Source of the DNA: an uncultured Gemmatimonadaceae bacterium
GTDB taxonomy: Bacteria > Gemmatimonadota > Gemmatimonadetes > Gemmatimonadales > Gemmatimonadaceae
Assembly (NCBI GenBank): GCA_963822945.1
Contig: CAWGJO010000012.1
Span: 64,001 to 128,000, forward strand
DNA length: 64,000 nucleotides
Direction: 5' to 3'
Positions 1 to 64,000 of this stretch are shown here, piece after piece (within the stretch, counting starts at the first letter, position 1; every line of letters starts with the position of its first letter). The notes beneath the pieces are model-generated. The model did not search any database. It saw nothing but the letters and a program-made list of their open reading frames with translations, and was not told the origin of the DNA. A program made the translations under genes and the position numbers.

Positions 1-2554
1 CGCCGCGCGTCACCAGCACGTGATCGCCCTCAGCGAACTTGCCCTCGAGCACCTCCATGGCCAGCGGGTTCTGCACCAGCCGCTGGATGGCGCGCTTCAG
101 CGGCCGCGCGCCGAACGCGGGATCGTAGCCTTCCTCGGCGATCAACTGCTTGGCCTCGTCGCTCACCTCGAGCGTCAGCTTCCGCTCGGCGAGCAACTGC
201 TCCAGACGGGCCAACTGCAGGTCGACGATGCGCACGATCTGCTCCCGGCCCAGCGGCCGGAAGACGACGATGTCGTCCACGCGGTTCAGGAATTCCGGCC
301 GGAAGTGCTGGCGCAGCGCCTGGGTCACCTGGCGCTCGGTCTCCGCCCAATCGCCGCCCGTGTGCTCCAGGATGTAGTGGCTGCCGATGTTCGAGGTCAT
401 GATGATCACGGTGTTGCGGAAATCCACCGTGCGGCCCTGCGAATCGGTGAGCCGCCCATCGTCGAGGATCTGCAGCAGAATGTTGAACACATCCTGGTGC
501 GCCTTCTCGATCTCGTCGAACAGCAGCACCGAGTACGGCCGGCGGCGCACCGCTTCGGTGAGCTGCCCGCCCTCCTCGTAGCCGATGTATCCCGGCGGCG
601 CGCCGATGAGCCGGGCCACGGCGTGCTTCTCCATGTATTCCGACATGTCGATGCGCACCATCGCGTGCTCGTCGTCGAACAGAAATTCGGCCAGGGCCCG
701 CGCCGTCTCGGTTTTGCCGACCCCGGTAGGTCCGAGGAAGATGAACGATCCGATGGGACGATTGGGATCCTGCAGCCCGGCGCGCGACCGCCGCACCGCG
801 TTGGCCACGGCCTGCACCGCCTCGTCCTGCCCGACCACACGCTCGGCCAGCTCCTGGTCGAGCTTGGTGAGCCGCTCGCGCTCGCTCTCCAGCATGCGCG
901 ACACCGGAATGCCGGTCCACCGCGCCACGACTTCGGCGATGTCGTCGGCGGTCACCTCCTCCTTGAGAAACTGCGGGCGTCCGCCGTGACTGGCGAGCTT
1001 CCGCTCGGCGTCCGCCATCTGACGTTCGAGTTCCGGAATGCGACCGTACGTCAACTCGGCGGCCTTGGCGAGGTCGCCGCTGCGCGAGGCCTGCTCGGCG
1101 GCGGTGCGCGTCTGCTCGATCTCCTGCTTGATCTTGCCGACGTTCCCCAGCGTCTGCTTCTCCTGCTGCCACTGAGCCTTCATGCCCGAACTCTTCTCCT
1201 TGAGTCCGGCCAGTTCGCGTTCGATCGCCTCCCGCCGCTCCACCGACGCGGGGTCCTTCTCCTTCTTCAGCGCCGTGCGCTCGATCTCGAGCTGCATCAT
1301 GCGGCGCTCGACCTCGTCGATCTCCTGCGGCATGGAATCGATCTCGATGCGCAGCCGCGACGCGGCCTCGTCGACGAGATCGATGGCCTTGTCGGGCAGG
1401 AAGCGATCGCCGATGTAGCGGTTGGACAACGTGGCGGCGGCAATGATCGCCCCGTCGGTGATGCGCACACCGTGGTGCGCCTCGTACCGCTCCTTGAGGC
1501 CGCGCAGGATCGCGATGGTATTCTCCACGCTCGGTTCGCCCACGTAGACGGGCTGGAAGCGCCGCTCCAGCGCCGCATCCTTCTCCACGTGCTGGCGATA
1601 CTCGTCGAGCGTCGTGGCGCCCACCACGTGCAGTTCACCGCGGGCGAGCATCGGCTTGAGCATGTTGCCGGCGTCCATCGCCCCTTCGGCCTTGCCGGCG
1701 CCCACGAGATTGTGCAGTTCGTCGATGAACACGACGAACTGGCCCTCGCCTTCGGTGAGTTCCTTGAGCACGGCCTTGAGCCGCTCCTCGAATTCGCCGC
1801 GGAACTTGGCGCCGGCGATGAGGGCGCCGAGGTCGAGTGCCAGGAGGCGCTTGTTCTTGAGGCTCTCCGGTACGTCGCCGTTCACGATGCGCTGGGCGAG
1901 CCCCTCGACGATGGCCGTCTTGCCCACGCCGGGCTCGCCGATGAGCACCGGGTTGTTCTTGGTGCGGCGCGACAGCACCTGGATGACGCGGCGGATCTCC
2001 TCGTCACGGCCGATCACGGGGTCGAGCTTGCCGCGGCGCGCGGCGTCGGTGAGGTCGCGCGTGTAGCGCTGCAACGCCTGGTACTGGTTCTCGGGGCTCT
2101 GGTCGGTCACGCGGTGCGTGCCGCGCACGGCCGCGAGGGCCTCGATGAGCGCGGCGTGCGTGGCGCCGGCGGCGTTGAGAATCCGCTTGCTCTCGGTGTT
2201 CTTGGCGTCGGACAGCGCCACCAGCAGGTGCTCCGTGGACACGTACTCGTCACCGAGCTTCTTCGCTTCGTCCTCCGCACGGTCGAACACGGCGCTCAGT
2301 TCGCGCGACACGTTGGGCTGCGCGTCGCTCTGCTTGGGCAGCCGGCCGAGTTCCTGGGCCACCTGCTCCCGGATCGACGTCACGTTCACGCCAAGCTTCT
2401 GGAGCACGGGCACCACGATTCCCTCGTCCTGCGCGAGCAGCGCCGAGAGCAGGTGCAGATCGTACACCACGGGATTGCCGGCGCGGCGCGCCTCGGAAAC
2501 GGCGTCGTTCAACGCGTCGGCGGATTTGACGGTCAGTCGGTCTGGATTGATCAT
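1..2554 (-). CDS. clpB: ATP-dependent chaperone ClpB (3' end runs off window)
   Basis: Manual minus-strand translation from ATG at 2554: [15 protein letters not shown]..., [15 protein letters not shown] (NBD1 Walker A), middle coiled coil, [11 protein letters not shown] and [23 protein letters not shown] (NBD2). The listed 20..2842 (+) ORF is its antisense shadow. Confidence 0.96.
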
Positions 2555-2601
2555 GGCAGTCTCGGTTGGCACACCGGCATGGCGAGCCTCGATGCTCTTG
2601 T

Positions 2602-2617
2602 AGCAAACCCAATGCCC
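2602..2617 (-). promoter_or_regulatory. Putative sigma-54 (-24/-12) promoter for clpB
   Basis: Minus strand GGGCATTGGGTTTGCT = GG-N10-GC with TTGCT, resembling TGGCAC-N5-TTGCW, about 48 bp upstream of the clpB ATG. Confidence 0.45.
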
Positions 2618-2758
2618 CGCGAACCCGCCATACCGGCGGGATTCGCCGGCCGCCCTTGCGCCAGAGTCGCGGGGCCCTGCCGAGGGGGCGGACCGGCCCC
2701 GGCCGCGGCGGAAACGACGACGCCCCGCAGGCCTGGCCGGCCGGCGGATGACTCTGAG

Positions 2759-4615
2759 CTACCCTCCCACGGCCCGCCCGACCCAGACGCGAGCGTCGCC
2801 GTGCCGGCGGGTGAAGCCGGCGCGGTCGCAGTATTCCAGTAACGGGATCACGTACTTCCTGGAAAGCCCGAGGACCTCCCGGACCCCGGTCGGGGTCACT
2901 TCGATCTCGCCAGCGAAACGCCCCCCGAGTTCGCCGAGAACTTGGTTAAGGTTTGTTGTGCTATAGTACCTATTTGCATCAACTTGCACGATATCACCAC
3001 GAGCCGCCGCCACGCGCAGAAGATCGGCGGCCTGCGGGCCGAACTCTTCCGTGAGTTCGGAGACACCCGGAGGTTCCCAACCGGACGCCGAGAGGCGATC
3101 GAGCATCGTCGCCAGAATCTCCGCCTGCCGCGGCGTCAGCGCCGGAGTCCAACCGGCCCGACGCACCTCCGCCCCGTCCGTCATGATCGTTCCCTGCTCC
3201 ATGGCCTGGGCCACCAGCGCGTCGGCGAACTCCGGCGGCAGCCTCAGCCTGGCGCGCAGTTCCTGCCGCGACGCCCCGGACGCGAGCGGGTGGGCGGCAT
3301 GGAACTCGTCCACGAAGGCCAGCATCCGGTCCCGGGCGTCGTCCCAGACGGCGCGCGACAGCAGCCGGTCGCTTCCCGCAACGTCCACCGCGTCCGCTCC
3401 CGCCACGGCCCCCGCGATTTCACGGGCCGACGAGGCCACGCGGACCAGGAGTGACTGCTTCGGCATGCCGCGTACCCCCGCTTCGGCCAGCAGGCATGCC
3501 AGCCGTGCCGCCGGATCCAGCCCCAGCGCCGGGAACGGACGGCTCCGGCGACCGGCGTGCGGATCCGTGACCGTGCCGCCGCCGATCGTAGCCAATGGCG
3601 ACGGGAGCCGTAGCACGAACCGGTCGCCGGCCCGGGCCACCACGGGGGCATCGAGCACCACGCGCACCGGGCGCGCCTCGCCGGGCGCGAGCGCTCCGCC
3701 GCGACCCACCAACCGGGCGCCGACATCCGCCGTGCCCAGATGGAGGCGTACGGCGGTGCGCGGGCCCAGTACGGCGGGGGCATCGGGAAGCAGCTTCACG
3801 TCGGCCCGCAAGACGAGCGACGGTTCCCACGCGGGGTGCTGGACGAGCACGTCGCCCCGGTGGACCTCGTCCAGATCGGTGCCTCCGAGCGCGATGGCGG
3901 TGCGGTGGCCCGGAAGCGCACGGTCGGCGGTCGCGCCGTGCACCTGCACGCCGCGCACACGTGCGGCGCGTCCCGACGGGAGGATGCGGACCTCGGCATC
4001 CGGCAGCAATGAGCCCGACCAGGTGGTGCCCGTCACCACCGTTCCCGTGCCGCGGATGCTGAACACGCGATCCACGGGCAGCCGGAAGGGCTCTTCCGGA
4101 TCGCGTGCGGTGGTGGCGCGAAGTGCGCGGACGAGCGCCTCGCGCACCGCCGTAAGGGCCGCCTCATCGCCGGGCGACACCCGAACGATGGGCGCTCCGG
4201 CGAACGCGGTGGCGGCAACGAGCGTTCGCACGTCGTCCTCGACCAGCGCGATCCAGTCGCTCTCCACGAGATCGCACTTCGTGAGCGCGACGACGCCGCC
4301 CCGCACCCCCAGGAGTTCGAGAATCGCCAGATGCTCCGTGGTCTGCGGACGCACCCCGTCGTCGGCCGCGATGACCAGCAGTCCGACGTCGATGCCCGCG
4401 GCACCGGCGAGCATCGTCCGGACGAAGGCCTCGTGCCCCGGCACATCGACCACCCCCACCGTCCCGATGCCGTCGAGCTGCAGGGGCGCGAACCCGAGTT
4501 CGATCGTGATGCCTCGGCGCTTCTCTTCCGGCAGCCGGTCCGTATCGACGCCGGTCAGCGCCCGCACGAGCGTCGTCTTGCCGTGGTCGATGTGCCCCGC
4601 GGTTCCGATGATCAC
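2759..4615 (-). CDS. selB: Selenocysteine-specific elongation factor SelB
   Basis: GTG start gives [35 protein letters not shown]-terminal winged helix [16 protein letters not shown]. Start overlaps the recO stop (GTGA). Confidence 0.95.
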
Positions 4616-5373
4616 GTGGGGCCCCAGTGCCCGCGTTCCCACAACTCGAACGCGCGCAGCGACCGTCCGTCCACGACGTGGTGCTGGAGAAACTCGCGCA
4701 GCAGGCGCTGGTGCGCGCGCGCGGCAGGCGCCTCGAGCGGCATATCGGCGCGGCCCGAGGTCCAGGCGCGCAACACCCGGCGGGCGTCGGCCGGCATGCG
4801 GCGTCCACCTGGAGCGAGCGCGGCGCACCGCGGGCACAGGATGCCGCCGGCGGGATGACTGAACACCGCGTCGGCTTCGTCGTCGATCGGTGAATGGCAT
4901 TCCGCGCATTCGGCGAGGGCCGGCGTGAACCCGAGCACCGCGATCACGCGCCAGGCGCCGGCCAGGGTGGCTTCGAGCGCGCGGGACGGCTCGGCCCCGA
5001 CGATACCGTCGAGCGCCCCCTCGATGGCGTCGAACAGCGCCGGATCGGCGTGCTCCGAGGAGAACTGGAGCACCAACTCCGCGATCGCCGACGCACCCGC
5101 GAATCGTCCCAGGTCCTGGGCCAGCGCGGGGCGCGACCCCGTGACGTCGAACCCCGTCATCGTGTCGAGGTCCCGCCCCGGCTTGGTGGACAACTGCACG
5201 GCGCCTTGCGCGAACAGGTCCAGCGCGCTGCCGAACCGGCGCTGCGACCGGCGCGCCCCCTTGGCGAGCGCCGAGCGCACTCCGCCCTCGCGCGTGGCGA
5301 GCCGGACGATGCGCGACGACTCGAGGTAGTCGAACGCGTGCAGGACGATGGCATCGCTCACCAGCAGGGGCAT
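4612..5373 (-). CDS. recO: DNA repair protein RecO
   Basis: [32 protein letters not shown]-terminus; CxxC (CAEC) and CPRC zinc ligands. Confidence 0.93.
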
Positions 5374-5409
5374 GCCGGAAAGATAATCCGGCATGTCCCC
5401 CGCCCGCCG

Positions 5410-7374
5410 TTACATGGTGGCCCGAAATCCGACGAGCACGGTTCGTCCGGGGGCCAGGAAGTTGAAGACGGACTGGTAGCGGATGCCGGTGGCGTTCTGG
5501 ACCCGTAGGGTGAGCACCGTCCCACGGCCGGACGGGCCCGTGGTGATCGGATACGTGCCACCGGCGTCGACGCGGAGGTAGCCGGGCATCGTCACGGGCA
5601 CGGCCGGGTACGTTCGGAAGTCCCGGTCCGCCCGACGGCCGACGTAGGTAAGCCGCAGGTCGACCCCGCCGTGGGAGCGCGACGTCGCGGCCAGCGCGGC
5701 GTTCCAACTCGTGGCCGGACGGCGAATCAGCTGCTGGCCCAGGTGGTACAGCCCGTTGCCGGTGGTGTCGAATCCGCTGGTGAGGACGCGCGTGTCGAGA
5801 TGGGTGAGTCCGAGGCTCGCGGAGAGAAACGGCGCCGGGGCCGCGGTGGCCTCGTATTCGATTCCGGCGGCGCGCGCCCGAGCCACGTTGCAGTAGCTGT
5901 AGCCGCATGCGGTGGTGCCGCCGGTGTAGTCGATCATGTCGCGGAACGTCTGCGAGAACACCGTCACGCCCACGGTGGCCCGCCCACCGAGCAGCGACTG
6001 CTCGGCGCCCGCCTCCCAACTCAGCGCATGCTCCGGCCGAAGGTCCGGATTGCCCGTGACGTATCCCGTGGAGAAGTTCTCGTAGAAGGTGGGGGCGCGG
6101 AACGCCGTCCCGACGCTCGCCCGCAACCGGGTACCCGCCCGGGTCACGTAGTTCACGCCCCCCCGGTAGGTCCCGAACGCCCCGAAGGCCTGATTGTCGT
6201 CGAGGCGCGCACCGGCGACGGCGGTGAACCGCGGCGCGCCGGTCCAGAGGGCCTGCACGTACGCGGCCTGATTCCGGCGCGACGCGCCGAACGTGGACGT
6301 ATAGGCATATCCGCTCGCCAGCCCCTGCGCCTGCGAATTCTGATCGGCGGCGGAGAGCGCCGCGCCGAGGGTGATCACGCCGCGACCCGCCGGATCGCGC
6401 AGGTCGAGACGCGCGTCCACCCCGCGGCGGCGCACGTTGTCGAGCGACAGGTACCGGTCGCCCCCGGTCGTATCCGGTTGGTCGGTCGTGCCGCCGGTGG
6501 TCTCATCCGACGACAGCAGCACGTGGAGCGACGCCACGGGCGACAACACGCGGCCGTAGCGGGCACCGAGCACTACTCGGTCCCCGGCGTTGAACGCGTT
6601 GTGGTCCACCACGTCGCCGGCGCTGTTGGTCGGGTAGTGATAGCGCGAGTCCGTGTACCGGACGGTGAGCGCGAACGTGTCCCGGGCATCGGGTACGAAG
6701 TCGGCCCGGCCGCTGACGACGCTCTCGGCGAACCGGTTGTTGAACGCGTAGATGCCGTCCGTCTGATGGCGGGCCACCGAGAGCGAATAGTCGGCGCTCG
6801 TGCCGTCTGGGCGTGCAAGCCCGCCGCGCAGCGCGGCAGACGCATCGCCGCTGTGGTAGGTGCCGCCCCGTGCTTCGACGCTCAGCCGCGACCGCGTGCC
6901 CCCCCCGCGCGTCACGATGGAGATGACGCCGGTCACCGCATCGGCTCCGTACAGCACGCTCGCCGGACCGCGCAGGATCTCGATGTGGTCCACGTTGTCG
7001 GTGGTGAGCGTGGAGAGATCGAGCGCGCCGCCGGGATCGTTCACGGGCACGCCGTCCACCAGCACCTTCACGTACTTGCTCTCGCCGCCGCGCAGGAAGA
7101 GCGAGGTGACGCCGCCCGCCGACCCGCTCTGCGTGACCATGGCGCTCGGCGTACCGGCGAGCGCGTCGGCAACGGTGACGATCCCCAGCGCGCGGAGCTG
7201 GGCGCCGGAGATCACGGTGACCGACGCGGGCACGTCCTGCTGTGAGATCGGGATCCGCGTGGCGGTGGTGACGACGGGAGCAACGCGTGCCGTGTCGCGC
7301 GCCTGCGCCGCGAGCGACGCAGGGGTGGCCAGCGCAACGACCAACGGCACGAGTGCCAGGGAGCATCGAGTCAT
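5410..7374 (-). CDS. btuB: TonB-dependent receptor, BtuB-like (cobalamin)
   Basis: Signal peptide, VVTTATR TonB-box region, plug motif IEILRGPASVLYGADAVTGVI, GNPDLRPE, PGRT C-terminus; lies downstream of a B12 riboswitch. Confidence 0.85.
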   Translation of the reverse strand: MTRCSLALVPLVVALATPASLAAQARDTARVAPVVTTATRIPISQQDVPASVTVISGAQLRALGIVTVADALAGTPSAMVTQSGSAGGVTSLFLRGGESKYVKVLVDGVPVNDPGGALDLSTLTTDNVDHIEILRGPASVLYGADAVTGVISIVTRGGGTRSRLSVEARGGTYHSGDASAALRGGLARPDGTSADYSLSVARHQTDGIYAFNNRFAESVVSGRADFVPDARDTFALTVRYTDSRYHYPTNSAGDVVDHNAFNAGDRVVLGARYGRVLSPVASLHVLLSSDETTGGTTDQPDTTGGDRYLSLDNVRRRGVDARLDLRDPAGRGVITLGAALSAADQNSQAQGLASGYAYTSTFGASRRNQAAYVQALWTGAPRFTAVAGARLDDNQAFGAFGTYRGGVNYVTRAGTRLRASVGTAFRAPTFYENFSTGYVTGNPDLRPEHALSWEAGAEQSLLGGRATVGVTVFSQTFRDMIDYTGGTTACGYSYCNVARARAAGIEYEATAAPAPFLSASLGLTHLDTRVLTSGFDTTGNGLYHLGQQLIRRPATSWNAALAATSRSHGGVDLRLTYVGRRADRDFRTYPAVPVTMPGYLRVDAGGTYPITTGPSGRGTVLTLRVQNATGIRYQSVFNFLAPGRTVLVGFRATM

Positions 7375-8192
7375 GGCTTCCGGGGTGGCAGGGTGGACGG
7401 TGGAGCCGTGCGCGCACGCGCGCGCAGCGGGACGAGCGCCGGTGCGCCCACGGCGGGATCGCGCGTGACGACGAGTGGCCACCCGTACACGCGCTCGAGC
7501 ACTTCGCCCCGCATGACGTCATCCGGCGTCCCGGATGCCGCTACGCGCCCGCCGTGCAGCAACACCAGTTGATCGGCAAATCGGGCCACCAGGTTCAACT
7601 GGTGACTCACCAGCAGCACGGCCATCCCATCGCGGGCCAGCTGCGCGAGCAGTTCGAACGCCTCCATTTCGTGCGCGACGTCGAGATACGTGGTCGGCTC
7701 GTCGAGCACCATGCCGTCCCCGCCCTGCACGAGCGCCCGCGCGATGCGTACGCGCTGCCACTCGCCGCCCGACAGGGTGTCCACGGTGCGGTCGAGCAAC
7801 GACGCGATGCCGGCCAGGGACACGGCGCGCGCCATCGCCTCCCGATCGGCGGCCATCGTGCCACGCCACGCGCCGCGGTGCGGGAAGCGTCCCAGCGCCA
7901 GGTAGTCGTGCACCGGCGTCGGGAACGCCAGGTCCTCGCGCTGCGTGACCACCGCCACGCGGCGCGCCACGTCGGTGCGCGAGAGCGTGCGCAGATCGGC
8001 GCCGTCGATCGAGATGCGTCCCGAGACGAGTGGTTGGCGACCCAGCAGCGCGCGCACCAGCGTGCTCTTGCCGCTGCCATTGGGCCCGACGATGGCGGTC
8101 ATGCGGCCCCGCAGGGCCGTGAAGCTCACGTCGTGCACGGCGTCCTGGGGCGCTCCCGCATAGCGGACGACGACGCGGTCGAAGTCGATCAC
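7371..8192 (-). CDS. btuD: ABC transporter ATP-binding protein (BtuD/FecE-like)
   Basis: GPNGSGKST Walker A, LSGGEWQR signature, LDEPT Walker B; 4-bp overlaps with both neighbours. Confidence 0.85.
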   Translation of the reverse strand: MIDFDRVVVRYAGAPQDAVHDVSFTALRGRMTAIVGPNGSGKSTLVRALLGRQPLVSGRISIDGADLRTLSRTDVARRVAVVTQREDLAFPTPVHDYLALGRFPHRGAWRGTMAADREAMARAVSLAGIASLLDRTVDTLSGGEWQRVRIARALVQGGDGMVLDEPTTYLDVAHEMEAFELLAQLARDGMAVLLVSHQLNLVARFADQLVLLHGGRVAASGTPDDVMRGEVLERVYGWPLVVTRDPAVGAPALVPLRARARTAPPSTLPPRKP

Positions 8193-9166
8193 CGGAGCCG
8201 CCGGAGCTGCAGGAGGAAGAATGGCACGCCGATGACGGCCGTGACGGCGCCGAGTGGAAGCTCCGCCGGCGGCAGCGCGGTGCGCGCGATGAGATCGGAT
8301 GCCACGACCAGGATCGCCCCGATGAGCGCGCTCCCGAGGATCACGCCGCGATGCGCACCCGCCCCCAGACGCCGCGCGATGTGCGGCACGACGAGCCCCA
8401 CGAACCCCACCAGACCGGCGGCGGCGACCGTGGCCGCGGCCACCAGCGAGGCGACGAGATAGACGCGGCGCGCGGCGCGATCGGCCTCGAGACCCAGCCC
8501 GGCCGCCGCGTCCTCGCCCAGCGACAGGATGTCGATCTGGCGCGCCCACGCGACGAGCAACCCGCCGCCGACGAGCACGTATCCCGCCAACCACGCCGCC
8601 TGGGTCCACGTGGCGCCGCCCACGGAACCCATCATCCACCACAGTGCTCCGCGCATGGTGCTGGGATCGCTGTTGGCGAGCAGCAGCATGATGGCGGCGT
8701 TGGCGAACGCCCCGACGATCACACCGGCCATGAGAAGGACCCGGGCATCGCCGCGGCCCGGCGACGCGTGGGCGACCAGGAACGCCACGGTCACCGCGAG
8801 GATGGCTCCGACGAATGCCGCCACCGGGACGAGCCCGACGGCCGCGCCGAGCGACACCGCGATCACCGCACCCACCGCCGCCCCACCCGACACGCCCAGC
8901 AGGTACGGCTCGGCGAGCGGATTGCGCATGACCCCTTGCAGCGAGGCTCCGCTCATCCCGAGGCCGGCTCCGAGCAGGATCGCGAGCACCACGCGCGGCA
9001 GCCGCAGCACTCGCACGATGGTCACCGCCGTCGCGTCGCCGCGACCGAACAGCGCATCGACCACCGCCCCCGGCGAGAGCCGGACGCTGCCCAATCCCAC
9101 GGCGAGGAGCGACAGACCGAGCAGGACGATCGCCGCGACGAGCCAGCGCCCCGACCGGCGGCTCAC
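8189..9166 (-). CDS. btuC: FecCD/BtuC family ABC permease
   Basis: LRLPRVVLA, RNPLAEPYLLGVSGGA, GFVGLVVPHIAR, ELPLGAVTA motifs. Confidence 0.88.
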   Translation of the reverse strand: MSRRSGRWLVAAIVLLGLSLLAVGLGSVRLSPGAVVDALFGRGDATAVTIVRVLRLPRVVLAILLGAGLGMSGASLQGVMRNPLAEPYLLGVSGGAAVGAVIAVSLGAAVGLVPVAAFVGAILAVTVAFLVAHASPGRGDARVLLMAGVIVGAFANAAIMLLLANSDPSTMRGALWWMMGSVGGATWTQAAWLAGYVLVGGGLLVAWARQIDILSLGEDAAAGLGLEADRAARRVYLVASLVAAATVAAAGLVGFVGLVVPHIARRLGAGAHRGVILGSALIGAILVVASDLIARTALPPAELPLGAVTAVIGVPFFLLQLRRLR

Positions 9167-10065
9167 GGCAGCACTCCGGGATGCAGCAGGCGGGCGAGGG
9201 ATACCGCGGCCTGCCCCAGCACCACCGACGGCCGGCCGACCACCGTGGTGTCGAACGCGAGCACGCGGCCCGTGCGAACGGCGCGCAGCGCCTGCCATCG
9301 GGGATCGGACAGCAATCGGGCACGCGTTTCGGGACTCGCGAGGACGACGTCCGGATCCCGCTTCACGACGTCCTCGAGACTCACGGTGGGCGACGGCGCC
9401 GCGATGTCGGCATACACGTTGCGGCCACCGGCAATGTCGATGAGTTCGTTCATGAAGCTGCCGCCGCCGATCGCGATCACCGGGCTCTCCCAGGTGGGCA
9501 TGAACACGGTGGGCCGCGGCAGACCCCGCGTGGCGGCACGCACGCGGGCGAGCGTGGCATCGACCGAGTCCACCACCGTCGCGGCACGGGCCGAATCGCC
9601 GAGCAGCGCTCCGATGTCGCGTGTGGCGCGGCGGAAGTCCTCGATGCGGTCGATGCGCAGCGCCGCCACCCGAATACCGGCGGCGCGCAGCCGCGCCGCC
9701 GCCGGCTGGTCGTCGGCGCTGGCGTAGAGCAGCACGAGATCGGGATGCGCGGCGAGCGTGGTCTCGACGTTGGGTCGCACGGCGGGCCCGAGGTCGGGCA
9801 CGCGCCGCGCCGAATCGGGCCAGCTATCCCACTGCGAGCGCCCGACCAGCCGCGCGCCGGCGCCGACGGCGAAGACGATCTCGGTGGTCGTGGGGTTGAG
9901 CGAGACCACCCGCTGCGGGGGCCGCGCCGGCAAGCGCAGGGTGTCGCCGAAATCGTCCACGTCGATCACGCGTCCGGGCGGCGCGACCCGATCGCGCGCC
10001 GGCGGTGCGCAGGCAACGAGCAGCAGGGCGAACGTGAACGATGGGGCGAAACGCAAAACGGACAT
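9163..10065 (-). CDS. btuF: Helical-backbone periplasmic binding lipoprotein (BtuF-like)
   Basis: Lipobox LLLVAC; RVVSLNPTTTEIVFAVGAG; PNVE..LAAHPDLVL. Confidence 0.85.
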   Translation of the reverse strand: MSVLRFAPSFTFALLLVACAPPARDRVAPPGRVIDVDDFGDTLRLPARPPQRVVSLNPTTTEIVFAVGAGARLVGRSQWDSWPDSARRVPDLGPAVRPNVETTLAAHPDLVLLYASADDQPAAARLRAAGIRVAALRIDRIEDFRRATRDIGALLGDSARAATVVDSVDATLARVRAATRGLPRPTVFMPTWESPVIAIGGGSFMNELIDIAGGRNVYADIAAPSPTVSLEDVVKRDPDVVLASPETRARLLSDPRWQALRAVRTGRVLAFDTTVVGRPSVVLGQAAVSLARLLHPGVLP

Positions 10066-10159
10066 CCCTGGTTCGAGGCAGGATGTCCGCAGAGCCGGTC
10101 AATCCGCGCAATGCGCGACCGGAACCGCCACGAGTCCTCCCCCGAGAACCGTTGATCGT

Positions 10160-10310
10160 GGCGCGAATGCCGGTCGTCTCCTGGCTCCGGGCCGCCGCAC
10201 CCGCCTTCCCGACTCGCGTCAGTGGCATACTGGGTGGACGTTTCGCCCGTTACAGTGGCGGGGCCGCACCGGCATTACACCGGTTTCCGTATCCCGCACT
10301 CGCGTGCTTC
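10160..10310 (-). ncRNA. Cobalamin (B12) riboswitch
   Basis: Minus strand contains GGAAACCGGTGTAATGCCGGTGCGGCCCCGCCACTGTAA ... GCCACTG ... GGGAAGGC ... GAGCCAGGAGAC (B12-box), directly upstream of btuF. Ends are approximate. Confidence 0.92.
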
Positions 10311-10326
10311 AATTGTCTCCGCGAAT

Positions 10327-11542
10327 CTACGGCGCCCGCTCCTCCTCGGCAAGCGCCCGCGCGATGCGCTCCTTGAGGGCGGCTCGTTCGGCCTCGTGTT
10401 GCGCCACCCGCTCCCCGACCGGATCGGACTCCCGCGCAAATGCTGCGTCGAGCTGCGCCAGCTGGAAGAGCAGCGATTCGGACGGCTTCGCGTTGACGAG
10501 GACCGGAGGCAACCGCCGGCCGGGTGGGGTCGGCGGCCACCCGCGGCACGCGGCGCCGGATGGCGAACGTGAGCGCCACCGCCATCAGAATCGCCATCGC
10601 GAAGGCGATGCCGGCAAAGAGGCGGGTCCGCGATCCGCCGCCGGCGGTGCCGGCTTCGATGCGGAGCACCGTGCCGTCGGGCACGTCCTGCGCCAGGTAC
10701 CGCTTGAACGTGCGTCCCTGCGTGGTGACCGACTGACGCTGGGCCAGGCCGGGCATGCTCGGCGTCGCCGACGATTCCTCGAGCATGACCTCGAGCACGC
10801 CCGCCCCACCCGTCATCGGCAGGGACAACGGGAACGCGGAGGCCGGCAGCGAGAATCCCACGGCGAGCTGCCGCATACCAGGGCTCACCGGCGCGAACAG
10901 CTGGACTTCGGTTCCCTTGAACGCGACGGCCCCGGGCGCGATGTCGCCGCCACTCACCGCCGGCGAGACGGCGGCGGCCGGCAGCTGCGTGGTCCAGAGC
11001 GGCGTGAGCGTGTCGCGGGCGGTGAGCGTCTTCGTGCCGTCATTGCCGAGGTCGAACACCTCGGCGACTTCGCGCATCCCCTTCGGGCTGGGGGCGCCGA
11101 TCACGATGTGCCGCCCGAGCACCTTGAGCGTGATACCATGGCTCGTGGTATCGAACACCATGATGTCGGCGTCGGGGCTGGTGACGGTGACCGCCTGGAG
11201 CGGCCCGGTGAAATAGGCAATGCCATGGTAGATCGCCGACGCGACGTACACGGCGTCGGGCGAACCCGAGGTCTTGTAGTTGAACCGGTAGGCGCCCCTG
11301 GCGTCGGTGAAGGTGGAGTCGATCGGGCCGGCGGTGTCCTGCCCCACACGGTGCAGGACAACGAGCTGGTGCGCCACCGGAACCGGCACGCTGTCGGCGC
11401 CGGGATGCTGGACGAGGCCGCTCACCGACCGGGGCTGGCCCAGCGGAACGGCGCCCGGCGTCTGGGCGTGCAGCGAGCCGGCGAGCAAGAGCAGGCCGGC
11501 GGCGCGCGCCAGTGGGCGGCCGATCAACGATCGCAGTGGCAT
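10327..11542 (-). CDS. Exported/membrane-anchored hypothetical protein, probably split by one frameshift near 10510-10530
   Basis: Signal peptide (MPLRSLIG..SLHAQ), beta-rich domain (TDARGAYRF), C-terminal TM helix. A coiled-coil tail (SESLLFQLAQLDAAF..ERAALKERIARAL) continues in another frame (ORF 10327..10512). Confidence 0.65.
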
Positions 11543-11558
11543 GGGTGGCGGATACCGC

Positions 11559-12065
11559 TCAGGGATTGAACTTGCCGAAGTCCTCGGGGCGCAGACGCTC
11601 GAGGTACGCCTTGAGCTTCTCGGCGGAGAGATCGGGCGACTCGGGGCCGGCGGTGGGGTCGCCGCCGTCCCATTCGTCGCCGCCCTCCGCGAGCAGGGAT
11701 TCGGCGGCGAAGATGGGCGCGTCGAGACGGAGCGCGATGGCAATGCTGTCGGACGGACGCGCATCGACGGTCAGCCGCTCACCGGCGCGCACGAGCTGGA
11801 TTTCGGCATAGAACGTACGCTCCTCGATGCGGGTGATGTCGATGCGCTCGAGTTGGGCCCCGAGCGTCTGGATGAGACTGCGACAGAGATCGTGCGTGAG
11901 CGGGCGGGAGTGCGCGATCTGGTGCATCTCCACGATGATCGACTCCGCCTCGGGCTGCCCGATCCAGATCGGCAGGACCCGCTCGCCGTCCTTCTCCTGC
12001 AGGATCACGACATAGTTCCGCGTCGACGCATCGACGGCGAGCTTGGCGACCACCATCTCGATCAT
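11559..12065 (-). CDS. Bifunctional nuclease family protein (DUF151)
   Basis: LPIWIGQPEA, RPLTHDL, DARPSDSIAIALR motifs. Confidence 0.92.
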   Translation of the reverse strand: MIEMVVAKLAVDASTRNYVVILQEKDGERVLPIWIGQPEAESIIVEMHQIAHSRPLTHDLCRSLIQTLGAQLERIDITRIEERTFYAEIQLVRAGERLTVDARPSDSIAIALRLDAPIFAAESLLAEGGDEWDGGDPTAGPESPDLSAEKLKAYLERLRPEDFGKFNP

Positions 12066-12081
12066 GCGACCTCCCGCTACA

Positions 12082-13254
12082 TCACCGCACGGCGCGCTTG
12101 AGAGCCGACGCGCGATCGGTGCGTTCCCACGTGAACGTCGTGCTGGCGTGTTTGCCCCGCCCCACCCGCTCCGGTTCGCGCCCGAAGTGGCCGTAGGCCG
12201 ACGTGGGCGAGAAGATGGGCTTGCGGAGGGACAGCGCCTGAATGATGGCCCGCGGCGTGAGGTCGAACACCTCGCGGACCGCCTGCCGAATGGCGTGATC
12301 CGGCACGGCGCCCGTCCCGAACGAATCGACCATCACCGAGACCGGCTCGGCCACGCCGATCGCGTAGGCCAGCTGCACCTCGCAGCGCGTGGCCAGTTTG
12401 GCGGCGACGATGTTCTTCGCCACCCAGCGCGCGGCATACGAACCCGAGCGGTCGACCTTGGACGGATCCTTGCCGCTGAACGCGCCGCCGCCGTGGCGCC
12501 CCATGCCCCCGTACGTATCGACGATGATCTTGCGCCCGGTGAGCCCGGCGTCGCCCTGCGGACCGCCGACCACGAACCGGCCGGTGGGGTTGATGTGGTA
12601 CTTGGGGCGTTTGGTCACGAGTTCGGCGGGCAGCGCCGGCTCGATGATCCGCTCGATGACCTCGCTCCGAATCCGGCGGTTGGAGACGCCGGCGGCGTGC
12701 TGTGTCGAGATGACCACGGTGTCGATGGCCACCGGACGGTGGTCCTCGTAGATGACCGTGACCTGCGACTTGCCGTCGGGCCGGAGCCACGGCATGGCGC
12801 CGCTCTTCCGCTGATCGGCGAGGGCCCGCGTCAGCTGGTGCGCGAGCATGATCGGCATCGGCATCAACGCGTCGGTCTCGTCCGACGCATATCCGAACAT
12901 CATGCCCTGGTCGCCCGCGCCGCCGGTGTCGACGCCCATCGCGATGTCCGACGACTGGCGGTCGATGGTGCTGAGCACCGAGCAGGTGTGCGAGTCGAAT
13001 CCGTATCCGGCGTCCGTGTACCCGATATCGCGGATGGTGTTGCGGACGATATCCGGGATGTGGACGTAGGTGTTGGTGGTGATCTCGCCGGCCACACACG
13101 CCATTCCGGTCGTCACGAGCGTCTCGCACGCCACGCGCGCGTTCGCGTCGTCGGCCAGAATGGCGTCGAGCACGGCATCGGAGATCGCGTCGGCGACCTT
13201 GTCGGGGTGGCCTTCGGTGACGGATTCGGATGTGAACGGATGACGGTCGCGCAC
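12082..13254 (-). CDS. metK: S-adenosylmethionine synthetase
   Basis: [35 protein letters not shown]. Confidence 0.97.
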
Positions 13255-13354
13255 AGGGGACTCGGTGAAAGGTGAGTGGAACGGCATCGGCGCGCCGAAG
13301 CGCGCCGCGTCTGAGGGAGAATAAGGGGGGCGAGGACGGTCGGGCAACCCGCCG

Positions 13355-15103
13355 TCAGCGCAGGGCGAGATCGCCGATCGCGTCGTGGAGGCGCCGGAGC
13401 AACTCGGCTTCGGCGTCGGCCGCCGTGGCCGCGTGCAGCGCGGCCGTGGCCGCCACTTCGGCGTCCCGCACGCTGACGCTGCGGACGATGCGCTTCACCA
13501 CCGGCAGCGACCGCGGGGCCACACTGAGTTGACGCACGCCGAGCCCGAGGAGCGCGTACGCCATGAGCGGCTGTGAGGCCATCTCCCCACATACCCCGAC
13601 TTCGAGCTTGGCCTGTTCCCCCACGTCCACGATTCGGCGGATGAGTCGAAGGACGGCAGGATGCAGCGGTGTGTACCGGTTGGCCAGGTTCGCATTGCCG
13701 CGATCGACGGCCAGCGTGTACTGCACCAGATCGTTGGTCCCGATGCTCAGGAAGGCGACCTCTCCCGTGAAGGTATCGGCGGCCACGGCGGCGGCCGGCG
13801 TCTCGACCATGATGCCGAGCGACAGGTCGCGCCGGAACTCCACGCCCCGCGCTTCCAATTCCCCGGCCGCCTCGGCCATCAGTTCCCGTGACTGACGCAC
13901 TTCGGCCACCGACACGACGAGCGGCAGCATGATGCGGAGATCCCCGTGCACGCCGGCACGCATGAGGGCGCGCAACTGCGTCCGGAAGATGGCCGGCTGG
14001 TCGAGGCACATGCGGATGGCGCGCCAGCCGAGGAACGGATTCGGTTCGGTGGGGAATCCACCCACCGGCAGCTTGTCGCCGCCGATGTCGAAGGTGCGGA
14101 TCACCACCGGCTTGCCGGCAAAGGCTTCGACCACCCGCCGGTAGCTCCGGTACTGTTCCTCCTCGTCGGGCATCGTCGCGCGACCGACGACGAGAAACTC
14201 CGTGCGCATGAGCCCCACGCCGTCGGCTCCGCTCTCCCGAGCCGCCTCGGCCTCTTCGGGCAGGTCCACGTTGGCACGCAGCGTGACGTGGATGCCGTCG
14301 AGGCTCACGCTCTCCAGGTCGGAGAGCCGGCTCAGTTCGGCCTCGACCACCTCCTCCTGGCGCGCGCGCTCGCGGTACTCGTCGATCTCGGTGTCGGTGG
14401 GGTTGATCGTGAGGCTGCCGTTGGTGCCGTCCAGAATGGCGCGCTCCCCACCGGCCAACGAATGCGCGGCGTTGCGCAGCCCGACGACCGCCGGCAGGTG
14501 CAGCGACCGGGCGAGGATGGCCACGTGCGACGTGCGGGTGCCGGCGTCGGTGGCGATCCCGACGATGGCCTCGCGGTCCAGTTGGACGGTGAGCCCGGGC
14601 GTCAGATCGTGCGTGACCAGAATCGCCCGCTCGCCCCGGGCCAGGCCCACGGGATCGTGGTCCGGCAGATCGAGGAGCAGGGAGAGCACGCGGATGTGCA
14701 CGTCGGTCAGGTCGCTCACCCGCTCGCGGAGCATCGCCACGGAATGGCGGGCGAAGCGCTGGCGCCATTCGAGCATCACGAGGTCGAAGGCCTTCTCCGC
14801 GGCCAGTTTCTGGCGAATGAACTCCTCGACGCCGGCCAGCAGGTCCGTGTCTTCGAGAATCGAATGCTGGACGTCGAAGATCGCGGCTTCCTCGCGTCCC
14901 GCAGCGGCCTCGACCCGCGCCCGTACCTGATTCAACCGATCCTTGGCCCGGTCCACGGCGGCGTGGAAGCGGCGCAGTTCGGCCGGCACCTGGTCTTCCG
15001 GGATCAGCCGGTGCGGAACATCCGGCACCTCCCACCGCAGGAGGTGGATGTTCCCGACGGCGATGCCCGCCGACGCGGGAATTCCGGTGAGCACGCGATC
15101 CAT
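13355..15103 (-). CDS. ptsI: PTS enzyme I (PEP-protein phosphotransferase)
   Basis: [10 protein letters not shown] phospho-His motif, [37 protein letters not shown]. Confidence 0.95.
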
Positions 15104-15369
15104 CAGGGTTCTCCGAAGCCGTCGGCGATGAGGTTGGCGAGCGCGTCGAGGGCCGCCTCGGCGTCCGGCCCATCGGCCCGCAGCAGGAGGTCCGTGCCGC
15201 GCTCGGCGGCGAGCATCATGACCCCCATGATGCTCTTCCCGTTCACTTCGAGATCGTCACGGCTGATCGTGATGTCGCTCTTGAATCGCGACGCCAGCTT
15301 CACGATCTGGGCGGCTGGCCGGGCATGCAGCCCGACCTTGTTGACGATCGTCACCGTGCGTTCAGCCAT
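15103..15369 (-). CDS. ptsH: Phosphocarrier protein HPr
   Basis: NKVGLHARPAA (His15) and NGKSIMGVMML (Ser46). Confidence 0.95.
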   Translation of the reverse strand: MAERTVTIVNKVGLHARPAAQIVKLASRFKSDITISRDDLEVNGKSIMGVMMLAAERGTDLLLRADGPDAEAALDALANLIADGFGEP

Positions 15370-16142
15370 CAACGGATCACCGAGAAGAGGACGAAAGCCG
15401 AGACCATCAGCAGTGCGAACCGCCATCCTTCCAGTCGCGACTGCGCTTTGACGACGACGATGGCGCCGACGAGTGTGGCCAGCAGAATCTCTCCGAGCAG
15501 CGTGCGTCCCTCCCCCACGACGCGGGTGAACGCGAGGGGAATGGCGACCCCCGCGGCCAACGCCGCGGTGCGGGCCATGAACGCCGGCCCGCGCCGCAGC
15601 ACGGGGTGTCCGAGTCCGGCCGCCACGCGCAAGCCCTGGTTCCACCCGGTGCGCATGCCCCACAGCAGGAGCGCCACGTGGCCGGCATTGTAGACGGCGA
15701 GGAAGGCGATGACCACGACCGCCGCCGAGCTGCCGAGCCCGAACAGCGCCAGGGCGAGAAACGAGGAAAGCGGCAGCCACCCCGCCCAGACCAGGCGGTC
15801 GCCGACGCTCCCCAACGGGCCGCACAACGCCGTGCGGAACCGCTCGATGCGCTCCGGCGGTTCCCCGTCCAGTTCGGCGCGGGCCAGCGCGCCGACGGCG
15901 AACGCCGCCAGGTAGGGGTGGGCGTTGAAGTATCGACTCTGACGCGCCATGGCCGCCTTGAACGCCGGCGTATGCACCCCGCCAGGTAGCCGGCGCAACG
16001 CCGGCTCGAGACAGAAGGCGATCCCATTCCCCATCAGCGTCTCGTAGTTCCACGAGCCCTGGATGGCGAGCAGGCGCAGGAGCACGGCGGCGCGCACCCG
16101 GAGCGCGGGCGGCGGCGGAGGGACGATCGATGCCTCTCTCAT
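15369..16142 (-). CDS. PTS mannose/fructose/sorbose family EIID
   Basis: QGSWNYETLMG, YFNAHPY, GPLGSVGDRLVW. Confidence 0.9.
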   Translation of the reverse strand: MREASIVPPPPPALRVRAAVLLRLLAIQGSWNYETLMGNGIAFCLEPALRRLPGGVHTPAFKAAMARQSRYFNAHPYLAAFAVGALARAELDGEPPERIERFRTALCGPLGSVGDRLVWAGWLPLSSFLALALFGLGSSAAVVVIAFLAVYNAGHVALLLWGMRTGWNQGLRVAAGLGHPVLRRGPAFMARTAALAAGVAIPLAFTRVVGEGRTLLGEILLATLVGAIVVVKAQSRLEGWRFALLMVSAFVLFSVIR

Positions 16143-16822
16143 CGCATCGCCAGCACGAGCAGGCCGATTCCGAGCCCGCCCAGAAAGAACCAGCGCGCGC
16201 CGCTCGTCGAATGAAAGAGCTTCCACGCGGAGCCCAGCGCCACGCTCGCGGCGGTCGCGACCAGGAGGGCGCGCGACCAGTGTTCGCCCAGCGTCCAACG
16301 TTGGAGCACGAAGTGCTCCGCGGGGACGAGCATGAGGTACGCCGCCGCGCTGACGAGCACCGCCCGGACGAAGTCCCCGGTGAGACCCGCCAACTGCACG
16401 TCGACCACGGCGCCGCGCGAGCCTGCTTCGAGGGCCACCCGGCGGCGGCGCGCGACGACGGCGTTGTGCTGGCGCAGCGTGACCATGGACCAGCCGCCCA
16501 GCCAGGCGAACAGCAGCGCGCCGAGCACGGCGACGATGAGCGCCCCCACGGTGCCGGGGCCGGCCTCACCGTAGATCGCCCCTGCCACGACCGACGCGGA
16601 GCCCCATTCCGGATACCGTGACGCGCCCACCGGCATCGTCTCCAGCGCGATCAGTTCGAGCACGACCCCGATGAGCAGGCCCGGCGCCGGCGCCCCCACG
16701 AGGGCGCCGCCCAGCGTCGCCGCCACGAGGGGCCGGGAGATCATCGCCTGCGGAAAGCTGACCGTATCCAGCCCGGCCACGCCTCCGAGGAGCGAGATCG
16801 GCACCACGTCCACGATGTTCAC
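16139..16822 (-). CDS. PTS mannose/fructose/sorbose family EIIC
   Basis: QAMISRPLVAATLGG, LELIAL..PVGAS..PE; hydrophobic. Confidence 0.88.
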   Translation of the reverse strand: MNIVDVVPISLLGGVAGLDTVSFPQAMISRPLVAATLGGALVGAPAPGLLIGVVLELIALETMPVGASRYPEWGSASVVAGAIYGEAGPGTVGALIVAVLGALLFAWLGGWSMVTLRQHNAVVARRRRVALEAGSRGAVVDVQLAGLTGDFVRAVLVSAAAYLMLVPAEHFVLQRWTLGEHWSRALLVATAASVALGSAWKLFHSTSGARWFFLGGLGIGLLVLAMR

Positions 16823-17307
16823 GGGGCGTGGTGGGTCGCGAGCACTTCGTCCAGCGGCACGGGCCGCGCCGAGGGCACGTCCTGCGCCGTGACCGGAACG
16901 CCGCGCGCGACGATCGCGCGCAGCGCCTCCTCCTCTGCCGGCGACAGGAATACGTAGCGGAGCCGTTGCGTCCGATCGCCCCGATGATGGATGCCGCCCA
17001 CGTTCACAGCGGGCACCACGCCCATGTCGACGAGCGCCCGCATGGTCTCGACGTCGGCGGTGAGCAGAATGCCCGCGCGCGGATCGTCGCGATACCGTTG
17101 CAGCGCCGCCGGGCACTCGCCGGTGGTGTGGAAATACACCTCGGTGCCGGGCGGAACCGCCATCTGGTACAACTCACGCTCCCACTCGCTGAGCGCCACG
17201 GCGTCATCGACCAGCACGATGAATCCGGCGTCGAGCGGCTGCCCCCACCCCAACACCACCTGGCCGTGGATCAGCCGGTCGTCGATGCGGTAGAGCGCGA
17301 GGGTCAC
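16819..17307 (-). CDS. PTS mannose/fructose/sorbose family EIIB
   Basis: RIDDRLIHGQV motif; VNVGG. Confidence 0.92.
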   Translation of the reverse strand: MTLALYRIDDRLIHGQVVLGWGQPLDAGFIVLVDDAVALSEWERELYQMAVPPGTEVYFHTTGECPAALQRYRDDPRAGILLTADVETMRALVDMGVVPAVNVGGIHHRGDRTQRLRYVFLSPAEEEALRAIVARGVPVTAQDVPSARPVPLDEVLATHHAP

Positions 17308-17696
17308 GGCGTGCCCTCCACCGCGTCGATCGCGGCCCGTCCGCGGTCGGCCGCGTGGCGCGCCGCCGTGACCGCGGGCTTCGATTCCGCGAACGCGAAG
17401 TCGAGCAGCGCCGGCAGATTCGCGCCCGAGACGAGCACCGCGTCCGGCATGCCGCGCAGAATGCGCCGCGCCGCCATGGTACAGCTCCCGGCATGCAGGT
17501 CGGTGAACAGCACGCGCGCGCCGGTCTGTTCCATCGTCTCGCGCAGGAGCGTCTCGATGTCGGCCGCGCTCAACTCGGGCACCGCCACCGCGTGGAACAG
17601 GCCTCCCCGCCCGGTGATCACCTCCACCGCCGAGACGAGCCCGGCCGCGAAGTCGCCGTGCCCGGCGACGATGGCGCGCGGCGCGCTATTCGTCAT
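17304..17696 (-). CDS. PTS mannose family EIIA
   Basis: IVAGHGDFAAGL, LFTDLHAGSC, SGANLPALL. Confidence 0.88.
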   Translation of the reverse strand: MTNSAPRAIVAGHGDFAAGLVSAVEVITGRGGLFHAVAVPELSAADIETLLRETMEQTGARVLFTDLHAGSCTMAARRILRGMPDAVLVSGANLPALLDFAFAESKPAVTAARHAADRGRAAIDAVEGTP

Positions 17697-18660
17697 CTTG
17701 CTGGAGATACCGTTTCACGTCGGCAGCCTCGCGCATGCGGCCGATGAGCCGGGCGTTGAACCGCTCGGCCGGATCGAACCCGCTGTACTTGAGCAGATGG
17801 TTCATCGCGATCACCTCCGCCACGACCGTGATGTTCTTGCCCGGATTCAGGGGCACCGTGATCTTCGGCAGGTCCACGTCGAGGATCGTGGCCGTCTGTC
17901 CGTCGAGTCCGGTGCGCTCGATGTACGTATCCTGGTGCCACTCCTCCAGCTGCACCACCACCTCGATGCGCTTCTGCTGGCGAACCGCGCGCACCCCGAA
18001 GATGGCCGGGACGTCCACGAGCCCGATCCCGCGGATCTCCATGCAGTGGCGCTGCATCTCATGCCCGGTGCCGATGAGCACGTCGGTCCCGCGGCGCTTG
18101 GCGAACACGAGGTCGTCGGCCACCAGCCGATGGCCGCGCTCCACGAGATCGAGCACGCACTCCGACTTGCCGATCCCGCTCCGGCCGACGAACAGCAGTC
18201 CGACCCCGAACACGTCGGCCAGCGAGCCGTGCAGACTCGTGGTCGGCGCGAACTCGTCCTCGAGCCACGGCTTGATCCGCGTGTAGAACTCGTTGGTCTT
18301 CAGCGTGGAGGTGAGAATCGGGACCCGCGCTTCGGCCGCCGCCGTGACCATGTCCTCCGGCGGCTGGAGCCCCTTGGTCACGAAGACACAGGGAATCGCG
18401 TGCGAGAAGAAGAGCTGCAGCACGTGCGCCCGCTCCGCCGCCTCGCGCGTCGAGAGGTACGTGATCTCCGTCTCGCCGAACACCTGCAGCCGGTGCCCGG
18501 GGAACCGTTCGGTGTAGCCGGCGAGCACGAGTCCCGGACTGGAGATGTTCGGACTCGTGATCTCGCGCTCAAGAGTCCCGGTCCCGTCCACGTGCGCCAG
18601 CTGGAGCGTGTCGCGCATGCGCTCCAGCAGGCTCCCGGCAGTGAGCAGTTGCTTCTTCAC
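17686..18660 (-). CDS. hprK: HPr(Ser) kinase/phosphorylase
   Basis: GRSGIGKSECVLDLVERGHRLVADD, MEIRGIG. Confidence 0.96.
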   Translation of the reverse strand: MKKQLLTAGSLLERMRDTLQLAHVDGTGTLEREITSPNISSPGLVLAGYTERFPGHRLQVFGETEITYLSTREAAERAHVLQLFFSHAIPCVFVTKGLQPPEDMVTAAAEARVPILTSTLKTNEFYTRIKPWLEDEFAPTTSLHGSLADVFGVGLLFVGRSGIGKSECVLDLVERGHRLVADDLVFAKRRGTDVLIGTGHEMQRHCMEIRGIGLVDVPAIFGVRAVRQQKRIEVVVQLEEWHQDTYIERTGLDGQTATILDVDLPKITVPLNPGKNITVVAEVIAMNHLLKYSGFDPAERFNARLIGRMREAADVKRYLQQDDE

Positions 18661-18962
18661 GCCTGTGCCTTGCGGCGGGCGAACCGCTTGCGCCGCTGCG
18701 TTTCCACCTGCGTTTCGAGCCGGCTGAGCGCCTCGCCAAGGGCCACGCCGGCGTAGCGTCCGCTGGCGGTGGCAACGAGCGGCTTCCGGCGCGGCGCGTG
18801 CAGCATGATCTCGACGCGCCGGGCCGGCCCGTCATCTTCGAACCGGATCACGGCGTCCACCGGGCGGCCGAGCCGCTCGGCGAGCTTGGAGACGCCGACC
18901 CGCGCGCGGCGACGCATGCGGTCGGAAATTGGGGCGTGGTGGGCGTGAAAGATCACTTTCAT
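18657..18962 (-). CDS. Ribosome hibernation factor HPF/RaiA-like protein
   Basis: 101 aa (MKVIFHAHHAPIS..) with HPF-like pattern; canonical position upstream of hprK. Confidence 0.7.
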   Translation of the reverse strand: MKVIFHAHHAPISDRMRRRARVGVSKLAERLGRPVDAVIRFEDDGPARRVEIMLHAPRRKPLVATASGRYAGVALGEALSRLETQVETQRRKRFARRKAQA

Positions 18963-20071
18963 CCAGCGGTATCCTCCGGCGCGTGAACGCGGGCAAGGTG
19001 CTCTTCGGTCTGGTCGGCGGCGCGGTCCCAGGTGAAGGTCTCGGCGAACCGGCGCGCCTGCACACCCAGCCGCTCGACCAGGGCGGCGTCTCCGGCCAGC
19101 CGGTCCATCACCTCGGCCATCGCGCGCGTGTCGCCGTGCGGGATCAGAAAGCCCGTCTCGCCGTGCTTCACGGACTCCCGGATGCCCGGCGAGTTGGAGG
19201 CGACGACGGGCGTGCCACACGCCGCGGCTTCCAGGTTCGTGATACCCCACCCCTCCTTGGGCGACGCGAACGCCAACCCCCACGACCGGCGCAACAGCGC
19301 CAGCTTCTCCTGCTCGCTGATACGCCCAAGAAACCGCACCCGCGTGCCGAGGTCAAGCGAAGCGGCAAGTCGTTCCAACGTTGGACGATAGTCACCCGCG
19401 CCCGCGATCTCCAACACCGCCTCGCGGTGCCGCATCGCTGCAAAAGCCTGGATGACCAGATGCACGCCCTTGTAGTGTTTGAGCCGACCCAGATAGGAGA
19501 AGGTCGGCACCGCCGACCGCGTGCCTGCGGCTGGCGTATACGACTCGGCATCGATGCCGGGATAGATCACTTCGATGTGCGCGCGTGGAATCCCGCGGTG
19601 CACCAGGTCGTCGGCCGTGCTCTGGCTGATGGCCTCGAACGGCGTCCCGCGATACACGCGTCCGAGCGGCCGCTCGGCGAGCCACACCGCGGCGGCGAGG
19701 GGCGCGGCAAATTCCTGGAACGCCGTGGCCCCGAACAGGTGCGGCACCAGGGTCATCGCGCGTGGGGCGCCCCATCGCGGCGTGTAGAGGGGAATCTTGT
19801 TCACGTCCTCGACGAGCACGTCGCAGGTGCCGGCGAGATGACGGGCATAGTACCGCCGGGCAAAGAAGGGAAACGAGTGCCGGGTTCCCACGCGATGCAC
19901 GTCGATGCCATCCAACTCGGCCCGGGGCGGCGCATCGGGCCAGCCACCGCAGAGCAGCGTGACGCGATGCCCGCGCGCCGCCAGCCGGCCGAAGATCTCG
20001 TGGAGATGAATCTCGGCGCCCCCGGCCAGCGGATTCTCCCGATCCTGCCAGTTGACGACGAGAATGCGCAT
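18959..20071 (-). CDS. Glycosyltransferase family 4
   Basis: NWQDRENPLAGGAE, GRLKHYKG, EGWGITNLEAAACGTPVV (EX7E). Confidence 0.92.
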   Translation of the reverse strand: MRILVVNWQDRENPLAGGAEIHLHEIFGRLAARGHRVTLLCGGWPDAPPRAELDGIDVHRVGTRHSFPFFARRYYARHLAGTCDVLVEDVNKIPLYTPRWGAPRAMTLVPHLFGATAFQEFAAPLAAAVWLAERPLGRVYRGTPFEAISQSTADDLVHRGIPRAHIEVIYPGIDAESYTPAAGTRSAVPTFSYLGRLKHYKGVHLVIQAFAAMRHREAVLEIAGAGDYRPTLERLAASLDLGTRVRFLGRISEQEKLALLRRSWGLAFASPKEGWGITNLEAAACGTPVVASNSPGIRESVKHGETGFLIPHGDTRAMAEVMDRLAGDAALVERLGVQARRFAETFTWDRAADQTEEHLARVHAPEDTAG

Positions 20072-20481
20072 CAGAGGCGGCCCATGCGACGCGCCAGCGC
20101 GTCGAGCACGCCGTTCACGAACCGCGCGCTCTGCTCGCTGCCATACCGTTCGGCCAGCCGCAGCGCCTCCTGGATCACCACGCGCGCCGGCGTTTCGCCG
20201 CGCCGGAGTTCCGCCGCGGCCACGCGCAGCACGCTGCGTTCGATCACGCCCAGCCGCTCGAGCCGCCAATTGGTGGTGACGTCGGCCAGCTCGCGGTCGA
20301 TCTCCCGGCCGTGCTGCTGTATCTCGCGGACGAGCAGGCCCGCCAGGCGGCGCTCTTCGGGCGCGATGGCCAGATCGTCCCAGATCATGGTGGCCACGCG
20401 CTCGAGGTCGGACTCGCCGCGGAGGTCCCACGCGTAGAGCGCCTGCAGCGCCCGGGCGCGGGCCCGGGTCTCAACCCTCAT
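20071..20481 (-). CDS. nusB: Transcription antitermination factor NusB
   Basis: RARALQALYAWD, WRLERLG, FVNGVLD; follows ribH. Confidence 0.95.
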   Translation of the reverse strand: MRVETRARARALQALYAWDLRGESDLERVATMIWDDLAIAPEERRLAGLLVREIQQHGREIDRELADVTTNWRLERLGVIERSVLRVAAAELRRGETPARVVIQEALRLAERYGSEQSARFVNGVLDALARRMGRL

Positions 20482-20950
20482 GCGATGCGTCCAGGCGGTC
20501 GAAGAGGTCGGCCATCTCGAGCGCCGCCAGCGCGGCGTCCCACCCCTTGTTGCCGTGCGCGCCGCCGGCGCGGGCCTCGGCCTGATCCATCGTGTCGCAG
20601 GTCAGCAGCCCGAAGCCCACCGGTACGTCGAACTCGGCCGACGCCCTGGCCAGCCCCCGGGCCGACTCGCCGGCCACGAAGTCGAAGTGCGGCGTTTCCC
20701 CCCGGATCACGGCGCCCAGCGCGACGACGGCATCGTACCGCTCGCTGTCCATGAGGCGGCGCACCGCGGCGGGCAACTCCCACGCGCCCGGCACCCAGAC
20801 CACGTCGATGTTGTCGGCCGCCACGCCGTGGCGCACGAGCGCGTCCGTGGCCCCGTCCGCCAGCTTGCTCGTGATCGTGTTGTTGAACCGGCTCGCCACG
20901 ACCGCCACCCGCCGGCCCCGGCCCGAAGGCGATCCCGAAAATTCTGCCAT
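20471..20950 (-). CDS. ribH: 6,7-dimethyl-8-ribityllumazine synthase
   Basis: VPGAWELP, GAVIRGETPHFDFV, NKGWDAA. Confidence 0.96.
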   Translation of the reverse strand: MAEFSGSPSGRGRRVAVVASRFNNTITSKLADGATDALVRHGVAADNIDVVWVPGAWELPAAVRRLMDSERYDAVVALGAVIRGETPHFDFVAGESARGLARASAEFDVPVGFGLLTCDTMDQAEARAGGAHGNKGWDAALAALEMADLFDRLDASHEG

Positions 20951-22156
20951 TTAGGAGACGAGGAGGTGGCCGAGCTTCTCGCGCTTGGTCTTCATGTACC
21001 CGGCGTTCTCTTCCTGCGCCGGCTGGACGATGGGCACCCGCTCCTCGACCCGCAGACCGTACCCCTCGAGGCCGATCATCTTGCGCGGATTGTTGGTGAT
21101 GGGACGGATCGACTTGAGCCCGATGTCGAGCAGGATCTGCGCGCCGATCCCGTAGTTGCGGAGGTCCGGCTTGAAGCCCAGCCGCTCGTTGGCCTCGACG
21201 GTGTCGATGCCCGTATCCTGGAGTTCGTAGGCCTTGATCTTGTTCAACAATCCGATGCCCCGCCCTTCCTGATCCAGGTACACGATCACCCCGCGCCCTT
21301 CGTCGGCGATCATCTGCATCGCGGTATCGAGTTGCCAGCCGCAGTCGCAGCGCTTGGAGTGAAACACGTCACCGGTGAGGCACTTGGAGTGCATGCGGAC
21401 CAACACGTTCTCACCATCGGACACGTCGCCGTACACCAGCGCCACGTGCTCGTGCGGATCCACGTCGTTCTTGTACCCGAGGATCTGCCACGCGCCGAAC
21501 TCGGTGGGCAGCCGCGCCTCGGCCACCCGGTGCACCAGCCGCTCGTTCTTGAGCCGGTGCGCGACGAGTTGGGCCACGGTGATGAACGTCAGGCCGTGGC
21601 GCTCGGCGAACTTCTCGAGATTGCCACGGCGCGCGGCACTGCCGTCCTCGTTGAGGATCTCGCAGATGACACCGGCGGGGTACAGCCCGGCGAGGCGCGC
21701 GAGATCGATGGCCGCCTCGGTGTGCCCTACGCGCTGCAACACCCCGCCCTCGCGGGCCCGGAGCGGGAAGACGTGCCCGCCATGCCGGAGATCGGACGGC
21801 GCCGTGGCGGGATCGACCGCCACGCGGATCGTCGTCGCACGATCCTGCGCGCTGATCCCCGTGGTCACGCCGAACCGCGCCACGGCGTCGATGCTCACCG
21901 TGTAGGCGGTGCGGTATTCGTCGGGGTTGGTCTCGCTCATCGGCGCGAGGTCGAGCTGCTCCACCCGCTCCGCCGTGAGCGCCAGGCAGACGAGGCCGCC
22001 GGCCTGGCGAATCATGAAATTGATCCCGTCGGCCGTCATGAGCTGTGCGGCGCCGATCAGATCGCCTTCGTTCTCGCGATCCTCGTCGTCGGCCACGATG
22101 ACGAGCTTGCCGGCCTTGATGTCGGCGATGGCTTGGTCTACGGATCCGAAAGTCAT
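20951..22156 (-). CDS. ribBA: DHBP synthase / GTP cyclohydrolase II
   Basis: DDEDRENEGD, GHTEA, HSKCLTGD..RCDC, QEGRGIGL. Confidence 0.96.
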   Translation of the reverse strand: MTFGSVDQAIADIKAGKLVIVADDEDRENEGDLIGAAQLMTADGINFMIRQAGGLVCLALTAERVEQLDLAPMSETNPDEYRTAYTVSIDAVARFGVTTGISAQDRATTIRVAVDPATAPSDLRHGGHVFPLRAREGGVLQRVGHTEAAIDLARLAGLYPAGVICEILNEDGSAARRGNLEKFAERHGLTFITVAQLVAHRLKNERLVHRVAEARLPTEFGAWQILGYKNDVDPHEHVALVYGDVSDGENVLVRMHSKCLTGDVFHSKRCDCGWQLDTAMQMIADEGRGVIVYLDQEGRGIGLLNKIKAYELQDTGIDTVEANERLGFKPDLRNYGIGAQILLDIGLKSIRPITNNPRKMIGLEGYGLRVEERVPIVQPAQEENAGYMKTKREKLGHLLVS

Positions 22157-22755
22157 ATCACTCGCGTCCTGTAGGACGTTATGAGTCGCTGCACGTACTT
22201 GCCGATCACGTCCGCCTCCACCTGGACCTCCGATCCCTCATTCAACGCGCCGAGGGTGGTGTGGCGAAGCGTGTACTCGATCAGGGACACCTGAACTGCA
22301 TCCGGCGCCGGAAGCGCGTTGACGGTGAGGCTCACGCCGTCCACCGTCAGCGACCCGTGCGGCACCATAAGGTCCGCCACATCTGGCGGGAGGGCAAGGT
22401 CGACCAGCCGCGCGTCGCCCCGCTGTTCGACGCCGGTCACGCGCCCCACGCCGTCCACGTGCCCGAGCACCAGGTGCCCGCCGAGCCGGTCGGCGGCGCG
22501 GAGCGCACGCTCGAGATTGACCTCGCGGCCCGCGGTCCATGACCCGATGGTGGTGCGGTCGAGCGTGGTGGCGACGGCAGCGACCGTGAACCAGCCAGGG
22601 CCGTGCTCGCGCACGGTGAGACAGGCCCCGTTGACGGCAATGCTCTCGCCGTCGGCGAGGTCGTCGTACCGGCTGGCGATGCGGAACTCGCGTCCCGCCG
22701 CCGTTCCGGTCACGTGCTCGATGGTTCCGACGCTGTCAACCAGCCCGCTGAACAC
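22153..22755 (-). CDS. ribE: Riboflavin synthase
   Basis: (M)FSGLV start, SIAVNGACLTV, GGHLVLGHVDG. Confidence 0.94.
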   Translation of the reverse strand: MFSGLVDSVGTIEHVTGTAAGREFRIASRYDDLADGESIAVNGACLTVREHGPGWFTVAAVATTLDRTTIGSWTAGREVNLERALRAADRLGGHLVLGHVDGVGRVTGVEQRGDARLVDLALPPDVADLMVPHGSLTVDGVSLTVNALPAPDAVQVSLIEYTLRHTTLGALNEGSEVQVEADVIGKYVQRLITSYRTRVI

Positions 22756-23843
22756 TAAGGCGCTCCCAGCGCATAGGTCGTCATGACGTCGTCGCCCAGG
22801 ACCCGGCGTTCCAGTACCCGCAGGCGCTCCAGGCGCGCGACGTCCCCCGGCGGCGCAAACGCAAAGGCGTTGAGGGCGCCCTGCCCCAGCACCACCGGCG
22901 CCTGAAAGATAATCAAGCGATCCACGGCGGCGCGCTCGAGGAAGCTGCCCGCCAGGCGGGCTCCCCCCTCCACGAGCAGGGATCCGATGCCGCGCTGCGC
23001 CAGCGCCTGCAGGGCCTCGGGCAGCCCGGAAGCGACCACCACGTCGACCCCCGACGCCTCGAGGGTCCGCGCCCGCTGTGGATTCGGCTCCCGGGCCACG
23101 ACGATGACCGGCGTCTCCCGGGCCGTGCGGACGAGCACGGAATCGGGCGGTGTACGCAGCGTGGAATCGAACACCACCCGGCGCAACGGGATGCGCGGTG
23201 GCTCCCAATCGCGCACCGTCAGCGCCGGATCGTCGCCCAGCACCGTCCCGATGCCGACGGCAATCGCATCGTGGCCCGCCCGCAGGCGGTGAACTTCGCG
23301 ACGCGACTCGGCACCGGTAAGGTGCGTGGTGGTGCTCCGGTCGGCGGCGGCGATCGCGCCGTCGATGGACATCGCCAGCTTGAGCGTGACGAATGGACGT
23401 TCGGGGTGCGCGAACCGGTGGAAGAACGGCGCGTTCAAGTCGCGCGCGGCCGCCTCCCCCTCCCCCAACTCCACGGCCACCCCGGATTCGCGGAGGCGTT
23501 GCGCGCCGCCCGCCGCCTCCGGATTGGGGTCGCCGACGGCGATCACCACACGACTCACCCCCGCCGCGGCGATCGCCTCGGTGCACGGGGGCGTCTTGCC
23601 CTGGTGGACGCACGGTTCGAGCGTCACATACAGCGTCGCGCCCCGGGCGCGCTCCCCCGCGGCTCGCAGCGCCGCCACCTCGGCATGGGCCTCGCCGAAG
23701 CGGGCATGATATCCCTCGCCCACCACCACGCCGTCGCGGACGAGGACGGCGCCGACCATGGGGTTCGGCGCCGTCTTGCCCCAGCCCTCGCGGGCCAGGT
23801 CCAGGGCCCGGCGCATGAACGCCGAGCCGCCGCGATCAGTCAC
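22755..23843 (-). CDS. ribD: Riboflavin biosynthesis deaminase/reductase
   Basis: PNPMVGAV, HAE, TLEPCVHQGKTPPC, VEGG. Confidence 0.96.
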   Translation of the reverse strand: MTDRGGSAFMRRALDLAREGWGKTAPNPMVGAVLVRDGVVVGEGYHARFGEAHAEVAALRAAGERARGATLYVTLEPCVHQGKTPPCTEAIAAAGVSRVVIAVGDPNPEAAGGAQRLRESGVAVELGEGEAAARDLNAPFFHRFAHPERPFVTLKLAMSIDGAIAAADRSTTTHLTGAESRREVHRLRAGHDAIAVGIGTVLGDDPALTVRDWEPPRIPLRRVVFDSTLRTPPDSVLVRTARETPVIVVAREPNPQRARTLEASGVDVVVASGLPEALQALAQRGIGSLLVEGGARLAGSFLERAAVDRLIIFQAPVVLGQGALNAFAFAPPGDVARLERLRVLERRVLGDDVMTTYALGAP

Positions 23844-23846
23844 GCG

Positions 23847-24833
23847 CTACCATGCGAAGCGAAGCCCCACGGAGCCGTAGAGGCGTGACGCGTTCGCATC
23901 CTTGTTGGCGAACGAGTTGTACGTGGCCACCGAGCCGCCGGACGCCTGTCCGATCTCGCCGACGAGCTTGAGGATCGGGAGGTTGAGCGAGAGATCGGCG
24001 AACATGTTGGTGCGCGTCATGTTCTGCGACAGCGAGACCTGCGCCGACTGCTGCCCCAGCGCGCTTCCCTGGACGGTGGCGCTGGTGCTGTACTTATCCT
24101 GCCCGACACCGGCCGCAAGCCCGAAGATGATGAAGTGCTTGCTGGCCACCAGGCGCCACGCGGTGGTCCCGATATCCATGTTCGACACGTTGAAGGAGGC
24201 CCCGTTCGAGGTGCCATCCAGCGTCACCGTGGGGAGATCGCGCTTGAGATACGTGAGCGCGACGCCCGGCACCACGATCGACTCCTTGAGAATCCCCAGA
24301 CGTGCCCCGTACCCGAACTTGAGCGAACCGTTGGGCGTATTCACGCTGAGGCTGTTCTGATTCACGTTCGGGATGTACGAGACGTTCACCAGGAAGTCCA
24401 ACCCGAGCACGTTGGTGACGCCCAGGGGCAGCCCGTTCCAGAGGCCGATGGCCGCATCAACGACCGGCATGGGCAGCGGTTGATTGGTCTTCGTGGGCAG
24501 CGTCTGCGCGGGGCTCGCACCGGTGATCCGGGTGTTGAACTGATCCACCTGCGGGAGCGTGCCCGCCACGATGTTGGCCCGGATGCCGAGCGAGAAGTGG
24601 CCGAACCCGCCAAGGATCCCGCCCTGTCCGAGCGTCGCGTTGCCGCCGGCGATCGCCGTGCCGAGCTGCGGCGCCATGTATTGGAACACGTCGACCGCCT
24701 GCTGGCAGGCATCCTGCGTTACCTGCGCAGAACTCCCGAGCGCACCGCTCGGACAAGACGTCGACTGCGCCAGGGCCGCCGATGCCGTCAGCAGCAGTGC
24801 GCCGACCGCACCGAACATGCCTCTTGCCTTCAT
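23847..24833 (-). CDS. Exported hypothetical protein, probable outer-membrane beta-barrel
   Basis: GGAG RBS then MKARGMFG.. signal peptide (ALA-Q); alternating beta-strand pattern; ends in aromatic FAW. Confidence 0.7.
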   Translation of the reverse strand: MKARGMFGAVGALLLTASAALAQSTSCPSGALGSSAQVTQDACQQAVDVFQYMAPQLGTAIAGGNATLGQGGILGGFGHFSLGIRANIVAGTLPQVDQFNTRITGASPAQTLPTKTNQPLPMPVVDAAIGLWNGLPLGVTNVLGLDFLVNVSYIPNVNQNSLSVNTPNGSLKFGYGARLGILKESIVVPGVALTYLKRDLPTVTLDGTSNGASFNVSNMDIGTTAWRLVASKHFIIFGLAAGVGQDKYSTSATVQGSALGQQSAQVSLSQNMTRTNMFADLSLNLPILKLVGEIGQASGGSVATYNSFANKDANASRLYGSVGLRFAW

Positions 24834-25874
24834 AACTCCTCCGCGTGGTAAATGTTTGGGCGACCCGAACCGCGAACCACACGGCCCACCTGCCACCCCT
24901 CGCATCCGGTAGCGGCGACGGAGGCCATGACGGCCTCGGCGTCGGAAGGCGCGACGATCACGACCATCCCGATCCCCATATTGAACGATCGGTACATGTC
25001 GGCCGTCGGCACGCCTCCTGCCCGCTGCAATTGGACGAACAAGTTCGGCACGCGCCACGCACGCGCATCGACGTCCGCGTCCAATGTGTCGGGGATCACT
25101 CTTCCCAGATTGCCGGGCAGTCCGCCCCCCGTAATGTGAGCCATCGCACGAATCCGGCCGAGGACCGGGCGCAGGGCCGCGGAGATACGACCGGTGAATC
25201 CGGAGCAGCACGTCGGCCACCGTGCCCTCCTCCCCCGGGAATGCATCGCTCATCCCCAGCCGCATCCGCTCCGCCACGATACGCCGGGCCAGCGAATACC
25301 CGTTGGTGTGGAGCCCGCTGCTGGCCAAGCCAAGCAACACGTCACCTTCGCGCACGCGCTCGGCCGAGAGGATCGCGTCTTCCTCCACATAGCCGACGAT
25401 GAACCCCGCCAGGTCGAAGTCCGGCGGTGTATAGAGGCCGGGCATCTCGGCGGTCTCGCCACCGACGAGCGCGCACCCGTTGTCGCGACATCCCGCGGCC
25501 ACCCCGGTCACGATCGCCTCGACGACCGCGGGCACGAGCACACCGAACGCCACGTAGTCGAGGAAGAAGAGCGGCGACGCGCCCTGCACCAGGATGTCGT
25601 TCACACAGTGGTTCACCAGATCGTGCCCCACCGTGTCATAGCGGCCCGATTCGACGGCGACCTTGATCTTGGTGCCCACGCCGTCGGCGCTGGACACGAG
25701 CACGGGCTGCTTCGCGTCTTGCGGGAGGCGGAACATCCCGCCGAACCCGCCGAAGCTGCCGCGCGCGCCCGCCGTGAACGTCGATTCGACCAGGCGCTTG
25801 ATGCGGTGCTTGGCGTCGTCCGCCGCATCGATGTCCACGCCGGACGATCGATAGTCGAGAGGGGCCTCGCTCAT
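24830..25874 (-). CDS. purM: Phosphoribosylformylglycinamidine cyclo-ligase, +1 frameshift near 25181
   Basis: YRSSGVDID, DGVGTK, GGETAEMPG, SGLHTNGYSL; C-terminal AHITGGG and FNMGIGM lie in another frame (ORF 24830..25246). Confidence 0.93.
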
Positions 25875-26794
25875 CCAAGCATCTCCGCTTCGAACGACAC
25901 CAGGCGGTGGAACTCCCGCACGCGGCGGTCGACGTCACTCGGCTCGATCTCGAGCAGGCGCTCGACCGAGAACTTCTCGACGGCGAACGACCCCATGGCG
26001 CTGCCGTAGATGACGGCGCGGCGCAGATTCTCCTCGGACACGTCGCCGGTATGAGCCAGGTAGCCCATGAACCCGCCGGCGAACGAATCGCCGGCCCCCG
26101 TCGGATCGAAGACTTCCTCGAGCGGATAGGCGGGCGCGAAGAACACCGAGGTCGGCGTGAACATGAACGCCCCATGTTCACCCTTCTTGATGATCACGAG
26201 CTTGGGGCCGCGATCCATGATCCACTTCGCGGCCTTCACCAGATTGAACTGCTCGGTGAGTTGCCGGGCCTCGCCGTCGTTGAGCGTGATCGCGTCCACG
26301 CGCTCCAGCAGCGAGAGCAGTTCGGGGCGCCGGCTCTCGATCCAGAAGTTCATCGTATCGCAGGCGACGAGCGTCGGCTCGCGCACCTGGTCGAGCACGT
26401 CGAGCTGGAGGCGCGGATCGATGTTGCCGAGGAACACGAACGGCGAGTCGCTGAACTGCTCGGGAATCTTCGGGTGGAAGTTGGAGAACACCCCGAGGTG
26501 CGTCTCGAGCGTCTCGGCGACGTTGAGGTCGTGGCGGTAGCGGCCGCGCCAGCGGAACGAGGGTCCATCCGCCGTCTCGACGCCGGCAAAGTCGACGCCG
26601 CGCCGGATGAGCGGCTCCAGCCGGTTCATCGGGTAGTCGTTGCCGACCACGCCCACCACGCGCACGCGCGCGAGGTGACTGGCCGAGGCGGAGAAGAAGT
26701 TGGCCGATCCGCCGATCACGTTGTCCGCCTTGCCGAACGGCGTTTCCACGGAATCGAGGGCGACCGAGCCGACCACCAGCACGGTCTGCTTCAC
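25871..26794 (-). CDS. PfkB family carbohydrate kinase
   Basis: [29 protein letters not shown] signature. Confidence 0.93.
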
Positions 26795-28446
26795 ATGCGC
26801 TCCGGGGCTGAGATGCCGAGAAGGGTGAGTCCGTTGTGCAATACGATCTGCGACGCGCGGGCGAGGGCGAGCCGGGCGTTCATGACCGGCTCGGGTTCGT
26901 TGAGCACGTGGGCTGAGTGGTACCAGAGGTGGACCTTTCCCGCGAGATCGTGCAGGTAGTTGGCCACCCGGTGGGGTTCCAGCGCGGTGGCTGCCCCGGC
27001 GACGAGCGCCGGATAATCGAGCAGCGCCTTGATCAGCTCTCCTTCCTCGGGCCGGGCGAGCTGGGTGAAGTCGACGCCCTCGCCCGTGACCGACGCCGCG
27101 TCGATCTCCCCCACGCGGAAGATGCCGGACATCCGGGCGTGCGCCATCTGGATGTAGTAGACCGGGTTCTCCTCCGACTGGGAGCGCGCGAGGTCGACGT
27201 CGAACTGCAACTGCGAGTCGCCCTTGCGCATGAGGAAGAAGTAGCGGACCGCGTCGCGCCCCACCTCGTCGATCAGGTCGCGGACGGTCACGTAGCTGCC
27301 GGCGCGCTTCGAGATCTTCACTTCCTCACCGCCCTTCATCACCGTCACCATCTGATGCAGCACGTACTCGGGGTACCCTTCGGGGATCCCGATGCCGAGC
27401 GCCTGCAGCCCGATGCGCACCCGGGTGACCGTGCTGTGATGGTCCGATCCCTGCACGTTGATGGCGCGCCTGAACCCGCGTTCCCACTTGGTGACGTGGT
27501 ACGCGACGTCGGGCACGAAGTAGGTGGGCTCGCCCCCCTTCTCCGCGCTCCGGCGCATGACGCGGTCCTTGTCGTCGCCGAAGTCGGTGGTCTTCAGCCA
27601 GAGGGCGCCATCCTTCTCATACGTATGGCCGGCCGCCACGAGCCGATCGATCGTCTCGCCCACCTTCCCTTCGGCGTACAGCGACGACTCCAGGAAGTAC
27701 ACGTCGAATTTCACCCCGAACGCCTGCAGGTCGCGGTCCTGTTCGTGGCGCAGCTCCTGCACCGCGAACCGGCGCACCGCGTCCAGATCGGCGCCGTCCG
27801 GATCGCCGGGGTACCCATCGACGTATCGTTGGGCGATCTCCCGGATGTACTCGCCGTGGTACCCGCCCTCCGGGATCTCGATCGAGCGCCCGTGGAGCTG
27901 CGCGATCCGCGCCCGCACGCTGGTGGCGAGATTCATGATCTGCGCCCCGGCGTCGTTGTAGTAGAACTCGCGCGTGACCGCCCAGCCGGTGGCTTCGAGC
28001 AGGGACGAGATGGCGTCGCCGAGCGCGGCCTGTCGCCCGTGCCCCACGTGCAGCGGACCGGTGGGGTTGGCCGACACGAACTCGACGTTGACGGCCTGCC
28101 CGGCCGCCGAGTGGTCGCGGCCGTACGCGCGCCCCGCCTGGACGAGCGCCAGCAACCCCTGGGCGAGGGTGTCCGTGGCGACGCGGAAGTTGATGAATCC
28201 GGGCCCCGCGATCTCCGCGGAGCGAACGCCGCCGCGCGCGAGATCCATGGCATCGATGAGCTGTTGCGCCAGGTCGCGCGGCTTCCGGCCGAGCGGCTTG
28301 GCGAGCGTCATCGCCAGATTCGTGGCCCAATCGCCGAACGCCGGATCGCGCGGACGTTCGAGGAGGGGCGTCACATCGTCGGGCGCGCCCAGAGCCCGCG
28401 CCGCCCGCGTGAGCTCGGCGCGCAGGAGATCGTCACCGGCCATCAA
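26791..28446 (-). CDS. argS: Arginine--tRNA ligase
   Basis: [40 protein letters not shown] end. Confidence 0.97.
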
Positions 28447-28823
28447 TCGCCTTTCTTGGGAGTGCTCTTGTCGGCGCCGGAATTGGCGCCCTTGCTCGCC
28501 TTCGCGTCCGATCCGCCGGAGGACGAACCCTTGCCGGCCTCTCCCCCGGAACCACCGCTCGACGCCCCTTCACCGCCGGGCTTGGCGCCCTCACCCGTCG
28601 GGCGCGCCGGCTTGGCGTCACCGCGCGTGGCATGGGCATTCTTGCCGTAATCCGTCAGGTAGAACCCCGAACCCTTGAACAGCAGGCCGGCGCCGGCCGA
28701 GAGCTGCCGGACTCCGACGGCACCGCATTCCGGACACGGGACTTCCGACTGCGAAGCGCTGATCGTGCGGTAGAACTTCTCGAAGTCGTGGCCGTTGGGG
28801 CAGCGGTACTCGTAAGTAGGCAT
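28443..28823 (-). CDS. FmdB family zinc-ribbon protein
   Basis: [29 protein letters not shown] followed by a low-complexity tail. Confidence 0.92.
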
Positions 28824-28901
28824 TTCGCGGGGACTTAAGACAGCGAAAGCTACCCGCCGCGTGAGGGCCGTTCAAGGGCACGGGCCACGCTCGCCGTGGC
28901 G

Positions 28902-30504
<1,603 letters not shown>

Positions 30505-30507
30505 ATA

Positions 30508-30589
30508 ACTGAGAAGAGGCGGAACCGAGAAACGACGCAGGGCCGAGACTACGCAGGGCATGAACAGCGCAGGGCCGAAACCGCGGGGA
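30508..30589. repeat. Left arm of an imperfect inverted repeat (three 16-bp units) flanking the four-helix-bundle gene
   Basis: 30523-30546 AACCGAGAAACGACGCAGGGCCGA is the exact reverse complement of 31372-31395; 30508-30559 matches rc(31359-31410) at 45/52. Units: GACGCAGGGCCGAGAC, TACGCAGGGCATGAAC, AGCGCAGGGCCGAAAC. Confidence 0.9.
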
Positions 30590-30601
30590 TGTGGAGGAGT
30601 T

Positions 30602-30656
30602 GAAACAGCGGATTTGGGAAAGGACGAAACAGCGAATTCGGGAAGTTACGAAACAG
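30602..30656. repeat. 24-bp direct repeat, about 2.3 copies
   Basis: GAAACAGCGGATTTGGGAAAGGAC / GAAACAGCGAATTCGGGAAGTTAC / GAAACAG. Confidence 0.8.
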
Positions 30657-30703
30657 AAAGATACGGCGTGGGGTGGATTGTAGCCGCAGGCAGCATATCC
30701 GGG

Positions 30704-31078
30704 ATGCATCGTGCCGTTATGAATACGGCGACCAACGTGCGGGATCTGAAGGTCTGGGACGCGGCGCGAATGCTGGCCCGTGAAGTGCGCCGGGTAGCGG
30801 AGGCCGCGCGGGGAGAGGGGTCGGGCGACGTGTGGGCCCAGGCGAAACGTGCCGCCGACTCGGTTGGGGCGAACATCGCCGAAGGGTGCGGGCGCCCGAC
30901 GACGGCCGACCGGCGTCGGTTCTTCTCAATCGCGGTCGGCTCCCTTCGCGAAACCCAACATCATCTGCGTAGCTGCCACGACTATGGCCTGCTCGAAGAA
31001 CGAGAGTACCTGCGGCTGGCAGGCCTGGCGAGCGTCACACGGCGCATGCTCGAATCCCTGTCGGCCCGCCTGCGCTGA
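30704..31078 (+). CDS. Four helix bundle protein (23S rRNA-IVP / Avd-like family); alternative start at 30719
   Basis: RDLKVWDAA..Q.KRAADSVGANIAEGCGR....RRFFSIAVGSLRETQHHL.....YGLL is the typical family pattern. Confidence 0.9.
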   Translation: MHRAVMNTATNVRDLKVWDAARMLAREVRRVAEAARGEGSGDVWAQAKRAADSVGANIAEGCGRPTTADRRRFFSIAVGSLRETQHHLRSCHDYGLLEEREYLRLAGLASVTRRMLESLSARLR

Positions 31079-31130
31079 ACGTTGGATGCATGGACGGCTT
31101 GGAGGTCGAAAGGCGAAACGCTACTCCACC

Positions 31131-31290
31131 TTGTTGATCGCCGTTGATGGCCGTTGATGGCCGTTGATCGCCGTTGATCGCCGTTGATCGCCGTTGATCG
31201 CCGTTGATCGCCGCTAATCGCTGTCGCACGCCGCTGCACGCTGTCGCACGCTGTCGCACGCCGCTCCTCGTCGTTTCACGGCGTTTCAAC
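31131..31290. repeat. 10-bp tandem array, about 16 units in register with a drifting consensus
   Basis: TTGTTGATCG, CCGTTGATGG x2, CCGTTGATCG x5, CCGCTAATCG, CTGTCGCACG, CCGCTGCACG, CTGTCGCACG x2, CCGCTCCTCG, TCGTTTCACG, GCGTTTCAAC. Confidence 0.93.
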
Positions 31291-31312
31291 CCGCTTCTGG
31301 AGTGCTTCCGAC

Positions 31313-31410
31313 TCCCCGCAGTTTCGGTCCTGCGCCGTACCGGCCCTGCGTCGTTTCGGTCCTGCGTGGTATCGGCCCTGCGTCGTTTCTCGGTTTCGCC
31401 GCTTTTCGGT
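31313..31410. repeat. Right arm of the inverted repeat (four 16-bp units)
   Basis: GTTTCGGTCCTGCGCC, GTACCGGCCCTGCGTC, GTTTCGGTCCTGCGTG, GTATCGGCCCTGCGTC (31321-31384), then GTTTCTCGGTTTCGCCGCTTTTCGGT; reverse complement of the left arm. Confidence 0.9.
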
Positions 31411-31416
31411 TCGTGG

Positions 31417-32439
31417 TTACGCCGTAGCCAACTCCCCTTTCAACATCCTCTCCGCCAACTGCACATCATCCCGGCTGCCGATGTACAACGGCGTCCGCTG
31501 GTGCAATTCCGTGGGCTGTACGTCGAGCACGCGGTTCGTGCCGTCGCTCGCCAGCCCCCCGGCCTGTTCCACGATGAACGCCAGGGGATTGGCTTCGTAC
31601 AGCAGGCGGAGCTTGCCGTCGGGCGATTTGGTGTTGCGCGGATAGGCGAAGATTCCGCCGCCGAGCAGGTTGCGGTGGAAGTCGGCGACCAGCGATCCGA
31701 CGTAGCGAATGCTCAGCGGCTTGCGGTCGCCCTCCAGCCCGCGGTAGCGACGCATCAGCAATCGCACCTCGTCGCTCCACAGTTGCTGGTACGAGTCGTT
31801 GACCGACAGGTACCGGCCGACGGGCGGGATCTGAATGTTGGGATGCGAGAGCAGGAACTCGCCGATCGACGGATCGAGGGTGAATCCGTGGGCACCCTGC
31901 CCCGTGGTGTACACCAGCATCGTGCTCGATCCGTAGATGACGTAGCCCGCCGCCACCTGGCGCCGCCCCGGCTGCAGCATGTCCTCCATGACCCCGTCGC
32001 GGCCGCGCGTGATCTTGGGGACCACCGAGAAGATGGTGCCCACCGGCACGTTCACGTCGATGTTCGACGATCCGTCGAGCGGATCGAAGAGCAGCGCGTA
32101 CTTGCCGGTCTTGAACTCGCGCGGAATGGGGACGATCCCCTCTTCCTCTTCCGACGCCATGGCGCAGAGACGCCCCGTGTGGTCCATGGCCTTGACGATC
32201 GTCTCGTTGGCGAAGATGTCGAGCTTCTGCTGGATCTCGCCCTGGACGTTTTCGTGGTTGGCTGAGCCGAGAATGTCCACCAATCCCGCGCTCCGCACCT
32301 TGTTGGTGATCAGCTTGGCGGCCAGTGCGAGATCGTACAGGATGTTCGACAGATCCCCGCTGGCGTCGGGATGCAGTCGTTCCTGCTCGATGATGAAGCG
32401 CTCGATGGTGACGACGGACGTCGAGGAGTGATTGACCAC
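31417..32439 (-). CDS. fbp: Fructose-1,6-bisphosphatase class 1
   Basis: [48 protein letters not shown]. Confidence 0.96.
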
Positions 32440-32510
32440 GGGTGATCCTCGTTGGGGGGAGGAGAATGGGAAAGTGGACGGGTGTCGCGACCGGGGCAAG
32501 TCCGGCGCGG

Positions 32511-32972
32511 TCAGGCGTGCGCCGGCGGCCGTACGTGATCGAAGATCAGCTCGGTTTCGATGTGACCGACTTCGGGACGGGACAGGAAGCGGTCGAGCGC
32601 CAGGTCGCGGAGGTGTTGCGCGTCCTGCGCCACGACGTGCACGAGAAAATCGATCTCGCCGCTCACGTGATACACATCGACCACTTCCGGAATGGTGATC
32701 ACGTAGTCGCGGAACGCATCGAAGTTCTGCCGGGAGTGCTGGGGTAGCCGCACGGCAATCATGGCCTCGATGCCGTAGCCGAGCGCGGCGGGATTGACGA
32801 CGGCGTGAAAGCCGAGGATCGCGCCGCTCTGGACCAGGCGCCGGACCCGCTCGTGACAGCTCGACGGCGCGAGCCCCACCCGAGCGGCCAGTTCCTTGTT
32901 CGACAGCCGCGCATTGTTCGCGAGGGCGGCCAGTATCTCGCGATCCGTTTGGTCTAGAGGTCGATTTTCCAC
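32511..32972 (-). CDS. Lrp/AsnC family transcriptional regulator
   Basis: [52 protein letters not shown]; divergent from a Met/Cys lyase. Confidence 0.93.
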
Positions 32973-33054
32973 TGAAATTCCGAAATATGTTCGTTGGACA
33001 GAACGGTACACCGAACAGTATTCTACATATATGGAATACACCGAGGCAACCTCC

Positions 33055-34260
<1,206 letters not shown>

Positions 34261-36501
34261 CCGGTACGCTCCACGCGTCGCCGTCGACCGCGACGCGCAG
34301 TGAGTGGCCGTCGGTGCTGACCACGACCGTCGACTGGAGGTCGGTGCGCAGGACGCGCGCGCCGGCCGCCGCCAGCCGCCGCACCAGCAATGTCCCGGGT
34401 TGGCCGTAGCGGTTGCCCGCCCCCACCGACACCAGCGCCACGCGCGGCGCGACGGCGGCGAGCAGCGCGGGCGGCGTGTCGGCATCGCGACCGTGGTTGC
34501 CGACCTTGAGGACATCCGCAGCCAGCGCCCCACGGTCGTGGACGAGAAGCCACCGGACGGCGGCATGGCTCGCATCTCCGATCAGCAGCATGCGCACGGC
34601 GCCCACGCGGATGCGGATGACGAGGCCTCCACCGCCCGCGCCGCGGCGGGTTCCCGCCCCCGCGGAGTCGGGGCCGAGAAAGGTGAGCGTCACCTCGTCC
34701 ACGACCAGCGAATCGCCGGCCTCCGCTCGCCGCCAAATGACTCCCGCGGCCCGCGCGGCCAACAGCGACGCGCGGTAGGCGTCGCCTCCTCGTGTGGCGG
34801 TGTTGTCGAGGAAGTATTTCGGCCGGAGTGCCTGAAGCACGCTCGCCGCGCCCCCGGCATGATCGGCGGCCGGACTGGTGAGCACGAAGGCCACGAGACC
34901 GCCGCCCCGCCGAGCGAGATACGGCACCACGGTCGACCGCCCGGCATCGCCACCCCGCCAGCGCGGACCGGCGTCCACCAGCACCCAATGCCCGCGCGCG
35001 GTGCGCAGCGCGATCGCGTCGCCCTGCCCCACGTCGATCATGTGCAATTCGGTTCGCCCGCTGCCGGCCGGCGCCACCGGAGTCCACACGAGGAGCGTCA
35101 ACGCGGCGGCGGCGAGCATGAGGGCGCGCCCCGGGAAGCGACTCACGCACGCGGCAACCAGCGCCGCCGCGAACACTCCCCCGAGCGCGACAGCGGCGGT
35201 GGAGGGCGCCACGGCAATCGACGCGCCCGGTACGGATGCCGCCGTCGCGGCCACGAAGCTGAACGCGCGGAGCAACGGGTGCGCCGCGTCGGCGAACCAC
35301 CGCGCCACGACGCCGACCGGTGACAGCGCGAGCGCCAGGAACATGATCGGCTGGGCAACCGCCATGATCGGCGCTGCAAGCACGTTTGTGATGGGACCGA
35401 TGAGGCTGAGCCGCCCGAAGTACCAGGCGACGAGCGGGGCGGTGACGGCGGCGGCCATCGTGGACGCCAGCGCCGTGCCGGCCACGCCCCGCGTCACGCC
35501 ACGGAGTCGCGCCATCAGGGGCCACCGCCCCGCCAGACGGGCGGCGCCGATCAGCGCGGCCACGCCGGCGACGCTCAACTGGTAGCCGACCGCGGTCACG
35601 GCGCGGGGGTCGACGAGCGGGATGGCCGCGCCGATGGCCAGCACCGCCCACGGCGACGTGGGTCGCTGCCACCATCGGGCGAGTGTCCAGACCCCGAGCA
35701 TCACGGCGGCGCGCAGCGCCGGCGGGGGTGCGCCGAGCATGGCCACGTAGGCCCCGATCACGACGAGCGTTGCGGCATTCGCCCGGCGGCGCGACAGCCG
35801 GAGGAGCTGGAAGACCAGATCCACCGCCACGGCGATGAGGGCCACGTGCAACCCGGAGATCGAGAGCATGTGCGACAGGCCCGCGGCCGCGTAGCGGTTG
35901 CGCAATTCGGCGGGCAGCGCCCCGCCGATCGGCCACCAGGAGGGCACGCGCCAGCGGCGCGTCGGCGCCGAAGAGCGAGTCCACCCGGCGTCCGGCTGCG
36001 GCCCGCCAGCGCGTGAGCACGGGCCCGGGGCGAACGTCACGCAGGACCGCATCCTGGATCAGCAGGCCGCGGGGCGTGGAGACCACCCGTCCCGACGCGA
36101 CCGCGGCGAACCCCGGACCGGCACTTCCCCGGGCGACCGCCAACGAGACGGCCACCGGACACGCCGCCGCACGGGCGCGGGCGAATGCACCGGGCGACGC
36201 CGCGGTCTGCAGCAGCACGGGCACGCCGCGCATGCGCCGCCAGCGCCCGGCGGCATGCCACGTCGGATCGGGCCGTGGCGCTTGCGAGGAGCGCGCCGCC
36301 ACACACGAGGAGCCCCAGCGCCGCCGGGATCGCCCGCTGGGTGTGCACGCTCCAGAGCACGCCGGCGATGGCGGCGAGGGCCGGCACCGCCACATGGCCG
36401 TTGAAGCCGAGCAGCAGCCCGGCAACGTAGGTGAGGACTCCGAGAGCCGAGAGCGGCATGGCGCGGCGAGACCAGGAGGTGCCGCCGCGGGCCGGAGCGA
36501 C

Positions 36502-36789
36502 CTAGGGTGCCGGCGTCCCCTCAGGCGGCAGGTCGTGCCGCGGCGAGGCTGCGACGCGGCGCATCGCGTCCATGACCTGCACGGCCAGTTCCGTGCGGCC
36601 CTGATCGCTGCGCAACGCCAGGTTGGCCAGCGCCCAGCCCTGGGCGGTGTTGGCGTATCGAGGACGAAGCTGGTTCAGCACGTACGTCGCAACGTCATCC
36701 GCGCATTGCGCGCAGGTACAATACGGCCCGCCCCGCTGGAGCAACTCGGCGTGGATCTCGCGCACGACCTCCTCCACGAGGTTCTTCAT
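36502..36789 (-). CDS. ComFB family (late competence development) protein
   Basis: MKNLVEEVV..CTCAQCADDVATYVLNQLRPRY..V..SPRH pattern. Confidence 0.85.
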   Translation of the reverse strand: MKNLVEEVVREIHAELLQRGGPYCTCAQCADDVATYVLNQLRPRYANTAQGWALANLALRSDQGRTELAVQVMDAMRRVAASPRHDLPPEGTPAP

Positions 36790-38129
36790 CCGGCCATGGG
36801 GAGCGGCGCGCGCTCGGGTACGATGGTTCCGGTGAACGTCGATCCGGTGGTGCCGGTGAGTTCGACGGTGAAGTACTGCCCCAGCTGCCGCTCGTCGCCG
36901 GGCACGAGGACGGTCTTGAAATCCCGCGTCCGCGCCTGCACCAGCCCCTCGCCGCGCCGCGCTTCCTTCTCCACCAGCACCTCCACGCGCCGCCCCAGCG
37001 ATCCGAGGTTCTGTGCGCGGGACCCGCCGCGCACGGTATCGACCAGCCGGGCCAGCCGCTCGGCCGCCGCCTCGTCGCTCACCGTATCGGCGCTCGGCAT
37101 GCGCGTGGCCGGTGTCCCCTCGCGTGGCGAGAACTTGAACGTGAACGCGTCGGCGAACCCGATCTCGCGCACGGCGCTGAGCGTCTCCTCGAAATCGGCT
37201 TCGGTCTCGCCGGGGAACCCGACGATGATGTCGGTGGTGAGGCTGAGCCCGGGAATCGCGGCCCGCAGCCGTGACACGCACTCGAAGTACCCCTCGCGCG
37301 TGTAACGCCGGAGCATGCGCTTGAGCACGCGCGAACTTCCCGACTGCATGGGAAGATGGACGTGCTCGCAAACCGTGGGAACGTCCGCCATCGCCTCGAT
37401 CACCCGGTTCGTGAAGTCGTTCGGGTGCGGGCTCGTGAAGCGGACGCGCCGGATCCCGGGCACGGCGCCAACGGCCCGGAGCAGATCGGCGAAGTCGTGC
37501 GTGCCGTCGTGGTACGAATTCACCGTCTGGCCCAGCAGCACCACCTCGGTCATGCCGTCGGCCGCGACGTCGGCCGTCTCGCGGACCACATCGGCCAGCG
37601 CGCGGCTGCGCTCCGAGCCGCGCGTCGTGGGCACGATGCAGTAGGTGCAGCGGTAGTCGCAGCCGCGCTGCACGGGGATCCACGCCTTGACCTTGTCGAA
37701 CCGGCGGGGCGTGAAGTCCTCGTAGTGCTCCTCGAGATCGAAGCTCGTGGCGACGGCCCGTTCACCACGCCGCGCCCCGTCCACGAGCGCCGGCAACGCG
37801 CGGTAGCCGTCGGGACCGATCACGAAGCTCACGTGGCGCGCAGAATCGAGCAGGCGGGGACCGAGGCGCTGCGCCATGCAGCCCGTGACGCCCACCACCG
37901 AGCCCGGCTTCATGTCACGCTTGAGTTCACCCAGCCGGCCGATCACCCGCTGCTCCGCATGATCGCGGATGGCGCAGGTATTCACGAGAATCACGTCGGC
38001 GCTCCGCGGATCGGGCGCCAGCGCGTACCCGCCCGCCACGAGCGATCCGAGCATGAGTTCGGAATCGCTCACGTTCATCTGGCACCCGTAGGTCTCGATG
38101 TAGACGGTGGGTTGCGTGGTGGCGGTCAT
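36786..38129 (-). CDS. miaB: tRNA-2-methylthio-N6-isopentenyladenosine synthase MiaB
   Basis: YIETYGCQMNVSDSE, NTCAIR, GCMAQ, CDYRCTYC radical SAM motif, FTSPHP, TRAM tail. Confidence 0.95.
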   Translation of the reverse strand: MTATTQPTVYIETYGCQMNVSDSELMLGSLVAGGYALAPDPRSADVILVNTCAIRDHAEQRVIGRLGELKRDMKPGSVVGVTGCMAQRLGPRLLDSARHVSFVIGPDGYRALPALVDGARRGERAVATSFDLEEHYEDFTPRRFDKVKAWIPVQRGCDYRCTYCIVPTTRGSERSRALADVVRETADVAADGMTEVVLLGQTVNSYHDGTHDFADLLRAVGAVPGIRRVRFTSPHPNDFTNRVIEAMADVPTVCEHVHLPMQSGSSRVLKRMLRRYTREGYFECVSRLRAAIPGLSLTTDIIVGFPGETEADFEETLSAVREIGFADAFTFKFSPREGTPATRMPSADTVSDEAAAERLARLVDTVRGGSRAQNLGSLGRRVEVLVEKEARRGEGLVQARTRDFKTVLVPGDERQLGQYFTVELTGTTGSTFTGTIVPERAPLPMAG

Positions 38130-38164
38130 GAATCCTGGCCGGGGTACACGACAAGATAGCGCCG

Positions 38165-39394
38165 TCACGCGGCGACGAGCGACCCGTCGGCGGCCGCCCG
38201 CAACTGGCCGACGAACCGGAGGCCGCGCGGCAACGCCGGATCGGCCAGACCGACGGTCAGGTAGTCCTCGGTCAGCCCGTGTCGGCTCGATCCGCGCCCG
38301 ACGACCACCACGTCGGCGGACGACCCCGTGCGCGTCGCCGCGTAGGCGTCTGCCTTCCGGTCGGCCAGCGCACGCAGCTCGGCGGCCCGCGTCCCGGCCA
38401 GACCGGGGCGCACGGGTTCCGGGAGATGTTCGGCCGGCGTGCCGGGCCGCGGCGAGAACGGAAAGACGTGCAGGTAGGTGAACGGCAGTTGCTCGCAGAG
38501 TGACAGCGTGTCGGCATGATCACGATCGGTCTCGCCGGGAAACCCGGCGATGACGTCCGCCCCGAGCCCGAACGCCGCGCATCGGGAGGCGATCCGCTCC
38601 ACGGCGCGCGCGTAGCCGGACGGGGTGTACCAGTGGCGCCCCATCCGCCGCAACAGACGGGCGGACCCCGATTGCAGCGGCGCGTGGAGGAACGGCGTGA
38701 GCCGCCCGTCGCCCGCCGTGAGCAACTCAGCCAGCCGGTCGTCCACCTCGGTGGCCTCCACCGAAGACAGTCGGAATCGCGCGCCCGAGACCTCCCGCGC
38801 GAGGCGTTCCACGAGCTGGCCGAGCGACGACCCGATATCGGCGCCGTAGCTGCCGATGTGGACGCCGGTGAGCACGATCTCGGGATGGTGCTCGGCCAGT
38901 GCGATGGCCTCCCGCACGATCTCCTCCTCGGAGCGGCTGCGATTGCCGCCGCGAGCCAGCCGGGTGGTGCAGAAGGTGCAGTGTTCGTCGCACCCATCCT
39001 GGATGCGGAGCAGGGCCCGCGTGCCCTGCTGCCGGCGGAGCGCCGGTGCGACGGCATCGATCCCGAGCGCCCGCGCCACGCCCGCCACGTCACCGCCCGC
39101 CACGACGTGCGCCACCGACGGCAGCGCGCGCAAGGCCGCCTCGCGATCCTCGAGCCCGGCCACGCACCCCATCACGACACTCCGCAATCCAGGGGCGCGA
39201 CGGGCCGCGCGCCGCACCGCGCCGCGCAGATCCGCCTCGGCGTTGGCCGTGACGGCGCAGGAGTTGAACACCGCGCAGTCGGCGAGCTCCGCCGATCGAA
39301 CGACGCGGTGTCCCGCCGCCGTGATCGCCGCGTGCAGCGCTTCGGTGTCGGCATGGTTGGCGCGACAGCCGAAGGTGCGCAGAAAGACGTTCAC
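38165..39394 (-). CDS. mtaB: tRNA methylthiotransferase, MtaB-like
   Basis: TFGCRAN, NSCAVT, IQDGCDEHCTFC, LHVFPFSPRPGT. Confidence 0.85.
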   Translation of the reverse strand: MNVFLRTFGCRANHADTEALHAAITAAGHRVVRSAELADCAVFNSCAVTANAEADLRGAVRRAARRAPGLRSVVMGCVAGLEDREAALRALPSVAHVVAGGDVAGVARALGIDAVAPALRRQQGTRALLRIQDGCDEHCTFCTTRLARGGNRSRSEEEIVREAIALAEHHPEIVLTGVHIGSYGADIGSSLGQLVERLAREVSGARFRLSSVEATEVDDRLAELLTAGDGRLTPFLHAPLQSGSARLLRRMGRHWYTPSGYARAVERIASRCAAFGLGADVIAGFPGETDRDHADTLSLCEQLPFTYLHVFPFSPRPGTPAEHLPEPVRPGLAGTRAAELRALADRKADAYAATRTGSSADVVVVGRGSSRHGLTEDYLTVGLADPALPRGLRFVGQLRAAADGSLVAA

Positions 39395-40593
39395 GCCGTC
39401 ACGCCGGGCGCGGCCGTCGGCGGCGTATTGCGCGGCGGCGGCTTGAGCGGGATGATGAAATGGAAGGCGCTCCCCTGCCCCGCGCCGGCACTCTGCACCC
39501 AGATCCGTCCGCCGTGGGCGCCCACGACCAGCTTGCAGAACGCCAGGCCGAGCCCCGACCCGCGCAGCCGCGGTGCGTTGGGCGTGTGCACCTGCTCGAA
39601 TTTCCGGAAGATGACCTCCTGATATTCCGGCGGGATGCCCGGGCCGTTGTCGGCCACCGTGAACAGCAGGCGGTCCCCGTCGCGCCGGACGCTCAGTTGG
39701 ATGGCCACGGGCTGCGACGAATGGGATATCGCGTTCTGCAGGAGATTGCCGAGCACGCGACGCAGCAGCGGCTTGTCGCCCTCGAAGATGGGCGAATCGT
39801 CCGCCACGTCGACGGTGGCGGTGGACTGCGCCTGCTGCAGGCGCGTGCTCCATTCGTACACCACCTCGTTGAGCAGGGCGGCGGGCGCGATGGGCTCGAG
39901 CTTGAGCGCCACCGTGGTCTCCTCGATCCGCCGGATCTCGAGCAGATCCTCGATCAGGGCCAGCAGGTCCTCCGCCTTCCCTTCCGATTCCAGCAGGGCA
40001 CGACGCTGGGCCTCGGTGAGCGGGCCGAAGTCCTCGTCGAGCAGCATCTCGAGGTTGGCGAGGACGCTGGTCAGCGGCGACTTGAGGTCGTGGACGATCA
40101 TCTTCATGAGATCGTCGCGCAGCTTCTCCAACTCGCGCATCTTGCGCGAACTCTCCTCGAGTGCATCCATCGCGCCCTTGAGCCGCAGCAGGCTGCGCAC
40201 ACGCGCGCCGAGCACCAGACGGTTGTGCGGCTTCGTGAGGAAGTCGTCGCCGCCCGCCTCGATGGCCTTCACGCGGTCGGTGGTATCGCTGAGCGCGGTG
40301 ACGAAGATGACGGGAACGCGCGCCGTGCGCGGATCGCGTTTGATACGCCGGCAGACCTCGAACCCGGTGCTGCGATCGTCACAGCCGAGATCGCCGGCCG
40401 GCATCGCGACATCCAGGATGCACAGGTCCGGACGGTGGTCGAAGGCCGCCTGAACGCTGGTGGGGCCGTCGGTAGCGGCGATGGCGCGGAACCCCAGCAC
40501 GTGCAACTGGTCGAACAGCAGTTCGACGTTGGCCTCGACGTCGTCGGCGACGAGGATCAGTGGCGCTTCGGCGGACGGGGTTCTCGTCTCCAC
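39391..40593 (-). CDS. Hybrid response regulator / sensor histidine kinase (REC-HisKA-HATPase)
   Basis: ILVADD..ILDVAMP..FLTKP; HDLKSPL; NLLQNAI, DNGPGI, GSGLGL. Confidence 0.93.
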   Translation of the reverse strand: METRTPSAEAPLILVADDVEANVELLFDQLHVLGFRAIAATDGPTSVQAAFDHRPDLCILDVAMPAGDLGCDDRSTGFEVCRRIKRDPRTARVPVIFVTALSDTTDRVKAIEAGGDDFLTKPHNRLVLGARVRSLLRLKGAMDALEESSRKMRELEKLRDDLMKMIVHDLKSPLTSVLANLEMLLDEDFGPLTEAQRRALLESEGKAEDLLALIEDLLEIRRIEETTVALKLEPIAPAALLNEVVYEWSTRLQQAQSTATVDVADDSPIFEGDKPLLRRVLGNLLQNAISHSSQPVAIQLSVRRDGDRLLFTVADNGPGIPPEYQEVIFRKFEQVHTPNAPRLRGSGLGLAFCKLVVGAHGGRIWVQSAGAGQGSAFHFIIPLKPPPRNTPPTAAPGVTA

Positions 40594-40602
40594 GGCGCGC
40601 CG

Positions 40603-41751
40603 TTACGGACGGATGGTGAAGCCCATACTCAGGGTCCACGCCTGTTCGGAGATCCCGATGCCGGCACTGCGCGATGCGTGCACGCCCGCGATATCGAACA
40701 GGGCATGCCCCTGGGCGAGTGTGATGCCCAGGCCGCCGGTGAACGAGGCCTCGTGCACCTGATGGCCGTCGGCCGGAAACGGCAGATTCCGCAGGCGCGT
40801 GCCGAGGCGAAGCGCGAGTGGATACCCGCCCACCCGCGGTCCGACGAATTCGGCGCCGAACGACGTGTCCCAGGAACTCTTGGCCGCGCCGGACGCTGAA
40901 TCCATGTTGCCGAGCGCCGACCAGCGGTCGTACGCCGTGCGGAACGCCAGCGTGGTGCCGCTGAACCCGTTGAAGGCGACGCCGAGACCGAAGCGATCGG
41001 GCACGCGCGCCGACTCGAGGAGCGTGTCGCCTATGCTCTGAGTGAGCTTGCCGCCGCGCCGGTACGAAAGCGCAATGCCGCCCAGCGACGGTTCGAGGAC
41101 CTCGATCCCGGCGGAAAGCGCATTGCCCGAGTAGGTGTTGGAGACGGTTTCGAGCGTGTTGCCGTACCGCACGGTGTCCTGGAACGTCCGCCGGATCTGC
41201 ACCACGTCACGGCCATTCACGGCGTGCATGGCCACGCCGGCGCGGAGCCAGGGGCGGAACTCGTACGCGACGGTGAACGCGAGGTCGTTCACCGAGCCGT
41301 CGCTCTTGGTGGTCGAATTGAACGCCACGCTATCCCCGCGAATCAGCTGATTCTGGGGAGTCGTCGTCTCCCAACTCCGGTCGAGCAGCGTGGCCGAGGA
41401 CGCGCCGAGCATCAGGTGGTCGCCGAAGGGCAGTGCCGCGACGAACACCGGGAAGCGCTGCGTGCTCGAGTTGGCGGACTTTCCGTTCTGGGTCACCTTC
41501 CGGAATTCGGGCTCCAGTTGCATGGAAAGCGCCGGGGCGCCGAACTCGATGATGGCCGCCGGATTGAGCGCCGACGTGGGGTCCATCTCCCCCAGCGCGC
41601 CTCCGGCGCCCAACGAGCGCGCGCTCAGCGCGCCCGGCGGATAGCCGAGGCCCTGGACGCTCAGATTGCCCTGGGCAAGGACCGCCGCCGGGAGGAGCAG
41701 CGCGAGCAGCGCCGCCGCCGCAAGGCGGGGCGCGAAGTGACGCGCGGTCAT
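40603..41751 (-). CDS. Exported hypothetical protein, probable outer-membrane beta-barrel
   Basis: Signal peptide (VLA-Q); ARSLGAGG..LNPA N-terminus reminiscent of FadL/PorV-type barrels; beta-strand periodicity. Confidence 0.7.
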   Translation of the reverse strand: MTARHFAPRLAAAALLALLLPAAVLAQGNLSVQGLGYPPGALSARSLGAGGALGEMDPTSALNPAAIIEFGAPALSMQLEPEFRKVTQNGKSANSSTQRFPVFVAALPFGDHLMLGASSATLLDRSWETTTPQNQLIRGDSVAFNSTTKSDGSVNDLAFTVAYEFRPWLRAGVAMHAVNGRDVVQIRRTFQDTVRYGNTLETVSNTYSGNALSAGIEVLEPSLGGIALSYRRGGKLTQSIGDTLLESARVPDRFGLGVAFNGFSGTTLAFRTAYDRWSALGNMDSASGAAKSSWDTSFGAEFVGPRVGGYPLALRLGTRLRNLPFPADGHQVHEASFTGGLGITLAQGHALFDIAGVHASRSAGIGISEQAWTLSMGFTIRP

Positions 41752-43058
41752 GGGGTGCCTCCCTTCGCGGTCGGGGGCGCGTAGGTGATCCGGATCTTGG
41801 GCCGCAGCGCCGCCGGTCCGCTCGACGGCGTGAACCAGAAGAGCTGGCCCGACGCACCCTCGAATTGCGTCCGGATGGCGAGCGCACGGGGGTCGGTGAC
41901 CGAGAGGTTCGCGCTCCAGGCGCGCACCAGCTGCACCATCTCGAACTGTCGCAGCCCGCTGTCGGCCGGCGTGAATCGCTCCAACGTGTCGAGCCCCACT
42001 CCACCGACGGAAGAGAGCAGCGTCAGCGCGCGCGACAGGTCGGTGACGGCCGATGAGGCGAGAACCGCCTGCGGCCAGACGGATGCCGTATCGTGCGCGT
42101 CCGGCGACACCGGATTCGGAATCTGATTCAACAGCAACGTCGCGCGAACGACGGTCGCGGAATCGACGATGCTCGGCGGCAGATCGAATCGCAGATACAC
42201 CCGGTGGCCGGGCAGCCCGCCGACGCTGAGCACTGAGGCGGTCGGATTCGACGTTCCCCGAACGACGATCAGGAAGTCCTGCAACCGGGAGATCAGCGGA
42301 TTGCCCACGGGCGTGAGCGACCGGGGCAGCACGTACAGCGGCTTCACCCCCGACGTGTCGCCGGGAGGTGCCGGCATGAACACGACCTCGGCCGGCCTGT
42401 AGCTGACGGTCGTCCCGACGCGCAGTTGGGCGCGGTTCGAGCCCGTTACCTGCACGCCCAGCCGCAGCCGCCGCTTGGCGGTGATGTAGGCGAGCAGCGA
42501 ATCGCTGGAAATCGGCACCCGCAGGCTGTCGGTGATCGAGTCGGGATCCACCGTCCTGGAGCCGAGCAGCCGGTCGGCGCTGAACAGCGGCGCGAGCTCG
42601 GCCACGGCCGTGTCGGTGGCGGAGCTGTCCGGGTTGCCGGTATCCACGTCGTACACGCTGATCGTCACCGGCGCTCCGGGACGCTTGGCGGTGGTGTCCA
42701 CGCGAAGCATCAGAAACGCGCTGTCCACCCCGACGATCGTGGTGTCGACCGGCGAATTCGTCCGCGTGAACGTCGTGGGCAGTGTGTCGAAGCGGAAGAT
42801 GGCCCGGGTGTCGATGGTATCGCCGCGGGTGGAGATCAGCAGGTACGGCTCCTGCCCGATGGACGGGAACCCCGACACCGACGAGTCGACCACGACCGCG
42901 TCGAGCGTGGTGTCGCGCAACGTGACCTCCTGCCCCGGACAGAGCACGGGACAGGCGACGTTCGAATCGAGGTTGTCGCTGCAGGCCACCGCAGCCGCGA
43001 CCCCGAGGGCCGCGACGACGAGCGCGATGCTTCGACTACGAGGCAGGAACACGAACAC
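41748..43058 (-). CDS. Hypothetical lipoprotein (start uncertain)
   Basis: Hydrophobic stretch with lipobox AVAC-SD; beta-rich; stop overlaps the next start. Confidence 0.7.
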   Translation of the reverse strand: MFVFLPRSRSIALVVAALGVAAAVACSDNLDSNVACPVLCPGQEVTLRDTTLDAVVVDSSVSGFPSIGQEPYLLISTRGDTIDTRAIFRFDTLPTTFTRTNSPVDTTIVGVDSAFLMLRVDTTAKRPGAPVTISVYDVDTGNPDSSATDTAVAELAPLFSADRLLGSRTVDPDSITDSLRVPISSDSLLAYITAKRRLRLGVQVTGSNRAQLRVGTTVSYRPAEVVFMPAPPGDTSGVKPLYVLPRSLTPVGNPLISRLQDFLIVVRGTSNPTASVLSVGGLPGHRVYLRFDLPPSIVDSATVVRATLLLNQIPNPVSPDAHDTASVWPQAVLASSAVTDLSRALTLLSSVGGVGLDTLERFTPADSGLRQFEMVQLVRAWSANLSVTDPRALAIRTQFEGASGQLFWFTPSSGPAALRPKIRITYAPPTAKGGTP

Positions 43059-43071
43059 CGTCCACGGGTGG

Positions 43072-43524
43072 CTAGTGACGACTGTGATCGAGCGAATGGG
43101 GCGTGAAGGCGTTGGGCAGCAGGTCGCCCAACGACCAGCGCGCCTCGTGTCCGCCACGCGTGACGCTCAACACCACCAGATCTGGGGAGAATTCCACGAG
43201 CGCCTGCCGACAGACGCCGCAGGGCGGCGTAGGCGCTTCGGCCTCGGTGGCGATGGCGATGGCGAGAAAATGCCGGTGACCCTGCGTCACGGCCGCGCCG
43301 AGGGCAACGCGTTCGGCACAGACCCCGGCGGGATACGAAGCGTTCTCCACGTTGCAGCCCACGGCAATCGAACCGTCGGCGGCGAGGAGCGCGGCTCCGA
43401 CGCGAAACCCCGAATACGGCGCGTACGCGGCGTCCATCGCGCCCGCGGCCCGCTCGCGCAGCTCGACGAGCGTCTCGACGACGAGCGCGGCCGGGTCCTG
43501 CGGCGTCGTGGTGCGAGCACTCAT
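43072..43524 (-). CDS. cdd: Cytidine deaminase
   Basis: AYAPYSGFRVGAA, GCNVENASY, CAER, PCGVCRQ. Confidence 0.95.
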   Translation of the reverse strand: MSARTTTPQDPAALVVETLVELRERAAGAMDAAYAPYSGFRVGAALLAADGSIAVGCNVENASYPAGVCAERVALGAAVTQGHRHFLAIAIATEAEAPTPPCGVCRQALVEFSPDLVVLSVTRGGHEARWSLGDLLPNAFTPHSLDHSRH

Positions 43525-44693
43525 TGCGCCACCAGCGCCGGCAGGAACGACGTCCCGCGCCCGCGGAATGCGAGCCCGAGCCATTCGGCCACCGTCGCGC
43601 CGAGATCGGAAAACGTGGTGCGACGCCCGAGGTCACGTGCCAGTACGCGGGGGCCACCGGCGAGCAACGGCACACACTCCCGTGCGTGATCGGTCGATGC
43701 CGTAGTGGGGTCGTTCCCGTGGTCAGCCGTGATGAACAGCAGGTCGTCCTCGCGGAGGGCAGACAATAACAGCGGCAGCGCCGCGTCGAACTGACGCAGC
43801 GCCCCATAGAACCCCGGAACGTCGTTCCGGTGCCCGAATTGCTGGTCGAAATCTAGTAGGTTGGCGAACAGGAACCCACCGGCAGCGGCCTGCAGCCATT
43901 CGCGGATCGCCACCAGCCCCTCGGCGTTGTCGGCGAAGTGTCGCGACGTGATGCCGCGCCCGGCGAACAGGTCGTCCACCTTCCCCACCCCGGCCGCCGG
44001 CACCCCGGCCGCCGCCAGCGCGTCGAGCAGGGTCTCGCCCGGCGGCGCGATGGAGAAGTCCCGACGGTGCGTGGTGCGCACGTAGCGCCCGGGCTCGCCC
44101 ACGAACGGCCGGGCGATCACTCGCGAGACGTCGTTCGGCGGCACGAGCATACGGCGCGCCGTCTCGCACCCGCGATACAACTCGTCGAGCGGGACCACCG
44201 CCTCGTGGGCGGCGATCTGGAAGACGGAGTCCGCCGACGTGTAAAGAATCCATTGACCGGTCCGCTGGTGCTCCGGACCGAAGCGCTCGATGATCTCCGT
44301 GCCGCTGCCCACGACATTGCCGATCACGCCGCGCCCCGTGCGTCGCGCGAACTCGTCCACCACCGACGCGGGGAATCCGTGGGGATACGTGGGAAAGGGC
44401 CGGGCGAGCTGCAGCCCGGCCAGCTCCCAGTGCCCCGTGGTGCTGTCCTTCCCCGCCGATTTCGGCTCCATGAGTCCCCACGCGCAGGTGGCATGCTCCG
44501 TGCGTTGGACACCGGCGAGCGGCGCGATGTTGCCGAGCCCCGCCGACTGGAGATTCGGCAGGTCGAAGCCGCCGGCGATGGCACGCGACAGATTGCCGAG
44601 GGTGTCGCTTCCGGTGTCGCCGTAGGCGGCCGCGTCGGGCGCCGCCCCGATCCCGACCCCGTCCAGCACGACGATCGCGGCCCGCCTGGTCAC
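43521..44693 (-). CDS. deoB: Phosphopentomutase
   Basis: IVVLDGVGIG, GKDSTTGHWE, YTSADSVFQIAAHE, GHRND, TADHGNDP. Confidence 0.95.
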   Translation of the reverse strand: MTRRAAIVVLDGVGIGAAPDAAAYGDTGSDTLGNLSRAIAGGFDLPNLQSAGLGNIAPLAGVQRTEHATCAWGLMEPKSAGKDSTTGHWELAGLQLARPFPTYPHGFPASVVDEFARRTGRGVIGNVVGSGTEIIERFGPEHQRTGQWILYTSADSVFQIAAHEAVVPLDELYRGCETARRMLVPPNDVSRVIARPFVGEPGRYVRTTHRRDFSIAPPGETLLDALAAAGVPAAGVGKVDDLFAGRGITSRHFADNAEGLVAIREWLQAAAGGFLFANLLDFDQQFGHRNDVPGFYGALRQFDAALPLLLSALREDDLLFITADHGNDPTTASTDHARECVPLLAGGPRVLARDLGRRTTFSDLGATVAEWLGLAFRGRGTSFLPALVAQ

Positions 44694-45769
44694 GCGTGAT
44701 CTCCGTACAGCCGCGGCAGGCGCGAGTGGAGTTCGGTGAGCAGTTCGTAGGGCGAGAGATGGCCGAACCGAGCCACGTCCTGGACCGTCAGGAGGTCGTC
44801 GCCGTCGCGGCCGATGAGCGTCACCACATCCCCCACGGCGCACGGCACCTCAGTCACGTCGAGCATCGTCATGTCCATCGTCACGGCGCCGGCCACCGGC
44901 ACGCGGCGCCCGTGCAGCAGGGCCCATCCCCGGTTGCCGAGCGCGCGGCGGTAGCCGTCGGCGTAGCCGAGCGGAAGCGTGGCGATGCGACGCGGCCAGT
45001 CTTCCGGATGCGAGCCCGGCGCCGGATACGTGGCGCCGTAGCTCACCGTGTCGCCGTCGCGGATCGCGCGCATCTCCACGATGCGGGCCCGCACGGCCAC
45101 CACGGGCTCGGGATCCAACCCGGCGGCGGTCCCGACGCCGTAGAGGAAGATGCCCGGGCGGACGAGGTCCCATTGCGACGGACCCTCCGCATGCTCGATG
45201 GCCGCCGAGGATTCGGCGTGCAGCAACGGCGGGCGTTGGGGCAGCGCAGCCAGCGCGTCGCGAAAGCGCTGGGTCTGCCGGGCGACCGACGCCCGGTCCT
45301 TCAGCACGGAGTGGTAGTGCGTGAACGCCCCCTCGGGTGGAAAGGCCGCCACCAATTCACGCAGGCTCGCGATCTCGCGCCACGGCACCCCGGCCCGGTT
45401 CATCCCTGTATCGATGGACAGGTGCCAGGGGGCGCCGCCCGGGCCCCACTCGGCGATCGCGTCCCGGTCGCCGAGCGCGGGCCGGAGATCGGCGGCACGA
45501 GCGGCCGCAAAGGTCTCGGGAAGGATCGGCGTGAGCACCAGGATGGGGCGTGTGATGCCCGCGGCGCGCAGCTCCTCGCCCTCTTCGATGGTCCCGACGC
45601 CGTAGCCCCAGGGATCGGTGGATTCGAGCGCGCGCGCCACACCCACGGCGCCCAGTCCGTAGGCGTCGGCCTTGATCATCGGCAGCAGCGGCACCCGGGC
45701 CGCCTCGGTGATTCTGGCGGCGTTGCGCGTAAGCGCGCCGAGGTCGATCTCGACCCAAGCGCGCGTCAT
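44690..45769 (-). CDS. alr: Alanine racemase
   Basis: IKADAYGLG (PLP Lys), DTGMNR, VRPGIFLYG, VSYG, GYADG, MDM. Confidence 0.95.
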   Translation of the reverse strand: MTRAWVEIDLGALTRNAARITEAARVPLLPMIKADAYGLGAVGVARALESTDPWGYGVGTIEEGEELRAAGITRPILVLTPILPETFAAARAADLRPALGDRDAIAEWGPGGAPWHLSIDTGMNRAGVPWREIASLRELVAAFPPEGAFTHYHSVLKDRASVARQTQRFRDALAALPQRPPLLHAESSAAIEHAEGPSQWDLVRPGIFLYGVGTAAGLDPEPVVAVRARIVEMRAIRDGDTVSYGATYPAPGSHPEDWPRRIATLPLGYADGYRRALGNRGWALLHGRRVPVAGAVTMDMTMLDVTEVPCAVGDVVTLIGRDGDDLLTVQDVARFGHLSPYELLTELHSRLPRLYGDHA

Positions 45770-45819
45770 GGCCCTTATCATTGAGCTATCATTTGCAGGG
45801 CGGGTAGTATATCGGACGC

Positions 45820-46614
45820 GTGGAGGCGAGGCAAGTGAAACGGCCGCTTGAAGATACGCTCGAATTGATGCGCGACCTGCGCCAGCGCTGCGAGTGGGAC
45901 GCCGCGCAGACGCACGAGTCGTTGCGCCCTTATCTGCTCGAGGAAGCCCACGAGGTGGACGAGGCGATCACCGCGGGCGACGATCGCCAGTTGCGCGAGG
46001 AGCTCGGCGACCTGCTGTTCCAGGTGCTGTTTCACTCCGTCGTCGCCGAAGAGCGGGGCGCGTTCACGATCGACGACGTGGCGGAGACGTTCATCGCGAA
46101 GATGAAGGCGCGCCATCCGCATCTGTACGGCGACGGCGCACGCACACCCTGGGAGCAGCAGAAGGCAAAGAAGCGGGAGCGGCTGGCGGACGGCCTGCCG
46201 GTGGGGCTGCCGAGCCTGCATCGCGCCTACCGGCTGCAGGACCGGGCGGCCGGCGTGGGATTCGACTGGCCCGACGTGGCGGGGCCACTCGATAAAGTGG
46301 AGGAGGAGTTGGGTGAGGTGCGAACCGAACTGGACGCAATGCCGCCGCGCGAGGGCCACGGGCCGGTATACGACGCGGCCCACGAGAAGCTGGAAGCCGA
46401 ACTCGGCGATCTGTTGTTCGCAGTGGTGAACGTGTGCCGGAAGGCGGGCGTGCATCCCGCCCTGGCGTTGGACAGGGCGAACGGAAAGTTCGTGCGGCGG
46501 TTTCAGCAGATCGAGGAAAAGGCGAAGCAGCGCGGGGTGGAGGTGAGGACAGCCGGGTTGGAGGCGTTGGACCGGCTGTGGGACGAAGTGAAGGCAGAGG
46601 AGGCGGCGGGCTGA
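45820..46614 (+). CDS. mazG: Nucleoside triphosphate pyrophosphohydrolase MazG
   Basis: CEWDAAQTHESL..EEAHE, EELGDLLFQ, RHPH, GFDW, ELGDLLF. Confidence 0.95.
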   Translation: MEARQVKRPLEDTLELMRDLRQRCEWDAAQTHESLRPYLLEEAHEVDEAITAGDDRQLREELGDLLFQVLFHSVVAEERGAFTIDDVAETFIAKMKARHPHLYGDGARTPWEQQKAKKRERLADGLPVGLPSLHRAYRLQDRAAGVGFDWPDVAGPLDKVEEELGEVRTELDAMPPREGHGPVYDAAHEKLEAELGDLLFAVVNVCRKAGVHPALALDRANGKFVRRFQQIEEKAKQRGVEVRTAGLEALDRLWDEVKAEEAAG

Positions 46615-46687
46615 CCCTGCCCGAGGTCCGCGAGTTCGGACCTCAGCGGTCGTGGGGAGTGAAGGCCGCCGCGACCGATCCCGCGGC

Positions 46688-49337
46688 CTATTCCCGCGGT
46701 GCGTTCGGATCCGCATGCACCGTGATGGCTCCCGAGACCTGCGCCTCGCCCAGACGCACCTCCACGGCGTACCGGCCCGCTGGTGCATCGTCCAACAGTT
46801 CCGTGCGCGTCCCGGGCCTGGAGATCCCACACGATCGTGTTCACGCCGGGCACCACGTCGACGCGCCAGCTCCGCACCACTCGGCCGCTCGAGTCGCGCA
46901 CGGTTACCGACGCGCGTCCCGCGGCATGCGACGCCACCTGCAACGGCGCCACGTTGCGCCCTCGCCGCTCGCCGGGCACCGTCTCCCAGGGGAACCAGTC
47001 GACGACCGCGTCACGGATACGATAGAGGTACAGCGGACGCGCCGCAGACACCGTCGTCCGATCGCGGATCGGATCCAGGTCGAGAATCCACGCCCCGCGC
47101 CCGTAGCTGGCGGCCACCAGGTCGTGCGCGCGCCGTTGCACGGTCAGATCCATCACCGGCGTCGAGGGGAGCGTGCCGTTGAGCGATTCCCAGCGCCGAC
47201 CGCCGTCACGCGACACGTACACTCCCAGGTCGGTGCCGGCGTAGAGCACCTGCGCGTCGTCGGGATCATCCTTGATCACGTTCACCGCTTCGAGCGGCAG
47301 GTTGCCAGCGATCGAGTGCCAGGTGCGCCCCGTGTCGGCGGACGCGAACACGTAGGGGCGCGCATCGTCCTCCCGGAATCCCGTGAAGCTCACGTAGATC
47401 GTGCCGGCGTCGTGCGACGAGAGAGTGACGCGACTCACCCAGTGGCGCGGCAGTCCGGCATCGATGCGCCGCCACGAACCGCCGTCGTTCATCGTGAGCC
47501 ACACGCGTCCCCCCTCGGTGCCCCCGGCCAGCATCCCGGGCACGAGCGGCGACTCGGTGAGCATGGTGAACGCGCCCGTGGTGACCAGCGCGCGGTCGCT
47601 CCCGGGTGGATCGCCAAGATCGGGACTGATCACGTGCCAGTGGTCGCCGCGATCGGTGGACTTCAGCACCTGGTTGCCGCCGACGTAGAGCGTTCGTGGA
47701 TCGAACGGCGAGATGAAGAAGGGCGTGTACCAGCTGAAGCGGATGCGGGGCGCGCCGCGCGGCGCGCGCGGCGCGATGTCCACGGCCGACGGCCCGCCCG
47801 TGAGCACGGAGGTGCCGGTGATGTCCATCCGCCGCATGGCGCCGTTCTGATGTTCGTAGTACACGATGTGATCGTCGGTGGGATCGGGCAGCGTGACGAA
47901 ACTGTCGCCCCCCGTCCACCGGTCGAGGTACACGCTGCGCCACGCCGCGGGCTCCGCGTCGTCCAGCGACGCGTTGCTCGGCCCGTAGACCGCGGCGTCG
48001 TCCTGCGTGCCGGCGAAGATGCGGTAGGGCGTGTGGTCGTCGGTGGCGACGAAGTACATCTGGGAAACGGGGATGTCGTTGAGATGCAGCCAGCTCTCGC
48101 CGGCGTCGTACGACATGAACAGCCCGCCGTCATTGCCAAGCAGCAGCCGGTCGGGATTGGCGGGATCGATCACCAGTTCGTGCTGGTCGAGGTGCATGGC
48201 CCGCCCGTCCGTGTGGTGCACGCGCAGGATGCGGTCGCCGAGCCGGCGCCAGGTGGCGCCTCCGTCGAACGATTGGAAGGCGCGATTCCCGAGGATGTAC
48301 ACGTGATCGGCATTGCGCGGATCGACGTGCACGTCGGCGAACTTCCAGCCGAACACTCCGAACACGTCGTAGAGGTCCTGGGTGTTCGCCTTGCGCCAGT
48401 GCTCCCCCCGGTCGTCGGACCGGTAGACTTCCCCGCCCACGTACGGGCGGTTCTTCACGGTCGCCGGTCCGCGGTTGTCGACGAACAGATACAGGACGTT
48501 CCGATCGCCGGGCGCCACGCCGATGTTGGCACGTCCGAGCAGTCCGCCGGGCAGGCCGGCGGTGATGTGGCGCCAGTGGTCGCCCCCATCGGTGGACTTG
48601 AACAGGCCACCCCGGCGCCCCTGCTCGATCTGCCACGCCCACGCGTACAGCGTCCGCGGATCCGCCGGATCCATGGCGACGTCGATCACGCCGGTGGAGT
48701 CGTCGATGAACAGCACCTTCTGCCAGTGCGCGCCGCCGTCGCGCGTCCGGAACACCCCGCGCTCGGCGTTGGCCGTCCACTGGTGCCCCATCGCGGCGAC
48801 GTACACGATGTCGGGATCGGTCGGATCGATGAGCACCTTGCCGATGTGCTGCGTTTCGGCCAGGCCCATCGGGGTCCACGATTCACCGCCGTTCACCGAT
48901 TTGAACACGCCGGTACCGGGATACGCGTAGCCGGCGAAGCGCGGTTGCGCCTCGCCCGTACCCACCCAGACGATGTTCGGATTGCTGCGCGACACGGCCA
49001 CGTCGCCGATGGCAAAGGCGCTCTGGTGCTCGAAGATCGGGCGCCACGTGATGCCGTTGTTGACCGTCTTCCAGAGATTGCCGGTGCCGACGCCGACGTA
49101 GATGGTACCCGTGTTGCCGGGTGGAATGGCGATGGCTTCCACGCGGGCGCCGGTCTTGACGGGACCGTCGGCGCGCCACGCGAGGCCGCGAAAGTACGAG
49201 GCCTGCGCCATCGCCTGGTGGGTGTTCCAGGACGCGGCGCGCTCGGCGGCGGTCGTCGGATGCTGGGCGGCCGCCGCGCCGGGCACCGTCGCGGCAACGG
49301 CCGAAATGCAGAGGGCACGCAGGAAGATCGTTCGCAT
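46688..49337 (-). CDS. Secreted BNR/VPS10-type beta-propeller protein (glycosyl hydrolase-like) with FlgD-like tail; probable frameshift near 46800
   Basis: Signal peptide; repeated S/T-x-D-G-G-x-x-W Asp-box motifs; the tail ..DDAPAGRYAVEVRLG..APRE* is in another frame and ends at 46688. Confidence 0.82.
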
Positions 49338-49381
49338 GGTGAACAATCCTGCGTGCCCGCCCCGCGATGCGCCAGCCGCGG

Positions 49382-50669
49382 TCAGGGACGCAGGCGGTAC
49401 ATCATCCGTGGAAATGGGATCGCTTCGCGCAAGTGCTCCAGTCCGCAGATCCATGCCACGGTGCGCTCCAGCCCGAGCCGAAACCGCTGTGCGTGAAGGT
49501 CCCGTATCGCCGCATGTCGAGATACCAGTCGTACGCCTCCATGGGCAGGCCTTCGTCCCTGATGCGTGCACCAGACGCTCGTAGTCGTCCTCGCGCTGGC
49601 TCCCGCCGATGATCTCGCCGTATCCCTCGGGCGCCAGACAGGTCGTCGCACTTCACGGTGCTCGGATCCTCGGGGTTCTCCTTCATGTAGAAGGCCTTGG
49701 CCTGCTTGGGATAGTCGTAGACGAACAGCGGCTTCGCCCGGCCCTCGGTGAGGATCGTCTCGTCCTCGGCGCCCAGGTCGGCCCCCCACTCGATCTCGCT
49801 TCCCCTGCCCTGCAGGTCGCGACGGCGTCCGTGTAGTTCATCGGTCGAACGGCGCCGTGATCGCCTCGAGCTTCGAGACGTCGCGCTCCAGCACGTCGAA
49901 CTCCGCCGCCGGCGCCGTCGAGCACCCGCGCCACGATCGCGGCCACGAAGTCCTCCTGCAGCGCCATGTTGCCCTCGCTATCCAGCCACGCCACCTCGGG
50001 CTCCACCATCCAGAACTCCGTCAGGTGGCGCCGGGTCTTGGATTTCTCGGCCCGGAACGTGGGCCCGAAGCAGTAGACTGCCGAACGCGGCGGCCGCGGG
50101 TTCGAGGTAGAACTGGCCGGTCTGCGCCAGGTACGCCTTGCCGAGATCGAAGTACTCCGTCTCGAAGAGCGTTCCCGCCGACTCGCCGATCGAGCCCGTG
50201 AGAATCGGCGTGTCGATCAGCGTGAATCGCGCTCATGGAAGAATTCGCGGATGCCGAACACGAGCTCGTCGCGGATCCGCAGGATCGCCCGCTGCCTCGG
50301 AGCGGAGCCACAGGTGGCGATGGTTGAGCAGGAAGTCGATGCCGTGCTCCTTGGGCTGGATCGGGTAGTCGGTGGGGCTGGCGCCGACGATCTCGAGGCC
50401 GGTGACCCCGAGCTCGTACCCGCCGGGCGCCCGCGGCTCGGCCCGGACCTCGCCGGTGACCGCCACCGACGTCTCCAGGGTGAGTTCGGCGAACCGCTCC
50501 CAGACGTCGGGGGCAACCTGGCTCTTCACGAATACCGCCTGCGCGGTACCCGTGCCGTCCCGGATCACGGCAAACGCGATCTTGCCCGAAGACCGCACGT
50601 GGGTCACCCAACCGCGCACGGTGACGGACTGGCCCACATGGGCCGCGAGCTGGAAATGCGAGGAGTCAT
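49382..50669 (-). CDS. asnS: Asparagine--tRNA ligase, broken by many frameshifts (probably sequencing errors)
   Basis: Segments [84 protein letters not shown] are spread over all three frames. Confidence 0.9.
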
Positions 50670-50832
50670 GGGGGAGAACGGTATCGAACGCCAGGAGGGA
50701 AGTGAACACCCGCCGGCGCCTCCGGGCTCCGCAGCATGCCGGGCTCGACGCGGGGCCTCCCCGGCCGGCCCCACTGGTTTCCGGGACCGGCCGGCCGCAC
50801 ATTTCCAACTGGAGGTTCGGAGAGGAGGCTCC

Positions 50833-51000
50833 ATGAAGAAGCGTCGAACGCACGTCCCAGATTTCGCCCACAAGCGCGTGGCGCGGCCCGACGCGGAAGC
50901 GCAGAAGGCGCATCCCCACTCGCCCGCGCCACCGCAACCGCCCGCGCCGCCCGTGAAGCCGCACGCCACGTCGGCCAAGTCGGGGCGCCGAGGGCAGTAG
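50833..51000 (+). CDS. Small basic Pro-rich hypothetical protein (55 aa)
   Basis: Strong RBS AGAGGAGG-CTCC-ATG; MKKRRTHVPDFAHK...SAKSGRRGQ; divergent from asnS. Confidence 0.6.
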   Translation: MKKRRTHVPDFAHKRVARPDAEAQKAHPHSPAPPQPPAPPVKPHATSAKSGRRGQ

Positions 51001-51196
51001 CGGCCGCCGAATATTCGCCGGGCGCTGGTCAACCGCCCTGAAGCCGGCAGATTGTCGATGTGCCCATGCCGGGCAAGTAAGGAGTCATGGTGTCCACGTC
51101 CGGCCGTCGGCCGGTGCGGCAGGATCAGTCACTCGCGTCGCGCATTTCGCCGCGAGTGGTGCATCTCTTTCATGCGCTGAACGGACGGAGGACCGC

Positions 51197-52090
51197 GTGA
51201 CGGCCGAATCCAACCCCCTGGCCGGCGCCATTGAAGCGGCGCCGAGCGAACGTCCCCGCGATCACCAACTCGATCTGTACGGCATGACGCACGCCGGCCG
51301 GGTCCGGCCGGAGAACCAGGACCATTTCCTGCTCGGCACGGTGCATCCGCAGGTAGTCATCCACGGAACCAGCCTGCCGCATCCGGAGCAACTGCCGGCG
51401 CGCGGACAGCGGATGGCGACGATCATGCTGGTGGCCGACGGCGTCGGAGGCGGGAGCGAGGGCGGCCAGGCCAGCCAGCTCGCGGTCGAAGCGATCATGG
51501 ACTACGTGTCGTCCACCATGGAGTGCTGTCACGCCGTGGTGTCGGGGCGCGAGGAGGAACTGATGGCGGCGCTCCGGACGGCCGCCGCGCAGGCCCATGC
51601 CGCCGTGCAGAGCAAGGCCGCATCGCTCGCCCTGCCCCAGGTGATGGCGACGACGCTCACGCTCGCGGTCGCGGTCTGGCCATGGGCGTACGTGGTGCAG
51701 GTGGGGGACAGCCGCTGCTACCACTTCTCACACGGCGAGCTGCACCAGGTGACGCGCGATCAGACCGTGGCCCAGGACCTGGTGGACATGGGCGTGCTCG
51801 CCCCCGATCGCGCCGCGGCCTCACCGTACCGCAACGTGCTGGCACGAGCCATCGGAGCCGCCGAGGCGACGCCCGAGGTCAACCGCCTCGACATCCGCGA
51901 GCGCGGCTGCGTGATCCTGCTGTGCAGCGACGGTCTCACCAAGCACGTATCCGACGACGAGATCGCCGAGCATCTGCGCACCATGCGGTCGTCCGAACAG
52001 GTCTGCCATTCCCTGGTGGAGCTGGCGCTGGAGCGCGGCGGCTCCGACAACGTGACGGTGATCGCCGGGCGGGCGGTCGGACCCGACTGA
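51197..52090 (+). CDS. PP2C-family Ser/Thr protein phosphatase
   Basis: THAGRVRPENQD, VADGVGG, VGDSRCY, LCSDGL, GGSDNVT. Confidence 0.95.
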   Translation: MTAESNPLAGAIEAAPSERPRDHQLDLYGMTHAGRVRPENQDHFLLGTVHPQVVIHGTSLPHPEQLPARGQRMATIMLVADGVGGGSEGGQASQLAVEAIMDYVSSTMECCHAVVSGREEELMAALRTAAAQAHAAVQSKAASLALPQVMATTLTLAVAVWPWAYVVQVGDSRCYHFSHGELHQVTRDQTVAQDLVDMGVLAPDRAAASPYRNVLARAIGAAEATPEVNRLDIRERGCVILLCSDGLTKHVSDDEIAEHLRTMRSSEQVCHSLVELALERGGSDNVTVIAGRAVGPD

Positions 52091-52110
52091 CCTTCGCCGC
52101 GGGCGAATGA

Positions 52111-52148
52111 GAAGCGGCGCCGGCGAACACACTCGCCGGCGCCGCTTC
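52111..52148. terminator. Perfect 16-bp hairpin between convergent genes (possible bidirectional terminator)
   Basis: GAAGCGGCGCCGGCGA-ACACAC-TCGCCGGCGCCGCTTC; only a weak U-tract. Confidence 0.6.
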
Positions 52149-52169
52149 GAACATCGACCGGAACTCCAA

Positions 52170-53497
52170 TCAGATGGTGCCGCCGCCACCGCCGGTGCGA
52201 TGCGCCGTCCGGCCGGAGGAGGACCCGCTGCTGTGCCCGACTGACGCGCTGCCGGCGCTCGAGGAGCCGGACGATGCGCCTGCGGAACGCACGGGCATCC
52301 GCTGACCCGAACTTCCGGACGAAGGCGGTGGGCTGCCCTGCACGTATCCGCGCCCCTTCACCACCCGTCCGTGGGATCCGGTCTGACCACCGCTCTTCAC
52401 CACCACGACCACTGGCTGCCCACCGTACCAGCCACCGTACCCGTATCCGTAGCCATAGCCGTAGTAGTTGTACCCCGAATACCCGTAATACGGACTGTAC
52501 CCGTAGTACGGACTGAACGGCGAATAGTACCCGTAGGGCGAGTAGCCATAGGTCCAGGGCGAGTACACGCACGTGCTGCCGTAGTCCCACCCGTACGCGG
52601 AGTACGGACAGATCGTGCGCGTGGTGTCGGCGTTCGAAGATCCAACCACGCCGTTGAGCCGGTTCGGAGCGACCGCATCGCCGTACTGGCCGGTGGTCCC
52701 GCCGAGCGCCGGATTCACCGCGAACTTCTGCGGATTCGCCAGCGCGACCATGACGTCGATGACGTCACCGGGCACGCCACCATTGGCCAGCGCTTCCAAT
52801 TCCTTGGCGTTCACGGCCATCGGGTCACCGCGATTGGCGAGCCAGGCCTCGACGACCGGCGCATCCAGATGCGACGATGCCTCGATCACGTTGTCGGTGC
52901 TCAGCGGCGCCGCCGCGGCCACCCGGGCCGCGTCCACCGCCATGGTCCGCCCGCCGATGGCCGCGGCGATATCCGCCGGCAACGGGCCGGGATCCGTGGC
53001 TTCGCGATACTGGGTCACCCGCACGCCGGTGTTCTTCCCGGCGGCAAGGCCCTGCACGTCCATGAGGTCGCCGTCGGCGGACATCGCGATCAACGCCGTG
53101 GACTTCTGGCGATCGCGCCGCACATGAAATCGGCGTGCAGATACACGCGTTCATCGTCGCGCGACCACTCGGCGCTCTCCCAACCCTTGCACCCGTCGCG
53201 CGTGGCGGCCACGTGCTTCCCCGTGGCTTCGATGTGTTCCCGCGCCACTTCCTTGCCGTCGGTGACGGTCACCAGATCGACGGCCGAAGTGCCCTGCGCC
53301 GGCACGACGCAGAGCAACGAAGCCTTGACCCCGGACGGGGCGCCGGCCGGCTCCCAGCACCCGAGGTACGCGTTCCAGCGCCCATCGGCGTTCGTCGCCT
53401 GGGCGGACGCCCGGACCGTCGGCACGAGAAGCAATCCGCCGGCGAAGACGGCGGCCACCACGGCGATCCGCCTCGAGACATCCATGCGATTCTTCAT
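52170..53497 (-). CDS. Exported hypothetical protein with Tyr/Gly-rich C-terminal region; frameshift near 53115
   Basis: ORFs 53090..53497 (signal peptide, WNAYLGCW) and 52170..53123 overlap and read as one protein; YSPY/YGYG repeats at about 52430-52600. Confidence 0.7.
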
Positions 53498-53509
53498 ATG
53501 CCGCTCTCC

Positions 53510-54265
53510 TCAATACCTGAAGGTAATACCCGCCGTCACCGCCAGGCCAGACAGATCGAGACGATGGAATCCGGAATAGTCACCGCCCACCGGCCCCTGT
53601 GCCCAAGAATAGCGTGCCTCGGCAGTCAGGGCCATCGCGGAATTGATGTTGAAATCGCCGCCCACGAACGCGTCGGCCATGGGGGTCCACGCCGACGTGC
53701 TGTACGCGTCGGAATAAACATTGGTGGTGGTGAAATCGATGAAGTCGCCACCCTGCCGGAACTTGTACCACATGGTGCCGGCCCCGATGCCGACGTACGG
53801 CGCGAAGTGCGCCGGAATCCACGCATAATGCCCGATCGCGCGTCCCCGCGGCGCCAGATACGCCTTGAGGTTCACCGTGAGCGGTACGCGGGTGAATTCG
53901 TTCGTCTGGTTGATCGGCAGGTTGTTGTTGTCCAGCCAATCGCGGAATTGCGACTCCACCGCGGAATGGGAGTAGGCAATCCCCACCACGGCGTCCACGC
54001 GCGGACTCAGCCGGAACCCGAAATCCGTGGCGATCGTGGGACTCGAGAAGTCGCTGTGATTCACCGTGAGTTCGCTGCGGACGAACGAGAACAGATCGCT
54101 GTTCGCGAACGCCATGTCGTACCCCGTCCGGATCGTGACCGTCCCACTCGGGACACCGAACAGGTATCCGCCACCCCGCGCACCGCGTGCCTGCGCGTGG
54201 GCGGGCGAAGCGGTCATCAGCAGCGCCACCGCCACCGCGCCGAGCCCCAGGAAGAACCGATTCAT
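53510..54265 (-). CDS. Outer-membrane beta-barrel protein
   Basis: AGGA RBS, signal peptide (AHA-Q), PYVGIGAG, EARYSW, C-terminal GITFRY. Confidence 0.82.
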   Translation of the reverse strand: MNRFFLGLGAVAVALLMTASPAHAQARGARGGGYLFGVPSGTVTIRTGYDMAFANSDLFSFVRSELTVNHSDFSSPTIATDFGFRLSPRVDAVVGIAYSHSAVESQFRDWLDNNNLPINQTNEFTRVPLTVNLKAYLAPRGRAIGHYAWIPAHFAPYVGIGAGTMWYKFRQGGDFIDFTTTNVYSDAYSTSAWTPMADAFVGGDFNINSAMALTAEARYSWAQGPVGGDYSGFHRLDLSGLAVTAGITFRY

Positions 54266-54613
54266 TTCCTGCACCCGCGTCACCGCATCGTGAACCGCGT
54301 CATCGAACCTCATACACCCCTCCACACCGATGTTTGGGCCACCGTCGCTCCGAACTCCTATCATTGTATACAGTCGAGTATACGGTGTAGTTCCACTGCG
54401 ATCAAGCGGCAATCCTCCGCATGCGCGCCAAGCTGTCGCCAACCTTTCACGCAAGGTTCGGGTAGGGCCCCTTGCGCCGCGATTCGTGGCAGCGAGCTTT
54501 CCCGGCGTCGCCTCCCCATGCCGCTCGGGCAACGGCCGACGACGTGGCCAGCGCTGCGGCCGCCACCTGCACCGCAGCCCTCGTTTCCCCCACCCCGCCC
54601 CCCGGTTCCCGAC

Positions 54614-56080
54614 ATGCCGACTCCTCTGCGCGCCGCCGTAGGCTCCGTCGTGCTTGCCGGTCTCGCGCTCGCCGCGCCGGTCCGAGCCCAGATCACCCAA
54701 CACGAATACACCGTTCGCCGCGATTCGTTGGCCGCTCGTATCGACAGCGGCGTGGTCGTGGCCTTCGGCGGCCGAACACCGGTCACGGACTTCGGCCCCT
54801 TCTTTCAACTGCCGGCCTTCCATTACCTGACCGGCTTCGACGAACCGGATGCGGCCTTCGTGTTGGTGGTACACCACGGACATGCCGCCGGTACCCTGTT
54901 CCTCACGCCCATCAACCCGCGAACGGCGCTGTACTATGGCCGCCGGCCCGACACCGCCACGGTCCGGCAGTCCACCGGACTGTCCGGTCGCTCGTTCGGC
55001 GCGTTGCGGGGGGTGCTCGACTCGCTTGCCGGCCACGGGCTTCCGTTCTACACACTGGCCGACTTCGCCGACGCTGATTTCGCTCACGCCGATTCCCTGA
55101 CGCGGGGCCAGCAGTTCATGCGCGAGTTCGCGCAGGCGCATCCCGGGCTGGACCTCCGCGACGCGCACCCGATGGTCGATCAGCTTCGGGCTCGCAAGAG
55201 CCCCGCGGAGATTGCACTCCTGCGACGGGCGGCCGAGATCAGCTCGGCCGGGCACCGGGCCGCGATGCTGGTGCCGAATCCGCGGCACGAGTACGAACTG
55301 CGGGCGGCGCTGGAAGACGCGTTCACCCGGCTCGGCGCCGAGCGCGTGGCCTACGGATCGATCGTGGGCGCCGGGGCGAACGGCACGCAGCTCCACTATA
55401 TGAAGGACACGGCCGCGGCCCGGCCGGGGGACATCGTGGTGATGGATGCGGCGGGTGAGTATCAGGGGTACGCGGCCGACATCACGCGATCCATTCCCGT
55501 GAGCGGCACGTTCACCCCCGATCAGCGCCGTATCTACCAACTGGTTCGCGATGCACAGTCGACCGCCGAGCGGTATTCGCGCGCCGGCGTGCCGGAGCAC
55601 ATCGCACAGGATTCGTCGTTCGCCGTGCGGGCCCGCGGGCTCGCGCGACTCGGCCTCGTCGAGAGCGCCGACGCGACCTTCGACCCGCCGTGGGCCGCCG
55701 ACTGCACGCACCAACCCGACGCCTGCAAGCAGGCCAACCTCTGGATGATCCACGGCATCAGCCATGGCCTGGGCCTCGCCGTCCACGATCCGGTGCAGTT
55801 CTACTCCGGCGACCGGACGTACCAGGTCGGCGACGCGTTCACCATCGAGCCGGGCATCTACATCAGCCGCACCTCGCTCGATGTGCTGCCGGACACTCCG
55901 AAGAACCGCGCGTTCATCGCCCACGTGCACGACGCGGTGGCCCGCTACGAGAACACCGGAGTTCGCATCGAGGACGACTACGTGATTACGGACAAGGGGT
56001 TGGAGCGATTGAGTACGGCGCCGCGAGAGATCGGCGAGATCGAGGCGCTCATGAAGCAGCGTCGGCAGGTGGTGCCGTGA
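54614..56080 (+). CDS. Xaa-Pro aminopeptidase (M24B), secreted
   Basis: Signal peptide; FHYLTG, LHY, MDAAGEYQGYAADITR, HGLGLAVHD, TIEPGIY, GVRIEDD. Confidence 0.93.
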   Translation: MPTPLRAAVGSVVLAGLALAAPVRAQITQHEYTVRRDSLAARIDSGVVVAFGGRTPVTDFGPFFQLPAFHYLTGFDEPDAAFVLVVHHGHAAGTLFLTPINPRTALYYGRRPDTATVRQSTGLSGRSFGALRGVLDSLAGHGLPFYTLADFADADFAHADSLTRGQQFMREFAQAHPGLDLRDAHPMVDQLRARKSPAEIALLRRAAEISSAGHRAAMLVPNPRHEYELRAALEDAFTRLGAERVAYGSIVGAGANGTQLHYMKDTAAARPGDIVVMDAAGEYQGYAADITRSIPVSGTFTPDQRRIYQLVRDAQSTAERYSRAGVPEHIAQDSSFAVRARGLARLGLVESADATFDPPWAADCTHQPDACKQANLWMIHGISHGLGLAVHDPVQFYSGDRTYQVGDAFTIEPGIYISRTSLDVLPDTPKNRAFIAHVHDAVARYENTGVRIEDDYVITDKGLERLSTAPREIGEIEALMKQRRQVVP

Positions 56081-56103
56081 CCCGGGACCACCGCTAAAGG
56101 GTT

Positions 56104-56230
56104 ACTGTTGGCCGGTCTGCCCGCCCGCCACGGCATCCATCACACCTTCGTGACCACGCCGGGTGCGCACCAGTGGCAGGTGTGGCGGCGCAACTTCATC
56201 GCGCTGGCGCCGCTGCTGTTCACCCACTGA
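56104..56230 (+). pseudogene. 3' remnant (~42 codons) of the esterase gene seen intact at 63037-64000
   Basis: ..[33 protein letters not shown] matches the esterase C-terminus; homology stops at 56104, 23 bp after the aminopeptidase stop. Confidence 0.7.
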
Positions 56231-59200
56231 TGTCGGTCGCGGCCCCCGTCTCGCACAGAATCCGGTCGAGGGTCTCGACGAGCAGGTCGCCGTCCGTCGT
56301 GTCGAACGGCATCGGCGGGCGGATCTTGATCACGTTGTGCGCCGGTCCGTCGGTGCCGAGCAGAATCCCCTGCTCGCGCATCCGGTTGGCGACGTAGGCG
56401 GCCGCCGCGCCCGCCGGTTCGAGTGTCACCCGGTCGCGCACCAGTTCCACGCCGAGGAAGAGGCCCGTACCGCGGACGTCGCCGACCAGCTCGTGCCGGT
56501 CGACCATCGGCCGGAGGCCGGCCAGGAGCCGCTCTCCCACGGCGAGCGCGTGTGCCTGCAACCGTTCGTCGCGCATCACGTCGAGCACCGCGAGCCCGAT
56601 GGCGCACGACACGGTGTTCCCACCGAAGGTGCTGAAGTACTCCATGCCGTTGTCGAAGGCATCGGCGATCGCCCGCGTGGTCACCACGGCCGCCAGGGGG
56701 TGCCCGTTGCCCAACGGCTTGCCCATCACGACGATGTCGGGCACCACGCCGTGCGCCTCGAACGCCCAGAAGTGGGTGCCGAGGCGGCCGAGCCCGGTCT
56801 GGACCTCGTCGGCGATGCAGACGCCGCCCGCCTCGCGCACGTGGCGGTACGCCTCCGCCAGGTAGCCGGGCGGCAGGATGATCTGCCCACCGACGCTCGG
56901 ACAGGTCTCGGCGATGAAGCCGCACAACCGGCGCCCCGACGCGCGGACCGCCTCGGCGAGTTCCGCCACGTGCTCGGCATACTTCGGCCCCGCCTCGGAG
57001 TCGTCCCGCCGGTACGGGCCGCGGAAGTCGTCGGGGAGCGGCGCCACGTGCACCCAATCCGGGGCCCCGCGTCCGCCGGGGCCGGCATGCTTGTACGGAC
57101 TGATGTCGATGAGCGTGGTCGTGTTGCCGTGGTAGGCCGCCTCGAGGACGATGAGGTCGCGCGCGTTCGTGTAGGCCCGGGCCAGTCGCAGCGCCAGCTC
57201 GTTGGCCTCGCTCGCCGAATTCGTGAAGTAGCAGACGCGCAGCGGTTCGGGCAGCGTCGCGGTGATACGCTCGGCGTATGCCGCCGGCAGATCGTTGAGA
57301 TAGCGCGTATTGGTGTTCAGCACGCGCATCTGGTCGGCGCCGGCGCGTACCACCCGTGGGTGCGCGTGCCCAACATGAGGAACGTTGTTGTAGGCGTCGA
57401 TGAATTGGCGGCCCGTCTCGTCGAACAGGTACTGCTTCCACCCGCGCACCACCTTCACCGGCTCCCGGTAGGCGACGCTGAGATTGCCGCCGAAGCGCGC
57501 GCGGCGTTCGGCCAGGGTGTGCGCGGCCGTCGGCGCGGCGGGTGGAAAGCGATCGGCGGGGATGCCGACGAGCAGGTTGGGATCGGGACAGATCGCGGTC
57601 CAGGCGGTGCGCTGGCTCGGAGCGACGACGCCGGGGAAGTCGAGCCCAAGCCCCAGCAGATCGACCATCACCTGCAGGTGCAGGTGCGGCGTCCATCCGC
57701 CGTTCACGTCGGCCGCGCCCAACGTGGCAATGCGCGCGCCCCGCGCGACGGACTGTCCAACGCGCACTCCATCGAGCGACTCGCGGCTCAGGTGCCCGTA
57801 GAGCGTGAAGAACGGAATGCCGTCCTCCGTCTCGTGTCGAAGGATGATGACGGGACCGTAGTCCAGCGCATTCGCATTGTCGTGGGCGGCATGCACCGTA
57901 CCGGCCAGCGGCGCGTGCACGGGGGTTCCGGCGTCGGCGAACAGGTCGAGCCCGATGTGGATGGTCCGGCGTTCATCCGTCATGCGCGGCCCGCCGGAGA
58001 AGAGCGGCGTCACGTACAGCAACCGCGCCTCGTCGTAGCGCCCCACCCCGACGCGGACCCCGGCCTCGCGCATCGCGTCGAACACGAGCGGAGTCAGATG
58101 CGGCTCTTCGCGTTCCGCGGGATCGCCGCTCACCAGCGGGCTGGGCACGCTCAGATCCAACACCAGCGACGGCTCGGTGCGCAGATCGACGCCGAGCACG
58201 GGCGCGAACTCGCGCGTCCGGGCGCCGAGCCAGGCGCGCACGCGCTCCGCATTCGGGACCGGGCGCAGCCCGCACGCGTCCCGCAGCATCGCTTCGGCCA
58301 CCGGAAATGCAATGGACGCCACGCGGGGGAGCGCGGCGCGGATCCGGGCCTGACTGATGCCCAGATAGTCGTTGTCGGGCCGGAGCCTCATCTGTTCGGC
58401 GGCGATACATGCGCTGACGCACAGCCGCATGGCGGCGAGTCCGAACACCGCGCGCAACTCGGCGTCGGCCAACGGCCGCTCGGCATGGAACGCCGCCACC
58501 ACCGGCGCGGCCGCGGCGATCGGATCGGGGGCGTCGAGGATTGCGTACGCCACGGCGATCGCGAGATCCGCCACGGCGTAGCTCTCCACCATGTCGCCGA
58601 AATCGACGATCCCACTCACGCGAAGCCCCGCGTCCGGCCCGTCGTCCCACGCCACGAGCACGTTGTAGTCGTTGAGGTCGCCGTGGATCACGGCCCGATC
58701 GAGCGCCGGGAGCACGGCGGCGGTGTGCGCATCGAAGTTCGCGCAGACGGCATCGATGGCGGCGCCGAGCCGGGGGTCGGTGATCGCGCCGCGCCGCTCG
58801 TCCACCACGCGCCGCGCGCCGGCCAGATCCCACGCGAACCGACGGTGCACGGCGGGGTGGTCGAAGCCGGCAAGCGCGGTATCGAGCCGGGCCACGGCGC
58901 GCCCCAGGCTCTGGAGCAGCGCCCGGGACGGCAGGCGCACGTCGGCCAGGGGCCGGCCCGGCAGGCGTGTGATGGCCCATGCCAGATGCTCGCGGCCATC
59001 GGGACTCACCACCCGCGTGAGTCGCTCGCCGCCGGCGGCCGGCATCACGCGCGGCGTGAGCGGAGTCCGGGCGGCCAGGTGATCGAGCGCCGCCTGCTGC
59101 GCCTCCAGGATCGCGCGCTCCTCGCGGGCATTCGCGATCTTGAGCACCGCGCCACCGCCGTGCCCGTCTCCCGGCTGCACCAGAAAGTTCTGGTCGCGTT

Positions 59201-59297
59201 CGCTGAACAGTGGGCGCACGGTTCCGCGAAGGCCGAACCGTTCGTGGGCGAGGCGGGCAGCGAACGCCTCGTCGAAGCGCGGAGCCGAATCGAGCAT
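56220..59297 (-). CDS. Fusion protein: aminoglycoside-phosphotransferase-like kinase + M23-like domain + class III PLP aminotransferase/phospho-lyase
   Basis: [78 protein letters not shown]. Confidence 0.92.
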
Positions 59298-59355
59298 GAG
59301 AAACGCTACACCGGCGCGCCGGGCGCGTCCATTGGCCGCCCCCATTTTGCGCGGT

Positions 59356-59364
59356 TGGTACAAT
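59356..59364 (+). promoter_or_regulatory. Extended -10 element (likely leaderless transcript) for the flavin oxidoreductase
   Basis: TG-G-TACAAT, 5 nt before the ATG at 59370; no SD. Confidence 0.45.
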
Positions 59365-59369
59365 TAGAC

Positions 59370-59613
59370 ATGACCAACAACACTTCCATTCCGCTGTTCG
59401 AACCGCTGACGATGCGCGGGGTCGAATTCCGGAATCGCATCTTCGTGTCGCCCATGTGCGAATATTCCAGCGTGGACGGCCTCCCCAACGACTGGCACCT
59501 GGTGCACCTCGGCAGCCGGGCCGTGGGCGGGGCCGGGCTGGTGCTGACCGAGGCGACGGCGGTGAGCCCCGAGGGGCGCATCTCGCCGGCCGACACCGGC
59601 ATCTGGAGCAGCG
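59370..59613 (+). pseudogene. 5' fragment of NADH:flavin oxidoreductase (Old Yellow Enzyme/NamA-like), cut at the fold-back junction
   Basis: [62 protein letters not shown]. Confidence 0.85.
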
Positions 59614-59656
59614 CGCAATACGCGACCAAGTACAGGTACATAAACGAAGTATTGCT
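59614..59656. other. Oxford Nanopore ligation-adapter-like remnant
   Basis: GCAATACG..AAGTACAGG (59615-59636) resembles the adapter reverse complement GCAATACGTAACTGAACGAAGTACAGG; GTATTGCT (59649-59656) matches the adapter 3' end. Adapter sequence recalled from memory. Confidence 0.8.
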
Positions 59657-59900
59657 CGCTGCTCCAGATGCCGGTGTCGGCCGGCGAGATGCGCCCCTCG
59701 GGGCTCACCGCCGTCGCCTCGGTCAGCACCAGCCCGGCGCCGCCAACGGCCCGGCTGCCGAGGTGCACCAGGTGCCAGTCGTTGGGGAGGCCGTCCATGC
59801 TGGAGTATTCGCACATGGGCGACACGAAGATGCGACTCCGGAATTCGACCCCGCGCATCGTCAGCGGTTCGAACAGCGGAATAGGAGTGTTGTTGGTCAT
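59657..59900 (-). pseudogene. Mirror copy of the flavin oxidoreductase 5' fragment
   Basis: Reverse complement of 59370-59613 with a few substitutions. Confidence 0.8.
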
Positions 59901-59973
59901 GTCTAATTGTACCAACCGCGCAAAATGGGGGCGGCCAATGGACGCGCCCCGGCGCGCGGGTGTAGCGTTTCCC

Positions 59974-62900
59974 ATGCTCGATTCCGCCCCCCGCTTCGAC
60001 GAAACGTCCGATGCCGGCCTCGCCCACGAACGGTTCGGCCTCCGCGGAACCTCTGCCCACTGTTCAGCGAACGCGACCAGAACTTTCTATTGAAGCCGGG
60101 AGAGGGCACGGCGGGGGCGCGGTGCTCAAGATCGCCAACCCGCGAGGAGCGCGCCCTCCTCGAGGCGCAGCAGGCGGCGCTCGTCACCTGGCCGCCGGAC
60201 TCCGCTCACGCCGCGCGTGATGCCGGCCGCCGGCGGCGAGCGACTCACGCGGGTGGTGAGTCCCGATGGCCGCGAGCATCTGGCATGGGCCATCACCGCC
60301 TGCCGGGCCGGCCCCTGGCCGACGTGCGCCTGCCGTCCCGGGCGCTGCTCCAGAGCCTGGGGCGCGCCGTGGCCCGGCTCGATACCGCGCTTGCCGGCTT
60401 CGACCACCCCGCCGTGCACCGCCGGTTCGCGTGGGATCTGGCCGGCGCGCGGCGCGTGGTGGACGAGCGGCGCGGCGCGATCACCGACCCCCGGCTCGGC
60501 GCCGCCATCGATGCCGTCTGCGCGAACTTCGATGCGCACACCGCCGCCGTGCTCCCGGCGCTCGATCGGGCCGTGATCCACGGCGACCTCAACGACTACA
60601 ACGTGCTCGTGGCGTGGGACGACGGGCCGGACGCGGGGCTTCGCGTGAGTGGGATCGTCGACTTCGGCGACATGGTGGAGAGCTACGCCGTGGCGGATCT
60701 CGCGATCGCCGTGGCATACGCAATCCTCGACGCCCCCGATCCGATCGCCGTGGCCGCGCCGGTGGTGGCGGCGTTCCATGCCGAGCGGCCGTTGGCCGAC
60801 GCCGAGTTGCGCGCGGTGTTCGGACTCGCCGCCATGCGGCTGTGCGTCAGCGCATGTATCGCCGCCGAACAGATGAGGCTCCGGCCCGACAACGACTATC
60901 TGGGCATCAGTCAGGCCCGGATCCGCGCCGCGCTCCCCCGCGTGGCGTCCATTGCATTTCCGGTGGCCGAAGCGATGCTGCGGGACGCGTGCGGGCTGCG
61001 CCCGGTCCCGAATGCGGAGCGCGTGCGCGCATGGCTCGGCGCCCGGACGCGCGAGTTCGCGCCCGTGCTCGGCGTCGATCTGCGCACCGAGCCGTCGCTG
61101 GTGTTGGATCTGAGCGTGCCCAGCCCGCTGGTGAGCGGCGATCCCGCGGAACGCGAAGAGCCGCATCTGACTCCGCTCGTGTTCGACGCGATGCGCGAGG
61201 CCGGGGTCCGCGTCGGGGTGGGGCGCTACGACGAGGCGCGGTTGCTGTACGTGACGCCGCTCTTCTCCGGCGGGCCGCGCATGACGGATGAACGCCGGAC
61301 CATCCACATCGGGCTCGACCTGTTCGCCGACGCCGGAACCCCCGTGCACGCGCCGCTGGCCGGTACGGTGCATGCCGCCCACGACAATGCGAATGCGCTG
61401 GACTACGGTCCCGTCATCATCCTTCGACACGAGACGGAGGACGGCATTCCGTTCTTCACGCTCTACGGGCACCTGAGCCGCGAGTCGCTCGATGGAGTGC
61501 GCGTTGGACAGTCCGTCGCGCGGGGCGCGCGCATTGCCACGTTGGGCGCGGCCGACGTGAACGGCGGATGGACGCCGCACCTGCACCTGCAGGTGATGGT
61601 CGATCTGCTGGGGCTTGGGCTCGACTTCCCCGGCGTCGTCGCTCCGAGCCAGCGCACCGCCTGGACCGCGATCTGTCCCGATCCCAACCTGCTCCTCGGC
61701 ATCCCCGCCGATCGCTTTCCACCCGCCGCGCCGACGGCCGCGCAGACCCTGGCCGAACGCCGCGCGCGCTTCGGCGGCAATCTCAGCGTCGCCTACCGGG
61801 AGCCGGTGAAGGTCGTGCGCGGCTGGATGCAGTACCTGTTCGACGAGACGGGCCGCCAATACATCGACGCCTACAACAACGTGCCGCACGTCGGCCACGC
61901 GCATCCGCGGGTGGTACGCGCCGGCGCCGCGCAGATGGGCATGCTCAACACCAACACGCGCTATCTCAACGATCGTGCCGGCGGACATACGCCGAGCGTT
62001 CACCGCGACGCTGCCCGAACCCCTGCGGTCTGCTACTTCACGGCATTCGGCAGCGAGGCCAACGAGCTGGCGCTGCGGCTGGCCCGCGCCCACACGGCGC
62101 GCGCGACCTGATCGTCCTGGAGGCCGCCTACCACGGCCACACGACCACGCTCATCGACATCAGTCCGTACAAGCATGCCGGCCCGGCGGACGCGGGGCGC
62201 CCGGATTGGGTGCACGTGGCGCCGATCCCGGACGTCTACCGCGGCGCCGTACCGGCGCGGACGACTCCGAGGCGGGGCCGAAGTACGCCGAGAGGTCGGC
62301 GGAACTCGCCGATGCGGTCCGCGCGCGGGGCGCCGGCTTGTGCGGCTTCATCGCCGAGACCTGCCCGAGCGTCGGTGGGCAGATCATCCTGCCGCCCGGC
62401 TACCTGGCCGAGGTCTACCGCCACGTGCGCGAGGCGGGCGGCGTCTGCATCGCCGACGAGGTGCAGACCGGGCTTCGGCCGGCTCGGCACGCACTTCTGG
62501 GCGTTCGAGGCCCACGACGTGGTGCCCGGACATCGTCGTGCTCGGCAAGCCGATCGGCAACGGGTACCCGCTGGCGGCGGTGGTGACCACGCGGGCGATC
62601 GCCGATGCCTTCGACAACGGCATGGAGTTCTTCAGCACCTTCGGTGGCAACACGGTGTCGTGCGCCGTCGGGCTCGCGGTGCTCGACGTGATGCGCGACG
62701 AACGGTTGCAGGCACACGCGCTCGCCGTGGGGGAGCGGCTGCTGGCCGGCCTCCGGCCGATGGCCGACCGGCACGAGCTGGTCGGCGACGTCCGCGGTTC
62801 GGGCCTGTTCCTCGGCGTGGAACTGGTGCGCGACCGGGTGACACTCGAACCGGCGGGCGCGGCGGCCGCCTACGTCGCCAACCGGATGCGCGAGCAGGGG

Positions 62901-63047
62901 ATTCTGCTCGGCACCGACGGGCCGGCGCACAACGTGATCAAGATCCGCCCGCCGATGCCGTTCGACACGACGGACGGCGACCTGCTCGTCGAGACCCTCG
63001 ACCGGATTCTGTGCGAGACGGGGGCCGCGACCGACATCAGTGGGTGA
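59974..63047 (+). pseudogene. Mirror copy of the kinase-M23-aminotransferase fusion gene with multiple frameshifts
   Basis: ORFs 59907..62111, 61975..62586 and 62175..63047 reproduce segments of the 56220-59297 protein. Confidence 0.85.
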
Positions 63048-64000
63048 ACAGCAGCGGCGCCAGCGCGATGAAGTTGCGCCGCCACACCTGCCACTGGTGC
63101 GCACCCGGCGTGGTCACGAAGGTGTGATGGATGCCGTGGCGGTCGAGCAGGCCGGCGAACAGTTCGTTGGGCGGGAACCAGACGCGGTCGTCCGTGCCGC
63201 AGGCGGTCCAGAGCAGTTTGAGGGTCGCGTTGGTCGCGGCAGGATGGTCGAGCACCTCCGCGAAGGTCTGTTCCAGCGCGGCCTGCCGGCGCGGAATGGC
63301 CGCGCTGAAGCCCGCCACCCAATGGAACAGCGCCGGATGCGTGAGTCCGATGGTGAGCGATTGGTTGCCGCCCATCGAGAATCCCGCAATCGCCCGGTGA
63401 TCCGCATCGGTGAACACGCGGTACTCGTGCTCGACGAGCGGCCGGATGGTTTCGAGCAGATCCTGCTCCACCAGCGTGGGCCCGCGCTCGGGCGGCTGGT
63501 TCAGCCCGAGGGTGGTGACGGTCTGCGGGTGGCCATAGGGCATGACCACGACCATCGGCTTCGCCCGTCCCTCGGCAATCAGGTTGTCGAGGATGAAGTT
63601 CGCCCGCCCCGTGGTGGTCCATCCTTGCTGCGTGAACCCGGCCCCGTGCATGAGATAGAGGACGGGATAGCGCGCGTCGCCGGCCTCGTATCCCGGCGGG
63701 GTGTACACGTACACGGCGCGGAGCCCGTGCAGCGCGGCGGAGTGATACCAGTTGATGTGCACGGTGCCATGCGGTACCGGGCGGGCATCCCACAACTCGG
63801 CGCTGTCTCCCGGCACCTCGATGAGGCTCGAGGCCGTGCGCGGACCGAGCGTGAGGCTCGGGTTCACCGGGTCCGGGACCGTGACGTCGTCGATCTGAAA
63901 CGTATAGTCGTAGAGATCGGGGGCGAACGGTCCGAGGGTTACGCTCCATACCCCGTTCGAGTCGCGGGTCATCGGCCGGCGCGGCTGGTCCTGGATCATA
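63037..64000 (-). CDS. Esterase (alpha/beta hydrolase, CE1-like with N-terminal Ig/E-set domain); 5' end off window
   Basis: [37 protein letters not shown] nucleophile elbow, GAHQWQVWR. Confidence 0.9.

Follow-up and report, generated by a model that had tools for sequence, protein, structure and literature searches.

How the short tandem repeats found between bacterial genes arise is, to our knowledge, an open question. Bacterial repeats of the BIME and STRR types are non-coding and dispersed, lie between genes, consist of short units and often occur as inverted pairs. For REPINs a partner gene has been described, that of the RAYT transposase, and these repeats are reported to decay once the RAYT is lost (10.1101/2021.07.10.451892). 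The protein family considered here, the four-helix bundle PF05635, has been described in two other settings. Members lie in intervening sequences (IVSs) that RNase III excises from 23S rRNA, and the S23p ORF of the Coxiella IVS is enclosed by complementary ends and reported as decaying and untranslated (PMC4990558). The best-studied relative is Avd of the diversity-generating retroelements (DGRs), a pentamer that binds a nucleic-acid stem-loop and whose shown ligand is RNA (10.1101/2023.10.23.563531); DGR targets, as described in one study, form a DNA hairpin or cruciform with a GC-rich stem and a GRNA loop (PMC3240598). Structures have been solved for PF05635, and the account of the IVS ORFs gives no known function for the family outside DGRs (PMC4990558).

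The locus reported here lies in the window, a stretch of 64,000 nucleotides from an uncultured Gemmatimonadaceae bacterium, between two host genes on the minus strand: fbp (class 1 fructose-bisphosphatase, 31417..32433, stop codon 31417-31419, NF006778 above cut-off) and mcm (methylmalonyl-CoA mutase N-terminal-domain family, TIGR00641, 28902..30504, ATG at 30502-30504). On the plus strand of the gap (30719..31078) is a gene for a 119-residue protein of pI 10.3 that belongs to a genus-specific clade of PF05635/TIGR02436. The first-pass annotation had described a lone four-helix-bundle gene antisense to fbp and mcm, and the gene indeed scores over both profile cut-offs (81.2 bits against 24 for TIGR02436, 86.7 against 33.8 for PF05635). 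It is enclosed by a left arm (30507..30585, plus strand, purine-rich reading) made of 16-bp units with the core ACNRCGC, and by a right arm (31333..31411, minus strand) that is an inverted copy of the array. The arms are complementary at 64 of 79 positions and align with a score of 98; the highest score reached by 30 shuffles was 44. The 16-bp unit given earlier was confirmed, and the 24-bp perfect core, which is the longest perfect run between the arms (30523-30546 paired with 31372-31395), the 45 matches in 52 over the outer part (30508-30559), and the gaps of 3 bp to the mcm ATG and 6 bp to the fbp stop all proved exact. Neither transposase nor sharp termini were found in the cassette, no direct repeat of at least four bases was found across its outer ends, and no reverse transcriptase (RT) lies beside the gene; the earlier description had likewise given no transposase, RT or visible target-site duplication.

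The space between arms and gene is filled by other elements. The inner shoulder of the left arm, together with a 24-mer repeated 2.3 times (30602-30656), occupies 30586..30656 on the plus strand; it resembles the shoulders of the gene-less copies described below and is without their GNA-triloop hairpin. Beyond it lie TATCTT (30658..30663), a -10-like hexamer on the mcm (minus) strand that was found in 7 of 11 carriers and whose sequence makes it a possible mcm promoter within the cassette, and CATCGT (30707..30712, plus strand), a -10-like hexamer exactly 6 nt 5' of the four-helix gene's start codon. On the other side of the gene, 10-mer tandem arrays (GTTGATCGCC repeated 8.9 times, then a second 10-mer repeated four times; 31133..31264, plus strand) are followed by the right arm's inner shoulder together with its innermost unit (31265..31332, minus strand). 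The 10-mer arrays are fast-changing and not dispersed; they differ from those of the closest relative, G012, despite 99% identity of the two proteins, and the region matching 31133-31264 contains a 28-mer in G001 and a heptamer in G007. Relative to G012, mcm carries one extra base near 30020 that shifts its frame in the assembly, and acs, elsewhere in the genome, is split into two overlapping frames (L100:2707-2749); both are probably assembly indels.

With ATG 30719 as its likely start, the protein is predicted to form four helices (pLDDT 91). Its best solved relative by sequence is 2GSC (XCC0516, E 4.6e-8), and 2GSC (TM 0.82) and 2RLD (TM 0.81) are the top structural matches to the model, while Avd (4DWL) matches at TM 0.73 with E 0.056 and 11% identity. 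By likeness to these three proteins it would form a pentamer; we know of no catalytic function for the four-helix-bundle fold. All 11 orthologues have a YANNNT hexamer exactly 6 nt ahead of the start, an arrangement found at 562 of 89506 ATGs in the genome (0.6%), and we predict from this spacing that the gene has its own leaderless promoter and is read from an mRNA that starts at 30719 and thus lacks the upstream arm. A consensus scan found no terminator and no full sigma-70 promoter. Values of dN/dS against the window gene range from 0.02 to 0.39 across 10 pairs, and are rough because dS is 0.8-1.5 in 9 of the 10; they indicate that the gene is under purifying selection. A code relating amino acids to repeat units was considered and set aside: a few residues differ between the proteins of 15-mer and 16-mer arms, but the differences track kinship.

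Among the 30 fbp loci examined (17 within the genus and 13 from other genera), the gene lies between fbp and mcm in 11 of the 17 genus genomes, antisense and inside inverted arms every time, with arm identities of 57-99% and with 11 of 11 loci above their own shuffle maxima. In the six genus genomes without the gene the fbp-mcm gap is about 34-195 bp, with an arm remnant kept at the site in one of them, G004, and the gene is absent from fbp-mcm in all 13 loci of other genera, so that the empty sites which the first-pass annotation had proposed to seek in relatives do exist. The 11 carrier proteins form one clade (support 96/100), no clade member was found at other sites in non-carriers, and a search of 121 family genomes at E 1e-22 matched two, both of this genus. 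One unpublished genome, G022, is included in the fbp loci and in the 121 family genomes; none of the conclusions depends on it. Non-carriers, which include genomes 95-99% complete, are nested among carriers, and presence of the gene changes 5-6 times on three host trees. The gene is long-resident and single-copy, at one site and in one orientation. The earlier suggestion of a currently mobile unit sits poorly with this record of one clade, site and orientation in 11 of 11 carriers, and with purifying selection. Host genes group G016 with G010 and G004, and an AU test of a group picked after the trees were seen rejects joining the four-helix genes of G010 and G016 (p 0.031 for protein, 0.025 for DNA); this conflict between gene and host trees suggests one allele replacement. 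In G010 the arms at the gene, rnd and glk are of the 16-type and the units at acs of the 15-type, as would be expected if an allele replacement had been followed by partial conversion of distant arrays, a reading that concerns a single case.

The arms belong to a family found throughout the genome, with 20 sites: two at the cassette, seven gene-less doublets and 11 solo arms. By crude gene calls the sites fall at gene ends, with one ambiguous, and the purine-rich arm comes first in 7 of 7 gene-less doublets. A unit profile built from 139 units, in which six positions are fixed by the anchor, gives about 80% identity for two independently drawn arms, against 81% seen at the cassette. We take the neighbours of the arm sites to include ruvB, queA, rnd, glk, acs, alaS, fbp and mcm, some of these names being our assumption. 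The acs arm has a conserved promoter-like motif on one side and the ATG on the other; several further arms are bordered by a stop codon and a terminator-like hairpin. Solo 16-mer arms often face a heptamer or octamer array across a terminator-like hairpin or promoter (L090, L092, L094, L095, L099, L100), and mosaic doublets, composed of a 16-mer arm and an array of another family, have the same purine-first polarity. The earlier alternative, that the arms are a genome-wide family unlinked to the gene, holds in its first part and fails in its second, since the family tracks the gene as set out below. GxxExxY genes (TIGR04256) were also considered as owners of the 16-mer and rejected: this genome has three, and each lies between inverted arms that are shorter and built of other units (L005, L006, L007; G000 C20, C33). 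These genes with their arms possibly constitute a parallel system with a different protein family.

Of 24 genomes, 8 contain the 16-mer dimer (80, 91, 61, 12, 11, 6, 5 and 3 copies), and these are precisely the carriers whose arms are 16/17-mers; 15-mer dimers number 52, 30 and 29 in the three carriers with 15-mer arms and one in G010. As the dimer patterns were derived from carriers, we also used a type-free pattern of three ACNRCGC cores 15-17 apart. This occurs 77, 83, 58, 64, 46, 67, 40, 20, 8, 47 and 48 times in the 11 carriers, counts that include the arms of the cassette itself, compared to 0, 0, 2, 1, 2 and 0 times in the six non-carriers, and reversed-pattern controls in the genus gave 0-1. 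Chains of at least three cores occupy 23 of 42 carrier sites compared to 0 of 24 non-carrier sites at four orthologous junctions, namely ruvB-queA, rnd-sufT, glk-pfkB and the 5' end of acs, and decayed remnants of arrays are present at inherited sites in G006 and G004. The unit at distant inherited sites follows the type of the genome, changing from 16 to 15 bases jointly with the arms of the gene. The three host trees yield 2, 5 and 3 independent pairs on supported branches, all in the same direction; the best of these tests (5 pairs) gives p 0.0625.

A second family, of octamer arrays, varies with its own PF05635 paralogue. The nine genomes with the octamer paralogue have 138, 112, 88, 41, 33, 19, 13, 8 and 3 arrays (the octamer gene being frameshifted in the one with 19), and the eight genomes without it have 12, 5, 1, 1, 0, 0, 0 and 0. 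The octamer gene and arrays are kept in G003 and G004 (13 and 8 arrays), from which the long-unit pair is absent, whereas G001, G002, G005 and G007 keep the long-unit pair and have 1, 1, 0 and 0 octamer arrays. This double dissociation means that a genome-wide tendency to lose repeats fails as an explanation. The 12 octamer matches of G014, an incomplete assembly in which no octamer-clade gene was found, are an exception to the link. In G017, an incomplete assembly from another genus, a related 15-mer gives 77 matches, most of them of reversed polarity, and the exact unit is missing from all 11 PF05635 loci. As a prediction from outside the genus G017 counts against the link: five of its paralogues have 13-16-base arms with related cores, none an exact match to the dispersed unit, and group outside this clade. 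Some PF05635 genes of G017 are flanked on both sides by complete palindromic doublets (L212-L219, L223-L231). Each of the separate paralogue clades has arms of its own unit type, and the link between protein and repeat-built flanks that had been proposed for checking is supported by the carrier and non-carrier counts, the unit switch and the octamer replicate. The expectation that paralogues in general have inverted flanks is borne out for most of them and not for an atpA-linked clade, with 16 loci at one site and no clear arms, which looks domesticated. That clade (L004:1488-1893, L060-L074) is divergent, occurs in 16 of 17 genus genomes and is without the usual RRAAxS motif. Broken PF05635 paralogues, useful as examples of recent loss, were seen in the pth-ychF clade in G009, G012 and G010, and in the octamer clade in G010 (L049, L056, L050, L051).

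Most arm sites are inherited. From 41 selected arm sites in five relatives, 30 have a flank that maps to this genome, and 21 of these carry an arm here too; the eight junctions inspected among the nine unshared sites hold no arm remnant in this genome, which amounts to gain or complete loss. All five mappable solo arms of G012 are at shared sites, with four G012 loci unmapped. New copies are thus rare, given the 21 shared sites in 30 and the five shared solo arms. The interiors of the doublets are less stable. Compared to G012, with flanks 92-98% identical, three of five comparable doublets have cleanly inverted interiors, and compared to G001 one is inverted, two are not and one is ambiguous. 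In the octamer clade, whose genes occupy three different loci in the genus, a block of the paralogue and yajQ is inverted between octamer arms in three genomes relative to four others (the arms enclose both genes at L002:1373-2585, L048, L054 and L057). These inversions do not by themselves show an enzyme at work, because template switching is reported to produce inversion between inverted repeats passively (PMC8604942) and to homogenise inverted repeats without a dedicated protein (PMC5941160).

The 941-nt region folds to a long stem with z -3.9 on the fbp-mcm strand and -5.1 on the other. Read on the sense strand of the upstream gene, discordances in 36 doublets comprise 233 G.U versus 257 A.C, and those at fbp-mcm 79 versus 66; the sole skewed site is glk-pfkB, which favours the antisense strand. 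A wobble bias was rejected, as the window cassette folds better on the gene strand but the bias is gone across orthologues. Opposite units match no better than shuffled partners at eight variable positions (p at least 0.35), in a small sample of 60 unit pairs from 21 doublets with the register anchored at the inner end. A search for Rfam matches at E 1 in five loci found none. The wobble and compensation tests, on this modest sample, give no sign of selection for an RNA stem.

A feature of a different kind is a hairpin, GGCC-GNA-GGCC. Among 42 gene-less doublets from 11 genomes, a set that includes orthologues, 33 carry it once and none twice. It is found in 7 of 7 gene-less doublets of this genome and in 0 of 11 gene cassettes, and its place is one arm's shoulder, mostly at 27-29 nt from the last core. 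The triloops of the 33 doublets are GAA (16), GCA (13) and GGA (4), noticed and counted in the same data; in the genome as a whole, a GNA loop is present at 47 of 874 GGCC-NNN-GGCC sites per reading. As reported for DNA mini-hairpins, only GNA among the 64 triloops forms a stable one and RNA versions are much weaker, measurements that were made on GC-GC stems, with CC-GG acceptable but weaker (PMC13037366). The GNA triloop offers a suggestive parallel to the DGR target loop, where the four-helix fold has a known role, although the loop here has three bases and that of the DGR target, as described, is GRNA (PMC3240598).

Set beside REPIN-RAYT systems as these have been described, the locus is alike in having a single-copy, vertically inherited gene at a fixed extragenic site (here 11 of 11 at fbp-mcm, with one possible allele replacement), doublets dispersed outside genes, each made of two inverted repeats with a short variable spacer between them (here seven gene-less ones), and repeats that decay when the gene is lost (here with independent pairs reaching p 0.0625 at best). 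It is unlike them in that the repeat-flanked gene encodes a PF05635 four-helix bundle and not a Y1/HUH transposase, the arms consist of tandem 15-17-base units instead of short REP palindromes, the majority of sites are inherited within the genus, and the doublets have a GNA hairpin at the side and undergo inversion in place. As the defining transposase is missing, the system falls outside REPIN-RAYT. The Coxiella IVS shares the family PF05635, an ORF enclosed by complementary ends and, as reported, a patchy distribution (PMC4990558), but the cassette lies between fbp and mcm rather than in rRNA and antisense to the surrounding operon, its gene has a predicted promoter of its own and evolves under purifying selection rather than decaying as reported for the Coxiella ORF, RNA pairing gives no sign of selection, and the arms recur genome-wide. 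Avd resembles the protein in fold and in being basic; no RT stands beside the gene or was found in five of six carriers searched, and no template/variable repeat pair was seen here, unlike in DGRs. MITEs likewise are described as non-coding, dispersed, intergenic repeats, short-unit and often in inverted pairs, but here, in contrast to MITE, BIME and STRR repeats, no cognate transposase, target duplication or sharp termini were found and persistence is tied to a specific non-transposase gene.

We propose, at about even odds, that the four-helix protein binds the repeat as folded DNA and so keeps the repeat family alive in the manner of a RAYT, with host enzymes supplying the chemistry. The protein would recognise the ACNRCGC core at 15-17-base spacing, on folded DNA rather than RNA, and would maintain the family by promoting strand exchange among arms, leading to inversion, change in unit number, conversion and rare new copies; alternatively, it may shield hairpins from deletion. 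Cutting and copying would probably fall to host enzymes. A RAYT or RT as the driver was rejected: Y1 transposase (PF01797) is found in 0 of 6 carrier genomes (88-99% complete), and RT (PF00078) is absent from this genome and present in one of five other carriers, away from this locus. Besides this lack of a partner enzyme, what speaks against the proposal is the RNA ligand of Avd, the p of 0.0625 from the independent pairs, the rarity of new copies, the passive route to inversions, and the arrays of G017 and G014.

Another role for the protein, rather unlikely in our judgement, would be that of an RNA-binding regulator, an Avd-like pentamer that reads 15-17-base units in 5' and 3' UTRs and tunes transcript stability or translation, with sites kept by host selection and decaying once the protein is lost. 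Such a role would account equally well for the link in presence and absence; the protein is basic, most arm sites are inherited, arms abut starts and stops (the promoter-like motif and ATG at acs, stop codons and terminator-like hairpins elsewhere), and in Avd, as reported, five protomers all contact one RNA stem-loop, the same residues holding flipped-out bases (10.1101/2023.10.23.563531). However, the neighbouring genes share no obvious function and wobble pairs show no strand bias, and a regulator leaves unexplained the DNA-type triloop, the shared shoulders that change in concert and the free flipping of doublet interiors. The cassette might also be an intervening sequence of the fbp-mcm mRNA, its arms pairing as RNA and the stem being cut out by RNase III with the help of the protein. 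We give this very little credence, as the first-pass suggestion of an IVS-like element meets no excess of G.U over A.C across 36 doublets, no better match between opposite units than between shuffled ones, a gene that is antisense to the operon with a predicted leaderless mRNA free of the upstream arm, and solo arms at 11 of 20 sites in this genome. The precedent for it is that family members lie in RNase III-excised 23S rRNA IVSs (PMC4990558), and here a long stem does form when either strand of the region is folded. RNase III may in any case cut a long imperfect stem, whatever its origin.

The gene may instead be a passenger that once landed in one doublet of a family sustaining itself through slippage, template switching, recombination or some enzyme, gene and repeats later being lost together through a shared cause. 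That the independent pairs fall short of p 0.05, that G017 and G014 (incomplete assemblies) have arrays without a matched gene, and that template switching reportedly homogenises inverted repeats without a dedicated protein (PMC5941160) all speak for such a history. We nevertheless consider it improbable, because loss is family-specific and not genome-wide, genomes of 95-99% completeness are among the non-carriers, the gene has a conserved promoter signature and evolves under purifying selection, and the arms of separate paralogue clades are each of a distinct unit type. More improbable still is that gene and arms are an active transposase-less mobile cassette with the gene-less doublets as its deletion derivatives. 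Short fbp-mcm spacers without the gene in other genera do imply that it was inserted once, the octamer clade occupies three loci, the AU rejection for G010 and G016 suggests an allele replacement, and 9 of 30 mappable sites are unshared. Against this, the 11 clade members all share the fbp-mcm site and a single orientation, with none found elsewhere, no clade match turned up in other-genus genomes among the 121 searched at E 1e-22, and neither target duplication nor sharp ends were found; the gene-less doublets are not simple deletion products, since the triloop hairpin is missing from all 11 gene cassettes.

We put forward tentatively a wider and more doubtful reading of the family: PF05635 proteins may be dedicated factors of undescribed resident repeat systems, in which each paralogue would read its own tandem unit on extruded hairpin DNA while host enzymes drive inversion, conversion and slow spread of gene-less doublets without transposase or RT. 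The 23S rRNA IVSs would then be copies that landed in rRNA, and Avd a captured member. We found no description of the link between gene and repeat in the literature covered, most subscription journals lying outside that coverage; what is new here is the paired loss, the double dissociation, the concerted switch of unit at inherited sites, and the inversions.

The genus offers matched pairs of protein and motif (16-mer, 15-mer and octamer) together with repeated natural knock-outs, as well as a candidate for an allele swap in nature and two outputs that can be measured, namely how doublets invert and how they are lost. If upkeep is active, it would be a second way, unrelated to the first, of achieving REPIN-like persistence, and would give rise locally to inversions able to include host genes.
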